Positions 1-64,000 of a DNA stretch of 64,000 nt are shown piece by piece; position 1 is the stretch's first letter, and each line of letters begins with the position of its first letter. The position numbers and the translations under genes are program-made. The stretch is taken from positions 34,589-98,588 of the forward strand of contig CAZDTP010000003.1 in NCBI GenBank assembly GCA_964508365.1, given 5' to 3'. This DNA comes from an uncultured archaeon. GTDB lineage: Archaea; Asgardarchaeota; Lokiarchaeia; Sigyniarchaeales; SOKP01. The notes beneath the pieces were generated by a model, which ran no database searches, was not told the origin of the DNA, and saw only the letters and a program-made list of their open reading frames with translations.

Positions 1-130
1 ATTTACGAGATATTAAATAATTGCATTTAATCCTATAATTCAAATACAACTCTTTACAATAGTTTTTCAATTCATCTAAACTAATAAGTTCTTTCTTTTC
101 TTCCCTAATTTTCTTAAGAATTCGATTCAT
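1..130 (-). CDS. Partial CDS running off the left edge; possible HTH/antitoxin-like protein
   Basis: ATG at 130, then open frame MNRILKKIREEKKELISLDELKNYCKELYLNYRIKCNYLISRK to the window end; not in the ORF track; function is a guess. Confidence 0.4.
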   Translation of the reverse strand, partial: MNRILKKIREEKKELISLDELKNYCKELYLNYRIKCNYLISRK

Positions 131-233
131 AAATCATTCAAGGATATATAATTACAAATTAATATAAAACACACACACATTTAGTACAGTATCTATATAA
201 GATGCCTCAACATTTATGCCTTTTCAGTAAAGA

Positions 234-821
234 TTAGATATATTTTTTGTTACTCATATAAAAGCTAAATTGGATTGAACCATTTATATTTTTTATTGAA
301 AACTCTTTTTCTAAGAGTGGTTTTATATTCCTCAATAAGCTAGATTTAACTCGTTTATAATTCTGAGTATAATTAATGATGCATAGTATTCCGTATTGAT
401 GTAGATAATATTTATATAAAAACTTGATAGAAAGATATCTTTTCTTTTTACTTAGTCGAGAATAAATTTTGTTAGCAATAACCATATCAAACTTACCATT
501 ATAAAAGATAAAATCATGAAGTGATACCCCTTTAGAAACATCGAGAAGATAAGTAGAATAATTTTTATGTTTCTTAAAATAATTTTTAAAGGATTCTAAA
601 ATCTTTTCTGATTTATTCGCAATAAAAAATTGCGAATCAGGAGAAATCTTATGTATTTGGGGATAAATTTCTATTAAAGATTCTCCAATTATCAAAATCT
701 TATTCAATTTTCTATTTTGTTCTTGAGTTAAACCTTTAATCAGATTTGTTAATACTTGATATTCTCCAGATTCAGTTGACTTTAAGTTATTGCGATTATA
801 ATTACTAATTTCTGTTTTCAC
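234..821 (-). CDS. Hypothetical protein, possibly a degenerate class I SAM-methyltransferase fold
   Basis: beta-alpha pattern ILIIGE...YLLDV...KFDMVIAN resembles MTase motifs I, II and IV, but the glycine loop is lost; the annotated GTG lies inside a GAGGTGA SD. Confidence 0.4.
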   Translation of the reverse strand: MKTEISNYNRNNLKSTESGEYQVLTNLIKGLTQEQNRKLNKILIIGESLIEIYPQIHKISPDSQFFIANKSEKILESFKNYFKKHKNYSTYLLDVSKGVSLHDFIFYNGKFDMVIANKIYSRLSKKKRYLSIKFLYKYYLHQYGILCIINYTQNYKRVKSSLLRNIKPLLEKEFSIKNINGSIQFSFYMSNKKYI

Positions 822-850
822 CTCTTTAAAATATGTATTTTACTTAGTAT

Positions 851-1297
851 CTAATAAAAAGGGAATCTATTTCTTCTGTCTTTCTGAGAAGGTAACAATT
901 TTTGGGAAATATCTTTATCTATTAGTCCTTCTATATGGCATAAATATTCGTATTCTTCTTTCAAAACTAAAGAAATTGCAATTCCATTTTTATTCATTCG
1001 AGATGTTCTGCCTATACGATGAACATAATTTTCTGGATAGTGTGGGATATCATAGTTAAAAACATGAGATATATTTTCTATGTCTAATCCTCTAGCAGCA
1101 ACATCTGTAGCAATAAGCATATTAATCTTGTTTTTTTTGAAATTCTTTAAAACATTCTCCCTTTTATGTTGAGATAACTCTCCTGAAATTAATCCAATTT
1201 TATAAAATCTATTAAAGAAAGAATTGTTTAACATCTTGAACAACCATTTTCCTGTTTTTTTTGTATTCACAAACACAAGAGAAAATTTATTAATTCC
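851..1297 (-). pseudogene. DEAD-box RNA helicase C-terminal RecA domain only
   Basis: Motifs IV (LVFVNTK), QxxR, V (ATDVAARGLD) and VI (HRIGRTSR) present; no Walker A or DEAD domain; frame opens after the TGA at 1298-1300. Confidence 0.75.
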
Positions 1298-1569
1298 TCA
1301 ATTTTCCAATCGAAATTATCATATTGCTTATTAATTCTCTTTTTTATGTTCCCAATCTCAGAATTGAGCTTTGTTTCAATATTTACAGATATACATTTAG
1401 GATTTACAACAATAAAGTCTAATAGCTCCTTTTTATTCAACTTTTTCCATTTCTCAACATCTTCTCTATTGACATAAATGTCATACCCCGTGCGACAACA
1501 CTCTCCACACATCGCACATTTAAAATAACTGAAAGAAAAATCTTTTGCTCTTCTTTTCGGATAACTCAT
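1267..1569 (-). CDS. YkgJ-type Cys-cluster protein, apparently truncated at the C-terminus
   Basis: FKCAMCGECC N-terminal motif and GGTGA SD; the second Cys group typical of the family is absent. Confidence 0.6.
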   Translation of the reverse strand: MSYPKRRAKDFSFSYFKCAMCGECCRTGYDIYVNREDVEKWKKLNKKELLDFIVVNPKCISVNIETKLNSEIGNIKKRINKQYDNFDWKIEELINFLLCL

Positions 1570-1592
1570 CTTAACTCACCTGTCAAATTCTT

Positions 1593-3137
1593 TTATAATT
1601 CAAAAACGCTTGTAATTCCTATTTCTGAAATAGTTTCTAGAGTTGGCTTAAATTTTGATTTAAAAATTCTCCAATAATACAATTCTTCCTTAGATCTCAC
1701 TGAAAAATCTGGTGTGATTTGTTTCTCATCATTGAACTCGGTATCAGATATAATTTTATTTAACTGATCTCTTAAAATGAATTGAGACCCTGCACCATCC
1801 GAAAACTTTTGCTTTTTCCTCCAAATAAATTTTTCAGGCATCTCGTTTTCAAATGCTTTCCTTAGGATCCATTTTTTTGCTATCCCAACATTATTTTTCC
1901 TAAAAATTTTTAATTCGGAGGGTATCTTAAATGAAAATTCGGCTAATCTATGGTCGAATAAAGGGGCTCTAGCTTCGATGGAAAAGAAGTAAGGAATACG
2001 ATCAACCCGTTGTAATCCTGTCTTATGCTCTACTTCTAACAAGTTTAAAAGTTCTTGATTCAATGACTCTTTGGACTCTAAATTGCCTAAATAGGAATAT
2101 CCCCCAAAAAGTTCATCTCCCCCTTCTCCTGTAAGAAGAACGCATTCTCCTTGGTCTTCTTTAATTTTTTTTGAAATTAAAAACATAGGGACAGAACTTC
2201 TTATCAAAGCTGCATCAAATGTTTCAAGTGCAAATATTACATCCGGTAAACATTCAATCATATCCTTTAGATTTACTTCAACAACAGTATGATTTAAATT
2301 ATACAATTTAGCAAATTTTTTAGACATAAATATGTCTTTTGACCCTTCAACTCCAACGGTGTAAACATTTAAATCTTCGGTTAAATCCTTGGCAATGTAA
2401 GTAACTATTGAAGAATCTAATCCTCCGCTTAACAAAGTACATATTTTCTCCCCCTCCTGAATGTTATCTGCTACAATTAATTTCACTAATCTATTTAATT
2501 CGACCGTATAATTAAATATGATCTGACTTGTTAGTTTGTATTTCTTGATAAACTCTGGATAGTGATAAAATTTCGCAGTTTTTCCCGAAGAATATCTTGC
2601 TCTTCCAGGTTTAATAGGGCTAATTTTATTGCCTAAAGAAGTAAGAGCTTTAAGTTCAGAAGAACAGATAAAGTAATCACTATTCTCACAATAATATAAG
2701 GGTTTTCCGCCTATTGGATCCTTAAAACCAATTAATTCATCTCCATTAAAAATAACTCCACTAAAAGAACCCACTAATTGATTAAGAATTTCAATCCCAC
2801 ATTTATGATATCCCGCAATTACCCCTTCTAAGTTATTACTTTTATCTTTATCTATATCTTCATAAACATTTAAATACTTAGCATTAATTTCCATTAAATT
2901 ATAGATTTGACCATCAATAATAATTAAATCATTCTTATTTCCATCAAAACTGAAATTTAAAGGTTTATTTGTTTCAATTTCCTTTCTTTGATAAAAAATG
3001 ATTTCAATAGGAAAGTTTTCATGCTTAAATCTATGATTTGCACCCCGATGTTTCAAAGTAGAGGAGCCTTTTCTGATTTTGTCTAATAAATCTTTATTCA
3101 ATTTATTCTTCTTATAAATTGCGAATATCCCTGCCAT
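1593..3137 (-). CDS. Asparagine synthetase B-like ATP-dependent amide ligase lacking the N-terminal catalytic Cys
   Basis: SGGLDSS PP-loop, TGEGGDELFGGY, EARAPLFD, RKKQKF; likely start MAGIF at 3137 instead of MCGI. Confidence 0.85.
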   Translation of the reverse strand: MAGIFAIYKKNKLNKDLLDKIRKGSSTLKHRGANHRFKHENFPIEIIFYQRKEIETNKPLNFSFDGNKNDLIIIDGQIYNLMEINAKYLNVYEDIDKDKSNNLEGVIAGYHKCGIEILNQLVGSFSGVIFNGDELIGFKDPIGGKPLYYCENSDYFICSSELKALTSLGNKISPIKPGRARYSSGKTAKFYHYPEFIKKYKLTSQIIFNYTVELNRLVKLIVADNIQEGEKICTLLSGGLDSSIVTYIAKDLTEDLNVYTVGVEGSKDIFMSKKFAKLYNLNHTVVEVNLKDMIECLPDVIFALETFDAALIRSSVPMFLISKKIKEDQGECVLLTGEGGDELFGGYSYLGNLESKESLNQELLNLLEVEHKTGLQRVDRIPYFFSIEARAPLFDHRLAEFSFKIPSELKIFRKNNVGIAKKWILRKAFENEMPEKFIWRKKQKFSDGAGSQFILRDQLNKIISDTEFNDEKQITPDFSVRSKEELYYWRIFKSKFKPTLETISEIGITSVFEL

Positions 3138-3313
3138 TTTTAACTCATTTGATTTTAAAATTTTAATTTGAAAATCTGCCCCGATAAAACGAGTTTGATT
3201 ATAAGAATGAAAAAAATTACAATCAAACTTCAATTATAACTCTAAAAAAATAATGGGATCAGCTGATTTGGGGGATAGCTCCTTATTAAATTGTTGGATT
3301 GCATCTTTTCAAA

Positions 3314-3538
3314 TCAAAATTTTCTCACTAATATTTGTTTCGAAGCGTGAATGATATCAAGTTTAGGTAATTCTTGTATCTTCTTAATGAATTCAACTTG
3401 ATTTTTGATAGTATTCCAGTTCGAGTTGCTCAATTCAGAAATTTCACTTATTGTATGAAATTTACCATCATCTAAAACTCTAAAAATATTTTCTAATATC
3501 TGCCATTTGGTTTTCCTGTGTGAAACGCTTACGGAAAT
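3314..3538 (-). CDS. Small winged-HTH protein (74 aa), ATT start, missed by the ORF track
   Basis: Open frame ISVSVSHRKTKWQILENIFRVLDDGKFHTISEISELSNSNWNTIKNQVEFIKKIQELPKLDII...; GGTGA-N6-ATT; HTH-like TISEIS...NWNTIK pattern. Confidence 0.7.
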   Translation of the reverse strand: MSVSVSHRKTKWQILENIFRVLDDGKFHTISEISELSNSNWNTIKNQVEFIKKIQELPKLDIIHASKQILVRKF

Positions 3539-3809
3539 ATCATTTCACCAATTGATTTAATTTTTATATCTGTATTAACAGTTTTTCATTATGCAAATAA
3601 TATTTTTCATTCTATATAAAAGTATATATGTCTATTTAATTTGCATATAAATATAATTCTTTAATAAGGGTGTTTATTTAATTTATAAATAGATTCTCTC
3701 TTATTTAAATGAACATTATATTTATATTACTAAAATTGCTATAATAATATAGTATCAACTATGTATATTTATAAATTCACTCATAAAGTGGTGAATATTC
3801 CTCTTTTTA

Positions 3810-3872
3810 TATCATATTGATCGGCTTTTGAAAGTCCCTCAAGCCGTTCTTTTGAATAATTGAGATATGATA
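3810..3872 (+). promoter_or_regulatory. Candidate structured 5' leader
   Basis: Nested inverted repeats TATCATAT/ATATGATA (3810-3817 and 3865-3872) around a CGGCTT...AAGCCG hairpin, about 30 nt before the AGGAGG SD and ATG 3903. Confidence 0.3.
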
Positions 3873-3902
3873 AATTAAAAATTCCGAAAAGGAGGTATTT
3901 TT

Positions 3903-5639
3903 ATGGTAAAAATTAATAATATTGGGTTTAAAAAACAAAAAGCAAGAAAAATTTTAACAGCATGTATTGGTCAATGTGTCCATGTAGCAGGAGTCCATAA
4001 TTTTATGAAGATAGCAACCGAATTAGGGTTTGAATGTTTATTTTTAGGCCCTGCGACACCGGTTTCTGTGATTATTAATAAATTAAAAACATTTGGACCT
4101 AACATTTTAGGACTTAGTTATCGGTTAACGCCCTCTACTCTTAGACCAATACTTCAAGAATTTAAAGAAAATTATAAAGAACTGAAAGAAAAACCTCAGA
4201 AACTTTTGTTTGCTGGTACTACTGAAGTAGTTAAAGTTGCTAAAGAGAGTAATCTTTTTCAAGAATTTTTTACTGGGGGAGAATCAAAACATAAAATAAT
4301 ATCCATTTTAAGAAATGATTTATCTGCTTATAAGGAAGATTATATAATTCCTGAAGATTTAATTTCACGAATAAAATGGAAAAGTCCATTTCCCGTATTA
4401 AGAGCACATTTTGGATTACCTACTTTAAAGGATACTTTAAAGGGAATAAAGAAAATAGCGGACTCAGAGGTTTTAGATATCATCTCAATTGCTCCTGATC
4501 AAAATACTCAAGCTAATTTTTTCCATCCTAAGGATCAAGTTAAAGAATTATCTGGAGCAGGAGGGGTTCCTATCAGAGCTAAAGATGATCTTTTCAAGTT
4601 ACATAACGCAAGATTAACGGGAAACCAACCATTATTACGAATATATGCAGGCACTCGTGATATTATAGAATTAGCCGAATTATTCAGGGAAACAATTCAA
4701 AATGCTTGGGCCGCTATTCCAATTTTTTGGTTTAACCAGATGGATGGTCGTGGACCTTTGACCTTAAAAGAATCAATTAAACAACATTTAGAAGCAATAA
4801 AATGGCACGCTAAAAATAATATTCCCGTTGAGATCAATGATTCTCACCATTGGAGCTTAAGAGATGCCCCAGATTCCATTGCAGTAGCAGACATGTATCT
4901 TTGCGGGATGATCGCTAAAAAGTTAGGGGTAAAACACTTTATAGCACAATTTATGTTCAACACGCCACCTTCAAGCTCACTAAATATGGATTTAGCTAAG
5001 ATACTCGCAAAAAATGAACTACTTCATTCTTTAACAGACAAAAACTTTTCGGTGATAAAACAAGTAAGGGCTGGATTAGCTAGTTTTCCAATAGATTCAG
5101 ACAAAGCTAAGGGTCAATTGGCATTAGCAACAATGGTTCAATTAACATTAAAACCAGATATCGTTCATGTCGTAAGTTACTCGGAAGCTAATAATGCTGC
5201 TCTTCCAGAAGATGTAATTGAGAGTTGTAAAATAGTGGATCAAGTCATAAATAGAATGTATTCAAGCGAAATTGACATGATTGATAGTCAAATACTAAAA
5301 AGAAAAGAAGAATTAATTAAACAAGCAAAATGGATAATTAATTTAATACCTTCTCTAGCTAAAAACAAAAAAGAGGTTAAAAATCCATATATTAATTCTA
5401 ATGTTTTAAATCGTCTTGTGAAATATGGGATATTTGATGCGCCACATTTAAAAAATAACGATTATGCTTTAGGTAAAATTAAAACTAAAATAATTGATGG
5501 CGCATGCTACTCTTGGGATGATTTAAGGCAAAAAAGATATAATGAAATACAAAGAATTACAGATGGTGTCTCTGATCTGCCTGATATTATATTACCTAAT
5601 ATGTTAAAACAAAAAATCTCTCTTTTAGGTGATATATAA
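3903..5639 (+). CDS. Cobalamin-binding domain fused to a glutamate-mutase E-subunit-like barrel (putative AdoCbl-dependent mutase)
   Basis: N-terminal CIGQCVHVAG (DxHxxG-like), LGLSY and FAG; C-terminal RIYAGTRDIIELAE and GLASFPIDSDKAKG...VVSYSEA resemble GlmE motifs as I recall them. Confidence 0.75.
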   Translation: MVKINNIGFKKQKARKILTACIGQCVHVAGVHNFMKIATELGFECLFLGPATPVSVIINKLKTFGPNILGLSYRLTPSTLRPILQEFKENYKELKEKPQKLLFAGTTEVVKVAKESNLFQEFFTGGESKHKIISILRNDLSAYKEDYIIPEDLISRIKWKSPFPVLRAHFGLPTLKDTLKGIKKIADSEVLDIISIAPDQNTQANFFHPKDQVKELSGAGGVPIRAKDDLFKLHNARLTGNQPLLRIYAGTRDIIELAELFRETIQNAWAAIPIFWFNQMDGRGPLTLKESIKQHLEAIKWHAKNNIPVEINDSHHWSLRDAPDSIAVADMYLCGMIAKKLGVKHFIAQFMFNTPPSSSLNMDLAKILAKNELLHSLTDKNFSVIKQVRAGLASFPIDSDKAKGQLALATMVQLTLKPDIVHVVSYSEANNAALPEDVIESCKIVDQVINRMYSSEIDMIDSQILKRKEELIKQAKWIINLIPSLAKNKKEVKNPYINSNVLNRLVKYGIFDAPHLKNNDYALGKIKTKIIDGACYSWDDLRQKRYNEIQRITDGVSDLPDIILPNMLKQKISLLGDI

Positions 5640-6749
5640 ATGAATTTTTGTGTAATAGGAGCAGGAAATGGTGGTCGTGCATTCGCGGCATACCTATCTT
5701 CCAAAGGATATCAAGTGAATCTTTATAATCGTTCTTTTTCAAGAATTATTGATATAAAGAAGAAAGGGGGAGTTAAGGCATCTGGAGAAATAAAAGGTAA
5801 ATTCCCATGTAATTTAGTTACACAGGATTTAGAAAAAGCAGTAAAAAATGTTGATGTTATATTAATAGTTGTCCCCGCTTCAGCACATAAAGGCATTGCT
5901 GAAAAAATTATACGGTATCTCTCTCATGATCAAATAATATTATTAAATCCTGGAAGAACTTTTGGTGCTGTTGAATTTCGAAAAATTATTGATAAGAAAG
6001 GTAGACCCTTTCCCATTTTTATTGCTGAAATTCAAACGCTACTTTTTACTTCAAGACAACTAAAAAAAAATAGAGTAGAAGTCCTTAAAATTAAAAATCT
6101 TGTCGATTTTTCTGCTTTTCCTGAAAAAGATACTTCTTTTGTGTATGATACATTAAAAGGAGTATTTCCTCAATTAAATCCTGTAGATGATTATCTTGAA
6201 ATGACATTGAATAATATTGGAATGTTAATGCATCCAATCATTTCACTACTAAATGCTGGTGCAATGGAATATGGAAAAGCTTTTAAATTTTATGCAGAGG
6301 GTGCAACTCCTCGCACTTGTAAGATTCTTGAATTTATTCAGAATGAAATTAATAAAATCTTTAATGTTTTAGGGTTAAAAGAATTTAGATTTTGTAATTG
6401 GGCAAATAAATCATATGGGGTTCGAAAGAAATGCATCCATGATGCAATTCATAATATAGGAGCATATGAAAATATAGTAGCACCAAAGAACTTAATTACA
6501 AGATATTTCACTGAAGATGTACCTACAGGTTTAGTACCAATTTCGTCTATAGCTAAGTTCTTGGGCATTGAAACACCCATAATTGATTCTGTGATTAATC
6601 TTTCTTCAATATTATGTGGAATAGATTTTAGAAGTGAAGGAAGAACCTTAAAAGGATTGGATCTCGAAAAATTTATTCAAAATAGAATCAAAATTGAGGA
6701 ATTTATAAATTTAGGAACAAAACAGAAAATTCCTACCAAGAGTATCTAG
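5640..6749 (+). CDS. NAD(P)-dependent opine (octopine/nopaline) dehydrogenase family
   Basis: VIGAGNGG Rossmann motif, LNPGRTFG, LNNIGMLMHP, RYFTEDVPTGL; abuts the upstream stop codon. Confidence 0.9.
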   Translation: MNFCVIGAGNGGRAFAAYLSSKGYQVNLYNRSFSRIIDIKKKGGVKASGEIKGKFPCNLVTQDLEKAVKNVDVILIVVPASAHKGIAEKIIRYLSHDQIILLNPGRTFGAVEFRKIIDKKGRPFPIFIAEIQTLLFTSRQLKKNRVEVLKIKNLVDFSAFPEKDTSFVYDTLKGVFPQLNPVDDYLEMTLNNIGMLMHPIISLLNAGAMEYGKAFKFYAEGATPRTCKILEFIQNEINKIFNVLGLKEFRFCNWANKSYGVRKKCIHDAIHNIGAYENIVAPKNLITRYFTEDVPTGLVPISSIAKFLGIETPIIDSVINLSSILCGIDFRSEGRTLKGLDLEKFIQNRIKIEEFINLGTKQKIPTKSI

Positions 6750-6802
6750 ACTCTCTGAGTGATAGGGATATGATCTTAGAATTTAATATAAATAAAAAAA
6801 CA

Positions 6803-7798
6803 TTATTTAATATAACCATTTTCTCTGAACCAGTTAATTGCCTTCTCAATAGTTTTTTTGATGGGTGTCTGTTTTAACCCCAATTCATTTACAGCCTTAG
6901 AACAATCAAAATGTTCCCCCATCTTTCCTAAGCGTACCTGAGACACCGAAACTATAGGGGGATTTTTCGTAATACGGGCTCCTACCTGAAATAAGTATCC
7001 TAAAAATAGTGCTACTTTATAGGGAATCTTCCGCTTTGGTGGTTTGACTCCTGCTATTTCAGCAATTAAATTAAAAAAATCTCCAACAAACAAATTTTCA
7101 TTGCCGAAGAGATACCTCTCACCAATTCTTCCTTTCTGAGCTGCCAGAATTTGTCCGCGTGCCACATCTTCAACATCAATAACATTAATAGCTCCTTCAA
7201 TATACCCTGGCATGGCTCCATTAGCAATATCGACAAGTAGTGCCCCAGAAGGTGTGGGTTTACAATCTCTCACCCCAATGACTAAAGTTGGATTTACTAT
7301 TACTAAAGGAAGTCCTTTTTCGCAAATTTTTTTTGCTTCAATCTCAGCAAGGTACTTTGAGATTGCATAATGGTCCCCTGCCTCCCATCCATTGAATTCA
7401 GCATCCTCTTTCACAAAGTTTCCAGCTCCATGAGATCCTATCGTATTAGAAGTGCTAGTATAAACAACTTTTTTTAATCCTTGAGAAAGTGCTTCCTCAA
7501 GAAGAGTTCTGGTCCCCTCGACATTTATATCATAAAATAATTTTTTATTAGGTGCCCAATGGGCAAATAAAGCAGCAACATGATAAAGTGTATCGCATCC
7601 CTTTAGTGCTATTATTACGGATTCCTTATCCCGAATATCACAATAGACCTTCTCCACATCTAGATCATCAATATTTCGAGTATCACTATCCTTTCTAATA
7701 GTAACCCTTACATCTGTGCCGTCTTTAATCAGCTCTCTTACAACATTTGAACCCATAAAACCATTTGCGCCCGTAACTAATACTGTTATTTTAATCAC
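6803..7798 (-). CDS. NAD-dependent epimerase/dehydratase (HpnA/dihydroflavonol-reductase-like extended SDR)
   Basis: VTGANGFMG, YTST, YAISK (YxxxK), VNPTLVIG; true start may be ATA at 7789. Confidence 0.9.
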   Translation of the reverse strand: MIKITVLVTGANGFMGSNVVRELIKDGTDVRVTIRKDSDTRNIDDLDVEKVYCDIRDKESVIIALKGCDTLYHVAALFAHWAPNKKLFYDINVEGTRTLLEEALSQGLKKVVYTSTSNTIGSHGAGNFVKEDAEFNGWEAGDHYAISKYLAEIEAKKICEKGLPLVIVNPTLVIGVRDCKPTPSGALLVDIANGAMPGYIEGAINVIDVEDVARGQILAAQKGRIGERYLFGNENLFVGDFFNLIAEIAGVKPPKRKIPYKVALFLGYLFQVGARITKNPPIVSVSQVRLGKMGEHFDCSKAVNELGLKQTPIKKTIEKAINWFRENGYIK

Positions 7799-8176
7799 CT
7801 TGTAAAATAATATTAATCTAAAAAAATCTTTCTACTATATATATTTTATAGACTAAGAATTCAATATCTTGTACTAAGACTAAAACTCCACTTTCAGCAA
7901 AATCTATTCATATAGAGAAGTCTTTGCTCTTAAAGCCGTCTAAAGACAATTACAAATAACAATGTAAGATAATTTTTTTCATAATTATTTGTGTGTAAAA
8001 TTAATACAAATTTAGATTCTTTTTTTTTCCCTTTTAAGAAATTAAGTTAAAAATATAACAATATATAATTAATGATAAATTAAATTATTAAAACTTAGAG
8101 TTTTGGTTTCACATTTCTTTATATCAAAATCAATAATCGTTGTTTTGGGAGAAATTTTTTGACTAATTAACTAAAA

Positions 8177-8192
8177 CTAAAAGGTTTAAATA
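8177..8192 (+). promoter_or_regulatory. Putative BRE/TATA promoter of feoAB
   Basis: Purine-rich run followed by TTTAAATA (8185-8192), about 50 nt before the feoA ATG. Confidence 0.4.
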
Positions 8193-8243
8193 AGTAGAAT
8201 CTTTATTTTCAATTGGGAAACAAAAATTAAAATTAAAAAAAAA

Positions 8244-8555
8244 ATGCCATTCCAACCACGTCACCATAGACCTCCTATACATCGTATAGCAAGTCAAAAA
8301 ATAGGAACTCGACTCACAAAATGTCTAACTGAGTGCGAAAGCGGAGAGGAAGTTATCGTATTAAGGGTAAATGCTGGATATGGGGCAAAGACACGTCTTG
8401 CTAATTTAGGAATTGTTCCTGGAGTAAAAGTTAAAAAAACGAAAAATGCTCCTTTTCGAGGACCAATAGAAATAAAAGTTAAAGGCTCATCCTTAGTCCT
8501 TGGTAGAGGTTTAGCATCTAAAATATTAGTAAGTTGTAACAATTCTTATACTTAA
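8244..8555 (+). CDS. feoA: Ferrous iron transport protein A
   Basis: RLANLGIVPG, APFRGPIEIKVKGSSLVLGRG; directly upstream of feoB. Confidence 0.92.
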   Translation: MPFQPRHHRPPIHRIASQKIGTRLTKCLTECESGEEVIVLRVNAGYGAKTRLANLGIVPGVKVKKTKNAPFRGPIEIKVKGSSLVLGRGLASKILVSCNNSYT

Positions 8556-8640
8556 TAATCGCGTTATAAGATTAAATTGGATTAATTTTATAAAAATTTC
8601 TAAGAGGAATTCATTAAAAAAAGATGGGTTGTTTTAATAA

Positions 8641-10779
8641 ATGAGTGATCACAGGCCAGATATTAAACTAAAGAACAAAGGGATGTATAAGGATACAATT
8701 AATATCGCTTTAGCAGGAAATCCAAATGTAGGAAAATCAGTTATTTTTAACCAACTTACTGGGTTAAGCCAAACCATAGGGAACTGGCCCGGTAAAACAG
8801 TTGAAAGAATGGAAGGCTATCTTAATTTTTTAGGATATCGTTTTAATATCGTTGATTTACCGGGTATTTATTCTCTTTCTACCTACTCCTTAGAGGAAAT
8901 AGTAAGTAGAGAATATATTGTTTCTGATGAGGTTGATGTTATTATAAATGTAGTTGATGCCACAAATTTAGAACGAAATTTATTTTTTACGTTTCAGTTA
9001 TTAGAATTAGAAGTTCCATTAATTATTGCAATTAACCAAATGGATATTTTAAGAAGTAGGAATATAGAAATTGATTTTAAAGCTCTGGAGAATATTTTTA
9101 AATTGCCTGTACTCCCTGTAGTTGCTGTACATGGTATAGGTGTCCATCAACTGTTAGAAGAAGCTATTGAAATGGTCGTTTTTCAGCATCCCCATACTCA
9201 TTTCAACGAAAAAACCCGAGATGAGTACGACCATCATTCTCATAATTATTATCGAACAGAACATATTCACGACAAAGTAAAAGTAAATAGTAAAGGGAAA
9301 AATAACTTTAAATTTCCTGATTTATCTAAAGTGCTCACCTTTGGGAAAGAAGTTGAGTCGTGTATTGGCAAATTAATCATGGAGATTAATAATAATCAAC
9401 TATCTTCTGCTCTAATTAAATACCCACCAAGGTTTTTAGCAATAAAGTTATTGGAAAATGATGAAGAAATTAAAAGTAGTATTACAAATAAAGAAATTAT
9501 AAAAATTGCCGATGAGTTTAGAAATCAATTAGAAGTTATTCATGGAGAAGATGTTCATACAATAATGTCGTCAGAGATTTACAATAAAATTCATGACATA
9601 AGCGATAAAGTTTTAATAATAAAACCACATAAAGGAAAAAAGAAAGTCAGTCTCGCTGATGTAATCGATCATCTTACTACTCATTCAATCTTAGGTTATT
9701 TTATTTTAGTTGCTGTACTATTTGGTATATATATCTTTACTTTTTCTTTTGGAAATTTTTTTAGTGGATTAATAGATGAGCTATATACGCTATGGAGTGA
9801 ATTTATTTACAATTCTTTTGGAGAAGAAAATTTAATAGTTAAGATATTTTGGGATGGCGGGTTGGGAGGATTTCTAGGCGGTATAGGCGGCGTTTTAGTA
9901 TATGTCATACCTTTCTTTTTTGTAATTGAAATTCTACAAGACTCGGGTTATTTACCAAGAGCAGCGTTTTTAATGGATAAGATAATGCACTCACTCGGAG
10001 TCCATGGAAAAACCATTATTCCAATGATTTTAGGATTTGGGTGTAATGTTCCAGCATGTGCTGGGTGCAGAATAATGGAAACAGAACGAGAAAAAAAAAT
10101 ATCTGTCGCATTAACATCGCTAGTACCTTGTGCTGCCGTTATGACAGTTGTGTTAGGATTGGTAGGGAGATATTTGGGATTTTTTTGGGTAATGATTTTG
10201 TTTTTAATAAACTTTGGTGTTATTTTTTTAATAGGTCGAATTCTAAATAAAGTAATGCCTGGTGAATGCACAGAACTTATAATGGAAATGCATGAATACA
10301 GGATGCCAAATTCTAAAGTTATTCTTAAACAAACCTGGCTTAGAACTAAAGAATTTATTTACAAGGCTTTACCAATAATAATCGTTTTTGGTATTCTTTT
10401 AGAAATATTATTAATATTCAACGCTTTAGAGCCAATAAATGTTGTTTTAAGTCCTGTCACAGTATTATGGTTAGGGCTACCTGCTATAACTGGCGTGTTC
10501 TTAATATATGGAATTTTAAGGAAAGAGTTAACCTTAGTTCTCTTATCGATTTTAGCTAATTCTTTAAATGTTACCCTTTTAGAATTACTTACTCCAATTC
10601 AGATGATTGTATTTTGTCTGGTTAGCATGCTTTATATTCCGTGTTTTGCAACAATCATAATTATTGCAAAACAAACGAACTGGAAATATGCTGCTCAAAT
10701 CTCATTTCTAGAGATAGGATTAGCCCTATTTATAGGTGGAATTATCAATCTTGGATTTCTAATATTAACAAGCTTTTAA
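8641..10779 (+). CDS. feoB: Ferrous iron transport protein B
   Basis: GNPNVGKS, GNWPGKTVE, DLPGIYSL, LQDSGYLPRAAFLMD, GFGCNVPA, LYIPCFAT; His-rich insert. Confidence 0.96.
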   Translation: MSDHRPDIKLKNKGMYKDTINIALAGNPNVGKSVIFNQLTGLSQTIGNWPGKTVERMEGYLNFLGYRFNIVDLPGIYSLSTYSLEEIVSREYIVSDEVDVIINVVDATNLERNLFFTFQLLELEVPLIIAINQMDILRSRNIEIDFKALENIFKLPVLPVVAVHGIGVHQLLEEAIEMVVFQHPHTHFNEKTRDEYDHHSHNYYRTEHIHDKVKVNSKGKNNFKFPDLSKVLTFGKEVESCIGKLIMEINNNQLSSALIKYPPRFLAIKLLENDEEIKSSITNKEIIKIADEFRNQLEVIHGEDVHTIMSSEIYNKIHDISDKVLIIKPHKGKKKVSLADVIDHLTTHSILGYFILVAVLFGIYIFTFSFGNFFSGLIDELYTLWSEFIYNSFGEENLIVKIFWDGGLGGFLGGIGGVLVYVIPFFFVIEILQDSGYLPRAAFLMDKIMHSLGVHGKTIIPMILGFGCNVPACAGCRIMETEREKKISVALTSLVPCAAVMTVVLGLVGRYLGFFWVMILFLINFGVIFLIGRILNKVMPGECTELIMEMHEYRMPNSKVILKQTWLRTKEFIYKALPIIIVFGILLEILLIFNALEPINVVLSPVTVLWLGLPAITGVFLIYGILRKELTLVLLSILANSLNVTLLELLTPIQMIVFCLVSMLYIPCFATIIIIAKQTNWKYAAQISFLEIGLALFIGGIINLGFLILTSF

Positions 10780-11229
10780 ATCGATTATTACTACATTCCT
10801 AATAATCTTTAATAAAATTGGATATGTCTATATTCTCTCTTATAAATTTAAAACGAAGTATTTCCTTTAGCACAAAATATTAATTCTTGAAATTAAAGAA
10901 AAAGTTATTATTATTAATCATATAATATTCAAAAATGCCAATTAAGAGAGGAAAACATGTTAAATCAAGCATACCATTTATCTCATTAGATTATATTTGT
11001 ATCCCATTTTTTAGATTTAAGGATTATCTTATTAATACCAAGATTTTTAATCTCATTAAATCTTGTATTGGAAGAAAAAAAATAGAGCAAAATTTTTTAA
11101 AAGAGTTCGTTTTTATATAATTTCAATAACAAATTTTTAACTTAATGAAACAAAATAAAATTTGAATGAAATTTTAAGTTAACTGATTAAGAATTAGATG
11201 AGATATAACAAAACAATTGACTTATTAAG

Positions 11230-11243
11230 AGGGATTAATCCCT
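11230..11243. repeat. Perfect 14-bp palindrome, possible operator
   Basis: AGGGATTAATCCCT, about 110 nt upstream of ATG 11355. Confidence 0.35.
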
Positions 11244-11354
11244 GTGTTAATCTTTTTGATAACCTAATTAAATCATTAACAGCATCATTCAAGTTAAAAT
11301 ATCTTTATTTTCTTCAGAATTTATCTAAATTAAAATATCAAGTATAAAATAATA

Positions 11355-13289
11355 ATGCCAAATCAAACAGAAAGCAGAGATAAAAAAAAAAGAACTTCTG
11401 AAAGTAAAGAGAAACACACACTAAAATGTTTTGGACCTGTTGGTAACCTAGAAGAATATGTTAAAAAGGACTGGTGGAAAAGGATATTTAACGCATTTTA
11501 TTTAAAAACAGATGGTGATGTAGTAGAAGACCAGAATATTACTGAATTCGAAGTGAATTACTTTTCTAAAATCATGAATTTTCAACCTGAACATCAGATT
11601 CTTGATCTCTGTTGTGGTCAAGGAAGACACTCCATTGAATTAGCTAATAAAGGTTTTAAAAACATATATGGTTTAGATCGTTCAAGATATTTAATTCAAA
11701 AAGCTAAATCAAATTCAAAAAAAAGGGGACTTTTATGTAAATTTCGAGAAGGTGACGCTAGAAACCTACCATACAATCCAGATACATTTGATTTTATCTT
11801 GCTTTTAGGCAATAGTTTTGGATATTTTGAATCAATTAACGATGATATTCAAGTACTAAGAGAAGTATTCCGCGTATTAAAACCACGGGGAAAAATATTA
11901 ATAGATCTAACTGATGGAGAATACATTAGAAACAATTTTCAAACACGTTCATGGGAATGGATTGATAAGGAACTTTTTGTATGTCGAGAACGATCTTTAT
12001 CATTAGATCAGCAAAAATTGATTTCACGTGAAGTGATAACCCATGTTAATAAAGGAGTATTAGTGGATCAGTTTTACTCAGAAAGATTATATTCTCAAGA
12101 GGGGATTTCAGAGTTTTTAAAGAAGGTAGGGTTTAATGATGTAATTGTTCATGGTTCAATTACTCCTGAATCTCAAAGGGATCAAGATTTAGGCATGATG
12201 GAAAAAAGAATTATAGTTAGCGGAATAGTTGAAAAAGAATGGACACAGATTAAAACGAAAGAAAAAACAGCTGCAAGAAATATTGTCGTAATTTTTGGAG
12301 ACCCTAAAAAACCAGATATACTTAAACCCTTACATAAATTTGATGATGACGATATCTTTACAATAAATCAATTAAAAGCTACACTAAAGGAGCTAGATGA
12401 ATATAAAATCTCATATTTAGATAATCACACCACTTTTATTCAAGATTTGCAAAATGTACAAGGAAAAATTGATTTTGTTTTTAATTTATGTGATGAGGGC
12501 TATTACAATGAAGCTAGAAAGGAATTACATATACCTGCCTTGCTAGAAATTCTAAAAATTCCATATACCGGATCTGGACCTCAATGTCTCGCCTTCTGTT
12601 ATGATAAATCTTTAGTAAGAGGTATAGCAAAAGAATTAGAAATTCCCGTTCCTGAAGCAGTTTTCATTAAACCTGGAGAAAAAATTATAGATTTACCACT
12701 ATACTTCCCTGCAATTGTAAAACCTAATTTTGGGGACTCTAGTTTCGGAATTACTCAGAAAAGCGTAGTGGAAAATGGAGAGGAATTATTAAGTGCAATT
12801 GCCGATATTCGTGAAAAATTTGGCTATGATAAACCTATTTTAGTGGAACAGTTCCTTCCTGACAAGGATCTCACCGTTGGAATTATCGGAAATTTACCTG
12901 AAAATTATATTATCCTCCCAATTATAGAAGAAGATTATTCAAGTTTACCTCCAGGATTACCAAAGATATGTGGTTATGAAGCAAAATGGTTAAAAGATTC
13001 TCCTTATTGGAATATTAAATCTATTCCTGCAAATCTTCCACAAAACACAATTGAAATTATTGAAAGTTGTTCTCTAAAATTATTTGAACGGTTAGAGTGT
13101 CAAGACTATGCGCGATTTGATTGGCGCTTGGATACCAAAGGAAATCCTAAACTTTTAGAAGTAAATCCTAACCCCGGTTGGTGTTGGGATGGTCATCTAG
13201 CAAAAATGTGTAATTTTGCAAATATCACATATAAGGAAATGTTAAATAAAATCTTAGAAGCAGCAGCAAGAAGGATTGGATCAAAATAA
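11355..13289 (+). CDS. Class I SAM methyltransferase fused to a D-Ala-D-Ala ligase-like ATP-grasp domain
   Basis: ILDLCCGQGRH, GLDRS, GDAR; VKPNFGDSSFGI, LVEQFL, ARFDWR, LLEVNPNPG. Confidence 0.9.
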   Translation: MPNQTESRDKKKRTSESKEKHTLKCFGPVGNLEEYVKKDWWKRIFNAFYLKTDGDVVEDQNITEFEVNYFSKIMNFQPEHQILDLCCGQGRHSIELANKGFKNIYGLDRSRYLIQKAKSNSKKRGLLCKFREGDARNLPYNPDTFDFILLLGNSFGYFESINDDIQVLREVFRVLKPRGKILIDLTDGEYIRNNFQTRSWEWIDKELFVCRERSLSLDQQKLISREVITHVNKGVLVDQFYSERLYSQEGISEFLKKVGFNDVIVHGSITPESQRDQDLGMMEKRIIVSGIVEKEWTQIKTKEKTAARNIVVIFGDPKKPDILKPLHKFDDDDIFTINQLKATLKELDEYKISYLDNHTTFIQDLQNVQGKIDFVFNLCDEGYYNEARKELHIPALLEILKIPYTGSGPQCLAFCYDKSLVRGIAKELEIPVPEAVFIKPGEKIIDLPLYFPAIVKPNFGDSSFGITQKSVVENGEELLSAIADIREKFGYDKPILVEQFLPDKDLTVGIIGNLPENYIILPIIEEDYSSLPPGLPKICGYEAKWLKDSPYWNIKSIPANLPQNTIEIIESCSLKLFERLECQDYARFDWRLDTKGNPKLLEVNPNPGWCWDGHLAKMCNFANITYKEMLNKILEAAARRIGSK

Positions 13290-13667
13290 TTATAATCATG
13301 GTTATAGATAATATTATGAAAAAAAATGAAGAGAGTTTTCCTACATCAAACATTTTCTTGTAAGCTTAGTATTAAAAAACGGATTTAAAGGAATTAGATC
13401 AAGAAGTCAAATAAAAGGAGTATAAGATGTTAAACTTAAAGGAAATATGGAATTTAGCCCAAACTCGAGTCTTTATATTCTTAAAAAAAAAAAACTTTTT
13501 TTACTTTGGTTATTTGTATTAAATTCCAAGCTAAACCTCCTAAATCACTCAAATCACTCAAATTCTTTTAGATCTCTAAAAACTATGGATTAAAGTATAT
13601 AATACATTTAAATTATCTTGAAAATTCTTATTTATAGTTTAAAGTTCCTTAATTTAAGAACATAAAT

Positions 13668-14684
13668 ATGACCACTTTAAGGATAACAACCCCTTGTAGA
13701 ATCCATCTTTCTTTAATCGATGAAAACGGATACACTGGCCGAGTTGATGGTGGAATCGGTCTAATGTTAGACCGTCCTAACGTAATTATTGAAACTACGA
13801 ATCACGCGGAAGAATTTAAAATTGAAGCTCATAAATATTATCGCGAATCAATTGAAGTGATTAATGAGCAAGCTTCAAAAATTTTTAAAGCGTTCAATAT
13901 AAACAATAAGAACTTCCATTTTAATCTTAAAAGGTATTTTCCAAGCCATGTAGGTTTAGGTTCAAAAACACAATTATCGTTGGCTATCGCTGTCGCGATA
14001 ACTACATTGAAAAACATTACTCATCACTCTTTAAAGGATCTTACTCGACTTGTTAATAGAGGTGGAACTTCAGGAATAGGATGGAGGGGTTTCGAACAAG
14101 GTGGCTTTATAGTTGATGCCGGACACGAGTTTGGGAAAGGTAAAGAAAAAGAAACTTTTTTGCCTTCTTCAGCATCAAAAGAAGTTAATCCTGCACTTAC
14201 AATTTTAAGATATCCTATCCCAGAACATTGGAGATTTGTATTAGTTATACCTAATGTAAAGAAAGGAGCTTACGGCGATGAAGAAATAAGTATTTTCCAA
14301 AGTCATGCTCCAATCCCAAAAGTAGAAGTTAATGAAGTTTCACATCAAATTTTAATGAAAATTGTGCCAGGAATTATTAAAAAAGATTTAGAATGTTTTG
14401 GGGAAGGTTTAAAAAGAATACAGAGCATAGGATTTAAAAAAATCGAAATCTCTCTACAACATGAAATCGTAAAAAAAACACTCAATCTTTTTGAAGATAA
14501 TGGAGTTAAAGCTTTTGGAATGTCTTCTTTTGGCCCTAGTGTGATTGGGATTGTAGAATCTGATGAGGATGCTAACAAACTTTTAAAAATTGTTCAGATA
14601 TGTCTTAATAGTAATGGTGGGCACATCTACTTATGCAAACCTAATAATTATGGAGCAAAAATTGAATTTTTTGAGGAGAATTAA
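13668..14684 (+). CDS. mptG: Beta-ribofuranosylaminobenzene 5'-phosphate synthase (GHMP family)
   Basis: TPCRIHLSLID, GRVDGGIG, PSHVGLGSKTQL, RGGTSGIG, GGFIVDAGH, GMSSFGP. Confidence 0.9.
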   Translation: MTTLRITTPCRIHLSLIDENGYTGRVDGGIGLMLDRPNVIIETTNHAEEFKIEAHKYYRESIEVINEQASKIFKAFNINNKNFHFNLKRYFPSHVGLGSKTQLSLAIAVAITTLKNITHHSLKDLTRLVNRGGTSGIGWRGFEQGGFIVDAGHEFGKGKEKETFLPSSASKEVNPALTILRYPIPEHWRFVLVIPNVKKGAYGDEEISIFQSHAPIPKVEVNEVSHQILMKIVPGIIKKDLECFGEGLKRIQSIGFKKIEISLQHEIVKKTLNLFEDNGVKAFGMSSFGPSVIGIVESDEDANKLLKIVQICLNSNGGHIYLCKPNNYGAKIEFFEEN

Positions 14685-15079
14685 TGTCAAACGGAAAAGA
14701 AAACGCCTATTTTTCTTTTGATATAAACGATAGAGAAAGGGCATGTTTTGAAGTAGGTATAAAATTAGGAGCTCTTTATCATATTTTGTGTGGGATGCCA
14801 ATATCATCAAATTCTAATGTTATTGAGTCAATTGAAAAGGGTATTGAAGCATCGATTTCATGCCAGCCTTATGTCATATCGGTCAAGATTAATGTAAATC
14901 GAGATGAAATTCAAGGTGATAAATCTACCGAGTTTGACTACGATGAAATTACTGGAAAGTTAATAACTGCAACTGTTGTTCTTGAGTTTAACTCGGTTGA
15001 AATTACCGCAAAAGTAGAGTGGATTCAAGAACTTAATTACCCTTTGATGTTTATTGAGAAAATAAGAAATAAAAGCTAA
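14684..15079 (+). CDS. mptD: Archaeal dihydroneopterin aldolase
   Basis: ERACFEVGIKLGALYH...G.P.S and LNYPLMFI signature; coupled to mptG. Confidence 0.85.
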   Translation: MSNGKENAYFSFDINDRERACFEVGIKLGALYHILCGMPISSNSNVIESIEKGIEASISCQPYVISVKINVNRDEIQGDKSTEFDYDEITGKLITATVVLEFNSVEITAKVEWIQELNYPLMFIEKIRNKS

Positions 15080-15825
15080 GATTCTAATCTATTAATGTAG
15101 TTATAGACATGCTCAATCGCCTTTATGGCACTCTCATTTTTTCCAAATCTCCGTATTTCACTTACATTTTCTTCAATTTTATGCTTAATTGTTCTGATTA
15201 AGGTTTTGTCTTTTTTTTTTGTAGCGATATTTAATTTAGTGGCGAGTACGATAGTTTCCAATGTAAGATTTTCCGCTCTATTAAACAATTTAAAAGATTC
15301 TTTAAATTTTTTGTAGGAAATAACAGATAAATTTATTTCCATTAACTCTACCTGTCCGAAATTATCAGTCTTTACGGTTTGATTTTTATTCGTTGCTACG
15401 CATGAAATAATAGCCCACGCTTGATTTAAATATGGCAAATGAATAGTGTTATCTCGTATAATTCCTTTAAAAATTGCCTTATACTTGTTTTTCACATCAA
15501 AGGGAAAATAATTATAATATTGTTCCGATGATGTTTCGATACTATTAGAAAAATCAATAGCTTTTAAAGATGTTATCGCATAAAGAAAGATGTCATCGAC
15601 GAAATTTAAAGTAATTAATTTAGTACTATCGAGATTTTTATATGTAGTAGTATCTGGGAAAGGCCAAATTTTTATAGTATTATTTTCCAACAATCTTATA
15701 CCCATAGCGGCAGTGTTTGGAATTATCTTATTATTCTTTATAGAATAAGTCGTAGCTAAAACTTCATATAAATAATTCATTTTCAGACCTATAGATGTAA
15801 GGTCTACTTGAGAATTGGATGACAT
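15076..15825 (-). CDS. DUF447 family protein (FMN-binding split barrel)
   Basis: YEVLATT...NTAAMGI, TTTYKNL, FNRAENLTLE. Confidence 0.75.
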   Translation of the reverse strand: MSSNSQVDLTSIGLKMNYLYEVLATTYSIKNNKIIPNTAAMGIRLLENNTIKIWPFPDTTTYKNLDSTKLITLNFVDDIFLYAITSLKAIDFSNSIETSSEQYYNYFPFDVKNKYKAIFKGIIRDNTIHLPYLNQAWAIISCVATNKNQTVKTDNFGQVELMEINLSVISYKKFKESFKLFNRAENLTLETIVLATKLNIATKKKDKTLIRTIKHKIEENVSEIRRFGKNESAIKAIEHVYNYINRLES

Positions 15826-16000
15826 TACCTTTAATAATACAAATTCTTGGTGGTATAAGTAAGAATATATCCAAGTTCTTTAATATTTTATAAAAATATA
15901 ATCATATCTATACCTCGAACAAGAAGCATTAAAAATTAATAAAAATAAAAAGAATTGTTGAACTTTAATTATAAGCAAAACAACTAGAACTTGATAATCA

Positions 16001-17092
16001 TTGAATAAGGTATTAGGAATCGACCCTGGCTCATTAACCTGGGATTTTTTCGCTTTAAAAGGTAAGCAAGTTATCTTAGATATTTCAATTCCTACAAAAG
16101 AAGTGATAGAAGAACCTTCTAAAGCGATTTCACTCATAAAATCAATAAAAAATCTTGATTTAATCGTCGCACCAAGCGGTTTTGGATTACCACTCAAATA
16201 TGTTAAGGATATTACCAAAAAAGATATTTTTTTAACACTTTTAAAATTTGACAAGAAGGAGAGGGAACAATTAGTTGGATTAGGGGAAGTTCTTCGCTTG
16301 ATTAAAGCAGAAAATCTTCCTGGGATCATTGTTCCTGGAGTTAAACATCTAGTTACAATCCCTCGATATCGTAAAATAAATAAAATCGATATGGGAACAG
16401 CAGATAAACTTTGTTCTGTCGTTACGGGAATTAGAGATCAAATGGAACGTTTAACAATATTACCTACAAAAACTAATTTCATTATGGTCGAACTTGGATT
16501 TGGTTTCACAGCAGTTTTAGCAATAGAAAACGGACAAGTGATTGATGGGATTGGGGGTTCCAACATTATGGGATTCAGAGCTTGTGGAAGTCTCGATGGA
16601 GAATTAGCCTATTTAATTAAAAACATTAAGAAAAACACCATATACGGAGGAGGATTATCCTCAATATCAGGGCATAGCGATTTAAACTTAAAACAATTTA
16701 CTAGATTAGTTAAAGATGACCATCAAACAAGATTGGCTTTTCACGCTTACATTTCGGATTTAATCAAGGCAATTTATGCTATATCATCTTCTTTTTCGAA
16801 TAAGGATCAAATAACTGAGATACTATTAGCTGGAAGAGTTGCAGATAATCATATTATTAAAGACGAAATTACTAACAGGTTAGAAGGTTCCTTTATCGTT
16901 AAATTGATGCGAACCTACGGTAGTATTTCAAAACACGCAGCTCAAGGCGCTGCTTTTATTGCTAATGGTCTCCTTGAGGGAGAATTTAGCTCTATTGTAA
17001 ATAATCTGAAAATTAAAGAAGCTGAAGGTTCAATTTTAGACGATATTTATATTCCTTTTGATAAAAACAAATTATTGAGTGATTTAAATTAA
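16001..17092 (+). CDS. DUF1464 family protein (ASKHA/sugar-kinase-like fold)
   Basis: LGIDPGS, APSGFGLP, KIDMGTADK, ELGFGFTA, IDGIGGS, AAQGAAFIANGL. Confidence 0.8.
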   Translation: MNKVLGIDPGSLTWDFFALKGKQVILDISIPTKEVIEEPSKAISLIKSIKNLDLIVAPSGFGLPLKYVKDITKKDIFLTLLKFDKKEREQLVGLGEVLRLIKAENLPGIIVPGVKHLVTIPRYRKINKIDMGTADKLCSVVTGIRDQMERLTILPTKTNFIMVELGFGFTAVLAIENGQVIDGIGGSNIMGFRACGSLDGELAYLIKNIKKNTIYGGGLSSISGHSDLNLKQFTRLVKDDHQTRLAFHAYISDLIKAIYAISSSFSNKDQITEILLAGRVADNHIIKDEITNRLEGSFIVKLMRTYGSISKHAAQGAAFIANGLLEGEFSSIVNNLKIKEAEGSILDDIYIPFDKNKLLSDLN

Positions 17093-18662
17093 AAACATTT
17101 TAATTATTACTGGTCAAAGCAGTTACCCAATTATTGAAAAAGTTATTTCTCCTATTAAAAACCACAAGATTAAAGTTTATAAAGCTCCAATAACAATTTC
17201 TGCCTTTATTTCAGAAAACTTAGTTAAGGATATAATTAAAAAAATTGCTATTCAAGATTATGATTTAATTTTACTCCCTGGATTTATCCAGTGGGACACC
17301 ACAAAATTAGAGGAACTAAATTCAATCGCAATAAGAAAAGGTCCAGAGTTTGCTTCCGATCTCCCTACGGTTTTGAAACACATAGACACTCTTAAACTTT
17401 CTAATTCTGCTCCTGCAAATAAAATATTGGAACTCTCAAGCGAACAAGAATACGAAGAGATTCTAAAAGAACAGTTAGAAATTGCTAGAGATAACATAGA
17501 TTCCAACACATTCTTTTTAAATGAAAACACCTCAAATCTAATGATCGGACCTAATCTTCCGCCTCCGATTATTGCCGAAATAGTAAATTGCCCAGAAAAG
17601 AATAATCAAACAATACTTAGAAAAGTAAAGCATTACATAGAATCTGGTGCTGACATTATTGATATTGGCTGCGTCGCATACAAACCATATGCAGAAAAGA
17701 TAAAAGAAATAGTTCATCTTATTCGTAATAATTTTAATGTCTTAATTAGCATTGATTCAATGGATAAAAGCGAAATTCTATCCGCGGTTGATGTAGGCGT
17801 TGATTTAATTTTAAGTTTGGATCGTGGTAATTATAAAGATTTTTTAAATCTCCCTCGAGATATTCCTATTGTGATATTACCAACAAATATTAAAGCAAAT
17901 TATTTTCCTAAAGAACCTGAAATACGCGTTAAGAATTTGTTTAAGCTAACTCAAGAATTAAAACAAATTGGTTTTAAAAAGTTAATTGCCGATCCCCTAT
18001 TAGAAACGCCTATTATTCCGGGAATTTGTAACTCTCTAGAGGCCTATTTTCTCTACAAAAAACAAGTGGCAAAAGAAGCAAACAAAAATCTGGAAATTCC
18101 TCTCTTTTTTGGCATATCTAATGTAGTAGAGCTTATGGATATTGATTCAGTGGGAATAAATGGATTATTAGCAAGTATTGCAATTGAATTAGATATGGGA
18201 ATTCTATTTACAGTTGAACACAGCACTAAGCTAATGGAAGGAGTAAGAGAACTAAAAGAGAGTGTAAAACTCAATTATATGTCAAATTATAAAAAAACTC
18301 CTCCTATAAATCACGGAATTACTGTTTTTAGGGCTAAAGGTAAGACTAGTCAAGCTCTTCCTGAAATTGGCACTTCTGACGTAATAAATGTAAAAGAATA
18401 CGCTCTTGGCTACATAGCCGATAAAAATGGTTATTTTAAGTTTTATGTGAACCATTATACTAAAGAAATCTACGTATTATTTTTTTCGAATGACGATTTT
18501 CTTCTTAAAACTTTAGTAGGAACTAACGCTGAAGCACTTAGCAAAAAAGTTCTTGAACTAAATTTAACTACAAACCTGCAACATATAAGCTATGTTGGAA
18601 GAGAGTTAGCTAAAGCAGAAGTTTGTTTAAACTTTGGTAAACCTTTTATACAGGATGAATAA
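17088..18662 (+). CDS. Dihydropteroate synthase-like protein of the methanopterin pathway; N-terminus extended to an ATT start
   Basis: Frame is open from ATT 17088 (IKNILIITG...ILLPGFIQWD...KGPEFASDL) into the listed 17373 ORF; IIAEI, GADIIDIG, SIDS, IADPLL, FGISNVVELMDIDSVG. Confidence 0.85.
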   Translation: MKNILIITGQSSYPIIEKVISPIKNHKIKVYKAPITISAFISENLVKDIIKKIAIQDYDLILLPGFIQWDTTKLEELNSIAIRKGPEFASDLPTVLKHIDTLKLSNSAPANKILELSSEQEYEEILKEQLEIARDNIDSNTFFLNENTSNLMIGPNLPPPIIAEIVNCPEKNNQTILRKVKHYIESGADIIDIGCVAYKPYAEKIKEIVHLIRNNFNVLISIDSMDKSEILSAVDVGVDLILSLDRGNYKDFLNLPRDIPIVILPTNIKANYFPKEPEIRVKNLFKLTQELKQIGFKKLIADPLLETPIIPGICNSLEAYFLYKKQVAKEANKNLEIPLFFGISNVVELMDIDSVGINGLLASIAIELDMGILFTVEHSTKLMEGVRELKESVKLNYMSNYKKTPPINHGITVFRAKGKTSQALPEIGTSDVINVKEYALGYIADKNGYFKFYVNHYTKEIYVLFFSNDDFLLKTLVGTNAEALSKKVLELNLTTNLQHISYVGRELAKAEVCLNFGKPFIQDE

Positions 18663-18691
18663 TAAAAGATAAAAAAAGAAAGAATGTCCTT

Positions 18692-18982
18692 TTACACGAT
18701 CTCAAAGCAGGTCTTTAAATCCATCCCAGGTACTAACAAAGGAACTAATTTTGCAGTAGATTTTCCTAAATTAGCCATGTGTGTTTTCATCGCTTCTCCA
18801 TCTTCATATTTTTCGTAGAAAATGATTTTATTTTTGAATTCGCTCCCTTTAACGGTGTGAGGAATATATTCTAAAGTTCCTGGTTCAGATGCTTTTATTT
18901 GTGGGACAATTTCTTTCAAAACTTCAATTACTTCTTGCATTTTGCCTTCTTTAACTTCAATTGTTGCTATGATTGTAATCAT
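18692..18982 (-). CDS. Antibiotic biosynthesis monooxygenase (ABM) family protein
   Basis: ITIIATIEVKEGK, EPGTLEY, FYEKYED...H; ATG 18982 preferred over TTG 19006. Confidence 0.85.
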   Translation of the reverse strand: MITIIATIEVKEGKMQEVIEVLKEIVPQIKASEPGTLEYIPHTVKGSEFKNKIIFYEKYEDGEAMKTHMANLGKSTAKLVPLLVPGMDLKTCFEIV

Positions 18983-19145
18983 TTTTATTTTACCTTCTAA
19001 ATCCAATTTTGAATAAAGTAATTATCCTACCTACTTAAATGATAAACAAAAAAAAGAGGATTTACCATTCATTTTATCGTTTATAGTTTTAGATCATATC
19101 TTTCAAGAAAATATAAGAGCAGATATTCATATTAAACAAGTCAAA

Positions 19146-19160
19146 ACACTTTTAAAGTGT
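19146..19160. promoter_or_regulatory. Inverted repeat overlapping a TATA-like box
   Basis: ACACTTT-T-AAAGTGT in the divergent intergenic region, 56 nt before ATG 19217. Confidence 0.35.
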
Positions 19161-19216
19161 AAAATTCATATAAGTTAATGTATCGCTAAAATTTTTCGTT
19201 ATAAAAGGAAATAATC

Positions 19217-21079
19217 ATGCTACCCAAAAAAATGAAGGATTTTCTTAATGAACGCCTTCCAGAAGCCACGCTTCGAGCTAGAACTAAAAAAGACAATGAA
19301 AAATGTTATCTAGAATTTAGTAACTTTGACCAACACCTCTTATCAAGATTAGGAATTGTAAGTGATAAACTTGGTCCTCAACTAGTTGCTTGTATCTGGG
19401 ATGAAAATTCCGAACTTGAAATTGGTGGGTATTTAGTTGTTGATAATCTCTCTATGGGAAGACCTTCTATGGGTGGAATTAGAATGCTTCCAAACATAAC
19501 TCCTGCGGACATCCAAAATCTTGCTCGTGGCATGACGCTTAAAAATGCTGCTGCTAACTTACCATATGGTGGTGGAAAATCAGGAATAGTAGCTGAAACG
19601 AATATCTCATCGGAAATGCACGATAAAATTATAATTGGCTTCGCTCGATTAATAAGAAGATATAAAGATATTTATGTGCCCGGTCCGGATGTTGGTACTA
19701 AAGATGCTGACATGAAATTAATTGCTATTGAGAACGGTTTAGATAGTGCAGTATCTAAAACTGCTGATATGGGAGGTAATCGAATCGATGAATTAGGAGC
19801 TGCTGCAGGTGGAGTTGTGATCGCGTTACAGACTTTATTAAAAATTCTTCCCCGAATGAGAGTTTTACCTCAATTTGCAAATTTGGAAATACCCGATAAT
19901 AAAAAACTTACTGTCATTATTCAGGGTTTTGGAGCTGTTGGAGCACACGCTTCACGAATACTGTATGAACGAATACCTGATGCTAAAGTAATTGGTATAA
20001 GTGATCTAGAAGGATATCTATATAACGTTGATGGCCTTCCGATTAAAGATCTTTTTTCTTTATGGGAGGGTTCAGGATTAGTTACTTATAATTATTTCAA
20101 CGAGAAGATTATTTCAGAAGGGTATAAACATCCAACTAAATTTTCTACTGAAGCAAATAATTTACTTCTTGAAAATGCATTTTGTTTGGTGCCTGCTGCA
20201 CCAATCTTTAATTATTTAGGTGTGCGCGCTACTGACAATGCTTCTATGTTAGTTGAACGCATGGGAAAGTGGTCTGTAATTATTGAGGGTGCGAATACTT
20301 ATTCTCCAGATCCAAATCGAAAAGCTGCTCGAACTCGTATGGAACAAATAGTATATGGTGAAAAAGGCGTAATGATTGCAAATGATTATTTAGTAAACTC
20401 CGGAGGAGTAATTTTCGCAGCTCAGGAACATATTATCAAAACTCCGGATAACCTTCAAATCCCGGAAAATTTGTTAGGTGACCGTAAAGCAGTAGAGACT
20501 TGGTTAAAAGAGCACGAAAAAGATTTTGATGCGTTATCTAAAGAACGTCTTGCAGCGGGAGAAGATTGTAGAGAAAATGTAATTCATCATAATATGATTG
20601 AGTTGATTGATTTATTAGCAGCAAATCAAGACTTGTTGCCTTGTACTGCAGCGGAACGAGTTAGTCTTCAAAGACTCTCTGAAAAAGAAAAGCAACGTAC
20701 TGCGAAAGATATCATGGTGTCGATTCCAACTATTGATATCAATAGTAGCATACAAGATGCGGCGAAACTCATGATTGATAAAGCGAGCGGCATTATAGCA
20801 GTACTTTCTAAGGGAAAATTAAGTGGAGTTGTCACCGATTGGGATGTAACGCAAGCAACAGCTGAAGGTGTGAGTAACGTAACTTTAGAATTAGTAATGA
20901 CTAAGAATGTTATAGCAGTCGCTCCTGATTATTCTTTACTCGACATTGTACGTGATTTAGAGCAATATCAAATTTCTGCCATGCCAGTTGTTAAAGATGG
21001 AATGGTTCTAGGAAAAGTTAGCTCAGACTTAATTGCACAGCGATATATGTCAAGTCTTTTACAAGATCGTAGCCTTTAA
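19217..21079 (+). CDS. Glu/Leu/Phe/Val dehydrogenase family protein with a C-terminal CBS pair
   Basis: GGIRM, MTLKNA, GGGKSG, GPDVGT, QGFGAVG, EGAN, NSGGV; C-terminal AKDIM...GVVTDWD...AMPVV CBS domains. Confidence 0.88.
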   Translation: MLPKKMKDFLNERLPEATLRARTKKDNEKCYLEFSNFDQHLLSRLGIVSDKLGPQLVACIWDENSELEIGGYLVVDNLSMGRPSMGGIRMLPNITPADIQNLARGMTLKNAAANLPYGGGKSGIVAETNISSEMHDKIIIGFARLIRRYKDIYVPGPDVGTKDADMKLIAIENGLDSAVSKTADMGGNRIDELGAAAGGVVIALQTLLKILPRMRVLPQFANLEIPDNKKLTVIIQGFGAVGAHASRILYERIPDAKVIGISDLEGYLYNVDGLPIKDLFSLWEGSGLVTYNYFNEKIISEGYKHPTKFSTEANNLLLENAFCLVPAAPIFNYLGVRATDNASMLVERMGKWSVIIEGANTYSPDPNRKAARTRMEQIVYGEKGVMIANDYLVNSGGVIFAAQEHIIKTPDNLQIPENLLGDRKAVETWLKEHEKDFDALSKERLAAGEDCRENVIHHNMIELIDLLAANQDLLPCTAAERVSLQRLSEKEKQRTAKDIMVSIPTIDINSSIQDAAKLMIDKASGIIAVLSKGKLSGVVTDWDVTQATAEGVSNVTLELVMTKNVIAVAPDYSLLDIVRDLEQYQISAMPVVKDGMVLGKVSSDLIAQRYMSSLLQDRSL

Positions 21080-22176
21080 TGATACTTAAGAATACGATAT
21101 AAAGTGTCTCTTTGTGCCGGATGTTTTCCAGCTGATCGAATAATATCTATTATTTTCTCGGGAGTTAAATATTCTCCAAAATCAGCACCTGCACTTTTAG
21201 AGATATTCTCTTCCATTAACGTCCCCGAAAAATCATTAACACCAAAATTAAGAGACACTTGAGCAAATTTAGGACCCAATTTTACCCATGAGCATTGGAT
21301 ATTGTTTATATAGTTATTGAAAAATATTCTTGCTACAGCAAATAATTTCAAGTCAGCCATCCCATAACTTGCTTTTAAAGGGTATTCTGTTAGTTTAGAT
21401 AAAACAGGGTTCATGCTAACAAAAGATAGAGGAACAAATTCGGTAAAACCAGAGGTTTCCGCCTGAATATTCCTTAAAACTTGAAGGTGTTCTATTCTAT
21501 GTTGTAAATCTTCTATATGTCCATACATCATAGTTGAAGTGGTAGGGATGCCTGAATTATGAGCGATTTTTATAATATCAATCCATTGAGAAGTTGATAT
21601 TTTATTAGGACATATAACTTTCCTAATTTCATCTACTAATATTTCAGCAGCAGTTCCCGGCATTGAGTCTAACCCAGCTCTTTTTAATTCTTTTAAGACA
21701 TCTTCAATAGAAGAACCGTATAATTTTGCCATGTGGAATACTTCTTGGGGAGAAAAAGCATGAGTATGCATATTAGAATCAATTTCTTTAACAACCTTTA
21801 GAATATCTAGATAGTAATTAAAATCTAGCTCAGGGTTTATTCCTCCTTGTATACAAACTTCTGTACAACCTGCTCTTTTAGCATCAATTACATCTTCTCT
21901 GATTTCTTCATGGGTTTTTAAAAAACTCTCCTCACTTTTATTTGAAACGCTAAAAGAACAAAATTTACATCCTTGATAGCAAACGTTTGTGAAATTAATG
22001 TTTCGATTTATAATAAAAGTCACAAGATTATTTTTCTTTTCAAAACAAATCTGATCAGCTACCTGTTGTAGAGCAAAGAAATCTTTGCCGGTAACTTTTA
22101 GAAGAGCTAAAGCTTCTTCTTGGTTGATCTCTTCTGAATCCTCAGCTTTTTTGAGAATCTTATTTATTCCTTTCAT
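21076..22176 (-). CDS. cofH: FO synthase subunit 2 (radical SAM)
   Basis: NINFTNVCYQGCKFC, HAFSPQE, SMPGTAAEIL, NIQCSWVKLG; adjacent to cofG. Confidence 0.88.
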   Translation of the reverse strand: MKGINKILKKAEDSEEINQEEALALLKVTGKDFFALQQVADQICFEKKNNLVTFIINRNINFTNVCYQGCKFCSFSVSNKSEESFLKTHEEIREDVIDAKRAGCTEVCIQGGINPELDFNYYLDILKVVKEIDSNMHTHAFSPQEVFHMAKLYGSSIEDVLKELKRAGLDSMPGTAAEILVDEIRKVICPNKISTSQWIDIIKIAHNSGIPTTSTMMYGHIEDLQHRIEHLQVLRNIQAETSGFTEFVPLSFVSMNPVLSKLTEYPLKASYGMADLKLFAVARIFFNNYINNIQCSWVKLGPKFAQVSLNFGVNDFSGTLMEENISKSAGADFGEYLTPEKIIDIIRSAGKHPAQRDTLYRILKYH

Positions 22177-23278
22177 TCAAATTAATATTATCTATCGTTT
22201 TTTTAATATTTTCTGGGCAAAAACCATTTTTAGTAATATATTTCTCATAGACAGGAAGTCTCTCTACGAGTTGGTATCCCATCCTATTACAAATCGTCTC
22301 TAAGTATTCAATTTTAGGCCAAACATGTTTCGGGTTAATATAATCCAATGTATAGGGAGAAACACCTCCAAAATCATCAATTCCTAGCTCAATGGCTTCT
22401 TTTTCGTAATTTTGAATTAGATTTGGTGGTACTTGAATAGCTATCTCATTACCTAAAATAAGCTTTGCAAATCCCGCGGTTTTTAAAGTTTCTTCAATTG
22501 TTAAGGGGTTATCCGGATGGTATTCTATCCCTTCTTTATCAGTGAATTTTTGTATTATGACTTCTTGAATATGACCATATTTAGAGTGAATATCCTTAAT
22601 TAAAAGAAGGTCTTGTATTCTATCGTCAAAATTTTCTCCTATTCCTAGCAATAAACCCGTTGTAAAAGGGATTTTTAATCTACCCGCGTTTTTAATGTGT
22701 TTAATTCTGTTTTCTGGAATCTTGCCAGGTGAATTATAGTGAACTCCTCCTTCTTTGAGGAGGAGCTTGTTTGTACTTTCTATCATTAGCCCCATACTTG
22801 CATTACATTCCTTCAAACTTTTTAATTGTTCGTAAGTTAGTAACCCTACATTAGTATGAGGCAAAATATTTGCATCTAACAATCTGAAACATAAATTCCT
22901 TACAAATTGGGTAAAATCTTTAAAATTTCTTCCTTCCAACTCACTACGAACTTCATTATAGCTATCGGGAAATTCGCCTGACATTAATAGAGCTTCTTTA
23001 CAATTATATTGAGTGGCGGTTTGAATTAATTCATTAATTTTTTCCTCTCTAATTAATGCGACATTTTCTTCGTCAGAGCCCTTAGGAATTGTATGGTTGT
23101 AAAAACAATACTTACATCGGTTCTGACAATAGTTTGATAAGGATAAGGTAAAATTTTTGGAGTAAGTAATTACATTATGCTTTTCTCTTGGTAATTCTGC
23201 CCTTACTTCACTTATTTCTTCTTTTAACCTCTTAAGTGATAAATTTTTTAATCTTTCTAGATTCTTTGGTGCATTCAT
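22160..23278 (-). CDS. cofG: FO synthase subunit 1 (radical SAM)
   Basis: TYSKN...CQNRCKYC, PHTNVG, MGLMIES, PFTTGLLLGIGE, QVPPNL, DDFGGVSP. Confidence 0.92.
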   Translation of the reverse strand: MNAPKNLERLKNLSLKRLKEEISEVRAELPREKHNVITYSKNFTLSLSNYCQNRCKYCFYNHTIPKGSDEENVALIREEKINELIQTATQYNCKEALLMSGEFPDSYNEVRSELEGRNFKDFTQFVRNLCFRLLDANILPHTNVGLLTYEQLKSLKECNASMGLMIESTNKLLLKEGGVHYNSPGKIPENRIKHIKNAGRLKIPFTTGLLLGIGENFDDRIQDLLLIKDIHSKYGHIQEVIIQKFTDKEGIEYHPDNPLTIEETLKTAGFAKLILGNEIAIQVPPNLIQNYEKEAIELGIDDFGGVSPYTLDYINPKHVWPKIEYLETICNRMGYQLVERLPVYEKYITKNGFCPENIKKTIDNINLNERNK

Positions 23279-23958
23279 CGCTTCGTTTTTCTATATTTAA
23301 GAATTACATAATTATTTCTGCTGGTAACATTTATTAAACTATATCTTGGGCTCTCTATCATTTTTTCAAACCCTTCCCCTTCCACTAAGCTTACTGCATC
23401 TTTACCACCTACCATCCAAGGCGCAATAAATATTCTGATCTCGTCTACTATATTTTCCCTAATAAAACTCCAGTTTAAATTTCCTCCACCCTCTAGGAGA
23501 ATTCTTCTTATTCCCTTCTGATATAAAATGGGCATTAGTTTAATTATATCAACTCTACTCCCTGTCCCTGACTTTATAATCTCAATGTCGTTAGATTCGA
23601 ATTCTCTAATCCTCTCCACAGACGCATTTTCAGTAGTTGCTATTATGGTCGGATAAATTTCAGGTTTGTATCTAACTACATTTGATTCGATAGGTATCGA
23701 AAGAGTGCTATCTAACACAATTCTATAATAACTTTTGTGATCGTAGAACTTGATGTGCAATTTTGGGTTATCTGAAATAATCGAACATTTGCCAATCATG
23801 ATGGCATCGACTTCTGTCCTGAGCTTGTGAACAGCCATCCAATCTTCTTCATCTGAAATTTCTGGATCTCCAGTTTTAGAAGCAATTTTTCCATCGATTG
23901 TCATAGCAGCACTTAAAATTATGTAAGGTCGTTTATCTCCTTTCAAATACCACCACAC
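23275..23958 (-). CDS. arfC: 2,5-diamino-6-ribosylamino-4(3H)-pyrimidinone 5'-phosphate reductase (RibD C-terminal domain only)
   Basis: RPYIILSAAMTIDGKI, VHKLR, DAIMIG, LEGGGNLNWSF; no deaminase domain. Confidence 0.85.
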   Translation of the reverse strand: MWWYLKGDKRPYIILSAAMTIDGKIASKTGDPEISDEEDWMAVHKLRTEVDAIMIGKCSIISDNPKLHIKFYDHKSYYRIVLDSTLSIPIESNVVRYKPEIYPTIIATTENASVERIREFESNDIEIIKSGTGSRVDIIKLMPILYQKGIRRILLEGGGNLNWSFIRENIVDEIRIFIAPWMVGGKDAVSLVEGEGFEKMIESPRYSLINVTSRNNYVILKYRKTKR

Positions 23959-25105
23959 CTTTAATGTAAGTCTTCTTTATATTCTCTGATTTAGTTCTTT
24001 GAACGATGATGTTGTAAATACTTTCAGAATCAATTTTATATGTATAATAATTTGGATGAGAAAGGTCAACTAAAAAGAAATCAGCATATTTTCCTGCTGA
24101 AATTGAACCATATTCTTTTTCTAATCCCAAATTTCTAGCAGCAGTAATGGTAACCATTTCTAGTAGATCCTTTGATGTTAAATTCTTACAATCCTTATGC
24201 ACGGCTAATACTCGGGAAATTCTATATAAATATCGCATTTCTTCGAATAAGTCAGTATTGTTAGCCATTACATTATCAGTACCGAGACTAATTGGGATTC
24301 CAAGATCATAAATCTCATTTATTGGCGGAAATCCACTTCCAAAATAACCGTTGCATCTAGGACATAAGACTAAAGAAATGTTTTTTTTTTTTAATCTTTC
24401 CAAATCATCTTTATTGTAGTGAGTTCCATGTATAACGACATCAATCAGCTGATCATTTATAATTAGATTGAAGAGTAACTCGTCTCTCGAGAGTTCACTA
24501 TCATGAGTCGCAATAATTTTGTCTAAATATTCTCTCTTCAAACCTCTGATAATTTCTTTGTGTTCCGAAGATAATTGATCGTAGCTAGCAAATCCCAAAC
24601 CATCAGCACATTTAAAAACGGAATCGATCTCTGTTGTATCATTAAATCTTCCCAAGATGCGATAGTTAATTGGAGACTTTTGCAATGCTTCTTTTAAAAG
24701 GGCAATGCCAATTAATCCATCTTCTCTAAAGTCGAAGAACATAGTTATACCGCTTGCAAGCATTTCTATCGCAGCCTCTCTTATTCCATGCATTTTTATT
24801 TCTTTTGAGGTTTTACTTAGTAATACATGCTTGATTCCATTTGGAGGAGCAACCGTTTCTATTAAATCTTTATTAAAGCCCTGTTCTTTCGCAAAACTAT
24901 CACAAATATGAACATGGGAATTAATAAAACCAGGGATCAATAGGCAGAACTGTTTTTTTTTGGAGAAAGTAATATCCTCTTTAATAGTATCGTAGAAGAT
25001 GTCTGTGATCTTTCCATTATCATCTAATTCTATTGAAATATTCTTTTTTAATTCTAATCTATCTCCAATCAAACCAAAGTTACTGCGAATGGTGGTGTTA
25101 GACAT
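23933..25105 (-). CDS. Metal-dependent amidohydrolase (deaminase-like)
   Basis: PGFINSHVH, ATHDSE, IHGTH, SLGTDN, GKYADF. Confidence 0.88.
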   Translation of the reverse strand: MSNTTIRSNFGLIGDRLELKKNISIELDDNGKITDIFYDTIKEDITFSKKKQFCLLIPGFINSHVHICDSFAKEQGFNKDLIETVAPPNGIKHVLLSKTSKEIKMHGIREAAIEMLASGITMFFDFREDGLIGIALLKEALQKSPINYRILGRFNDTTEIDSVFKCADGLGFASYDQLSSEHKEIIRGLKREYLDKIIATHDSELSRDELLFNLIINDQLIDVVIHGTHYNKDDLERLKKKNISLVLCPRCNGYFGSGFPPINEIYDLGIPISLGTDNVMANNTDLFEEMRYLYRISRVLAVHKDCKNLTSKDLLEMVTITAARNLGLEKEYGSISAGKYADFFLVDLSHPNYYTYKIDSESIYNIIVQRTKSENIKKTYIKGVVVFERR

Positions 25106-25172
25106 AGGACACTCAAAATTTTTTGTTCTTTCGATTAAAAAGCATTACCTTTAACGACAATCAAGACTACAA

Positions 25173-25730
25173 CTAGCTCTTTAGAAGTTCTAACGCCTCT
25201 GATCTGGTAATAGGATTTGTTTTAAAAATACCTTTTATTGCCGATGTTATCATTATTGGGTTAGATTGCTTTACGCCTCTCATTATTTCACATAAGTGAG
25301 TTCCTTTTACAATAACCATCACTCCTCTCGGTTTTAAAGCACACTCCATTAAGTAATTAGCAATGTCATCTGTCATTTTTTCCTGAACATTTAACCTATG
25401 AGTAAAATAATTAACAACCCTTACGAATTTTGAAATTCCTAGAAGATATTCTCCGGGCATATATACGATATCAATTGTACCATAAAAAGGTAAAATGTGG
25501 TGTTCACACATGCTGTAAAATTGAATATCCTTTGATATTATTATTTCACTATATTGTGCTTTAAAAATTTTTATATCCTTATCCAAATCCAGCTGATATC
25601 CGTCAAAAATTTCATTGTACGAGTTAGCTACTCGTCTTGGAGTTTCTAATGTTGCAGGTCTTAAATCGTCATTACCTTCAATTTCTTTAATGAGTTGGGT
25701 AATTAATTCTTGTACTCTTTCTTTATTCAT
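25173..25730 (-). CDS. folE: GTP cyclohydrolase I (FolE/IA type)
   Basis: ETPRRVA, SMCEHHILPF, GISKFVR, RLNVQE, HLCEIMRG. Confidence 0.92.
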   Translation of the reverse strand: MNKERVQELITQLIKEIEGNDDLRPATLETPRRVANSYNEIFDGYQLDLDKDIKIFKAQYSEIIISKDIQFYSMCEHHILPFYGTIDIVYMPGEYLLGISKFVRVVNYFTHRLNVQEKMTDDIANYLMECALKPRGVMVIVKGTHLCEIMRGVKQSNPIMITSAIKGIFKTNPITRSEALELLKS

Positions 25731-25885
25731 TTTTTTGTATTAATCTCTTTTTTAATTTATATATATTGAAATTTAGGAAAATATAAATAAATATTAGAAT
25801 TCGAAAAAAATCGCTGTTAAAGAATTTAAAAAAAGCTTTGAGCGTTCAATTCCTTTATTTTCAAGATTTATCTAACTGTTTATCA

Positions 25886-27004
25886 TTACTTCTTTAGGAA
25901 ATGTCTATAAATTGTCACATAGTTTTTTACACTTACTACTCTAGGATTACGCCTAAAATTAGAAGGAATAAGAGCACTACAGCGTGAACAGAGTTTTGAA
26001 GTCTGCATCCAATCTTTAAATTCATCAGCGTGGGAAGGATACCTGCAGTTTGGACATACAACTACTCCTCGTCCTCTATCTTCCGGAAGTTTTGGTAATT
26101 TAAAACAAAAGATACACTTGAAATCCTCTAATGTTAAATATGATCCTTTTGGTTTAAATTTGTCAAAATTTTGGATTTTTGAAGTTGATTTAGTTCTAGT
26201 TATATGAGTTGCATTTGATGTTTTTTTTCTAGTGGTTTGCTTTTTTGACGTAGGAGTTATTCTTGATGATTGAGTTCTAGATCTTGTTGTACGAGTAGTT
26301 GCTCTAGTAGAGGGTGTTGGATTAGTTACCCTTGTTGTCCTTACATTCTGTCTCTGTATTGTAGGTGTGGTTAAACTATTAATAGTTCTAGTACGATTTG
26401 CGATGTAATCACGAGTTAATGTAGGTAGTGATGAGCGTGTATTAGTAAATCCAAAAAGTATTACTATTAAAATCGTAGCAATTAATAGCAGCAAGAGATT
26501 TAAGTCTAATGGAAAACTTTCAATAGAACCATAGAAAGTTATCCAATAAGTTAGAATGAAAATAAGAACTGAGATTGATAACATGTACCCTAGCGTTCTC
26601 GCTTTTACTGCCTTTGTTCCAAAGTATATTACATTGTATTTCTTAAAACAACGATATAAAGAGTAAGAACCATACAATATGTAAGGAAAAGCAAAAATTA
26701 GGCTCCATAAACTAAAATATACCCCTCCGAGAAGATTTTCACCCAATACACCTGTATAAAAACCCCATATAGAATAAAAAATTCCCACACATAACGGAAG
26801 AATTACAAAAAATGCAGTATTTTGTGGTGAATTAAACTCACGATGACGTTTTATGTTTTCAAATATTTTTAAAGTGAATATTAACCATAACCCAATTAAT
26901 AACCAAGTAACAAAATTAGAAAAAGAATAGGAGAGTAAACCATGGATTGCACCAATTATTAGAAAAATAGTACATATTATTGTTATAGTTTTATTTCTTG
27001 CCAT
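25886..27004 (-). CDS. Multi-pass membrane protein with a C-terminal RING-like Zn finger (putative E3 ligase)
   Basis: About 6 hydrophobic helices (aa ~6-186), a Thr/Arg/Ser-rich linker, then C-x2-C-x16-C-x2-C-x4-H-x2-E-x3-W-x6-C-x2-C; last gene of the Ub-E1-E2-JAB run. Confidence 0.75.
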   Translation of the reverse strand: MARNKTITIICTIFLIIGAIHGLLSYSFSNFVTWLLIGLWLIFTLKIFENIKRHREFNSPQNTAFFVILPLCVGIFYSIWGFYTGVLGENLLGGVYFSLWSLIFAFPYILYGSYSLYRCFKKYNVIYFGTKAVKARTLGYMLSISVLIFILTYWITFYGSIESFPLDLNLLLLLIATILIVILFGFTNTRSSLPTLTRDYIANRTRTINSLTTPTIQRQNVRTTRVTNPTPSTRATTRTTRSRTQSSRITPTSKKQTTRKKTSNATHITRTKSTSKIQNFDKFKPKGSYLTLEDFKCIFCFKLPKLPEDRGRGVVVCPNCRYPSHADEFKDWMQTSKLCSRCSALIPSNFRRNPRVVSVKNYVTIYRHFLKK

Positions 27005-27036
27005 GGTTTAGATATCACCAAAGGTGTTTTTTATCT

Positions 27037-27843
27037 TTATTCATCATATTCTAAATATGCTGGTTTCCCTTCAATAATTGGATTCATGAATTCTAAAATT
27101 TCTGGTAACATTCTCACATCTAAATGGCCCTTAATATCAAAAGGTACCGAGTACCATTTTTTAGTTTTAAAATTTGCACGATAGATCTCAAAACCTACAG
27201 ATTTTCCGTTAATTTGATAAGGATCAATTACTAAAGCTACTGATTTATCCCAAAATTGCTGATATCGCCTTTGAGTCCCTAAGTCTTCTCTAGACATGAA
27301 ACATCCATATGAGGGATGAGAATGATACCATCCACAAATAAATTGCTTACTTTTTACAATATCTTCATATGCTCGAGTAAAATTGTTATAATCTTTAATT
27401 TCAGCATAGACTGCAGTGCCGTGACCCATTGGATATGCATCTTCTAAATATAATATTCCATTGTCATAGCTTCCAGCGAGTAACCCAATCACCTCAACCC
27501 AGTTCTCTTTCCTAATTTTGGAATTCGCATATTTCAACGAATGACTTGAGATCTTTAGGATAGCTTTTACAGTTATTTTTATCTTTGCAGAAATTTTATC
27601 ACTTTTATCACCTTTAGCGATAGTTATTACAGGTTCCATTGGAATTGGTTCTAATTTGGTTTTTATACTTTCTGAATGGTTTAAAGATTTCGCATCAAAA
27701 ATTTCAGCGGTTATTTCTTCCTGTAATTCTTCGAGTTGTAATTCGGTGTATACTTCCTCAAGTATTTCTTTTTTGATCTTTTCCTTTATTTTTTGTTTAA
27801 TTGCATCTCTAATTTTTTCACCATTCTCATCGTTAATTTTCAT
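27037..27843 (-). CDS. JAB1/MPN+ (JAMM) metalloisopeptidase, Rpn11/CSN5-like
   Basis: EVIGLLAG...GWYHSHP...MSREDLGTQ...LVIDP. Confidence 0.93.
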   Translation of the reverse strand: MKINDENGEKIRDAIKQKIKEKIKKEILEEVYTELQLEELQEEITAEIFDAKSLNHSESIKTKLEPIPMEPVITIAKGDKSDKISAKIKITVKAILKISSHSLKYANSKIRKENWVEVIGLLAGSYDNGILYLEDAYPMGHGTAVYAEIKDYNNFTRAYEDIVKSKQFICGWYHSHPSYGCFMSREDLGTQRRYQQFWDKSVALVIDPYQINGKSVGFEIYRANFKTKKWYSVPFDIKGHLDVRMLPEILEFMNPIIEGKPAYLEYDE

Positions 27844-27847
27844 AAAA

Positions 27848-28375
27848 TCACCATTTATCCTTCGCGTATTTCTTTACCAAATTCCTAACTTTTTTTTCAA
27901 AATTTTTCTGATCTTTCATCATCTCAATAGCTGCCTTTTTGTTAAAAACATCAGTTGGATTAACATATTTTCCACGAGTGTTTAACATAGCAATTATTGC
28001 TTGAACAACTGTAACCGCTGTTTTTGAAGGACTCCATCCCCCTTTTTTGCCAGTTAGAGAAGGATCTACTAAAGCTAAGCAGATATTTCTTTGTCCTTTA
28101 TATTCACTTGGCTTTGGCCAAAAGTTTGGATGCCATATCGGAGTATGCAATCTAACAAAAGGAGGCTGATTTGGATATTGAACAGGAAACTTCATTTCTA
28201 ATTTAAACAATCCTCCTGCATAAGCAGTGCCTTTAGGACCTTTAATCGTAACAGCTAAGTGATCGATGCTCTTTTTTTTTGGATTAAATGGCTTTAATTG
28301 GATAATTGTACCTTCCTTTAGCAACTTTTTTAGTCCCGCAAAATCTCGGGAAACTCGACTACTTCTTATACTCAT
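27848..28375 (-). CDS. Ubiquitin-conjugating enzyme E2
   Basis: GPKGTAYAGGLF, FPVQYPNQPP, WHPN, catalytic ICL, WSP. Confidence 0.95.
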   Translation of the reverse strand: MSIRSSRVSRDFAGLKKLLKEGTIIQLKPFNPKKKSIDHLAVTIKGPKGTAYAGGLFKLEMKFPVQYPNQPPFVRLHTPIWHPNFWPKPSEYKGQRNICLALVDPSLTGKKGGWSPSKTAVTVVQAIIAMLNTRGKYVNPTDVFNKKAAIEMMKDQKNFEKKVRNLVKKYAKDKW

Positions 28376-28441
28376 ATTCTTAACCCCGTTTTTTCTTTTT
28401 TTTCTTTTTAATATTTTAAAATTATATTTTGGATTAAAATT

Positions 28442-29677
28442 TTATTTAAATTTTAAGGTTACATAAATCTCTCCACCTTTAAACCCCGCAACTGTGAGAA
28501 ATTCGTAATTCCTCAAATCGTTTTGTACAAGAGTTTGGTCATTATCTAAAACGACAATATCATTAAAATCTAATAAAGTTAAAACCGGTTCAAATTCAGA
28601 TTCCAATTCATATCCATTTCTTTCTAGTGTTTTAATTAAATTTGTACAAGGTGAAGTACTCTTCATTTTAATGGAAACTCGTCTTACCTTTTTACCGCAC
28701 TGAGAACATTCTGGATTTCTCTTCTTTTCAATGTGGTATAGTTTCATTGTCACAGCATTAAATATCACATAACTTGTAATAGGCTGACCTAATCCTTTAT
28801 GACCCCTTTTCCAATGAAGGATTTTAACCACCTCATGAGATTGTAATGCCGAAATAGTTGCGTTAATTGTAATTATCCCAGGATCGTGGCGATCAATAAT
28901 TTTTACAATATCATCTTCGGTATATTCAGGTAAGAAATTGTGTTTTACAACAAGTTCATTTGCAACTTTTTGAATAAATCTAATATCTTCTACATTTTTA
29001 GGATTTGGATCTGTGTCAAATTTATCTTTAAAGGCCATATCTCCTTTAAAGACACAATGAATTCTTTTTCGAGGGATGCCAACCACCGTGCAAGCTGCCA
29101 TTTCATCACTTTTGAGATCTGGCAATGGATTGCATTCATAACATGCATTTCGATATGGAAATATCGTATATATGTGACCATAATAACCAGAAACCCCTCC
29201 ATCTACTAAAGGTTTTCTGAATCTAATGCATTGAGCGTTTAAATTTAGCCTTGCGTTCATTGAATCAAGACCTCCAATTACAACATCTGCATTATAATAG
29301 AGTGCAGGGTTTAATCTTTCTAAGGATGAATGATACCCTTTAACAATAATATTTGGATTAATTTCGACTAATTTTCTTGCAGCTGCAATTGCTTTGGGTT
29401 CTCCTAACTTTGCGCCCACAAACAGAATTTGACGGTTCAGGTTAGAATGTTCAATTATGTCTAAATCGACAAGATCTATATGACCTACCCCTAACATGGT
29501 TAAGTTTTTAGCAATTTCACATCCTAAACCTCCTACGCCAGCTATTAATACTCTCGACTTTTTTACTAATTTCTGGGACCATCCTTCTAAACGAAATTGA
29601 CGATCGTATAAGTCTCTCTCTTCTTCTGACATTCCCTTTGCAAAAAAATCTGAATTCTTACGCAATATTATCACCAT
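28442..29677 (-). CDS. Ubiquitin-like activating enzyme E1 (UBA3/UBA2-like)
   Basis: YDRQ, GVGGLG, DLDIIEHSNLNRQ, CYEC and CSQC zinc pairs, catalytic ACTVVGIPRKRIHC; likely start TTG a few codons in. Confidence 0.93.
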   Translation of the reverse strand: MVIILRKNSDFFAKGMSEEERDLYDRQFRLEGWSQKLVKKSRVLIAGVGGLGCEIAKNLTMLGVGHIDLVDLDIIEHSNLNRQILFVGAKLGEPKAIAAARKLVEINPNIIVKGYHSSLERLNPALYYNADVVIGGLDSMNARLNLNAQCIRFRKPLVDGGVSGYYGHIYTIFPYRNACYECNPLPDLKSDEMAACTVVGIPRKRIHCVFKGDMAFKDKFDTDPNPKNVEDIRFIQKVANELVVKHNFLPEYTEDDIVKIIDRHDPGIITINATISALQSHEVVKILHWKRGHKGLGQPITSYVIFNAVTMKLYHIEKKRNPECSQCGKKVRRVSIKMKSTSPCTNLIKTLERNGYELESEFEPVLTLLDFNDIVVLDNDQTLVQNDLRNYEFLTVAGFKGGEIYVTLKFK

Positions 29678-29750
29678 TAATATTAATCAAAAAAATAAAA
29701 AAATTGAAGGGCTTTATGCCCTTACTATATATTATATTTTATGAAAAGAA

Positions 29751-30086
29751 TTATTTAAAAGTACCCGCTGTGCTTGCAGGGATTAAAAGTATATCGTCGC
29801 CATCATTAACATTATAGTCTTTTAACTGGCTACTCTCATCCATTGTTCTTCCACCAGAAGAAAGATGGAACTCATCTGGATCAAGTCCGAATAGATTTCC
29901 TAATGTTTGTTTGATATCGCTTACGTTATTTGCGTCATTTACAGTTAACTTTTCCTTCTTTTCACCAGGACCAATAGTTGACATGAAATATAAAGTCAAC
30001 TTCTTACCTGTTGAGGGAACTTTGCTTGATGGGGTTTTAGATTTAACTGGTTCTAACTCCTCATCAAAATCTTCATTATAACCCAT
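29751..30086 (-). CDS. Ubiquitin-like protein 1 (acidic N-tail, C-terminus ...STAG-TFK)
   Basis: beta-grasp pattern KLTLYF...VSDIKQTL...FHLSSGGRTMDES..LKDYNVNDGDDILL; first gene of the E1-E2-JAB run. Confidence 0.88.
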   Translation of the reverse strand: MGYNEDFDEELEPVKSKTPSSKVPSTGKKLTLYFMSTIGPGEKKEKLTVNDANNVSDIKQTLGNLFGLDPDEFHLSSGGRTMDESSQLKDYNVNDGDDILLIPASTAGTFK

Positions 30087-30348
30087 TTTAATCGTTTCTC
30101 TTATTTTTTTTTTAAAGTTTTTTTTTTAAACTTAATAATATCAAGTTAAAATGATATTAAAAAACCCATTGGAATGATTTTGAAGTTTTTTGAATTTTTG
30201 TTTAAAATATAAGTATCTACATCAAAAAACCTAATATCATATATTTATAAATTAAATGAATGACTATCAATATATATAAATAGGAAAATATCGTATTAGA
30301 GAGAAGATTTGATTATATAAATCAATTTATTCAACACGTTAAAATCAA

Positions 30349-31032
30349 TTGCTTATGAGCACTCCAGATAACCTTCAATCTATTGTTTGTAATCTAATAA
30401 AGGAATATCTAAAAAAGAAACCTTTCTTTTCAATAGAAGATATTGTAATGTTCATCAGTAATAGGGTAAGAACTAACCCTAATTTGAACAAACGCAGCAT
30501 TGAAATCATCATTAAAAATCTCATTAAAAGAAGAATTCTAATCCCTGGAACTAAATTAATGAAAAATAATATCATCGAGCATCCAATAAGAAATGAAATC
30601 TATAATTATATAAGAAAGAATCCTTCGAATGTTAATGATATAATGAAAGCAATTAATATTGGGAGTAATCAAGCGTTATGGCATTTATCTTGCTTAGAAA
30701 AATTTAGATTTACAAGATCAACAAAAATCGAGAATCAAAGAATAATTTTTGAATATGAATCAAATTCAGATCTAGATGAGTTGTATTACTATTTAAAACA
30801 GGATATTGTACAAGATATTATCAACCTACTGAAAAAAGAAAACACCTCATTTAAAATTACGGAAATTGCTGCCAATTTAAAAAAAAATTACAATACTGTA
30901 AAAAAATATCTTGAAATATTAGGAACTCTGAAAATATTAAAAATTGAAAAAAATAAAAAAAGAGTTTTATTCAGATTAGATCAAGAGAAATATGATAATA
31001 TTAGGAAATCCATTATTGATGGTGAATTATAA
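30349..31032 (+). CDS. Tandem winged-HTH transcriptional regulator
   Basis: RNEIYNYIRKNP...LWHLSCLEKF and ITEIAANLKKNYNTVKKYLEIL; divergent from the Ubl operon. Confidence 0.8.
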   Translation: MLMSTPDNLQSIVCNLIKEYLKKKPFFSIEDIVMFISNRVRTNPNLNKRSIEIIIKNLIKRRILIPGTKLMKNNIIEHPIRNEIYNYIRKNPSNVNDIMKAINIGSNQALWHLSCLEKFRFTRSTKIENQRIIFEYESNSDLDELYYYLKQDIVQDIINLLKKENTSFKITEIAANLKKNYNTVKKYLEILGTLKILKIEKNKKRVLFRLDQEKYDNIRKSIIDGEL

Positions 31033-31111
31033 AATTTACAAAGTTATTCCAATGGAATTTATATTTTGAATTATATATTAGAAAATTAGATAATACTTTA
31101 ATCAAAAAATC

Positions 31112-31900
31112 ATGAAGAAGAAATATAGAGTTTTAAATATCATAACTCTTTATGTTGTTTTCACTTTAATTTATTTGATTTTTTTCATATTCCAAATAGA
31201 GAGTTTACCTTTATTTCTCTTTCTAACTATTGGGAGTGTTGCTGTATTATCTACCAGCACGATCTATACCGTTGTTAAATCTAAAAGCAGTCCAGCGAAG
31301 AGGATAAAAAAAGATAAATATTATCAAAAACCAAAATCAATCAAAAGAATATCGAGTGATTTGATTGAGGATTACTTCGAAGCCATGCCATTAATAGATC
31401 AATACGCTGATACTGATGTATCTTTTGAAAATGTAGAATCAATCGATGATTATATCTTCACTTTTTTCAAACAAGAGGAAGTAGATAAAATCGATTTGTT
31501 AGGGTTTTCAAAAATGGATAAAATCTTTTTTATCAGAGAGATGTTGTATTTTGATGCTGGTGAGAGAAAGCAGCTAATCGAAGATATTTTGAAAAATAAA
31601 GATATAACTGATGAACAGATAAAATACTACCCGCCTTTAAACATAATTGGATTGAATGATAAATTACGCGTTTACATAAGGTCATTAGTCGAACCTGGTG
31701 AGAAGACCAAAATACTCATAATTGAAACCTCCGAATTAATAAGTATAATCAAAGAACAAGTTGGAATTCTATTTGATTATGGTTTAGAAGATTTTTCCCT
31801 ATCCACAGGAGGTTTAATATTAGATGAAACTAAGCAGATAAAGGACTATTTTATTGACGAGGATGACGAAATTGCTTTAATTCCATCAAAAAAAAAATAG
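31112..31900 (+). CDS. Membrane-anchored protein with a C-terminal ubiquitin-like domain lacking a terminal Gly
   Basis: Two N-terminal TM helices; C-terminal RSLVEPGEKTK...LSTGGLILDE...DEDDEIALIPSKKK is paralogous to the two soluble Ubls. Confidence 0.85.
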   Translation: MKKKYRVLNIITLYVVFTLIYLIFFIFQIESLPLFLFLTIGSVAVLSTSTIYTVVKSKSSPAKRIKKDKYYQKPKSIKRISSDLIEDYFEAMPLIDQYADTDVSFENVESIDDYIFTFFKQEEVDKIDLLGFSKMDKIFFIREMLYFDAGERKQLIEDILKNKDITDEQIKYYPPLNIIGLNDKLRVYIRSLVEPGEKTKILIIETSELISIIKEQVGILFDYGLEDFSLSTGGLILDETKQIKDYFIDEDDEIALIPSKKK

Positions 31901-31919
31901 AATTATTTTTTTTATAGTT

Positions 31920-32339
31920 TTATATCCTTTCAATATAACAACCAGCAACACTCGCTGGAATTAATAAAATGTCATCTCCATCATCTACATTGTAATCACT
32001 CAGCGTAGATTCTTCATCCATGGTAACTCCTCCAGAAGACAAATAAAAATCAGATGGATCTAAAGCAAATAAATTCGCTATAGTATCTTTAATATCTCTT
32101 ACCATATTACCCGTGAAGACGGTAAGCTTTTGTTTTTTCTCCCCTGGTCCTATAGTGGATAAAAAAAAAACTGAAATCTTTTTTCCTTCAGAAGAGATTG
32201 TGGGTTCTGGAGTTTTAGATCTAATATCTTCTGTTTGGTCCTTTTTAGACTGATCATCAATATCTTTATCCAAGCTTTCATCAATTTCCTCATCGAATTC
32301 TTCATCGAACTCCTCTTCAAATTCATCGTCAAAATCCAT
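31920..32339 (-). CDS. Ubiquitin-like protein 2 (long acidic N-tail, C-terminus ...SVAG-CYIERI)
   Basis: Core closely matches Ubl1 (STIGPGEKK.KLTV, LSSGG.TMDE, DYNV.DGDDILLIPAS). Confidence 0.88.
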   Translation of the reverse strand: MDFDDEFEEEFDEEFDEEIDESLDKDIDDQSKKDQTEDIRSKTPEPTISSEGKKISVFFLSTIGPGEKKQKLTVFTGNMVRDIKDTIANLFALDPSDFYLSSGGVTMDEESTLSDYNVDDGDDILLIPASVAGCYIERI

Positions 32340-32518
32340 TAGATTAACACCATAAATTTAGATTACTTAATTTTATATTACTTTTAAAAAATAAAGGAAT
32401 TTATGTTATATAAATAGACTTCACAAAACCAAAAAAATTCTTAAATTGAAATTACAAACACTTTAGAATTTGAGTTAATATAATATAATTAATAATTTAC
32501 ATAAGTTTAAGAACTACC

Positions 32519-33622
32519 ATGAAGGATAAACCTATTCCTAAGTATCAAATTCGAGAAAAAACACCCGAAGAGCAACTAGACACCATTCCTAAAACAAAAT
32601 TACTTAAAAAAATTAAGGAAGAAAGAATTAAATTAAATAGAGAAAAAACTGAATGGGAGAGCGTTATTAGCAAAGTTGAAGGTTATCAAGATAATATTCA
32701 AGATTTAGAAAAAAAAAGAAAAGAAAAAGAACTTCAAGTCAGAGACCTTCAAAATCAACACGAAAAACTAAAAAACGATCTAGACAATATGAGAAATGAA
32801 TTAAAAGAAAGTAAAAATAATCTATATGAGAAAGAAAGGGAGTTAGATCAAAAAAATGCTGACTTAGAGCGATATCAAGAGAGATTAGATGGACTAAGAG
32901 ATGAATTAGAGAGTGAGAAGAAAGACTTAGAAAGAGAAAAAGAAAAAGCAAAAGAAAGAATTAAAGAAATTAAAACCAAATTACCCGGAATGGAACGGAG
33001 AGAGAGTGCCTTAGAGAGAACAATTGAAAAGTTGGAAAACAATTTAATGGATTTAAGAAACGAAGGTAAGAGTTTAACGAGAGAAAGAGATAATTTAAAC
33101 AATGAAATCAATAGTTTGAGAAGAGAGATAGTAGATGAAAAAAATCGAATTGATGATGAGAAAAGAAGATTAAAAGATGAAAAAGAAAAGGTTCGCTATA
33201 AGAAAAAAGACTTAAGTCTCAAAGCTCGTGATATTGAAAAAAAAAAAGAGCAATTGGGAAAATTTAAAGAGGATGTAGATCACGATGTAAAAGACTTAGA
33301 AAGAAAGAAAAAAGGGCAAGAAGTAAGATTAAAGGAATTAGATAGGAAGGTACCTAAGGCAGAAGATACTTATTTTTCATTAGAACATAAAATTGGTAAC
33401 TTAGAAAATAAACTGAAAAGCTTAAAAGATGAAATAAAAAAACTGGAAAAGGAAAAATCGAAAATAGAAGACGATAAATTTTCAATTAGAAAGGAGAGGC
33501 AAAGATTAGAAAGTGATAAAGAGAGATTTCTTAAAGAAAAAAGAGATTTTGAAAGAGAATTGAAAAAAACAAAAGAAATCCCAAAATATAAAATCAAATC
33601 AAAAACGCCTTCGAGATATTAA
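32519..33622 (+). CDS. Long coiled-coil protein with repeated terminal motifs
   Basis: About 320 aa of K/E/R/L-rich heptads; IPKYQIREKTP at the N-terminus and IPKYKIKSKTP at the C-terminus; no TM or ATPase motif. Confidence 0.85.
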   Translation: MKDKPIPKYQIREKTPEEQLDTIPKTKLLKKIKEERIKLNREKTEWESVISKVEGYQDNIQDLEKKRKEKELQVRDLQNQHEKLKNDLDNMRNELKESKNNLYEKERELDQKNADLERYQERLDGLRDELESEKKDLEREKEKAKERIKEIKTKLPGMERRESALERTIEKLENNLMDLRNEGKSLTRERDNLNNEINSLRREIVDEKNRIDDEKRRLKDEKEKVRYKKKDLSLKARDIEKKKEQLGKFKEDVDHDVKDLERKKKGQEVRLKELDRKVPKAEDTYFSLEHKIGNLENKLKSLKDEIKKLEKEKSKIEDDKFSIRKERQRLESDKERFLKEKRDFERELKKTKEIPKYKIKSKTPSRY

Positions 33623-33642
33623 TTAGTATAGTTGGGGGATTT

Positions 33643-34680
33643 ATGAAAATTCCAAAAGGAATTGAAGGGGATTACCTTGAAACAAAAGAAAACAACCTTT
33701 TTTTCGATATAAAAGGTTATCACCATCCCCGAGACCGTAGAATTTGTTTTTTAAGATTTTATCCAGATCAAAATGGGGAAAGAATAAAAGAAGGCAAAAA
33801 ATTTAATAAAATCTATTCTTTAGATGAAAGATATTTGAAATTAAGAGAGGAATACCCACAGTATCTTTTTTTTTCAAATGAACTTGATTTAGAGCTTCAG
33901 GGCGTAGAAATTAAAGATATAAAGAAAATTTATACGCCCCGAGAATACTATGATGCATTAAAAATGAGGAATAATTTGTCAGAAATCGAAATCCATTCCA
34001 AAAATTTGTGTGAGTTATTTATTACAGGCGGTTCCATACCAGAAGATGCAATCGGTATTTCTGGTTCCCCCATGATCGGATTAAGTAAAGATGATTCTGA
34101 TATAGATGTAATAATATATGGAACTCGTGCTAGTTTAGAGTTTCAAGATAAATTAAAAACAATACTGCTTACTTCAAACAATTGTAGGGCGTATAACTTA
34201 AGCGAATATAAAACTCATTATAATTGGAGGGTAGGAGGTTCTGGCATTAGTTTCGAGAATTTTTTGAGAAGTGAAAAAAGAAAGTTACATCAAGGAAAAT
34301 TCTATGGAATTGATTTCTTTATACGATATATTAAAAGCCCTAATGATTGGAATGGAACTTTCTACGATTACAAATTCAAGAACTTAGGAAGGATTGAAAT
34401 AAAAGCAAAAATTGTAGATTCAACCGATTCCATTTTTACTCCCTGCTCTTATAAAATTAATGGTATAGAAATCGTAGATAAAAAATTTATTAGAAATGAT
34501 ATAAATTTAAAAGATATTACTGAAATCAACTCATTTCGCGGTAGATTTTGTGAACACGCTAAAGATGGAGAAACTGTGTTAGTTAAAGGAAAACTAGAAG
34601 AAGTAGTTTTCAAAAATAACAAAAAATATCTAAGAATTCTACTTACGGATCAAAAACAAGATATTTTTTGCGTAATATAG
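33643..34680 (+). CDS. Predicted nucleotidyltransferase (Pol-beta-like, COG1665-type)
   Basis: GISGS...SDIDVIIYG, FFDIKGY.HP, SFRGRFCE. Confidence 0.8.
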   Translation: MKIPKGIEGDYLETKENNLFFDIKGYHHPRDRRICFLRFYPDQNGERIKEGKKFNKIYSLDERYLKLREEYPQYLFFSNELDLELQGVEIKDIKKIYTPREYYDALKMRNNLSEIEIHSKNLCELFITGGSIPEDAIGISGSPMIGLSKDDSDIDVIIYGTRASLEFQDKLKTILLTSNNCRAYNLSEYKTHYNWRVGGSGISFENFLRSEKRKLHQGKFYGIDFFIRYIKSPNDWNGTFYDYKFKNLGRIEIKAKIVDSTDSIFTPCSYKINGIEIVDKKFIRNDINLKDITEINSFRGRFCEHAKDGETVLVKGKLEEVVFKNNKKYLRILLTDQKQDIFCVI

Positions 34681-34783
34681 CTCTAATTATCCGACTTAAA
34701 ATAACAAAACACTTTTTTTCCTAAAACAAAAAAAATAATAGGTATCCACCATTAAATTATTTCAGAAATATCTGATTTAAAAT

Positions 34784-35857
34784 ATGATTGAGCGATATAA
34801 AAAATCAGTCGAAATAGACCCGAAAGACGCAGACGCGTGGATTAACTTAGGGGATGCCTATTACGACGAAACAAATTTTGATGAGGCAATAAAAGCATAT
34901 CAGAAAGCAATTGATATTAATCCTTTTTTTTCCGAAGTATGGAATAATTTAGGTCTAGCACTCAGTATGATACATAAATTTAAAGATGCAATAGAATGTT
35001 ATCAAGAAGCGCTTAAAATCGAACCAGACGACGCAATTTCTTACTATAACATGGGATTTGCATATGAGGATTTAGAAGATTATGATAATGCGTTAAAATT
35101 TTACAAGATTGCACTAGAATATGAACCAAGCTACACAGATGTGTGGAATAATATTGCTTTAATTTATAGAGAAAATGAACAATATGATGAAGCAATAGAA
35201 TGCTACAAAAAAGCGATAAGAATCAACCCAGATGAGCAAATGTTATATAATAATATAGCCATCATCTATTACGATACCCAAAACTTCGATGAAGCCATAA
35301 AGTATTATAAAAAAGCTATTGATCTAGATCCCAACAATGCAGAGTTATGGTTTGATTTAGGTGACATTGCATATGAACAAAACGACTATGAATTGGCAAT
35401 ATCCTGTTATAAAAAAGCAACTGAGCTTAATCCTCAATTCATTGAAGCATGGAATAATTTGGGGTTATCCTACACATTTACGAAAGAATTTAAAAAATCT
35501 ATCAAGTGCTATGAAGAAGCACTAAGTTTACAATCTGAGGACCCAGTACTTTATGAAAATTTAGCGTTTAGCTATAGTGCTTTAAATGATTTTGATAATG
35601 CTATTTTATATTATCAAAACACTCTTAGAATCGATCCTGAGAACATCAACGTACTTAAGAAATTAGGCCGAATTTATTGCGATGTAAGAAAAAATTATGA
35701 AGAAGCAATAAAACATTTTAATAAAATTGTCGCTTTGGATCCTTCTGAATTAGATTTTTGGGAATCAGCGGTAAGTTGTCATGAAAAACTAGGAAATTTT
35801 GAAAAAGCTAAAGAATGGAATGAAAAAGGGTCTAAACTAAAAGCAAATGATTATTAA
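34784..35857 (+). CDS. Tetratricopeptide repeat protein (about 10 TPRs)
   Basis: Repeated WxNLG...Y.EAI..Y.KAI.I.P units. Confidence 0.95.
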   Translation: MIERYKKSVEIDPKDADAWINLGDAYYDETNFDEAIKAYQKAIDINPFFSEVWNNLGLALSMIHKFKDAIECYQEALKIEPDDAISYYNMGFAYEDLEDYDNALKFYKIALEYEPSYTDVWNNIALIYRENEQYDEAIECYKKAIRINPDEQMLYNNIAIIYYDTQNFDEAIKYYKKAIDLDPNNAELWFDLGDIAYEQNDYELAISCYKKATELNPQFIEAWNNLGLSYTFTKEFKKSIKCYEEALSLQSEDPVLYENLAFSYSALNDFDNAILYYQNTLRIDPENINVLKKLGRIYCDVRKNYEEAIKHFNKIVALDPSELDFWESAVSCHEKLGNFEKAKEWNEKGSKLKANDY

Positions 35858-35881
35858 TCGATTCTAGTTTTAAATTAACTA

Positions 35882-37192
35882 ATGGATTCATTTAATGCTG
35901 ACTTACACATCCACTCACCTCATTCAATTGCAGTATCTAAAAATCTTAATTTAGATACTATGGTAGAAACCTGTAAGAAAAAAGGGTTGGATATCCTTGG
36001 AACCGGAGATGTGTTGCAACCGGATTGGTTAAAGTATTTAGAAAAGAATTTGAAAAAAGACCATGTCGGAGCTTTCTCTTATAAGGATATTTACTTTATT
36101 TTACAAACTGAGATTGAAGACGAAAATTCGATTCACGAAGTGGTTTTTTTCCCCGATTTTTCAACCGTAAGAGAAGTCCAAAAAAAGATTAAACCATATT
36201 CAAAAAATATTTTGGGTGAATGGGGGGGTCGCCCAAGGGTAAATTTACCTCCTGCGGAATTAGTTGACATTATCACAGATTTTGGAGCAATAATAGGTCC
36301 TGCTCATGCTTTTACTCCATTTAAAGCAATTTTTCGCCAAAGTAAATATGCGACTCTCGAAGAGTGCTATCAAGACGCTACTAAAAAAGTGAAATTTTTA
36401 GAATTAGGACTCTCTGCTAATACAGATTTAGCCGATAAATTAGAATCTCTTAAAAATATATCTTTTTTAAGCAATAGCGATGCGCATTCTGAAAGTCCCC
36501 GCTCTTTAGGGAGAGAATTCAACAAAATTAAAATGGAAAACCCTTCGTTTGATGAGCTAGCCTTAGCCTTAGAAAGAAAAAGTCAACGCAAAATTGAACT
36601 AAATGTAGGACTTCACCCGAAGCTAGGAAAATATTATAATATGTTCTGCAACAAATGTAGAAGAAGAGTAATATTTGTTAAATCAGAAAAAACTAAAGAT
36701 ACACTATTAAATGAATATACTATTTCAGAAGACTTCATAAAAATTTTATCAGAAAACCCCTTAAATGCGAGAAAAGAATACATAAACAATGTTTCCAAGG
36801 AGAAAATTACTTGTCCTGCTTGTAAAGAAAAAATTAACAAGAACATTAAAATTAAATTAGGAGTCAGTGAGAGAATAGATGTTATTTCTACATCAATCGA
36901 ACCAATACATCCAAATCATAGGCCTCCATACATCAATGCGGTTCCTTTAATAGATATTATTCGCGCGGTAAAAAAAATTAAGAGCGCTACGAGTGTTACA
37001 GTTTTAAAATCATATGAGAAAATGTTAAATGAACTAGGCGCCGAATTTATTATTTTATTTGATACAGAAATTGAAGAAATCAAGAAATTTGACAAGAATA
37101 TTGCCACAGTTATCGAAGCAATAAGAAAAAATAAAGTTAAATATACACCTGGTGGCGGTGGGACTTATGGGCAAATTCAACTCGAAATGTAA
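35882..37192 (+). CDS. Endonuclease Q-like PHP-domain protein
   Basis: ADLHIHS, GTGD, PAHAFTP, ELGLS, SNSDAHS, GREFN, GKY, CNKC/CPAC zinc pair, PGGGGTYG. Confidence 0.85.
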   Translation: MDSFNADLHIHSPHSIAVSKNLNLDTMVETCKKKGLDILGTGDVLQPDWLKYLEKNLKKDHVGAFSYKDIYFILQTEIEDENSIHEVVFFPDFSTVREVQKKIKPYSKNILGEWGGRPRVNLPPAELVDIITDFGAIIGPAHAFTPFKAIFRQSKYATLEECYQDATKKVKFLELGLSANTDLADKLESLKNISFLSNSDAHSESPRSLGREFNKIKMENPSFDELALALERKSQRKIELNVGLHPKLGKYYNMFCNKCRRRVIFVKSEKTKDTLLNEYTISEDFIKILSENPLNARKEYINNVSKEKITCPACKEKINKNIKIKLGVSERIDVISTSIEPIHPNHRPPYINAVPLIDIIRAVKKIKSATSVTVLKSYEKMLNELGAEFIILFDTEIEEIKKFDKNIATVIEAIRKNKVKYTPGGGGTYGQIQLEM

Positions 37193-37261
37193 CTATCTAA
37201 AGAAGAATTTAAGTAGCTGTTAATAAGGAAATCTAAGTATTGAAAAAAGTTCAAAATTTGG

Positions 37262-37501
37262 CTATATTTCAAACTCTAAATCAAGATTTAAAAGTTCTCC
37301 ACATTTAGAGCAAGTCATAAAATCAAAAATTTTAAATGCTACAACCATAAGCTCTAAATCTTTTCTAGGAAATCGATTTTTAAACTTTTTTTTATAATCT
37401 CCGGAAGGACAGCTAATAATCGCTCGTACATTAATAATGTCCTCCGCTTCCGAACTATCGAAAGCTTGTTCAGTTGTATTCTTATTCATATCAATTTCCA
37501 T
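37262..37501 (-). CDS. Small hypothetical protein, possible zinc ribbon
   Basis: ISCPSG...TCSKCGELL. Confidence 0.65.
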   Translation of the reverse strand: MEIDMNKNTTEQAFDSSEAEDIINVRAIISCPSGDYKKKFKNRFPRKDLELMVVAFKIFDFMTCSKCGELLNLDLEFEI

Positions 37502-37709
37502 TTTAATTAACCCCGAGCATATAAAATATGAAAATTCGGTCTTTTAAATTTATCTACTTCGAAATTTATCCTTTTTATCACGCGAACAAGTGGAAATTTG
37601 ATGTATTTTCATTGTAATACTCATATAACATCTATATTAATAATATTAATTTTGATATGTATTATTAGCGTATTATATAGCTAATTACTCCATATTATGG
37701 TAATGATTA

Positions 37710-38852
37710 ATGAACAACGATGAATTTGATCTAAGCGAAATTGTAAAATCTAGAGAATCTGTTAGAACTAGGTTTAATGAGATAGCGCGTCAGAATGTTA
37801 AATCAAATAACGTGTCAAATCTAGATAACGACACTTATCTAGCGGATCTGCTAAAAGTTATAAAAATTAAGTCTTTAGTTATTGGAGTCGGTGGAGCTGG
37901 GAATAACACCGTATCGAGAATGCACGATATTGACTCTGATTACATCGACTCGCTCACTATTAATACGGATGCTCACGATTTATATTACTCAAATTCTAGC
38001 CAGAAACTTTTAATCGGAAAAGAGATTTGCAACGGATTAGGGTCTGGTAATGATCCCAGCATCGGTAGTGCGGCTGCTGAAGAAGATGTAGATCGCCTTT
38101 CTCAAGTGTTAAACGCTGATGTAGTTTTCCTTACTTTTGGCTTGGGTGGTGGTACTGGTACTGGTGCAGCTCCTATTATTGCTAGGGAAGCCAAAAAAAA
38201 TAATGCCACAGTTGTATCGTTTTGTTCAGTACCTTTTAAATCTGAAGGAGTGGAACGAAATTTAAGAGCAAGAAAAGGTCTAGAGGAACTTATGAAATAT
38301 TCTGATACATTAATCCCTATACCAAATGATAATCTTCTCCGATTTAACCAAAAATTACCTATTCTAGCAGGTTTTAAGATTATGGATGAGGTTTTAATCA
38401 GGTGTATTAAAGAAATAATTAATCTAATAAATAACTGTGGTTTGATTAATATTGATTACGCAGATGTTAGAAAAGTTTTAGAAAAAAAGGGAAATTACCC
38501 TTCTGGGCTAATTGGTATTACAGAATCGTTAGGTGAAGAAAGAGATTTAATAAGAAAGTCTAAACTAGCATTACATAATCCTCTTTTAGAACCGGACATA
38601 AAAAAAGTTGATAAATGCATAGTTTCTGTTTCTGGTGATCATCAATTATCGTTATCTAATATTGATAGGATTATTTCAACAATTTCAAGTGAAATCCCCG
38701 AGGATGCATCTCTTAAATTCGGAACTTCATTAAATCCAACCCTAGGATCGAAAATTAGGATTATGGCGTTAGGGCGAGGCCCAATCTCGCCATATGTTCA
38801 AGCGGCAATAGATGGGACTGAATTTCCACACACTCACATAAGCCAGCTGTAA
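37710..38852 (+). CDS. ftsZ: FtsZ/tubulin family GTPase
   Basis: VIGVGGAGNN, INTD, GLGSGNDP, GLGGGTGTG, IPNDNL, GLINIDYADV. Confidence 0.92.
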   Translation: MNNDEFDLSEIVKSRESVRTRFNEIARQNVKSNNVSNLDNDTYLADLLKVIKIKSLVIGVGGAGNNTVSRMHDIDSDYIDSLTINTDAHDLYYSNSSQKLLIGKEICNGLGSGNDPSIGSAAAEEDVDRLSQVLNADVVFLTFGLGGGTGTGAAPIIAREAKKNNATVVSFCSVPFKSEGVERNLRARKGLEELMKYSDTLIPIPNDNLLRFNQKLPILAGFKIMDEVLIRCIKEIINLINNCGLINIDYADVRKVLEKKGNYPSGLIGITESLGEERDLIRKSKLALHNPLLEPDIKKVDKCIVSVSGDHQLSLSNIDRIISTISSEIPEDASLKFGTSLNPTLGSKIRIMALGRGPISPYVQAAIDGTEFPHTHISQL

Positions 38853-38972
38853 AAAATTTTTATGTAAAACGGGTATTTAATAATCAAACTACATCATTCA
38901 TTAAACTTTTTTTTAAAAAAATCTTATAACTAATAACAATTGCGATTAGGTGAATCTATCATCGGAAATAAA

Positions 38973-39410
38973 ATGTCAGAAGAGGATTTAAAAAAAAAAA
39001 TCCGAGATTTTTTAGATAAAAGAAAGATACTCGTACTTTGTACTTGTTCGGATAACACGCCTCGCGCAACACCTATGGATTTTTACATGGATAAGAAATC
39101 TAATGATTTTAATATATATGTAGGACCTGCTCCTGGGAGAAAGGTAAAAAACATCGAAGAAAATCCAAATGTCAGTATTGGGATATATACACCAATGAAC
39201 ACTGGTAAAATACAGGGCATGCAAATTACAGCATCCGGGAAAGAAAGACTGATTTTTTTGAGGGAAGGGGACAAAGATTTTGATGAAGCTCAAAAAATAG
39301 TGCGGGGAAAGAGAAAGCTCCTCTTGAAGATCATTCCAGAGAAAATCGAATTACTAGATTATGATTTCATTAAAAAAGGGTATTCAAGACTTCAATATTT
39401 AGAATTATAG
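38973..39410 (+). CDS. Pyridoxamine 5'-phosphate oxidase-like FMN-binding protein
   Basis: LVLCTCSDNTPRATPM, KVKNIEENPNVSI, GMQITA; ATG 38973 preferred over TTG 38940. Confidence 0.8.
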   Translation: MSEEDLKKKIRDFLDKRKILVLCTCSDNTPRATPMDFYMDKKSNDFNIYVGPAPGRKVKNIEENPNVSIGIYTPMNTGKIQGMQITASGKERLIFLREGDKDFDEAQKIVRGKRKLLLKIIPEKIELLDYDFIKKGYSRLQYLEL

Positions 39411-39714
39411 TAAATTTAAAATCTTAGATACTGAAATTACAAGAGAACTGAAATTAGAAGGAATAGCTAGAAATTTAATAAGAAATATTAATAACCACAG
39501 AAAGAAAATGAGATTATCAACGAAAAACAGAATAAGATTATATTTAAATGCTGAAGACGATGAGATTTTAGCATCAATATCTAAGTATCAAAATTACATC
39601 AAAAAAATGGTACAAGCAGATATAATTTTTGATAAATTAGATAATAACAGAGAGATAAAGATATTTAAAGTAAACCAGAGCGAAGTTTCAACCTATCTCG
39701 AGGTAATAACTTAA
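39403..39714 (+). pseudogene. Stand-alone fragment resembling the C-terminal domain of archaeal/eukaryote-type IleRS
   Basis: Frame open from 39403: LDTEITRELKLEGIARNLIRNINNHRKKMRLSTKNRI; no ATG/GTG/TTG ahead of the conserved part. Confidence 0.6.
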
Positions 39715-39816
39715 TATTACTTATTTATTTTTGAAATTTAAGAAGTGAACATAAAGAAAGAAGAAAGAAATAATATTAGTTCTTAGATGTTATTTTTTAA
39801 AAGTTAATTTTTGGAA

Positions 39817-40125
39817 CTACTTTTTTAACATCAGCTTTATTGCTTCATCAGCATCCATAAGTAACTCCATTGTGTATGTAACTCCTTCTACCGAAGCATA
39901 AAAACTAAATCTTTTAGAAAGAGCAGTAAAACCTTCAACAATTTTATCATCCGGGCATTCATATATAGCGTAAGTTTTATGTCTATCATCAGTTACTTGT
40001 GCTGCCCAAGCTCCTACTTTCTTTAAATAATCAGGATAAACTGGTTTATTTGAAGACATATAGTTTTTTATTACTTCATTAATTTTATGAGGAGGGTATT
40101 TAGATATCATCATTATTTTAGCCAT
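39817..40125 (-). CDS. Hypothetical protein, probable dimeric alpha+beta barrel
   Basis: Short beta-alpha-beta-beta-alpha-beta pattern, YAIYEC. Confidence 0.6.
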   Translation of the reverse strand: MAKIMMISKYPPHKINEVIKNYMSSNKPVYPDYLKKVGAWAAQVTDDRHKTYAIYECPDDKIVEGFTALSKRFSFYASVEGVTYTMELLMDADEAIKLMLKK

Positions 40126-40323
40126 ACAATTTTCACCATTTTACCTATTTTTTAATTTTGGATTAGAAATGTTAAGAAATAGTATGAAATTTCTCTATAA
40201 AAACTTTTACAATTTAGTAAAATAAAAACTCTCAAGTTTTATTATACCACCTTTCAAATTTGATTTCCTTAATTTAGAAGAAAAGATTTTAGGAAATCAT
40301 TAATTGTACTAATTAAATATCAG

Positions 40324-43311
40324 ATGATCATCAACACCAAGCTTTTGATTAATATGTTATCCGATGAAGATAGAAAGCAATTAAAAGGCGCTAATAACGA
40401 TAAAGAGCTTAAAAAAATATTCAAATTAATCGCATCAAATAATCCCGACGAATTCTTTCCAACCGAGGAACTGAAACATTTGGGTTACATTAGAAGGCAA
40501 TGTGAATGTTGCGGTGTTTATTTCTGGACCACCATCAATGAAAGAAAGGTATGTGGAGATCCTGTTTGTTCTGGGGGATTTCAAGTCACTATTAATAATC
40601 CTGCGAAAGTAAAGCTCTCCTATATTGGTGTATGGAAAAAAATTGTTGAGATACTAGAGCCTCGGGGGTACGTCCCTATTAAAAGATACCCCTGCGTAGC
40701 AAGATGGAACCCTACTTCAGAATTCACTATAGCATCAATTTCTGCTTTTCAACCTTATGTTATTACGGGTGAAGTTGAACCACCTGCAAAAAAATTAATA
40801 ATACCTCAATTCTGTTTAAGATTTAATGATATTGAAAATGTAGGAGTAACTTCAAGCCACAACACTGGCTTCGTAATGATAGGGCAGCATTTTTTTGGTA
40901 CATCTTTAGAGTGGAATCAAGGAGAATTCTTTTTAGACATTCATGCTTTTATCCACGAAGGTGTAGGTTTACCAAAGGAAGAAATCACGATTCACGAAGA
41001 CAGCTGGGCAGGAGGTGGCTCCTTTGGATGTAGTCTTGAATTTTTTAGTCGAGGAGTCGAATTGTTCAATCAAGTGTATACTATGTTTGAGCAAACTCCA
41101 GATGGCCCTCGAGAATTGAGTTTAAAAGTTTTAGATATGGGGCTAGGTCAAGAACGTGTAGCATGGTTCTCCCAAGGAACTCCAAACATTTACGAAGCAA
41201 CATTTCCATTTGTGATCTCTAAATTAAAAGACATTACCAAAGTTAAAACACATTTTGAGTTATATAATAAATTTTCGAGATACTCTGCTTATTTAAACAT
41301 AGATGAAGTAGACGACATGGATGCAGCCTGGGAGAAAGTAGGAATAGAGCTTAATATAGATGTAAATGAGTTGAAAGAAAAGATTTTACCTATGACAGCG
41401 ATATACTCTATTGCTGACCATGCTAGGACTTTACTATTTGCAATAAACGATGGAAAACTACCCTCAAATGTTGGGGGAGGATACAACCTAAGAGTTATAT
41501 TAAGACGCGCTTTAAGTTTTATCGATAAATTTGGTTGGGATATCGAAATTTCTGATGTTTGTAATTGGCATGCGAAAGAACTGAAAGAACTATTTCCGGA
41601 AGTTTCTGAACGGTTAGATGAAATAAAGAAGATTTTGAGCGTTGAAAAAGAGAAGTTTTATACTACAAAACGAAAAGCGAGTAAAATGCTAGAAAAATTA
41701 CTTGCTGAAGGAGATATTTCTACCGAAACATTGATAGAAATTTATGATTCAAGAGGCATAAATCCAGAGATGGTTAAAGAAATGGCGACAAAATTTGGCA
41801 AAAAAATCAAAATTCCTGACAATTTTTATAGTCTAGTAGTAGAAAGACACGAAAATAGAGAAAAAATCGACGCTATATTAGACGAAATCAAATTAGACTT
41901 AAATAATGTTTTAGAAACCAAATCTCTTTACTATTACAATTATACTGAGACATCTAACAATGCTAAAGTATTAAAACTAATTGGAAATAATGTAATCCTT
42001 GATCAATCCGTTGCTTATCCAACATCCGGTGGGCAGGAACATGATGTTGGAACTATTAATGGTCAAAAATTCAATAATGTGTTTAAACAGGGTACTCACG
42101 TTATTCATGTTTTATCTGAAAAACCTAAATTCAAAGAAGGAGATATGGTTAAAGTTGAAGTTGATAAAAAGTGGCGCACACAACTTTCTCAACATCATAC
42201 TGCTACTCATATTGTAAATGCTGCAGCTCGTTTTGTATTGGGGGCCCATATTAATCAAGCTGGAGCGAAGAAGACTATGAAACATTCCACCTTGGATATT
42301 ACTCATTACGAACAGATTTCTCGAGAAGATCTGTTAAAAATAGAAAAAAAAGCAAATGAAATAGTTGACAATGCAATTGATATGAAACTCTTTTTTATAC
42401 CCCGTTCTGAGGCTGAACAGAAATATGGTATGGCAATTTACCAAGGAGGTGCTGTTCCTGGAAAAAGCATTAGAATCGTTGAGATTCCAGATGTGGATGT
42501 AGAAGCTTGTGGTGGTACGCATTTGAATAATACTTCAGAGACAGGGAGAATTAAAATAATTAAATCACAAAAAATACAAGACGGAATTGTCAGATTAACA
42601 TTTACAGCAGGCTCAGCGACTAAGGAACTTGAAGGAGAGGAATCTCGAATCTTGGATCAATTAAAAACTTTATTGGATGTTCCACAGAATCAAATTGTTG
42701 GACGAGTTGAAGAGTTATTAGAAAAGTGGAAAAATTTAAACAAATCACTACAAACTGGAAAAGTAAATGAAAAAGATCTAACGCTTAAATCAGAGCTTAT
42801 ACACGAAACGAAGATTTTAACAGAATTATCGAGAATTTTAAACACAAAAAAAGAAGATATTCCTCTAAAAGTAAATAAAATCTATTCTGAATGGAAAAAT
42901 GCCAAATCTAAATTAAAAGATATAGAAGATTTGTATAACAAAGAATCCATTAAGCTCCTTGTCGAATCAGCAATTCCTTTGATGGACACAAAAATGATTC
43001 TTAAAACCTTCGATAATCTTTCTTTAAAAGATATTAAAAATCTTAGCGTGAATATTCTCCATATGTCTGAGGAATTAAGCACAATTATTATAAACAAAGA
43101 TGAGAAGGGAATAAAAGTTATTGGAATGGTTGGTAAAGAACTTTTGAAAAAATCTGATTTCAACATGGGTAGTCTTGTTAAAAAAATCGCTTCAAAATAC
43201 GGTGGCAAGGGCGGCGGTAAGAAAGATTATGGTCAAGTTTTTATCGGAGACATAGGTTTAGAAGTTGAAGAATTATTAAATTTTGTAAGAAAGATTTTAT
43301 CGAATTATTAG
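40324..43311 (+). CDS. alaS: Alanine--tRNA ligase, archaeal type
   Basis: CECCGVYFWT...CGDPVC, IASISAFQP, QFCLRFND, DMGLGQER, ADHAR, editing HHTATH and EACGGTH, GGKGGG; likely ATG at 40354. Confidence 0.96.
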   Translation: MIINTKLLINMLSDEDRKQLKGANNDKELKKIFKLIASNNPDEFFPTEELKHLGYIRRQCECCGVYFWTTINERKVCGDPVCSGGFQVTINNPAKVKLSYIGVWKKIVEILEPRGYVPIKRYPCVARWNPTSEFTIASISAFQPYVITGEVEPPAKKLIIPQFCLRFNDIENVGVTSSHNTGFVMIGQHFFGTSLEWNQGEFFLDIHAFIHEGVGLPKEEITIHEDSWAGGGSFGCSLEFFSRGVELFNQVYTMFEQTPDGPRELSLKVLDMGLGQERVAWFSQGTPNIYEATFPFVISKLKDITKVKTHFELYNKFSRYSAYLNIDEVDDMDAAWEKVGIELNIDVNELKEKILPMTAIYSIADHARTLLFAINDGKLPSNVGGGYNLRVILRRALSFIDKFGWDIEISDVCNWHAKELKELFPEVSERLDEIKKILSVEKEKFYTTKRKASKMLEKLLAEGDISTETLIEIYDSRGINPEMVKEMATKFGKKIKIPDNFYSLVVERHENREKIDAILDEIKLDLNNVLETKSLYYYNYTETSNNAKVLKLIGNNVILDQSVAYPTSGGQEHDVGTINGQKFNNVFKQGTHVIHVLSEKPKFKEGDMVKVEVDKKWRTQLSQHHTATHIVNAAARFVLGAHINQAGAKKTMKHSTLDITHYEQISREDLLKIEKKANEIVDNAIDMKLFFIPRSEAEQKYGMAIYQGGAVPGKSIRIVEIPDVDVEACGGTHLNNTSETGRIKIIKSQKIQDGIVRLTFTAGSATKELEGEESRILDQLKTLLDVPQNQIVGRVEELLEKWKNLNKSLQTGKVNEKDLTLKSELIHETKILTELSRILNTKKEDIPLKVNKIYSEWKNAKSKLKDIEDLYNKESIKLLVESAIPLMDTKMILKTFDNLSLKDIKNLSVNILHMSEELSTIIINKDEKGIKVIGMVGKELLKKSDFNMGSLVKKIASKYGGKGGGKKDYGQVFIGDIGLEVEELLNFVRKILSNY

Positions 43312-43405
43312 TATCCGAATATATATTTAAAAAATTTCTTTACAAAATCTGCTTTTTTTTAGATTAGGATATCTTTCTGAACTATATAGAATCTATATAT
43401 TATGT

Positions 43406-43421
43406 CGAAATTATTTAAATA
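43406..43421 (+). promoter_or_regulatory. Putative BRE/TATA promoter of the two small ORFs
   Basis: CGAAA followed by TTATTTAAATA, about 50 nt before ATG 43472. Confidence 0.45.
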
Positions 43422-43471
43422 AGAACGAAATCTCTTATAATATAAGAAAAAACGAAGAAATTAGATGAACT

Positions 43472-43633
43472 ATGTTTGAAGAAATCTTAGATGAAATGAA
43501 CGAAAAGGTAGAAGATCATCCAGAACTCAAGAGGAATTATACGGAAACACCTTTTGAAAAATCAATTGATATTATTCTGGATCAGATTAATTTAGATATA
43601 GTTAAAATCTTAAGATATAACAGAATTGAATAG
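43472..43633 (+). CDS. Small hypothetical protein (53 aa), below the ORF-track cutoff
   Basis: MFEEILDEMNEKVEDHPELKRNYTETPFEKSIDIILDQINLDIVKILRYNRIE; amphipathic; promoter upstream. Confidence 0.55.
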   Translation: MFEEILDEMNEKVEDHPELKRNYTETPFEKSIDIILDQINLDIVKILRYNRIE

Positions 43634-43644
43634 TGAAATTTAAT

Positions 43645-43806
43645 ATGAAGTTAGTATATCAAGAATTTATATGTCCTGAATGTGGCCAAGTTAGATGGCT
43701 AAAAGTTGAAAATATGTGCGTAGATTGTAAAGATAAGCTGTTTTTAGATGAAGTGTCTCAATCTAGAAAAGAGCAACATGTTTTTAACGAGCAAATATGT
43801 TTTTAA
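43645..43806 (+). CDS. Small zinc-ribbon protein (53 aa), below the ORF-track cutoff
   Basis: MKLVYQEFICPECGQVRWLKVENMCVDCKDKLF...; two CxxC motifs. Confidence 0.7.
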   Translation: MKLVYQEFICPECGQVRWLKVENMCVDCKDKLFLDEVSQSRKEQHVFNEQICF

Positions 43807-43983
43807 AAAAAAGGTAGAAACTTACCTTAATAACTTAATTTTTTAATTTAAGATTTTTTATTTAGAATTTATTAGATTGGTTTTCTTAGAATTTAATTAA
43901 ATTCATTAATATTGTTAAAATTTTATATACATTAAAACACCTTATATATATAATAGTTTGTTAAGAGATGGAGATGAGAGATT

Positions 43984-44790
43984 TTGGTTGAAATTGTTCA
44001 TATTTCTGACTTACATTATGGTAGCGAGTTTGTTAGTGAGTATCTTGAAAATATTATAAGTTTTATCAGGGACGAAAAGCCAGATGTGGTAGTGTGTACT
44101 GGGGATTTAGTTCATAAAGGGAGAGTTACTCAATTTCAAGCGATTCTTCCTTATATTCAGAGAATAAGGAGTATCACCAAATTTTTAGTAGTGCCAGGTA
44201 ACCACGATGCGAAAAATTCAGGTATAATTTACTTCGAGAAAATAATTGGGCCTCGACGCTCCAGATTAGTAATGGATGAATTGGACACCATAATTGTTGG
44301 AGTCTGCTCAGCGAGGGATGACATGAGCGAAGGAATGATTGGGGACGAACAGCTAGACTACCTCGGCAGGAGCTTCAATAAAAACTTAGAAAATAGGATA
44401 ATGGCACTTCACCATCACTTAATACCTGTACCTCTTTCAGGGCAAAAATTCACAACAGTGAGAGATGCGGGAGAAATTCTCGAGTTTACCCAACTATTCG
44501 AACTAGATTTGGTTTTAATGGGACATAGACACGTTCCACATGCTTATGTAATCGGACCAACAACATTCCTCTACTGTGGCACATCTGCTTCTAATAAAGT
44601 GAGAGCAGACGATAGTCCTAGCTTCAATCACATTTTTTTAAATGAGGGTGATATCGAAGTCTATATGGTTAATTCAACAAATCTCGAAAAACACCTACTA
44701 CTGGAACGAAAATTAAGTCGTACTAAATTTGTTAGACCACGAAGAACGCGAATAGAGCATCTATTAAGCTCTGATGTATGGGATGATTAA
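43984..44790 (+). CDS. Calcineurin-like metallophosphoesterase
   Basis: HISDLH, TGDLV, PGNHD, LHHH, GHRH. Confidence 0.92.
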   Translation: MVEIVHISDLHYGSEFVSEYLENIISFIRDEKPDVVVCTGDLVHKGRVTQFQAILPYIQRIRSITKFLVVPGNHDAKNSGIIYFEKIIGPRRSRLVMDELDTIIVGVCSARDDMSEGMIGDEQLDYLGRSFNKNLENRIMALHHHLIPVPLSGQKFTTVRDAGEILEFTQLFELDLVLMGHRHVPHAYVIGPTTFLYCGTSASNKVRADDSPSFNHIFLNEGDIEVYMVNSTNLEKHLLLERKLSRTKFVRPRRTRIEHLLSSDVWDD

Positions 44791-44792
44791 AA

Positions 44793-45212
44793 ATGGCAAG
44801 ACCTATAACTCCAATAGTGGCTGTTGATGCGGTTATAAGATTTAAAAAAACTTCGATAGTGCTAATTCGGAGGAAAAATCCCCCCTTTAAAGGAGAGTTC
44901 GCTTTACCTGGAGGATTTGTTGATGTTGGAGAGAGCGTCGAGGACGCGTGTATTAGAGAAGCTTATGAAGAAACAAATATTAAGGTAAAAATTAAAAAAC
45001 TGATTGGTGTTTTTTCAGCACCCAATAGAGATCCTAGAGGACATACCATATCAGTAGCTTATTTATGTGAACCATTAACAAATTCAGAGAAGCCAATGGC
45101 CAAAGACGATGCTCAGTCTTTAAAAATTGTAAAATTAACAGATATTTCATCTTTAAAACTAGCGTTTGATCATAAAGATATCATAAATGCGTCAGGTATT
45201 ATTAAGATTTAG
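44793..45212 (+). CDS. Nudix hydrolase (ADP-ribose pyrophosphatase-like)
   Basis: LPGGFVDVGESVEDACIREAYEET Nudix box, RDPRGH, LAFDH. Confidence 0.92.
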   Translation: MARPITPIVAVDAVIRFKKTSIVLIRRKNPPFKGEFALPGGFVDVGESVEDACIREAYEETNIKVKIKKLIGVFSAPNRDPRGHTISVAYLCEPLTNSEKPMAKDDAQSLKIVKLTDISSLKLAFDHKDIINASGIIKI

Positions 45213-45227
45213 AAAGTATATTATCAT

Positions 45228-46001
45228 TTAATCGAAAATCTTTTTATAACACTCGCAACAAGGAATTCCAAGACTAATTTTATTGGAGTAATCAACTCTT
45301 ATTTCCTCAATATTATTAACTAATCTGATTAGGCTCTCTTTAAATTTCAATACTTCGGGATCCAAAATATTTTTATATATATTTTTTAATCCAACATTGT
45401 TATGAATTCTCTTTTTGCAAATGGGGCATCGATCAAAGAAATTTTTTAACCTTATCAATTGCTCGTCTTCTTTATTAATAGTTAAACGAAAGTGAGATAA
45501 AGTGTGTCCTGGATGTAGTGTTATAATTAATTTCTTAAATATTTCCTCTAAATTTTCTTCTAGACTTAATAGCGAGGTGTGTTCGATATATACGAGGTCT
45601 TCCTCAGCTATCAAGTTATTAATCGCTTCTTCTGATACTTCCCTATTTGCTAAATTGGCTTTGATCCCAATTAAAATAATTGGAATATCATTCACATTCT
45701 CCTTAAAAAGAGTTATCCACCTATTTAAGTCGGAGAAAGTTTCTTTATTAGATATGTTAAAGCATAACAATCCTGTACAGGCACCTCGACAGAATACAGG
45801 AAAAAGAAACCTAAATCTTTTGCTATCTTTCAAATCCCAAATAATAAACTTATAGTTATCTTCCTCATTAACTTGACATTCCACAGATTTAAACGAAACA
45901 CCAATCGGGCTTCCGTTATTTCCATTATTATCAATAACGGTATTTTTACCCGAGTTAAATGATCCTCCTAAAACCAATTTTAACTTATAAGATTTGGGCA
46001 T
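45228..46001 (-). CDS. Degenerate Rab/Ras-like small GTPase fused to a C-terminal Cys-rich domain
   Basis: KLVLGGSFNSGKN, FIIWDLKD, LLCFNIS, LIGIKAN; C-terminal CPIC...PCCEC. Confidence 0.8.
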   Translation of the reverse strand: MPKSYKLKLVLGGSFNSGKNTVIDNNGNNGSPIGVSFKSVECQVNEEDNYKFIIWDLKDSKRFRFLFPVFCRGACTGLLCFNISNKETFSDLNRWITLFKENVNDIPIILIGIKANLANREVSEEAINNLIAEEDLVYIEHTSLLSLEENLEEIFKKLIITLHPGHTLSHFRLTINKEDEQLIRLKNFFDRCPICKKRIHNNVGLKNIYKNILDPEVLKFKESLIRLVNNIEEIRVDYSNKISLGIPCCECYKKIFD

Positions 46002-46082
46002 TTTAACTATTCTCGTTAATTACTCGAGGACATATTATAAGGCTTCATGTTCTAATAAAAATCCACTCTAAAAAATATTACT

Positions 46083-46475
46083 CTATTTAATTTCAAATAA
46101 ATTCCCATAAAAATCTTTTAAAAATAAGTAGAAACTATCACTATTTTTTCTAGGTACTTGAATCACTTCAAAATTTAATTCTTTCGCTCTTTCGATTAAT
46201 TTATTACGATCCTCAACGATTAAGCAAGTATGGGTAAATTTATCTTGTGCTTGATTTTTATCGTCAGTTATAAACGCTTCCACGCCCAAATCTTCATTTT
46301 CATATCTAAGAACCCTCTGTTCCTTCTTAATATTAAAAAATTTTTCCATTAAGTCATCAGATACTACAAAGGATCTAACTTTTTTCATATTTAAGAGATT
46401 AATGAAAAATTCATCTGCCTTTTCTTCGCTATTTGAGCTTACTGCAATATGCTCTATTTTCAAAATTAATATCAC
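46083..46475 (-). CDS. VOC/glyoxalase family protein
   Basis: IEHIAV, VEAF, HTCL, FLKDFYGNLFEI. Confidence 0.85.
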   Translation of the reverse strand: MILILKIEHIAVSSNSEEKADEFFINLLNMKKVRSFVVSDDLMEKFFNIKKEQRVLRYENEDLGVEAFITDDKNQAQDKFTHTCLIVEDRNKLIERAKELNFEVIQVPRKNSDSFYLFLKDFYGNLFEIK

Positions 46476-46601
46476 TTATCTTTTTGAGTTTTTCTGAAAT
46501 TTATTAATGTATTACTTATCTTAAATGAAACTTTAATAATTTTTAGTGTTTAATATTTATTAATTTTAAATTGAGTAGCTAGAAAGTTAAGGGATTCTTG
46601 G

Positions 46602-47465
46602 ATGACTAATGTAACTTCAGAAATGTTTTTGAATAAACTATTTAGTGTTGTATACAAACTATATACTATTGCAAAAACACAATCCGAACGGCTTAAAAAG
46701 GAATGGGATGAAGATTTCGCCTTATTAACTGAAAAACCTCATTTAGTTCGCTACATTCGAGCTGAAAAAGAACAATTTCTGACCAATATAGATTATCGTA
46801 TTAAAATTCTAAACACTATAAAGTTATCGTTTGAGGATGGATTCTATTCTATAAAATCCATATTAAATGCTCTATATCATTCGTATTTTAAGGATTCAGA
46901 AATCTTTACACAGAATTTTTTTGGAGAGGATCAAAATAAACTCAAGTACTTAGTGGCTAAAGAAATTTTGGGAAATTTAATTCAGTACAATCAACTTGAT
47001 CATGAAACTGTACCAGTAAAATATAATATCCTAGCAAGAAATTACTTATTAATTAAATTTAAAGAACAGAGCGCTAAAGATATCAATGAGAACCTAAAAA
47101 AAATTAAAATAGCACTTAAACTCCCAGAATTAAAAAAAATCTTGAATGAGATAATTGCTGAAGGATTTTTAAAAAAAAAAAAGGTGGGCAAAATTATGTA
47201 TTACAGTTTAAAACAGGAATTAGAATTGTCGGAAAAAGGTAAAGCAACTTACAATCAAACTATACGACCATTAGTAGATTGGCCAACTTTGTTTTATCGT
47301 AGCTATTATAATATAAGAGAGTTAAATGTTACAGTGGATGACGATTCTAAGCATCCAGAGTTCCTCAATACAGTTTTACAAAAAGCAGCTACACAAGGTT
47401 ATACTGCTTGCCACTATGTCTTTAAAAATTTAGTAAAATATTACGAGAAATTAAAAGATGAGTAG
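46602..47465 (+). CDS. Hypothetical protein with a winged-helix-like C-terminal segment
   Basis: Long clean ORF; LKKILNEIIAEGFL...YYSL...ELSEKGK pattern. Confidence 0.6.
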   Translation: MTNVTSEMFLNKLFSVVYKLYTIAKTQSERLKKEWDEDFALLTEKPHLVRYIRAEKEQFLTNIDYRIKILNTIKLSFEDGFYSIKSILNALYHSYFKDSEIFTQNFFGEDQNKLKYLVAKEILGNLIQYNQLDHETVPVKYNILARNYLLIKFKEQSAKDINENLKKIKIALKLPELKKILNEIIAEGFLKKKKVGKIMYYSLKQELELSEKGKATYNQTIRPLVDWPTLFYRSYYNIRELNVTVDDDSKHPEFLNTVLQKAATQGYTACHYVFKNLVKYYEKLKDE

Positions 47466-47494
47466 TATTTTTCCGCTGTGAATATTAATCCTGC

Positions 47495-48406
47495 TTAAAT
47501 TGTTGAAAAACTCCTTGTTTTCCTAACGGGAATATCAAACTTTTCAAGTAAAGGAATCAAGTGTTCTTTGTCTTTAGAATTAGTACCCTTCCAATCTACT
47601 ATGAAGTAATCAATTTCTTCTAATGTGTTGTTGATCATCATTTTAATTAGGTTCTCGTTCAATACTTGGACATAATACTTCGGACAAATAAATGAAAGTG
47701 CAATGTTATTATTGGTTATTAACCTATTAAAATTAGGAGCGTAGTGAGTACCACCGAACCCTAAACCAACTTTTTGATTTTTCTCCTTTTTAAAAATCAG
47801 ATATTTAAAAATAGAATTAACAATAGCATTCGCTACGAGTTGACCTGCTTCTTTAATTACCCATTCTTGCTTACTACTACCTAATTCTATAAAAATTAAA
47901 GGTATTTCTAAATTCGTCGGTCCATGATGAGTTACTTCAATATCTAAGGAGAAACCAGTAAAATTTTCTATTACTATTTGTTCTCTTAAAGATTCAAAGT
48001 TGGCTTTATGAATTAAAGCACTCGTTTTTGATAACATTTGAGGTATTCCTCCAAAATCATTATTTCTACCCCAGTTCCCGGTTGTGTGAACCAAAAATGC
48101 GGGTCGCGCTGTTTTTGATGTATGCCTGCTTGCAAATAATAGGAGATCCGGTTTGATTTTTGATTTATCAAAATTTAAATTTTCCAAGAAAATCAATGGT
48201 TTTTCTGTTAAACCTAAATAAATTTGGTTGGTATTAAGAAGATTATTCAGATTACTCTGAGATATTACTTTTTTTAAATAAAATACCGGATTCTCATCCC
48301 ATCTTGCATTTACCTCTTTAAAGGAATAGGAGTTAGAATTTAACAAATTTTCTCTCATATTCATAGATGCTGTGTCTTCTTTTGAAGTAATAATAAAGAA
48401 TTGAAT
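47495..48406 (-). CDS. dtdA: D-aminoacyl-tRNA deacylase (archaeal DTD2 type); N-terminus extended to an ATT start
   Basis: IITSKEDTASMN, FASRH, VHTTGNWG, EVTHHGPT, FIELGS..EW, GFGGTHY; GAGGTGA-N6-ATT. Confidence 0.9.
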   Translation of the reverse strand: MQFFIITSKEDTASMNMRENLLNSNSYSFKEVNARWDENPVFYLKKVISQSNLNNLLNTNQIYLGLTEKPLIFLENLNFDKSKIKPDLLLFASRHTSKTARPAFLVHTTGNWGRNNDFGGIPQMLSKTSALIHKANFESLREQIVIENFTGFSLDIEVTHHGPTNLEIPLIFIELGSSKQEWVIKEAGQLVANAIVNSIFKYLIFKKEKNQKVGLGFGGTHYAPNFNRLITNNNIALSFICPKYYVQVLNENLIKMMINNTLEEIDYFIVDWKGTNSKDKEHLIPLLEKFDIPVRKTRSFSTI

Positions 48407-48578
48407 TAGGACTCACCTCTGAAAGAATTCGTAGTAATTATAAACATTATCATTATAAAATTCAAGTAAAAATGACTTAAATATTTATGATCTTAATTCT
48501 TTTATTCGTTCAGAATGTAATATTAACCCAGATTTAATACTAAAAACCTTTTAAATAAAAATCGTATTAAAACATTTA

Positions 48579-49544
48579 ATGTCAATTGATTTTGTATTTG
48601 TAGCTGCCATTTCATTAATTTTTGGTACTTTGTTCTTCATAATTGATTTTTATCAACGTACCCATCCTAAAATCAATATTTCCTTAATTGCAGGTATCTC
48701 TATCTCTTATTTCTTCTTAGTACTCCTTCCAGAAATTGCTGAAAATATTCCCGTATTCCCATTTGAACTCACAATTTTTGAGTATTTATTTGTGTTAATT
48801 GGTTTTATATTTGTTCACACTTCTGAAAAATTAATTTTACAAAAGGTAGAGTCTAAGTCGCAAAAGAGAATGCGTAAATTAATTGAAAAAGAAAGAATTT
48901 TGGAAAGTGTTGAAGAAAATATCGAGAACATATTAACTAAAGAATTAGAAAAAGAGGATTTAGACGATATAGCTCTGAAGGATTTAGCCCAAACATTAGT
49001 TGATTTAAAAAAAAAAGGTGGAGAGTTCATAGAGAAAATAAATCGCTATAAGGCTAAGATTCAAACACACATCAACGAAGATTTAAGCAATCTTCGTTTT
49101 TTCACTAATTTTTCATATCATCTTCTTGTAGGGATTATTGTTGTAGGGTTATTAACTATTGATTTAGTTGGAGGGATATTATTTTTCCTTTTCGCCTGGT
49201 TTAGAGCAGTTATAACAAACAGATCAGAAAGCCATATCGTATTTACTGATCTGGAAATCTATGAAACATACGATATTGAAGATAATTTGGCCAGAAAATA
49301 TGTTCTAGCTCTTTCAAATTTTTTAGGAGTTTTATTTGGATTATTTTTAGATTTAATAGGTTTTGAATACTCTGAGTTATTCTATGTTTTTTATTCTTTT
49401 ATATCAGGAGTTATTCTGTATACTATTGTAAGGGAAGTTCTACCCGAAAAAGAAAAAGGAAATCCATTATTTTTTCTCATTGGATTCTTTGGATTTACAC
49501 TTGTAATCTTTATTATAAATATCTTCACAAGTATAATTTATTAA
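48579..49544 (+). CDS. ZIP-like multi-pass membrane protein with a coiled-coil insertion
   Basis: IAGISISYFFLVLLPE, SYHLLVG, ISGVILYTIVREVLPE; charged loop of about 75 aa. Confidence 0.6.
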   Translation: MSIDFVFVAAISLIFGTLFFIIDFYQRTHPKINISLIAGISISYFFLVLLPEIAENIPVFPFELTIFEYLFVLIGFIFVHTSEKLILQKVESKSQKRMRKLIEKERILESVEENIENILTKELEKEDLDDIALKDLAQTLVDLKKKGGEFIEKINRYKAKIQTHINEDLSNLRFFTNFSYHLLVGIIVVGLLTIDLVGGILFFLFAWFRAVITNRSESHIVFTDLEIYETYDIEDNLARKYVLALSNFLGVLFGLFLDLIGFEYSELFYVFYSFISGVILYTIVREVLPEKEKGNPLFFLIGFFGFTLVIFIINIFTSIIY

Positions 49545-49764
49545 GAAAAAACCTCATATTAATCCCTCTTATTAAAAATAAATAGTATGGAACCCGTTTT
49601 TTATAATTAAAAAATAAATTGGATTTGTTCCTTATTTTTTGTAATTATTACATTATAAAATTTTAAAACTATTAAATATAAATTTATATTATCATTTAGT
49701 TATGAACTATTTGGTAATGTGTATATAAAAAAAATAATAAAAAAGATTAAATTTAAGGAGCGAA

Positions 49765-50343
49765 ATGATGATTAAAAAGACCTTTAAGGAAATTTTAGGT
49801 ATTGATGATGACGATTATAAGATCATTGAGATGATGGAAAAAAATCCATCCGTAACGCACAGTGACATAGCACGTGAAATCGATAAGTCTCAGCCGGCAG
49901 TAGGGGCAAGAATTATTAAATTAGAACGAAAACATTTACTTACAAAACAGGTTGGATTTAATATAAAAAAAGTTGATATTAAAGTTGCGATTGTTTTCGT
50001 GTCAACCAAAGATGTAGAAGTAATAGTAAAAAAAATAGAAAAGTGTCCTTTCATTAATCATGCATTCAAGATTTCTGGGGAATTTAATCTTTTGTGCTTT
50101 GTTGCTGCTTCAGATCTTCAAACAATTGAGAAATTAGTAGATTTATGTTTTAGAAAAGATTCGAATGTAATTAACGTAAAAACTAACATACTTATTGATT
50201 CCGTTCATGATTTCATCGTGCCCATTGATTTCCAAATCGAAAAGTTTGATTTTCTTTCAAATGTATGTGGTCCTGATTGTAATTTGAACGTAAATCTACC
50301 TAAGTATAAATTTGATACTGCTCAAGAAGAGGAAGAAGAATAG
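49765..50343 (+). CDS. Lrp/AsnC family transcriptional regulator
   Basis: DDYKIIEMMEKNP...SDIAREIDKSQPAVGARIIKLE; ISGEFNL. Confidence 0.9.
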   Translation: MMIKKTFKEILGIDDDDYKIIEMMEKNPSVTHSDIAREIDKSQPAVGARIIKLERKHLLTKQVGFNIKKVDIKVAIVFVSTKDVEVIVKKIEKCPFINHAFKISGEFNLLCFVAASDLQTIEKLVDLCFRKDSNVINVKTNILIDSVHDFIVPIDFQIEKFDFLSNVCGPDCNLNVNLPKYKFDTAQEEEEE

Positions 50344-50356
50344 AAAAAGGAAGTAT

Positions 50357-50914
50357 TTACTCTAATTTACTAGTTAATCCTTTCAGTTGAGCAATTTTGT
50401 ATCTACATTTCTCCCCACAACCTTCTTCTAAAGTAGGATTATGTTCTTCGCTTGTGAAATCTATGGGTAATATAAAGTCCTTAGCAATTTCTGTTATCAT
50501 ATTCATCGAGACTGAAGTTACTTCAGGATCGCTTCTAAAGTGGTAATTTACTATGTTATCCAGTTTGGTAATATTAGAACTTGCGAGTAGAATACATATA
50601 TTATGGGAACCACTTAATCTAAATGCGTTCAACATGAATGGACAGAACCTAGCCATATCAAGAATCTCATTTGGGTGTTTTGTATTCAGTTCCACAGTTG
50701 CTAAGAAGAGATCTACCTTTTTAAAATTAATACCGGGTTGGAATTGTAGTATTCCTTCTTTTTCAAGCTTCTTTATTCTCATCCCAACAGTTGGCTGAGA
50801 TCTATTAATTTTTTCCGCAATTTGAGTATGAGTTAAGTTTGGATCTTCTTGTACTAATGTAATGATACGGCGATCGATATCATCAAGTTTTAATTTGTCT
50901 GAAATCATATCCAT
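50357..50914 (-). CDS. Lrp/AsnC family transcriptional regulator
   Basis: LDDIDRRIITLVQEDP...AEKINRSQPTVGMRIKKLE; LSGSHN. Confidence 0.9.
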   Translation of the reverse strand: MDMISDKLKLDDIDRRIITLVQEDPNLTHTQIAEKINRSQPTVGMRIKKLEKEGILQFQPGINFKKVDLFLATVELNTKHPNEILDMARFCPFMLNAFRLSGSHNICILLASSNITKLDNIVNYHFRSDPEVTSVSMNMITEIAKDFILPIDFTSEEHNPTLEEGCGEKCRYKIAQLKGLTSKLE

Positions 50915-51071
50915 TAATCAATTAAAATTTTAGTTCTTTTATCTAGATAATGACTTTTCACATTAAAAAGATACTTATATTTTATAAATTTTGAAAAAAT
51001 TGTACAAGATTAAAATGCGTATTACATTAATGGGCTAAGATGTGTTTAGACAAAAACTTACCTACTTAATC

Positions 51072-51311
51072 TCAATCAATGGTTAAAGCCCTCAACTTGC
51101 ACGCAGTTGTACAAATATGACATTTTACGCAATGATCTTCTCGATCTTCTACAACAATGCTCCTAGGTTCAGATTCTTTATTTATAACTTTATAGATTCC
51201 TCTGAAACACGCATCTTCACAAAAAAAGCCTTCACATATCTTGCATTTATTTACATCAATATGGTGAAACTTGTAATTAACGATATTGGTTTGTTCGGGT
51301 GCATCGCTCAT
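51072..51311 (-). CDS. 2[4Fe-4S]-type ferredoxin
   Basis: CKICEGFFCEDAC and CVKCHICTTAC. Confidence 0.85.
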   Translation of the reverse strand: MSDAPEQTNIVNYKFHHIDVNKCKICEGFFCEDACFRGIYKVINKESEPRSIVVEDREDHCVKCHICTTACKLRALTID

Positions 51312-51413
51312 TATTTTAGTTAAAATGCAACTCCTTTTATCTCTATAGTTTATATAATATAATGGAATTTATTAAAATCAATTTAAATTATTTTTAATTA
51401 AATTAATTTTATT

Positions 51414-52097
51414 GTGAGTAGTTTTGGAATGCGTAACGCTAAGATTCCCCTCTTTGAAATCCCAAATCTCAAAAAAGGTACATTTTTACGGCGCCCTAAT
51501 CGATTTGTAAGTGAAATTGAATACAAGCATCAAATAAATACTGCTCACATTCATGATCCTGGAAGACTAAAAGAGTTATTAATCCAAGGAAAAGAAGTCC
51601 TTTTCACCGAATCTCGTGGGAAACTAGATTATTATATTAAAGCAGTAAAAATTCAAGATGATTGGATCTTAATTGACACTGCACTTCATTCTAAAATTGC
51701 TTTAAAAGTTTTTCCATGCATTAGTGAATTTTCAAATGTGAGGGAGATAAGGAAAGAAGTTAAAATTGGAAAGAGTCGAATAGACTTTGTATTAGATGGA
51801 GTTCCTTTAGAAGTAAAGGGAGTGACACTTGTCAAAGATAATTTAGCTTTATTTCCCGACGCGCCTACAGAGAGAGGGACTAGGCACGTACAAGAAATTA
51901 TTGACAATCATGGTATGCTTTTATTTTTAGTATTTCGTAAGGCGTCTAAGTTTAAGCCTAATTTCATTATGGACCCACAATTTTCGAATAAATTATCTGA
52001 AGCTAGAAAAAAAGGTGTAAAAATTTTTGTTATACAGCTTAGTTTTGATGGAAAAATAATATATTACAACGGTAGTATTCCTTTAGCAGATTTTTAG
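51414..52097 (+). CDS. sfsA: SfsA family nuclease
   Basis: FLRRPNRF, HIHDPGRLKEL, SRIDF, EVKGVTL, FPDAPTERG.RH. Confidence 0.92.
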   Translation: MSSFGMRNAKIPLFEIPNLKKGTFLRRPNRFVSEIEYKHQINTAHIHDPGRLKELLIQGKEVLFTESRGKLDYYIKAVKIQDDWILIDTALHSKIALKVFPCISEFSNVREIRKEVKIGKSRIDFVLDGVPLEVKGVTLVKDNLALFPDAPTERGTRHVQEIIDNHGMLLFLVFRKASKFKPNFIMDPQFSNKLSEARKKGVKIFVIQLSFDGKIIYYNGSIPLADF

Positions 52098-52267
52098 GTT
52101 GCTATTCTATCCGATTTATAAAATAAAAAAACACACAAATAACAAGCTGTTTTTTAATAGCAAACCTAAAAGAAATCTTGTATTTCATTAAACAGACTTT
52201 TAAATTGTCTAAATTAGATTTAAAGAAATAAAGTTAAACCTAAATAAATTCAACAAGGAGAAATAAA

Positions 52268-52576
52268 ATGTCAGAAGTAAAAGAAAAATATGTAACATCT
52301 CCGGAAATTTGTGCATGGGCTGATGATGAACACGACAGTTACCACTTTGAAATTACAATGCCTGGTGTTGAAAAAGACACGATCAAACTCAAAATCCACG
52401 AGGATTCATTTCTCGTGAAGGGTGAAACAGACGGTACAATCTATGTAGGCTCTTATGCTATTTGTTGTCCTGTTAAGGCTAAAGAATCAAAAGCTACTTA
52501 TAAAAATGGAATATTAAAAGTCGATGTACCATTTAAAGATCCAATGGAAGATGCCATTGAGGTTAATATCGAATAA
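52268..52576 (+). CDS. Hsp20/alpha-crystallin family protein
   Basis: EITMPGVEK..I, ATYKNGILKVDVP. Confidence 0.9.
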   Translation: MSEVKEKYVTSPEICAWADDEHDSYHFEITMPGVEKDTIKLKIHEDSFLVKGETDGTIYVGSYAICCPVKAKESKATYKNGILKVDVPFKDPMEDAIEVNIE

Positions 52577-52577
52577 A

Positions 52578-52600
52578 TTTCTTTTTTTTCCTACTTTTTT
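52578..52600 (+). terminator. Archaeal U-rich terminator
   Basis: TTTC-T8-CCTAC-T6 immediately after the Hsp20 stop, facing a convergent gene. Confidence 0.5.
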
Positions 52601-52682
52601 GGATTTAAAATGAGTTAACTGATTAAGGATTTAAAATCTAAGTTATTTTAGATTATTGAAAATAGTTTGAATTTGGTTAATG

Positions 52683-52979
52683 TCATTTTTTCTTCTTCTT
52701 TTTACGTTTTTTATCCCGTTTTTCCGGCTCTGGAGTGATATCAACGTCAACTTCTGCGATAATGAACGCCAGTAGAATAGGTCCCGCGTTAGAATAGCGG
52801 GGATCAGAAAAAGCACTAAATTTAATATCTTTTAATTTAAAGTTCTTATCGCTTTGTTTTAAGATCATTAGGTTTTTATTAACCTTTTGAGTAAATTCTG
52901 ATGGATCTTCGAACGTCCCTCCGACGGCAAAAACTTGATCCATTCTTATAATTTGGTGAATTGGAGTTTCTTCTTCCAT
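52683..52979 (-). CDS. Hypothetical protein with a basic C-terminal tail
   Basis: ATG-led ORF ending KRDKKRKKKKK. Confidence 0.6.
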   Translation of the reverse strand: MEEETPIHQIIRMDQVFAVGGTFEDPSEFTQKVNKNLMILKQSDKNFKLKDIKFSAFSDPRYSNAGPILLAFIIAEVDVDITPEPEKRDKKRKKKKKK

Positions 52980-53094
52980 ATTTTTTTACCGATTATTTAC
53001 TTCTTTTAATAAAAATTAAAATTCTTTGTTTTATAATTATTAGCCTTTTTTCACAATATTCAAAAAATAACCAATTAAGTGAATCCTAACCAAG

Positions 53095-54039
53095 CTAATA
53101 TTCTATATTCATTTCTTTAATAAAATCGAAGGCTGAATATGCCGCTATAACGCCTTCTGATACTCCAGTAATCGCCTGCTTAAATGGTGCGTCTGCGACA
53201 TCGCCAGCTGCGAATACACCCGGTATATTTGTTTCCGACTTTCTATTGATAATAATTTCATCCTTTTCATTCGTTCTTATGCCTATATGTTTTGCAAGAT
53301 CTGAGTTAGGTATAGACCCTACTTCGATAAAAACACCATCTATTTCAAATTCTTTGCCATTATCGAAAATTACTGATTTTACCGTATTATCTCCTTTAAT
53401 TTCTGTGACATTGGTTTTATATATGATTTCAATTTTTTGATTCTCCTCTACTCTTTTCTTATTAATTGGTTCTGCCCGTATTTCTTCCCCCCGATATATT
53501 ATATAAACCTTTTTTACATTTTGAGATAAAAATAACGCTTCCTTGGCTGCAGAATCACTTCCGCCAATCACACATACCGTTTTATCTTTGTAAAATGGAC
53601 CGTCACATGTAGCGCAATAAGAAACACCCCTTCCAGCAAATTCCAGTTCTCCTGGGATTCCTAACTTCTTCCTTTCAGATCCTGTGGCGATAACCACACT
53701 CTTCGCTTTAAATTTTTGAAAAAACGAATACAGAATGAAGTGATCACTTGCTTGCTCTATATTTCTAATTTCGTCTGTTATGTAAGGAATACATAAAGAA
53801 TTCATGTGTTCTTTAAACATTTCCATTAAACCTTGACCACTCGTAGAGGTGACTCCAGGATAATTTTCTACAAGATGAGTTGTGGCAATCAAACCTCCGA
53901 AAATTTTCCCTATGACTAAAACATCCAATGCAAATCGAGCAGCATAGATTGCGCAACCTATCGCAGTTGGTCCACCACCTAAAACAATAAGATCGTACCT
54001 CTTTTCTAGATCAATGTCTTCCATATCAATATTATACAT
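53095..54039 (-). CDS. trxB: Thioredoxin reductase
   Basis: GGGPTA, ATGS, GVSYCATCDG, IGGSDSA, FAAGD. Confidence 0.93.
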   Translation of the reverse strand: MYNIDMEDIDLEKRYDLIVLGGGPTAIGCAIYAARFALDVLVIGKIFGGLIATTHLVENYPGVTSTSGQGLMEMFKEHMNSLCIPYITDEIRNIEQASDHFILYSFFQKFKAKSVVIATGSERKKLGIPGELEFAGRGVSYCATCDGPFYKDKTVCVIGGSDSAAKEALFLSQNVKKVYIIYRGEEIRAEPINKKRVEENQKIEIIYKTNVTEIKGDNTVKSVIFDNGKEFEIDGVFIEVGSIPNSDLAKHIGIRTNEKDEIIINRKSETNIPGVFAAGDVADAPFKQAITGVSEGVIAAYSAFDFIKEMNIEY

Positions 54040-54109
54040 TCTTAAATCCTTCTTTTATGTAATATCTAATAACTAATTGTAAGGTATTGATTTTTAAATG
54101 TAATTTAAT

Positions 54110-54793
54110 TTAGTATTGTACTTTAATGTTTCCTCCGATAAGTGCTCCTAGTATTTCATTCGCCCCAACCATACCAACTAAAGTTTTCTTATCGTTTATA
54201 ATCGTATAAGGCACTCCCGAAGCATCATAGAATTGTCCAATATCTGGATTCGCCAGAATATCAACGATCACGGTTCTAATCTTTCCTTCAGATGCAAGTG
54301 CAAATTGAGAGGCTGTAGATACAACACTAGGACAATATGGGCACATCTCTGTTATCATTACTTTGATAGTTGATGGTTGAATACGATCAAGATTTTGTTT
54401 TATTGTTGCTTCGTAATAATTCGGCGCTCCCGCAAATGTAAATAATGATTGAACAAACGGTTGGATTTCGCCACCTCTTGGTGCTGCTAAATAGCGTATT
54501 ATTTCTCTTCCGTCGTCATTAATAAATAAAATGGTTGGTACCCGCTGAATATCATAACTCTTTACGAATTCGGGATTATTATCTATTGATAGTTCTTCTA
54601 TCGTTAACATCCCATTCGAGTTTTCTTCATAGATTCTTAAGAGTGCCATGAATTGCCCACAATCCATACAAGCTCTTATTTTACTCCCATCTGCTTCTGT
54701 TCTTTGCGATGTGAAAATCTTTAGCCTTGCAGGTTTAGTGAGTTTCGCCATCTCTTTTTTAATAATTTCCTTATATTTATCATCCTGAGACAA
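54110..54793 (-). CDS. Protein disulfide oxidoreductase (two thioredoxin folds), copy 2
   Basis: CMDC and CPYC, VPT and VPY cis-Pro motifs. Confidence 0.88.
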   Translation of the reverse strand: MSQDDKYKEIIKKEMAKLTKPARLKIFTSQRTEADGSKIRACMDCGQFMALLRIYEENSNGMLTIEELSIDNNPEFVKSYDIQRVPTILFINDDGREIIRYLAAPRGGEIQPFVQSLFTFAGAPNYYEATIKQNLDRIQPSTIKVMITEMCPYCPSVVSTASQFALASEGKIRTVIVDILANPDIGQFYDASGVPYTIINDKKTLVGMVGANEILGALIGGNIKVQY

Positions 54794-54819
54794 ATTTAAA
54801 ACACCTCTTAGTATACAGA

Positions 54820-55512
54820 TTATGCGTACATTCCTCCAAAATCTCTTTGACCTTTTGTTAATTTATCTAACAAATCTTGTGGAGTAAACATCCCAACAAT
54901 TCTTTCACTCTCGTTTACGACTGTTAGTGGAACACCTTGAACATCATACTTTTTTGCGATGTCAGGATTTAAGCTAACATCGATAACTTCTGCTGTAATC
55001 TTCCCTTTAGAAACTATAGCAAATAATGTTAAAACTGGAACGGTCGCAGGACAATAAGGACAAGTTGGGGTTATAAAAATCTTCATCTCTGATTTATCGA
55101 TTTTTTTGAGATGAGTAAGGATTTGATCAGCATAATAAGGTCTTATGCCTGAAAAATATTGAATTGAATTTAGAAAGGGTACAAATTCAGAACCGGTGGG
55201 GTGTGCTGAGTATCGGATAATTTCCTTACCGTCATCAGTAACGAATAAAATCGCCGGAATTCGGGTAACATTGTATTTTTTTGCTTCTTCTGGATTTTCT
55301 TCAATAGATATCTCTTCGACACCCAACTTCCCGTTTGATAGTTCCTCAAGCGTTTTTAATAAATTATAAGCACCCTCACATGCCATACACACCCTAATTC
55401 TTGAGCCGTCTTCTTGAGTTTTAAAATCGGTAAACAATTTCAACACCACTTTGTCTTTTAATTTATTCATTTCTCTCTTAACATTATCAAGTTCATTTTG
55501 GGAAAATAACAT
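54820..55512 (-). CDS. Protein disulfide oxidoreductase (two thioredoxin folds), copy 1
   Basis: CMAC and CPYC, IPA and VPL. Confidence 0.88.
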   Translation of the reverse strand: MLFSQNELDNVKREMNKLKDKVVLKLFTDFKTQEDGSRIRVCMACEGAYNLLKTLEELSNGKLGVEEISIEENPEEAKKYNVTRIPAILFVTDDGKEIIRYSAHPTGSEFVPFLNSIQYFSGIRPYYADQILTHLKKIDKSEMKIFITPTCPYCPATVPVLTLFAIVSKGKITAEVIDVSLNPDIAKKYDVQGVPLTVVNESERIVGMFTPQDLLDKLTKGQRDFGGMYA

Positions 55513-55564
55513 TATATCACCATTTAAATTTCATTCTATTGTGGATATTTTTATGTTTAACGAA

Positions 55565-56551
55565 TTAAGTATTTTTTGTTAATAGTTCTTCTCTTCTACG
55601 ACGGTAATACAGAATGGGATAATCACCCTGAATAAGTTTTTCACCCATTTTTAATTGAGTTTTAATTGGTTGTTGTGTTAAAACAACACATCTATCCTGA
55701 TGGAGGATAATGAAATTAAATTTATTGGCTAGCCAATTAACAAATGATTTTAAAATGGGGATTCTTAGAAATTTTTGATAGAATCTCATGTAAAACTTTG
55801 TATGTGTCTCATCTATCGGAACGAAAGCTATAAATATCCGAACATTATTCCCAAGGTAATTCTGCCATATATGTGGAAATTTAAACTGAAGATGGAAAAA
55901 TTTCATTTCATCAGTAAATTCTTCAGGTTTTAAAGGTCTGGTCTTTCCATCATCCTTTTGGTTATAAACCCAAATTATAAACTCATTTCCGTCTTCGGAA
56001 GGCTCAACCAATGGTCCATGAACAAGTGTTTGATAACCTCGACCAATTGTATTATGATGGACATAAGGTAAATGAATTACATCCAATTGATTTTCTATTG
56101 CCCGAGAATAATGAACTGGCCATACTTCTGTATGAGTTTTATATGAGAATTTTTTATCAATATCTTGGAAAAAGGGTACTGGAGGATATTTCGGTTGATG
56201 TTCTCCCCACCATATCCATATAAAATCATGTTTTTCTTTAGTAGGATAAGCTATAACTTTAAAGCGCTCTGGCACCGGAGTGTTTTTGCCATTTGCAGGT
56301 ATTATAGTACATTTTCCTGTCTCATCATACCTTAAACCATGGAATGGACATTCTACCTTTTCTCCATTATCGCATATTTTTCCTATACTAAGCGCCGCAC
56401 CTCGATGAGCACATTTATCTTTTAAACATATAACATCTCCATTTTTCTTACGCCAGAAAACTAACTTTTCTCCAAGCCTTGTAACTCCAATTAGTTTGCC
56501 TTTTGGAACTTCTTTAGATTCTAATACTGCATACCATTGATTCCTAATCAT
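55565..56551 (-). CDS. Rieske non-heme iron oxygenase alpha subunit (VanA-like)
   Basis: CAHRG...CPFHG Rieske ligands; ENQLDVIHLPYVH mononuclear-iron motif; ILHQDR. Confidence 0.92.
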   Translation of the reverse strand: MIRNQWYAVLESKEVPKGKLIGVTRLGEKLVFWRKKNGDVICLKDKCAHRGAALSIGKICDNGEKVECPFHGLRYDETGKCTIIPANGKNTPVPERFKVIAYPTKEKHDFIWIWWGEHQPKYPPVPFFQDIDKKFSYKTHTEVWPVHYSRAIENQLDVIHLPYVHHNTIGRGYQTLVHGPLVEPSEDGNEFIIWVYNQKDDGKTRPLKPEEFTDEMKFFHLQFKFPHIWQNYLGNNVRIFIAFVPIDETHTKFYMRFYQKFLRIPILKSFVNWLANKFNFIILHQDRCVVLTQQPIKTQLKMGEKLIQGDYPILYYRRRREELLTKNT

Positions 56552-56780
56552 ATTTAATCGATAGCAAAAATTTAACTGAATTTAAGATTTTGTGTTTAAT
56601 AATTTATAAATTGATTTATTTAAATCCTCGATCTATTAAATTAGTAAACATATGTTTAAATATACTATTTTTAATTTTAACCAATATTTATTATCGGAGA
56701 AATTCTCTCGATAAAGTTAAGATAAATGAAATCGAAAAGGATTATTGCAAAATTCTATTTATGATTAATCAAATGTTTTC

Positions 56781-57779
56781 TTATTCTGTTAGTAACTCAC
56801 ACATACCTATGAGTTTGTATTTAGTTCTTTGCTTTTTCCCAAAGAATTTTAAAATCCAATACGCATCAGGGCAATAGGTGGTGATATAGGTATCGTTATC
56901 TGCAATTTCTGAATTATAATATTCATTATCCTTAAACTCTTTCATTCTCTTAGTCGCAATCATTTCAGAGATATCTGTTCGTAATTGATGACCAACGCCT
57001 CCTCCACAACAATTATGTGGGATAAGTAGAACATGATATCCACTAGCTTCGTATAACTGTTTTAACTCTTTTTCTATACTTGGAAATACGACATATTTTA
57101 AAGGACAAGCGTGTTGAATTATTAGATTTCCTTTATTTTTTCTTACTCGTGGTGTTAAATATTCCGTAAAATATTCTATTTTAATATCTAAATCTTGGTA
57201 GTGTTTTTTTAATACCATGTAACAACTTGGACAGACAGTTATGATTTTTTCAAATCCTTTTTCTATAAAAAGTTTTTTATTTCTCTCAATTAGAAGATCG
57301 TAAGTATCTAATTCTCCAGTACATAAAATTGGATAACCACAGCATATTTCCTTTTCTAAGACATTAAAGTCTACATTTTTACTAAGCAAATATTTTGCGA
57401 TGCTTAAGCCATATTTTGGAGTTTTAACGGTAGTAAAACAACCAAAATATAAAAGAGTCTTACTTTTTACATTAATACCTTCTATACTCTTAATGCGACT
57501 CTTATTTAACTTAAATGGCGTTCCGAGTTTTTTAAGAGCTTCAATTTGTTCGTTTAGACCTTCAATTTTATTTCCATCCCGTAAGAATTTTTGCTTTAAT
57601 AGAAAACGCTCGTTGTGTGTACCACAAGCTCCACAATGAACGCAATTATATAACCTAAGATAGTCTCCTTGATTGAACTTATAATCATCCTTAGTTTCTA
57701 ATAATTTTATTACTTCTTCGTTTGTAACGAAATTATCTGGATCGACATCCCTACAAGGACAATTATAATCTTCGTTCAT
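56781..57779 (-). CDS. Fe-S protein with two CCG domains (HdrB/GlpC-like), copy 2
   Basis: CVHCGAC; YFGC, CCGYP, CPSC; HACP, CCGGG, YCP. Confidence 0.85.
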   Translation of the reverse strand: MNEDYNCPCRDVDPDNFVTNEEVIKLLETKDDYKFNQGDYLRLYNCVHCGACGTHNERFLLKQKFLRDGNKIEGLNEQIEALKKLGTPFKLNKSRIKSIEGINVKSKTLLYFGCFTTVKTPKYGLSIAKYLLSKNVDFNVLEKEICCGYPILCTGELDTYDLLIERNKKLFIEKGFEKIITVCPSCYMVLKKHYQDLDIKIEYFTEYLTPRVRKNKGNLIIQHACPLKYVVFPSIEKELKQLYEASGYHVLLIPHNCCGGGVGHQLRTDISEMIATKRMKEFKDNEYYNSEIADNDTYITTYCPDAYWILKFFGKKQRTKYKLIGMCELLTE

Positions 57780-57788
57780 TTTACAATT

Positions 57789-58781
57789 TTATATCAGTAA
57801 TTCAAATATATCCTTAGCTTTTGGATTTATTTTGCATAATTTGCTATACCTTTTTAAAATCCACCAACAACTCGGACAGTATGTCGTCGAATAATCACCT
57901 CCAGCTGTATCGAAATCGCTCATTCGTTTATTTGCAACTTTATCGATCACATCAGTTCGATGCATATAACCAAGACCACCACCGCAACACCAATGAGGTA
58001 TATCTATGACTTCATATCCACTTTTTTCTAAAATGTTATTTACCAGTTTATCAACCCCCTTCTTGCCACGGTTCATTAGTTGGCAAAGATGTTGCACTCC
58101 TACCTTTCCCGATTTTTTTATATCAGAGGGCTTCAAATAATCAGATATATATTTAAATTCAGTATTCGATTTCATTGAAGGTTTATAATATTTATTAAAA
58201 AGAAAATAGCACGCAGGGCATAAACAGATTATTTTCTTATATTTATTAAAAATTTCAATATTTTCATTCGTACATATTTCAAATTCTTCAGTACAACCGG
58301 ACGCAAACCAAGGCCAACCACAACATATTTCCTTATCAAGGATTGTAAAATCGTTTTTATGTTTAAGTAAATATTCAAGTGAATGTTCTGTGTATCTTGG
58401 GATCCGAATTGTAGAAAGACAACCCATAAAAAATAGCGTGTCAGATTCAGCAGGAATTCCTTCAGGTCTTCTAATTCGCATCTTATTCGAAGGATAGGGG
58501 CTGCGATATTTACGGAAACATTCTATCATGTCATCAAGACCTTCAACGACATTACCATCATCAAGAAATTTTCGCTTTAAGAGTATGCGTTCCTCTTCTG
58601 TTTCGCATTCACCACAATGTACGCAATTGTAAAGCTCATAATAGTCATCTTGTTTAAATTTAATTTTATTCTGGTTTTTGATTAAATTTCTGATATCATC
58701 ATCGCTTAAATAGTTTCCTGGGTCAACTTCGTCAGTAGGAAAATTTTTTCTACCTTTAATTCTTTCCCTCAAGGTATTCAC
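57789..58781 (-). CDS. Fe-S protein with two CCG domains (HdrB/GlpC-like), copy 1
   Basis: CVHCGEC; FMGC, CCGWP, CPAC; HLC, CCGGG, YCPSC. Confidence 0.85.
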   Translation of the reverse strand: MNTLRERIKGRKNFPTDEVDPGNYLSDDDIRNLIKNQNKIKFKQDDYYELYNCVHCGECETEEERILLKRKFLDDGNVVEGLDDMIECFRKYRSPYPSNKMRIRRPEGIPAESDTLFFMGCLSTIRIPRYTEHSLEYLLKHKNDFTILDKEICCGWPWFASGCTEEFEICTNENIEIFNKYKKIICLCPACYFLFNKYYKPSMKSNTEFKYISDYLKPSDIKKSGKVGVQHLCQLMNRGKKGVDKLVNNILEKSGYEVIDIPHWCCGGGLGYMHRTDVIDKVANKRMSDFDTAGGDYSTTYCPSCWWILKRYSKLCKINPKAKDIFELLI

Positions 58782-58973
58782 CTAAGGTTTGAAATTGAGA
58801 ATCTTTATTAAAAATTTGGTTTAAAAATTAAATACTATTACATAAATGAAATTTATTCAGATTTTAAAGACTATTCCAAATTCATAATGAATTTTTTATA
58901 CAAAAACTAATTCAAAATCTTAAATAATTCAAATATATTAAAAAAAAAGCCATTGAAATCAAAAGTTATTTCT

Positions 58974-59129
58974 TTATTCTTTTTTTAGTTTAACGCCTGT
59001 TCTCTGAATTCCTACCTCTTTATTTGTAGGAATGGGACTACCACATTGATCTTTTTTCGCCTCGTTCGACTTAAAAGCTTTTTCTAATTCTTCTTCTATC
59101 TCTTCGTCTGTTAATTCTTTATTTGGCAT
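58974..59129 (-). CDS. Small hypothetical protein (51 aa)
   Basis: MPNKELTDEEIEEELEKAFKSNEAKKDQCGSPIPTNKEVGIQRTGVKLKKE; same strand as its neighbours. Confidence 0.45.
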   Translation of the reverse strand: MPNKELTDEEIEEELEKAFKSNEAKKDQCGSPIPTNKEVGIQRTGVKLKKE

Positions 59130-59239
59130 ATATTATTATGAGAATTCGGAATATTTAAGGCTTTTATTTATAAAAAATTGATTTGTAAAACAAGAAAAAT
59201 AGGATTTAATGCTGATAAAGAAGATTAAGTCTAAACTAA

Positions 59240-59611
59240 TTATAACTGTTTGTTAAAGTAATCCAAAACTGCGTTCTCCTTTTCTATAGGTCTTCTCTCT
59301 GGTATATTTACGTAATTAGCTTTAAATTTATCATAAAAATCTAATCGTAAGTACAAATTGCAATAGCAGGCTCCAAATTCCTTTACATCATCGGAAGCAT
59401 AATCACAAGGACAAATTAAATCTCTATCTAAATCTCTTTTTCCTGAAGCAAGACGACACGGACAGGATTGATATCCGTACGATTTTTTATTATCTACTAA
59501 CCCATTAATTAAATCATTAAATGTACTTTGGTCTTTGTTAAGAATCCAACTGTTTTTCTGGCTAACCATTCCTACATATTCTTTCATTCCTTCGGTTGTT
59601 TCCATGTCCAT
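59240..59611 (-). CDS. Ferredoxin:thioredoxin reductase catalytic-subunit homolog
   Basis: YGYQSCPCR, ICPC, GACYCNLY. Confidence 0.92.
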   Translation of the reverse strand: MDMETTEGMKEYVGMVSQKNSWILNKDQSTFNDLINGLVDNKKSYGYQSCPCRLASGKRDLDRDLICPCDYASDDVKEFGACYCNLYLRLDFYDKFKANYVNIPERRPIEKENAVLDYFNKQL

Positions 59612-59612
59612 A

Positions 59613-59939
59613 TTAATTTCCTCCTTGATTTATTAATTTTTCATATTTAGTTGGATCGTAACCAACAACAAACTTGTCATCGCACACAACAAATGGATAG
59701 GATATTCTTTCTGGCTTGTAGTTTTCTCTCAAATATGCTAGCACTTTTGATTTTTCGCTTGGATCAATTTTATCAATATCTACATAACGATATTTAATAT
59801 TTTTGTCGTTCAAATATTGTTTACACTTCTTACACCATCCGCAGGTAGATAGGGTGAAAATCGTCCATTCATGGGAGTCATTTTCACCATCAACACTTTG
59901 AGCTAATTTCTCAATAAATTCTGGGAACATATCATTCAC
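59613..59939 (-). CDS. Glutaredoxin (NrdH-like)
   Basis: LSTCGWCKK, SYPFVV, VVGYD; likely ATG at 59930. Confidence 0.9.
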   Translation of the reverse strand: MNDMFPEFIEKLAQSVDGENDSHEWTIFTLSTCGWCKKCKQYLNDKNIKYRYVDIDKIDPSEKSKVLAYLRENYKPERISYPFVVCDDKFVVGYDPTKYEKLINQGGN

Positions 59940-59977
59940 TCTTTATTTTAATAATTATTAGTTTAAGATTATTATTA

Positions 59978-60454
59978 TTAGATTTTACTATTTCCTGTGA
60001 GGTTTTTCTTCCAGTTGGGATCTATACATTCTAAAGCCTCTTCTGTAAGTTTTTTTATATCACCCTCACAGAATTCCAAAAGTAGGCCCAAATGTTCTAA
60101 CGCTCTCTTATCTCCAATTTTCATTAAGCTTTCAACAATCAAAAATAGTAGACTCTTATCTTGCTCGATATCTTGTTTATCAAGCTCTTTTTTTAATATT
60201 TCCACGATCGCCATAGTTGCTTTTGCATCTTTAATTTCGCCCATAGCTTCAATTATTCGATTTATAACAATGGAATCTTCTTCAGACTTTAAAGCTTTTA
60301 TTAATAAGTTTGAAGCTCTACTATCCTTTAAATGCCCGATTTGTCTTGCAGCAGAAGCTCGGACCAATATCTCTCCATTAAATAAATTTTTCATGGCGAG
60401 ATTGTATTCCATATCTCGAGAATTAGAATTCATTAAGTTAGTAAAATAGGACAA
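59978..60454 (-). CDS. HEAT-repeat protein
   Basis: VRASAARQIG, IIEAMGEIKD, VESLMKIGD. Confidence 0.85.
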   Translation of the reverse strand: MSYFTNLMNSNSRDMEYNLAMKNLFNGEILVRASAARQIGHLKDSRASNLLIKALKSEEDSIVINRIIEAMGEIKDAKATMAIVEILKKELDKQDIEQDKSLLFLIVESLMKIGDKRALEHLGLLLEFCEGDIKKLTEEALECIDPNWKKNLTGNSKI

Positions 60455-60600
60455 ACTTTAAAACTTGTTTTTTATAAATTATTAAATCTAAGCCTAATAT
60501 TGGTTAATTTATTTGAAATCTAAATTAAAAAACATTTGATATAAAACTTATAATGTCTTAAATATATTTTAGGTAAAAATATTTATCATCGAGTGCAAAC

Positions 60601-61644
60601 ATGGCTAATGAAGTCATCCTCTGTTTAAGTTATTTCGACACAATTTTCGGACCTAACACCTTATATTGCAGTTCCCCTTTGATTCCTGAGGAACATCCAG
60701 ATTTAGGAAGAATTTTGGAATTCACAGAGGAAGAGGGTAATTTTATCTTTACGTTTAGGAAATATCAGACGATTAATCATATTTTTTACGTCAAGTCAGA
60801 GTATGCTCGTGGTGGTAAAGAACTCTTAATGATAACCTATATGATCAAAGCTGCCTATTTTAAGGAAGAAATAACAGATGTTTACGAATTTTTATTATCT
60901 AAAACATCTGATCTTGAATCTTACGCTTTAGAACTAAAAGAACTTCAGGAAATTACTGAATTACTTCACACTCATAAAAATCGTACTAATCAAAAAAAAA
61001 TTCTTGATGTCGCATCTAAAGAATTTAAAGAAAAATTCCTTACCCTATTCCAAAAATATTTAGAAAAAATGATGCCTCGAATAGATATTAATGCACCCTT
61101 ACTAGATAAGGGAAATTTGAAGAAGATTTATGTTTTTGGACCAACAAACGCAGGAAAATCCACACTAGTACAAAATTTAGAAGTAATTCAATTTCTCCAA
61201 TATAAGAACAATGAAATGAAACGAGATTTGGCAAGTAAGATCTATGATTTTATAATTGATAGTATCGAAGTATTAACTTTTGAGTGTATTGATGAAAATA
61301 CAGATACGGAAAAAATTGAGATTTATAAAGACTGTATCGATAATGCTCAAGGCTTTATTTTAATCTTTAACGCATCTAATATAGAGTTTTTGAAAGAAGC
61401 TATCGAGATGTTCCAATTAGTTATAGCCCGGTGCTTAGATCAAGGAGATTCTATGCCTATTCTGATTATTGGCAATAAATTTCAAAACAAAGAGGAAATC
61501 AGATCGGATATGATTTTTGAGAATTTCGATATGGATGAATTAAATGAATGTGGATTACTCCCCCACTATTTCTCGATTAATATACTTAGTGAAGATGATA
61601 AAATTATCAATGCTTTGCGCTGGTTCTTAACACAAATTATATAA
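60601..61644 (+). CDS. Longin/uDENN-like domain fused to a small-GTPase domain
   Basis: N-terminal LSYFDTIFGP...ARGGKELLMI; GPTNAGKS, GFILIFNAS, IIGNKF. Confidence 0.78.
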   Translation: MANEVILCLSYFDTIFGPNTLYCSSPLIPEEHPDLGRILEFTEEEGNFIFTFRKYQTINHIFYVKSEYARGGKELLMITYMIKAAYFKEEITDVYEFLLSKTSDLESYALELKELQEITELLHTHKNRTNQKKILDVASKEFKEKFLTLFQKYLEKMMPRIDINAPLLDKGNLKKIYVFGPTNAGKSTLVQNLEVIQFLQYKNNEMKRDLASKIYDFIIDSIEVLTFECIDENTDTEKIEIYKDCIDNAQGFILIFNASNIEFLKEAIEMFQLVIARCLDQGDSMPILIIGNKFQNKEEIRSDMIFENFDMDELNECGLLPHYFSINILSEDDKIINALRWFLTQII

Positions 61645-61709
61645 ATTTTCTTTCACTGAAGCTAAATGCTATAGAAGAGCTATAAGTACCCGATAATCTA
61701 ATTACATTT

Positions 61710-62156
61710 CTAATTATAAGGAGACTTCCACTTTCTGAAGTAAAGATCGTATTTCTTTAACAAATCCTTAGGATCCAATTGCTGTTCTTCTTGGATTGCT
61801 TTCAGTGCTTCAAGAACGATTTCAGTCTGCAAAAGTTGAAATTCTTGGCTCTTTAAATCACTGGTAGTAAGATACCGATTTCCTATTTCATTTGCTTTTA
61901 GGCTATCCATAGTGTTTATATTATAAATATCCATGAAATATCCAATTACAAATGCTCCAAGCAGTAGCACCGGAAATATAAATATTAACATCCAAAAGCT
62001 AATCTCAAAAGCTAAAGATATTAATGATATAGCGCTAACGGTAGATACCGCAATTGCATAATAGGATTGGCCCAACTTAAGCCGGGACAACTGCCTTCCA
62101 ATAAAATGTGCGCTCTTCACTCGTTTTACTATATTTGATTTTTTCAGTCTTAACAT
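61710..62156 (-). CDS. Hypothetical membrane protein (2 TM)
   Basis: Hydrophobic segment aa ~30-75. Confidence 0.65.
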   Translation of the reverse strand: MLRLKKSNIVKRVKSAHFIGRQLSRLKLGQSYYAIAVSTVSAISLISLAFEISFWMLIFIFPVLLLGAFVIGYFMDIYNINTMDSLKANEIGNRYLTTSDLKSQEFQLLQTEIVLEALKAIQEEQQLDPKDLLKKYDLYFRKWKSPYN

Positions 62157-62332
62157 TTTATTATGTACGAAAATATTATATTGATTTTTTTCAACTACTA
62201 AAATTTGAAAAATACTGTATTATTTATAAAAAAACTTCAGAAAATTACGATTTATTATTATATCTTGAATTCATCGTTTTATGAATTAGAAGCTAAATCT
62301 TTTTTATTGAATATTGCTATTTTATAATTACT

Positions 62333-62629
62333 ATGAGTAAAATGCAAGTACCTATCATTATTACAAAAACTGACTGCCACCGCTGTCATGAACTTAAGGT
62401 GTGGCTTGATGAACGAGAAGTTAATTATATAGAGAAAGACATTGACGATGAAGAATTAGTTCCTAAGTTATTGCTCGACAATAACTTTCTAAAAAATTTC
62501 TGTGACGCAGACGGATGTGTTGTAAATACGCCAGTTGTAATAATGGATGGAAAATATTGGTTTAAAGAGCTCTGGGGCATCTCAGGACTCAGAGAAAAAG
62601 CTGCTATGAAATTATTTGGCGTTAAATAA
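62333..62629 (+). CDS. Glutaredoxin-like protein
   Basis: TDCHRC, TPVVIMDG. Confidence 0.8.
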   Translation: MSKMQVPIIITKTDCHRCHELKVWLDEREVNYIEKDIDDEELVPKLLLDNNFLKNFCDADGCVVNTPVVIMDGKYWFKELWGISGLREKAAMKLFGVK

Positions 62630-62660
62630 AATTTATTTAGTGAATATTTAATTTTTTTAT

Positions 62661-63260
62661 TTATTTTTTAAATTCTGCAAGTCTTTTTATAACTTTTCTA
62701 ATTGCTCTTAATCCTTCTTCATCCTTTTGAACCCCTTCCTTACCTTTATCCCCGCTCCATAAGGAAGCACCCAGATTCGCCCCAAACGCTCCACCTGAGA
62801 CGGAAATAACATGGTTTTGCTGGTAGAAATCTAAAATACTTCTTATTGCAATTTCTTGACCACCATTTCTATCTCCTCCTACCGCAAGAGCGATTCCATA
62901 TTTATCTTTAAATACATTAGGATTTTTAGCAACTAATCCACGACAGCGATCAAGTACTGTTTTAAGCTGTCCTGACATAGTTCCTTGAAAAACCGGCGTT
63001 CCTAAAAGTAAAAATTTCGATTCTTCTAATTTAGGGTAAAGCTCTGAAACATCATCGTCGTTAATGCATCCTTTTTTCTCTCTGATACAATAGTCGCAGT
63101 GAGTACAAAACTCTATTTTTTTGCCTTTTACCGTCCAGTATTCAATTTCAAAGCTAAATTTCTTGGCTGCGTAATTTAAAGCGTATTGCACAGCAAAATC
63201 AGTTCCTTGTTTTCTGGGGCTTCCACAAATGCCTAATAGTAAATTCTTGTTTTCCACCAT
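62661..63260 (-). CDS. Iron-sulfur flavoprotein / flavodoxin-like FMN reductase
   Basis: GSPRK, CTHCDYC...C, GTPVF, GGDRNGGQE. Confidence 0.9.
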   Translation of the reverse strand: MVENKNLLLGICGSPRKQGTDFAVQYALNYAAKKFSFEIEYWTVKGKKIEFCTHCDYCIREKKGCINDDDVSELYPKLEESKFLLLGTPVFQGTMSGQLKTVLDRCRGLVAKNPNVFKDKYGIALAVGGDRNGGQEIAIRSILDFYQQNHVISVSGGAFGANLGASLWSGDKGKEGVQKDEEGLRAIRKVIKRLAEFKK

Positions 63261-63350
63261 AATAATAATAGTATATAATTCTATCTTTAATTATTACTAT
63301 CCATTTTTAATCTAAAAAATGTTTTAAATTCTTTATTACTACAAATTACG

Positions 63351-64000
63351 ATGGAATCAACCAAATCGAGTTTAGCAAGAATTAGAATTAAATTCCCAGA
63401 CCAGTTGTGGATATCTGAGATTTTCAAAAATTTTCGAGATATCCGAATGGAAATTGAATACTTTCTTCCCTACGATTTTGAAAACTCAATAGGTAATTCT
63501 ATAATTGAAATTTTTCACCACAATATCGATTTAATAATTGAGGAAGTTAAAAATCATAAATCTGTCATTGATATCAGTATTCTAGAAAAGGATGAAAACC
63601 GAGTTAAATTCAACGTCAAAACTAAGGATCCCTTTCTTTTGTACGCGATAATTAAATGTGGCGTTTTAGTGAATTTTCCTGTGCGGGTTAGAGATGGTTA
63701 TGCGTTTTGGAGGTTAGTTTCAAATAGGGAGAGTATAGACAACCTTTTAACGCTATTTGATCAGAATGGTATCGATTATTCACTTCTCAGAATTGGAAAT
63801 TCTCCCTACAGTATTGACGACGACAAAAATAAGCTAACCTTAGATGAATCTACTATATTGAATAAAGCCATATCCTTAGGCTTTTTTGAAATTCCAAGAA
63901 ATATCTCTTTAGAACAATTAGCAAACGAGTTAGGAAAATCAAAATCTGCTTTATCTGTTACTCTAAGAAAAATAATAAAAAAAAAAGTCATGTTCGAGAT
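63351..64000 (+). CDS. Partial bacterio-opsin-activator-type HTH regulator running off the right edge
   Basis: ATG 63351 with open frame to the end; LNKAISLGFFEIPRNISLEQLANELGKSKSALSVTLRK; absent from the ORF track. Confidence 0.88.
   Translation, partial: MESTKSSLARIRIKFPDQLWISEIFKNFRDIRMEIEYFLPYDFENSIGNSIIEIFHHNIDLIIEEVKNHKSVIDISILEKDENRVKFNVKTKDPFLLYAIIKCGVLVNFPVRVRDGYAFWRLVSNRESIDNLLTLFDQNGIDYSLLRIGNSPYSIDDDKNKLTLDESTILNKAISLGFFEIPRNISLEQLANELGKSKSALSVTLRKIIKKKVMFE

Follow-up and report, generated by a model that had tools for sequence, protein, structure and literature searches.

A conserved lysine motif shared by ubiquitin-like proteins and a neighboring coiled-coil protein at an Asgard archaeal conjugation operon

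Archaeal ubiquitin-type cascades have been rebuilt in vitro, but their natural substrates are unknown (PMC5654768), and this limits what can be said about the original job of ubiquitylation in the lineage that gave rise to eukaryotes. The locus described here raises the question of whether such a cascade may mark its own targets with a short sequence code. We analyzed a stretch of 64,000 nucleotides (the window) from an uncultured archaeon (Asgardarchaeota; Lokiarchaeia; Sigyniarchaeales; SOKP01; assembly GCA_964508365.1, contig CAZDTP010000003.1, forward-strand positions 34,589 to 98,588), in which genes for two ubiquitin-like proteins (Ubl1, Ubl2) and a coiled-coil protein lie beside an operon encoding an E1-like enzyme, an E2, a JAMM protease and a candidate RING protein (Table 1). 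A preliminary description, made from the sequence alone, had noted the motif [IV]-[KR]-[SE]-K-T-P in both Ubl tails and at both ends of the coiled-coil protein, all in predicted disordered segments. It had inferred that this is the acceptor-lysine or docking consensus of the system, which would make the coiled coil a dedicated substrate and allow Ubl chains, with a phosphosite as alternative.

Table 1. Features of the locus; positions are those of the window
Feature	Positions	Strand	Description	Supporting data
Candidate RING E3	25886-27004	-	Membrane protein with a C-terminal Cys/His zinc domain	Cys/His pattern in the translation; only sub-threshold zinc-ribbon and RING-like Pfam hits; syntenic in all related loci
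JAMM/MPN metalloprotease	27037-27843	-	Rpn11-like	Pfam JAB, E 8.7e-14
E2	27848-28375	-	UBC fold; HPN motif, Cys99, conserved loop insertions flanking the catalytic Cys	Pfam UQ_con, E 7.8e-27; HPN and Cys99 invariant (alignments A1 and A2); nearest solved E2s Ubc15, Ubc13 and UBE2T
E1-like activating enzyme	28442-29677	-		Pfam ThiF, E 2.7e-56
Ubl1	29751-30086	-	111 aa; acidic disordered N-tail, beta-grasp core, C-terminus ...LLIPASTAG plus TFK	Pfam ubiquitin family, E 6.5e-8; AF2 core pLDDT about 90; orthologs in all related loci
Ubl1 second, degenerate copy	30015-30026	-	SKVP, residues 21-24	Reads xK[TVI]P in most orthologs but decays in some
Ubl1 motif	30030-30047	-	VKSKTP, residues 14-19	SKTP invariant in 91 unique tails of close homologs; K17, T18 and P19 invariant in a 42-sequence alignment across classes
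Membrane protein with a C-terminal Ubl domain	31112-31900		Contains VKSKSSP	
Ubl2	31920-32339	-	139 aa; longer acidic tail, same core, C-terminus ...LLIPASVAG plus CYIERI	Pfam ubiquitin family, E 1.4e-5 (25.2 bits, just under the 25.4-bit cutoff); orthologs carry 1-3 xKTP copies
Ubl2 motif	32208-32225	-	IRSKTP, residues 39-44	Conserved as xK[TAS]P in 14 orthologs
Coiled-coil protein	32519-33622	+	367 aa; one long helix with disordered ends, no curated family	Only sub-threshold generic coiled-coil Pfam hits; AF2 helix at 25-352; a coiled-coil gene in 78 of 88 loci with enough flank
Coiled-coil N-end extended motif	32534-32566	+	IPKYQIREKTP; K8, K14 and P16 invariant	K14 0.99 conserved and never Arg among 71 sequences
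Coiled-coil internal copy 1	32969-32986	+	IKTKLP, residues 151-156	I151, K152, K154, P156 and G157 nearly invariant in alignment A5; pLDDT dips at 151-160
Coiled-coil internal copy 2	33338-33355	+	LDRKVP, residues 274-279	L274 0.92, K277 0.93, P279 0.93; variants read KEL.RK[VI]PKAE
Coiled-coil C-end extended motif	33578-33610	+	IPKYKIKSKTP; I359, K362 and P364 invariant	K362 0.99 conserved and never Arg; some relatives carry 2-3 tandem copies

To find out whether the motif is real, we translated the four regions and found all four hexapeptides where they had been described, so that the observation is confirmed. The four copies use different synonymous codons, which indicates that this is not a DNA repeat. 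We next searched a crude proteome of the genome (3722 ORFs, 1.14 M residues) with the pattern [IV][KR][SE]KTP. Six matches were found against 0.43 expected from composition (Poisson p about 6e-6), whereas the tripeptide KTP alone was not enriched genome-wide (182 against 167). The six matches are the four copies of the locus, one copy in a third Ubl paralog (G000:C12:20754-21086; genome, contig, positions) and one hit on contig C96 (NVREKTP in a linker). The latter was rejected as a carrier, since it is missing from all 29 orthologs or paralogs examined, including one at 82% identity, and it was therefore considered a chance hit. As the strict pattern had been defined after the four copies were seen, the conservation data given below weigh more than this count.

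To explore the structural setting, AF2 models were computed. For Ubl1, no structure was obtained for residues 1-28 (pLDDT about 50-65), which were followed by a confident beta-grasp core at 29-103, and the tail was not docked onto the core in cis, which is weak evidence against a docking role. For the coiled-coil protein a single helix was predicted, with ends 1-24 and 353-367 mostly below pLDDT 50 and without secondary structure. Disorder of the Ubl2 tail is inferred from composition and from homology to Ubl1. With its six-residue core, its fixed Lys and Pro and its position as a conserved island within flanks that vary in sequence, tail length and copy number, the motif has the properties of a short linear motif in an intrinsically disordered region.

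Conservation in orthologs and rarity in unrelated proteins had been set beforehand as conditions that could refute the idea, and the motif passed on both counts. Across about 120 related loci and several Asgard classes, the core reads hydrophobic-x-x-K-[T>V/I]-P, which is broader than the consensus in the preliminary description. In the Ubl1 tail, K17, T18 and P19 were conserved on a par with core residues. Ubl tails carry the motif in operons whose E2 is only 58-62% identical, and it was present in 23 of 31 Ubl units among 50%-identity cluster representatives, most often with the Lys 19 residues before the STIGP core motif. Within the tails, the pattern hydrophobic-x-x-[KR]-x-P has Lys at the central position in 361 instances and Arg in one unrelated case. 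In contrast, two residues upstream Lys and Arg exchange freely (182 and 84 times, respectively). Of the 74 lysines of the coiled coil, K14 and K362 are the most conserved. Both Lys codons and all four Thr and Pro codons occur at the motif across orthologs, so that selection acts on the protein. It should be kept in mind that these sequences are related and that instance counts overstate independent events.

The coiled-coil protein carries four copies rather than the two described before, since two conserved internal copies had been missed. To test its association with the operon, we inspected the 88 loci with enough flank. Of the 78 loci with an adjacent coiled coil, 77 carry the motif at both ends. 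Four genomes in which the coiled coil is unlinked keep the motif, and two 100%-complete genomes of a sister genus had no match to the operon-type E2, the Ubl or the coiled coil. In two distant lineages, the operon is followed by a Lys/Pro-rich disordered protein made largely of I-x-x-K-x-P repeats, and a protein whose only feature is the motif fits a substrate. Natural poly-Ubl precursors (P0122, P0123) repeat the unit tail-motif-core-AG, and thus the tail belongs to the mature modifier.

To search for additional carriers, we screened for proteins starting with M-x-x-K-T-P and found six against 0.66 expected, but most of them (named here C5, C82, C28, C17, C18 and C71) were not convincing. The C5 enzyme keeps the sequence only among orthologs at 78-92% identity, which is uninformative, and a 53% paralog lacks it. 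C82 orthologs lack it, C28 has no orthologs in the five genomes searched, C17 is sulfatase-like and C18 is a doubtful ORF. Only the C71 family stands. The VKSKSSP sequence of the membrane protein with a C-terminal Ubl domain is not conserved in its orthologs, and this protein was not regarded as a carrier. Reading PPKY at the N-end of the rod as a WW-binding PPxY motif was rejected because the Tyr is not conserved (PPKT, PPKA, PPKS, PPKH), and a 14-3-3 mode-1 motif was rejected by inspection because the Pro spacing is wrong. Literature searches for the motif, and for Asgard Ubl tails or a coiled-coil partner, found nothing that describes it.

What might the motif do? Most likely, with a probability of about 0.5, it is the attachment code of this E1-E2-RING-JAMM system. 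In this view, the mature Ubl (acidic tail plus core, ending in AG) would be activated by the E1 and passed to the E2, and its C-terminal Gly would be joined to the lysine of the motif, which the flanking hydrophobic residue and the Pro would present in an extended conformation to the E2~Ubl active site or to the E2-E3 pair. The coiled-coil rod, with a copy at each disordered end and possibly two at Pro kinks, would be a dedicated multi-site substrate. The same lysine in the Ubl N-tail would allow chains, and the JAMM protease would reverse the link and trim precursors. Our analysis establishes the motif itself, its enrichment, its deep conservation, the lysine-specific constraint, its disordered setting and its genomic linkage to the operon, whereas modification of the lysine, recognition of the motif by E2 or E3 and the formation of chains are inferred from sequence without any mass spectrometry or biochemistry. 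The interpretation given in the preliminary description is thus only partly supported, and the acceptor and docking readings remain unresolved. The insistence on Lys at the central position fits a function that needs the lysine side chain itself, the unstructured tails of the AF2 models are in line with an accessible site, and the association of the coiled coil with the operon fits a dedicated substrate or partner. The E2 has the HPN motif, Cys99 and conserved Asp residues expected for transfer to lysine, plus invariant loop insertions beside the active site. Complex prediction of the E2 (alignment A2) with the first 40 residues of the coiled coil (alignment A3) gave ipSAE values of 0.26 and 0.27, which are below the 0.32 mark and, in the absence of controls, are counted neither for nor against binding. 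On the other hand, the two internal copies lie inside a helix that AF2 predicts as continuous and may be structural kinks rather than sites.

Lysine invariance would also fit a non-covalent docking motif, and this tentative reading is the main rival. Here, a shared partner (the membrane RING protein, the JAMM protease, the E1, the Ubl core or an unlinked reader domain) would bind the motif and recruit both the Ubl and the coiled-coil scaffold, the lysine would make a specific contact without being modified, and tandem copies would give avidity. The typical short-linear-motif anatomy, often in tandem, is in line with this idea, and so are the extra conserved residues upstream of the coiled-coil copies (P7 and K8, IPK), which suggest an extended interface. 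Moreover, the motif keeps a preferred distance from the Ubl core even in fusion proteins where the tail is an internal linker, which could mean that the tail works in cis with the core, for example in recognition by E1, E2 or the protease. However, binding motifs built on charge usually tolerate Arg, and Lys does not become Arg at the central position although a single base change would suffice. In addition, no candidate reader domain was identified in the conserved core operon.

A different post-translational modification that regulates the Ubl and the rod appears unlikely. T-P is the minimal proline-directed kinase site, Thr is the commonest residue at +1 (322 of 361 tail instances), and an invariant Lys would also suit a lysine methyl- or acetyltransferase. 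However, Thr is replaced by V, I, L, H, R, K, A or Q in about 10% of terminal copies and by non-phosphorylatable residues in both internal copies, and by V in the tail-anchored protein family, which weakens the phosphosite reading; phosphorylation therefore cannot be the conserved function. No kinase or methyltransferase is linked to the locus, and the motif tracks a Ubl-conjugation operon specifically. Even less likely is a purely physical role that no enzyme reads, such as a basic Lys/Pro element binding nucleic acid or membrane like SPKK-type tails, or a hinge or capping element of the rod. The Pro-containing copies inside the rod do look like helix kinks, and the Lys/Pro-rich disordered neighbors in distant lineages resemble basic DNA-binding tails. 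But the flanks are often acidic (EKTPEEQLD in the rod; a long acidic stretch before the Ubl motif), which is unlike nucleic-acid or membrane-binding patches, a charge-based role would tolerate Arg, and the same six residues recur in unrelated proteins only within this system.

A more far-reaching version of the attachment reading, which is possible but less likely than not, is that Asgard archaea have a consensus-directed Ubl conjugation code, hydrophobic-x-x-K-T-P, read at the level of the E2 or the E2-E3 pair, with a dedicated coiled-coil substrate carrying sites at both ends and at kinks and with modifiers that chain through the same site in their tails. Ubl-crosslinked rods could then form a regulated lattice near the membrane-bound RING ligase. 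This would be a SUMO-like logic that arose independently of, or before, the eukaryotic SUMO consensus, and it would supply the first natural substrates for any archaeal ubiquitin-type cascade. At present, a deeply conserved lysine motif shared by the modifier and a co-inherited neighbor supplies a concrete candidate substrate, a candidate attachment code and a candidate chain-forming site. If confirmed, consensus-directed conjugation and tail-linked chains, both hallmarks of SUMO, would be shown to exist in Asgard archaea. If the motif turns out to be a docking site instead, it still defines the first interaction module of this system.

Among known systems, the closest parallel is the SUMO consensus psi-K-x-[DE], which is read directly by the E2 Ubc9, together with Lys11 of SUMO2/3 (Smt3 tail lysines), which is used for chains. 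Both cases involve a short lysine-centered motif with a hydrophobic residue upstream, which lies in disordered segments and occurs in the flexible N-terminal tail of the modifier itself (here in Ubl1, Ubl2, the third paralog and nearly all orthologs) as well as in substrates, which for the present system are putative. An acidic stretch lies near the site in the modifier tail. However, the SUMO sequence pattern itself is not present, since the hydrophobic residue is at -3 rather than -1 and Pro replaces Asp or Glu at +2. The E2 is not specifically related to Ubc9, the modifier ends in AG and not in GG, and acceptor function of the lysine is inferred. The analogy is functional only. The operon of Caldiarchaeum subterraneum (PMC5654768, PMC6043591) likewise combines a Ubl, a ThiF-type E1, a UBC E2, a JAMM protease and a RING-type protein, for which our locus has only a candidate, with the Ubl made as a precursor trimmed at its C-terminus. 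In our locus, ThiF, UQ_con and JAB were all above their Pfam cutoffs. That work states that physiological substrates are unknown and used a Sulfolobus Rad50 surrogate (PMC5654768, section 8), and no tail motif or companion coiled-coil protein is described there. Here, the RING candidate is a multi-pass membrane protein, and the Ubl, whose beta-grasp fold was confirmed by Pfam and the AF2 model, carries an acidic tail with the motif and lacks a C-terminal Gly-Gly, since all orthologs end in [ST]xAG with 0-6 extra residues, that is, a single Gly preceded by Ala. The Asgard ubiquitin-ESCRT interplay (UEV-Vps23 modified at the steadiness box; bioRxiv 10.1101/2023.07.25.550441) also involves an Asgard E1-E2-RING cascade with a proposed natural target encoded in the same genomes, but that system uses a di-glycine ubiquitin and a folded target lysine (K201) recognized through an E3 N-loop, and no linear consensus motif and no coiled-coil partner with terminal motifs is reported. 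Finally, like eukaryotic polyubiquitin precursors, relatives of this Ubl occur as head-to-tail tandem precursors (P0122 with three units, P0123 with two) in which each unit ends in the processing site, but here each unit includes the acidic tail and the lysine motif and ends in AG.

To place the motif in its genomic context, we first inspected the genes that surround it. The locus belongs to a 4.07 Mb, AT-rich Asgard (Promethearchaeota, Loki-type) metagenome-assembled genome (G000), and the positions of the genes and of the related features in other genomes are summarized in the table. The membrane protein with the C-terminal Ubl-like domain gave only a sub-threshold Pfam ubiquitin hit, ends with LIPSKKK without a terminal Gly and its orthologs have no conserved lysine motif. 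It is probably a non-conjugatable Ubl-domain protein. The gene downstream of the coiled-coil gene is conserved within the genus but its product belongs to no Pfam family, and only a faint nucleotidyltransferase-like hit around a G-S...D-x-D stretch was obtained.

Features of the locus and related features elsewhere. Plain numbers are positions in the window (G000:C3:34589-98588); G000:C12 and G000:C71 are other contigs of the same genome; L numbers are the author's labels for loci
Position	Strand	Feature
25886-27004	-	Membrane protein with a C-terminal Cys/His zinc domain (candidate RING)
27037-27843	-	JAMM protease
27848-28375	-	UBC-fold E2
28442-29677	-	ThiF-type E1
29751-30086	-	Ubl1
30349-31032	+	Winged-helix protein
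31112-31900	+	Membrane protein with a C-terminal Ubl-like domain
31920-32339	-	Ubl2
32519-33622	+	Coiled-coil protein (rod), 367 residues
33643-34680	+	Conserved neighbour, 345 residues
G000:C12:20754-21086 (locus L001:8755-9087)	-	Third, stand-alone Ubl paralog, 110 residues
G000:C71:12588-13988 (locus L153:1589-2989)	+	Tail-anchored membrane protein, 466 residues
L134:1137-1787 and L139:651-1307	-	Lys/Pro-rich disordered proteins, 216-218 residues, two distant Asgard lineages
L144:7749-9260	-	ATPase-like protein with a C-terminal Ubl domain
L145:2264-3718	+	ATPase-like protein with a C-terminal Ubl domain
L050:9691-11448	-	ATPase-like protein with a C-terminal Ubl domain
L147:6441-6620	+	N-terminal region of the coiled-coil gene in genome G170 (single 6.04 Mb contig)

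The preliminary description had reported a shared hexapeptide in the tails of both Ubls and at both ends of the coiled-coil protein, and all four copies were recovered where it had placed them. The observation is confirmed and it is stronger than originally stated. To explore whether the motif is enriched, we searched a crude proteome of the whole genome (3722 ORFs, 1.14 M residues) for [IV][KR][SE]KTP and found six matches against 0.43 expected (p about 6e-6). Four of them are located in this locus and one in the third Ubl paralog on contig C12, which sits among unrelated membrane and surface-protein genes, carries VKSKTPASKTP and ends with SSSAG plus IY. The sixth match is located in a linker of a protein encoded on contig C96, but none of 29 orthologs or paralogs keeps it and thus, it is a chance hit. 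The tripeptide KTP alone was not enriched (182 against 167). Since the search pattern was defined after the hits had been seen, we rely mainly on conservation. The four copies use different synonymous codons and across orthologs both Lys codons and all four Thr and Pro codons occur at the motif. These data indicate that selection acts on the protein. In AF2 models, residues 1-28 of Ubl1 and residues 1-24 and 353-367 of the coiled-coil protein are unstructured, whereas the Ubl core (29-103) and the rod (helix 25-352) are predicted with confidence.

To define the degree of conservation, we retrieved the E1/E2 neighbourhood from about 120 related genomes. Within the genus, the whole gene order is kept. 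In other families and classes, the core consists of the zinc-domain protein, JAMM, E2, E1, Ubl and, in many of them, the coiled coil. Close Ubl1 homologs from metagenomes have 91 distinct tails and all of them carry SKTP. In an alignment of 42 sequences spanning classes, K17, T18 and P19 are invariant, like the core residues and the C-terminal IP.S.AG, and operons whose E2 is only 58-62% identical still have tails such as IKSKTPxxSKTP. A profile search of 1.84 billion cluster representatives yielded 31 Ubl units of this family. Of these, 23 carry hydrophobic-x-x-K-x-P within 45 residues before the core, most often with the Lys 19 residues before the STIGP motif, and none has Arg at the lysine position. 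Taken together, the consensus is hydrophobic(-3)-x-x-K(0)-[T>V,I](+1)-P(+2). The Ubl tails carry a second conserved element upstream of the lysine motif, which is an acidic stretch with hydrophobic residues about four apart (F3, D8, E9 and L11 nearly invariant; FDEE repeats in Ubl2) and which could be a separate docking element.

Next, we examined the coiled-coil protein. Among 88 loci with at least 5.5 kb upstream of the E1, the rod is present in 78 and 77 of those have the motif at both ends. Distant versions carry tandem copies with up to three at one end. In genome G170, which carries the operon and a motif-rich rod, the real N-terminus of the coiled-coil gene lies upstream of the first ATG and carries three copies (VKQKTP, IRVKTP, ISSKTP), so that ATG-based gene calls can hide the motif. 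An alignment of 71 rods showed that K14 and K362 are the most conserved of its 74 lysines (0.99, never Arg). In addition, we found two further conserved copies inside the rod, IKTK[LI]PG at 151-157 and L.xK[VI]P at 274-279, which had been missed in the preliminary description. However, AF2 runs a continuous helix through both of them, with a confidence dip at 151-160, and they may be kinks as well as, or instead of, sites. In four genomes in which the rod is not next to the operon, it is encoded elsewhere and keeps the terminal motifs. In contrast, two 100%-complete genomes of a sister genus had no match to the operon-type E2, the Ubl or the rod. Other genes in these loci almost never carry the motif.

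To test whether the central residue must be a lysine, we compared Lys and Arg within the same peptides. Across Ubl tails and rod ends, hydrophobic-x-x-[KR]-x-P has Lys at position 0 in 361 instances and Arg in one unrelated match, whereas position -2 is Lys 182 times and Arg 84 times. An exchange of AAA to AGA requires a single base change and is seen at position -2. Although these sequences are related and the counts do not represent independent events, the contrast within the same peptides argues that the lysine side chain itself is required. Thr is preferred at position +1 (about 89%) but is replaced by V, I, L, H, R, K, A or Q in the remaining instances and by V, I or L in both internal copies. 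This finding argues against phosphorylation as the conserved function, which had been offered as an alternative in the preliminary description.

We next looked for additional carriers of the motif. In two distant lineages, the Lys/Pro-rich disordered protein is encoded just downstream of the zinc-domain gene at the end of the gene cluster. Lys and Pro make up 35-43% of this protein, which consists largely of I-x-x-K-x-P repeats, and no coiled-coil partner was found in those two loci. Outside the locus, the tail-anchored membrane protein starts with MSEKTPK followed by an acidic coiled stretch, and five orthologs at 53-61% identity keep M-[ST]-E-K-[TV]-P-K while the next residues diverge. Some rods start the same way (MKEKTP, MREKTP). 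The tail-anchored protein may be a further carrier of the motif outside the Ubl locus. Among the protein N-termini of the whole genome, six ORFs start with M-x-x-K-T-P against 0.66 expected from position-specific frequencies, but on inspection only the C71 family of the tail-anchored protein looks meaningful, and the others are not conserved, uninformative or doubtful ORFs. In the cluster-representative search, we also found natural head-to-tail poly-Ubl precursors with three (P0122, 372 aa) and two units (P0123, 250 aa). Each unit involves an acidic tail, an IKSKTP-type motif, the core and AG. This supports AG as the processing site and shows that the tail is part of the mature modifier. Moreover, a family of 255-330-residue fusion proteins (P0137, P0138, P0139, P0146, P0168, P0201, P0236) has a CxxC zinc-ribbon-like N-domain, a coiled coil, an acidic linker, the lysine motif and a Ubl core ending in AG, and P0132 has a roadblock-like N-domain instead. 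Here, the motif stays just before the Ubl core. Finally, the ATPase-like proteins of 480-585 residues encoded next to the coiled-coil gene carry a C-terminal Ubl domain of the same family ending in SRAG or STAG, but the Ubl domains of the L144 and L145 proteins lack the tail motif.

The best-supported reading of these data is an acceptor-lysine consensus, to which we assign a probability of about 0.5. In this view, the terminal Gly of the Ubl would be joined to the motif lysine by the E2, with or without the candidate membrane RING protein, the rod would be a multi-site dedicated substrate and the tail lysine would allow chains, as is the case for SUMO2/3 Lys11. The candidate acceptor lysines are K14, K154, K277 and K362 in the rod and K17 and K22 in Ubl1, whose mature form would end at STAG. 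The last Lys or Arg of the Ubl lies far from the AG end, which makes the tryptic remnant long. The E2 has the HPN motif, Cys99 and conserved Asp residues, plus invariant insertions beside the active site that could read the motif, but it is a generic UBC enzyme. The motif, its conservation and the constraint on its lysine follow directly from the sequences, whereas modification of this lysine, reading of the motif by the E2 and formation of Ubl chains are inferred, and no data here show modification. The interpretation put forward in the preliminary description, an acceptor-lysine or docking consensus with the coiled coil as dedicated substrate and with Ubl chains, is partly supported. The main competing scenario, which remains possible but which we consider less likely, is a non-covalent docking motif for a shared partner. 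It is favoured by the extra conserved residues in the rod copies (P7, K8) and by the fixed distance of the motif from the Ubl core. Other modifications of the motif appear unlikely and a purely physical role even more so.

Our literature search did not reveal any paper describing this motif. The operon is of the Caldiarchaeum/Asgard type, for which the physiological substrates are explicitly stated to be unknown (PMC5654768). The Asgard UEV-Vps23 study concerns a di-glycine ubiquitin and a folded target. The logic suggested here resembles the SUMO consensus and tail-linked SUMO chains. However, the sequence pattern differs, the nearest solved relatives of the E2 are Ubc15, Ubc13 and UBE2T but not Ubc9, and the modifier ends in AG rather than GG. 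The relation to the SUMO system is one of analogy and not of membership.
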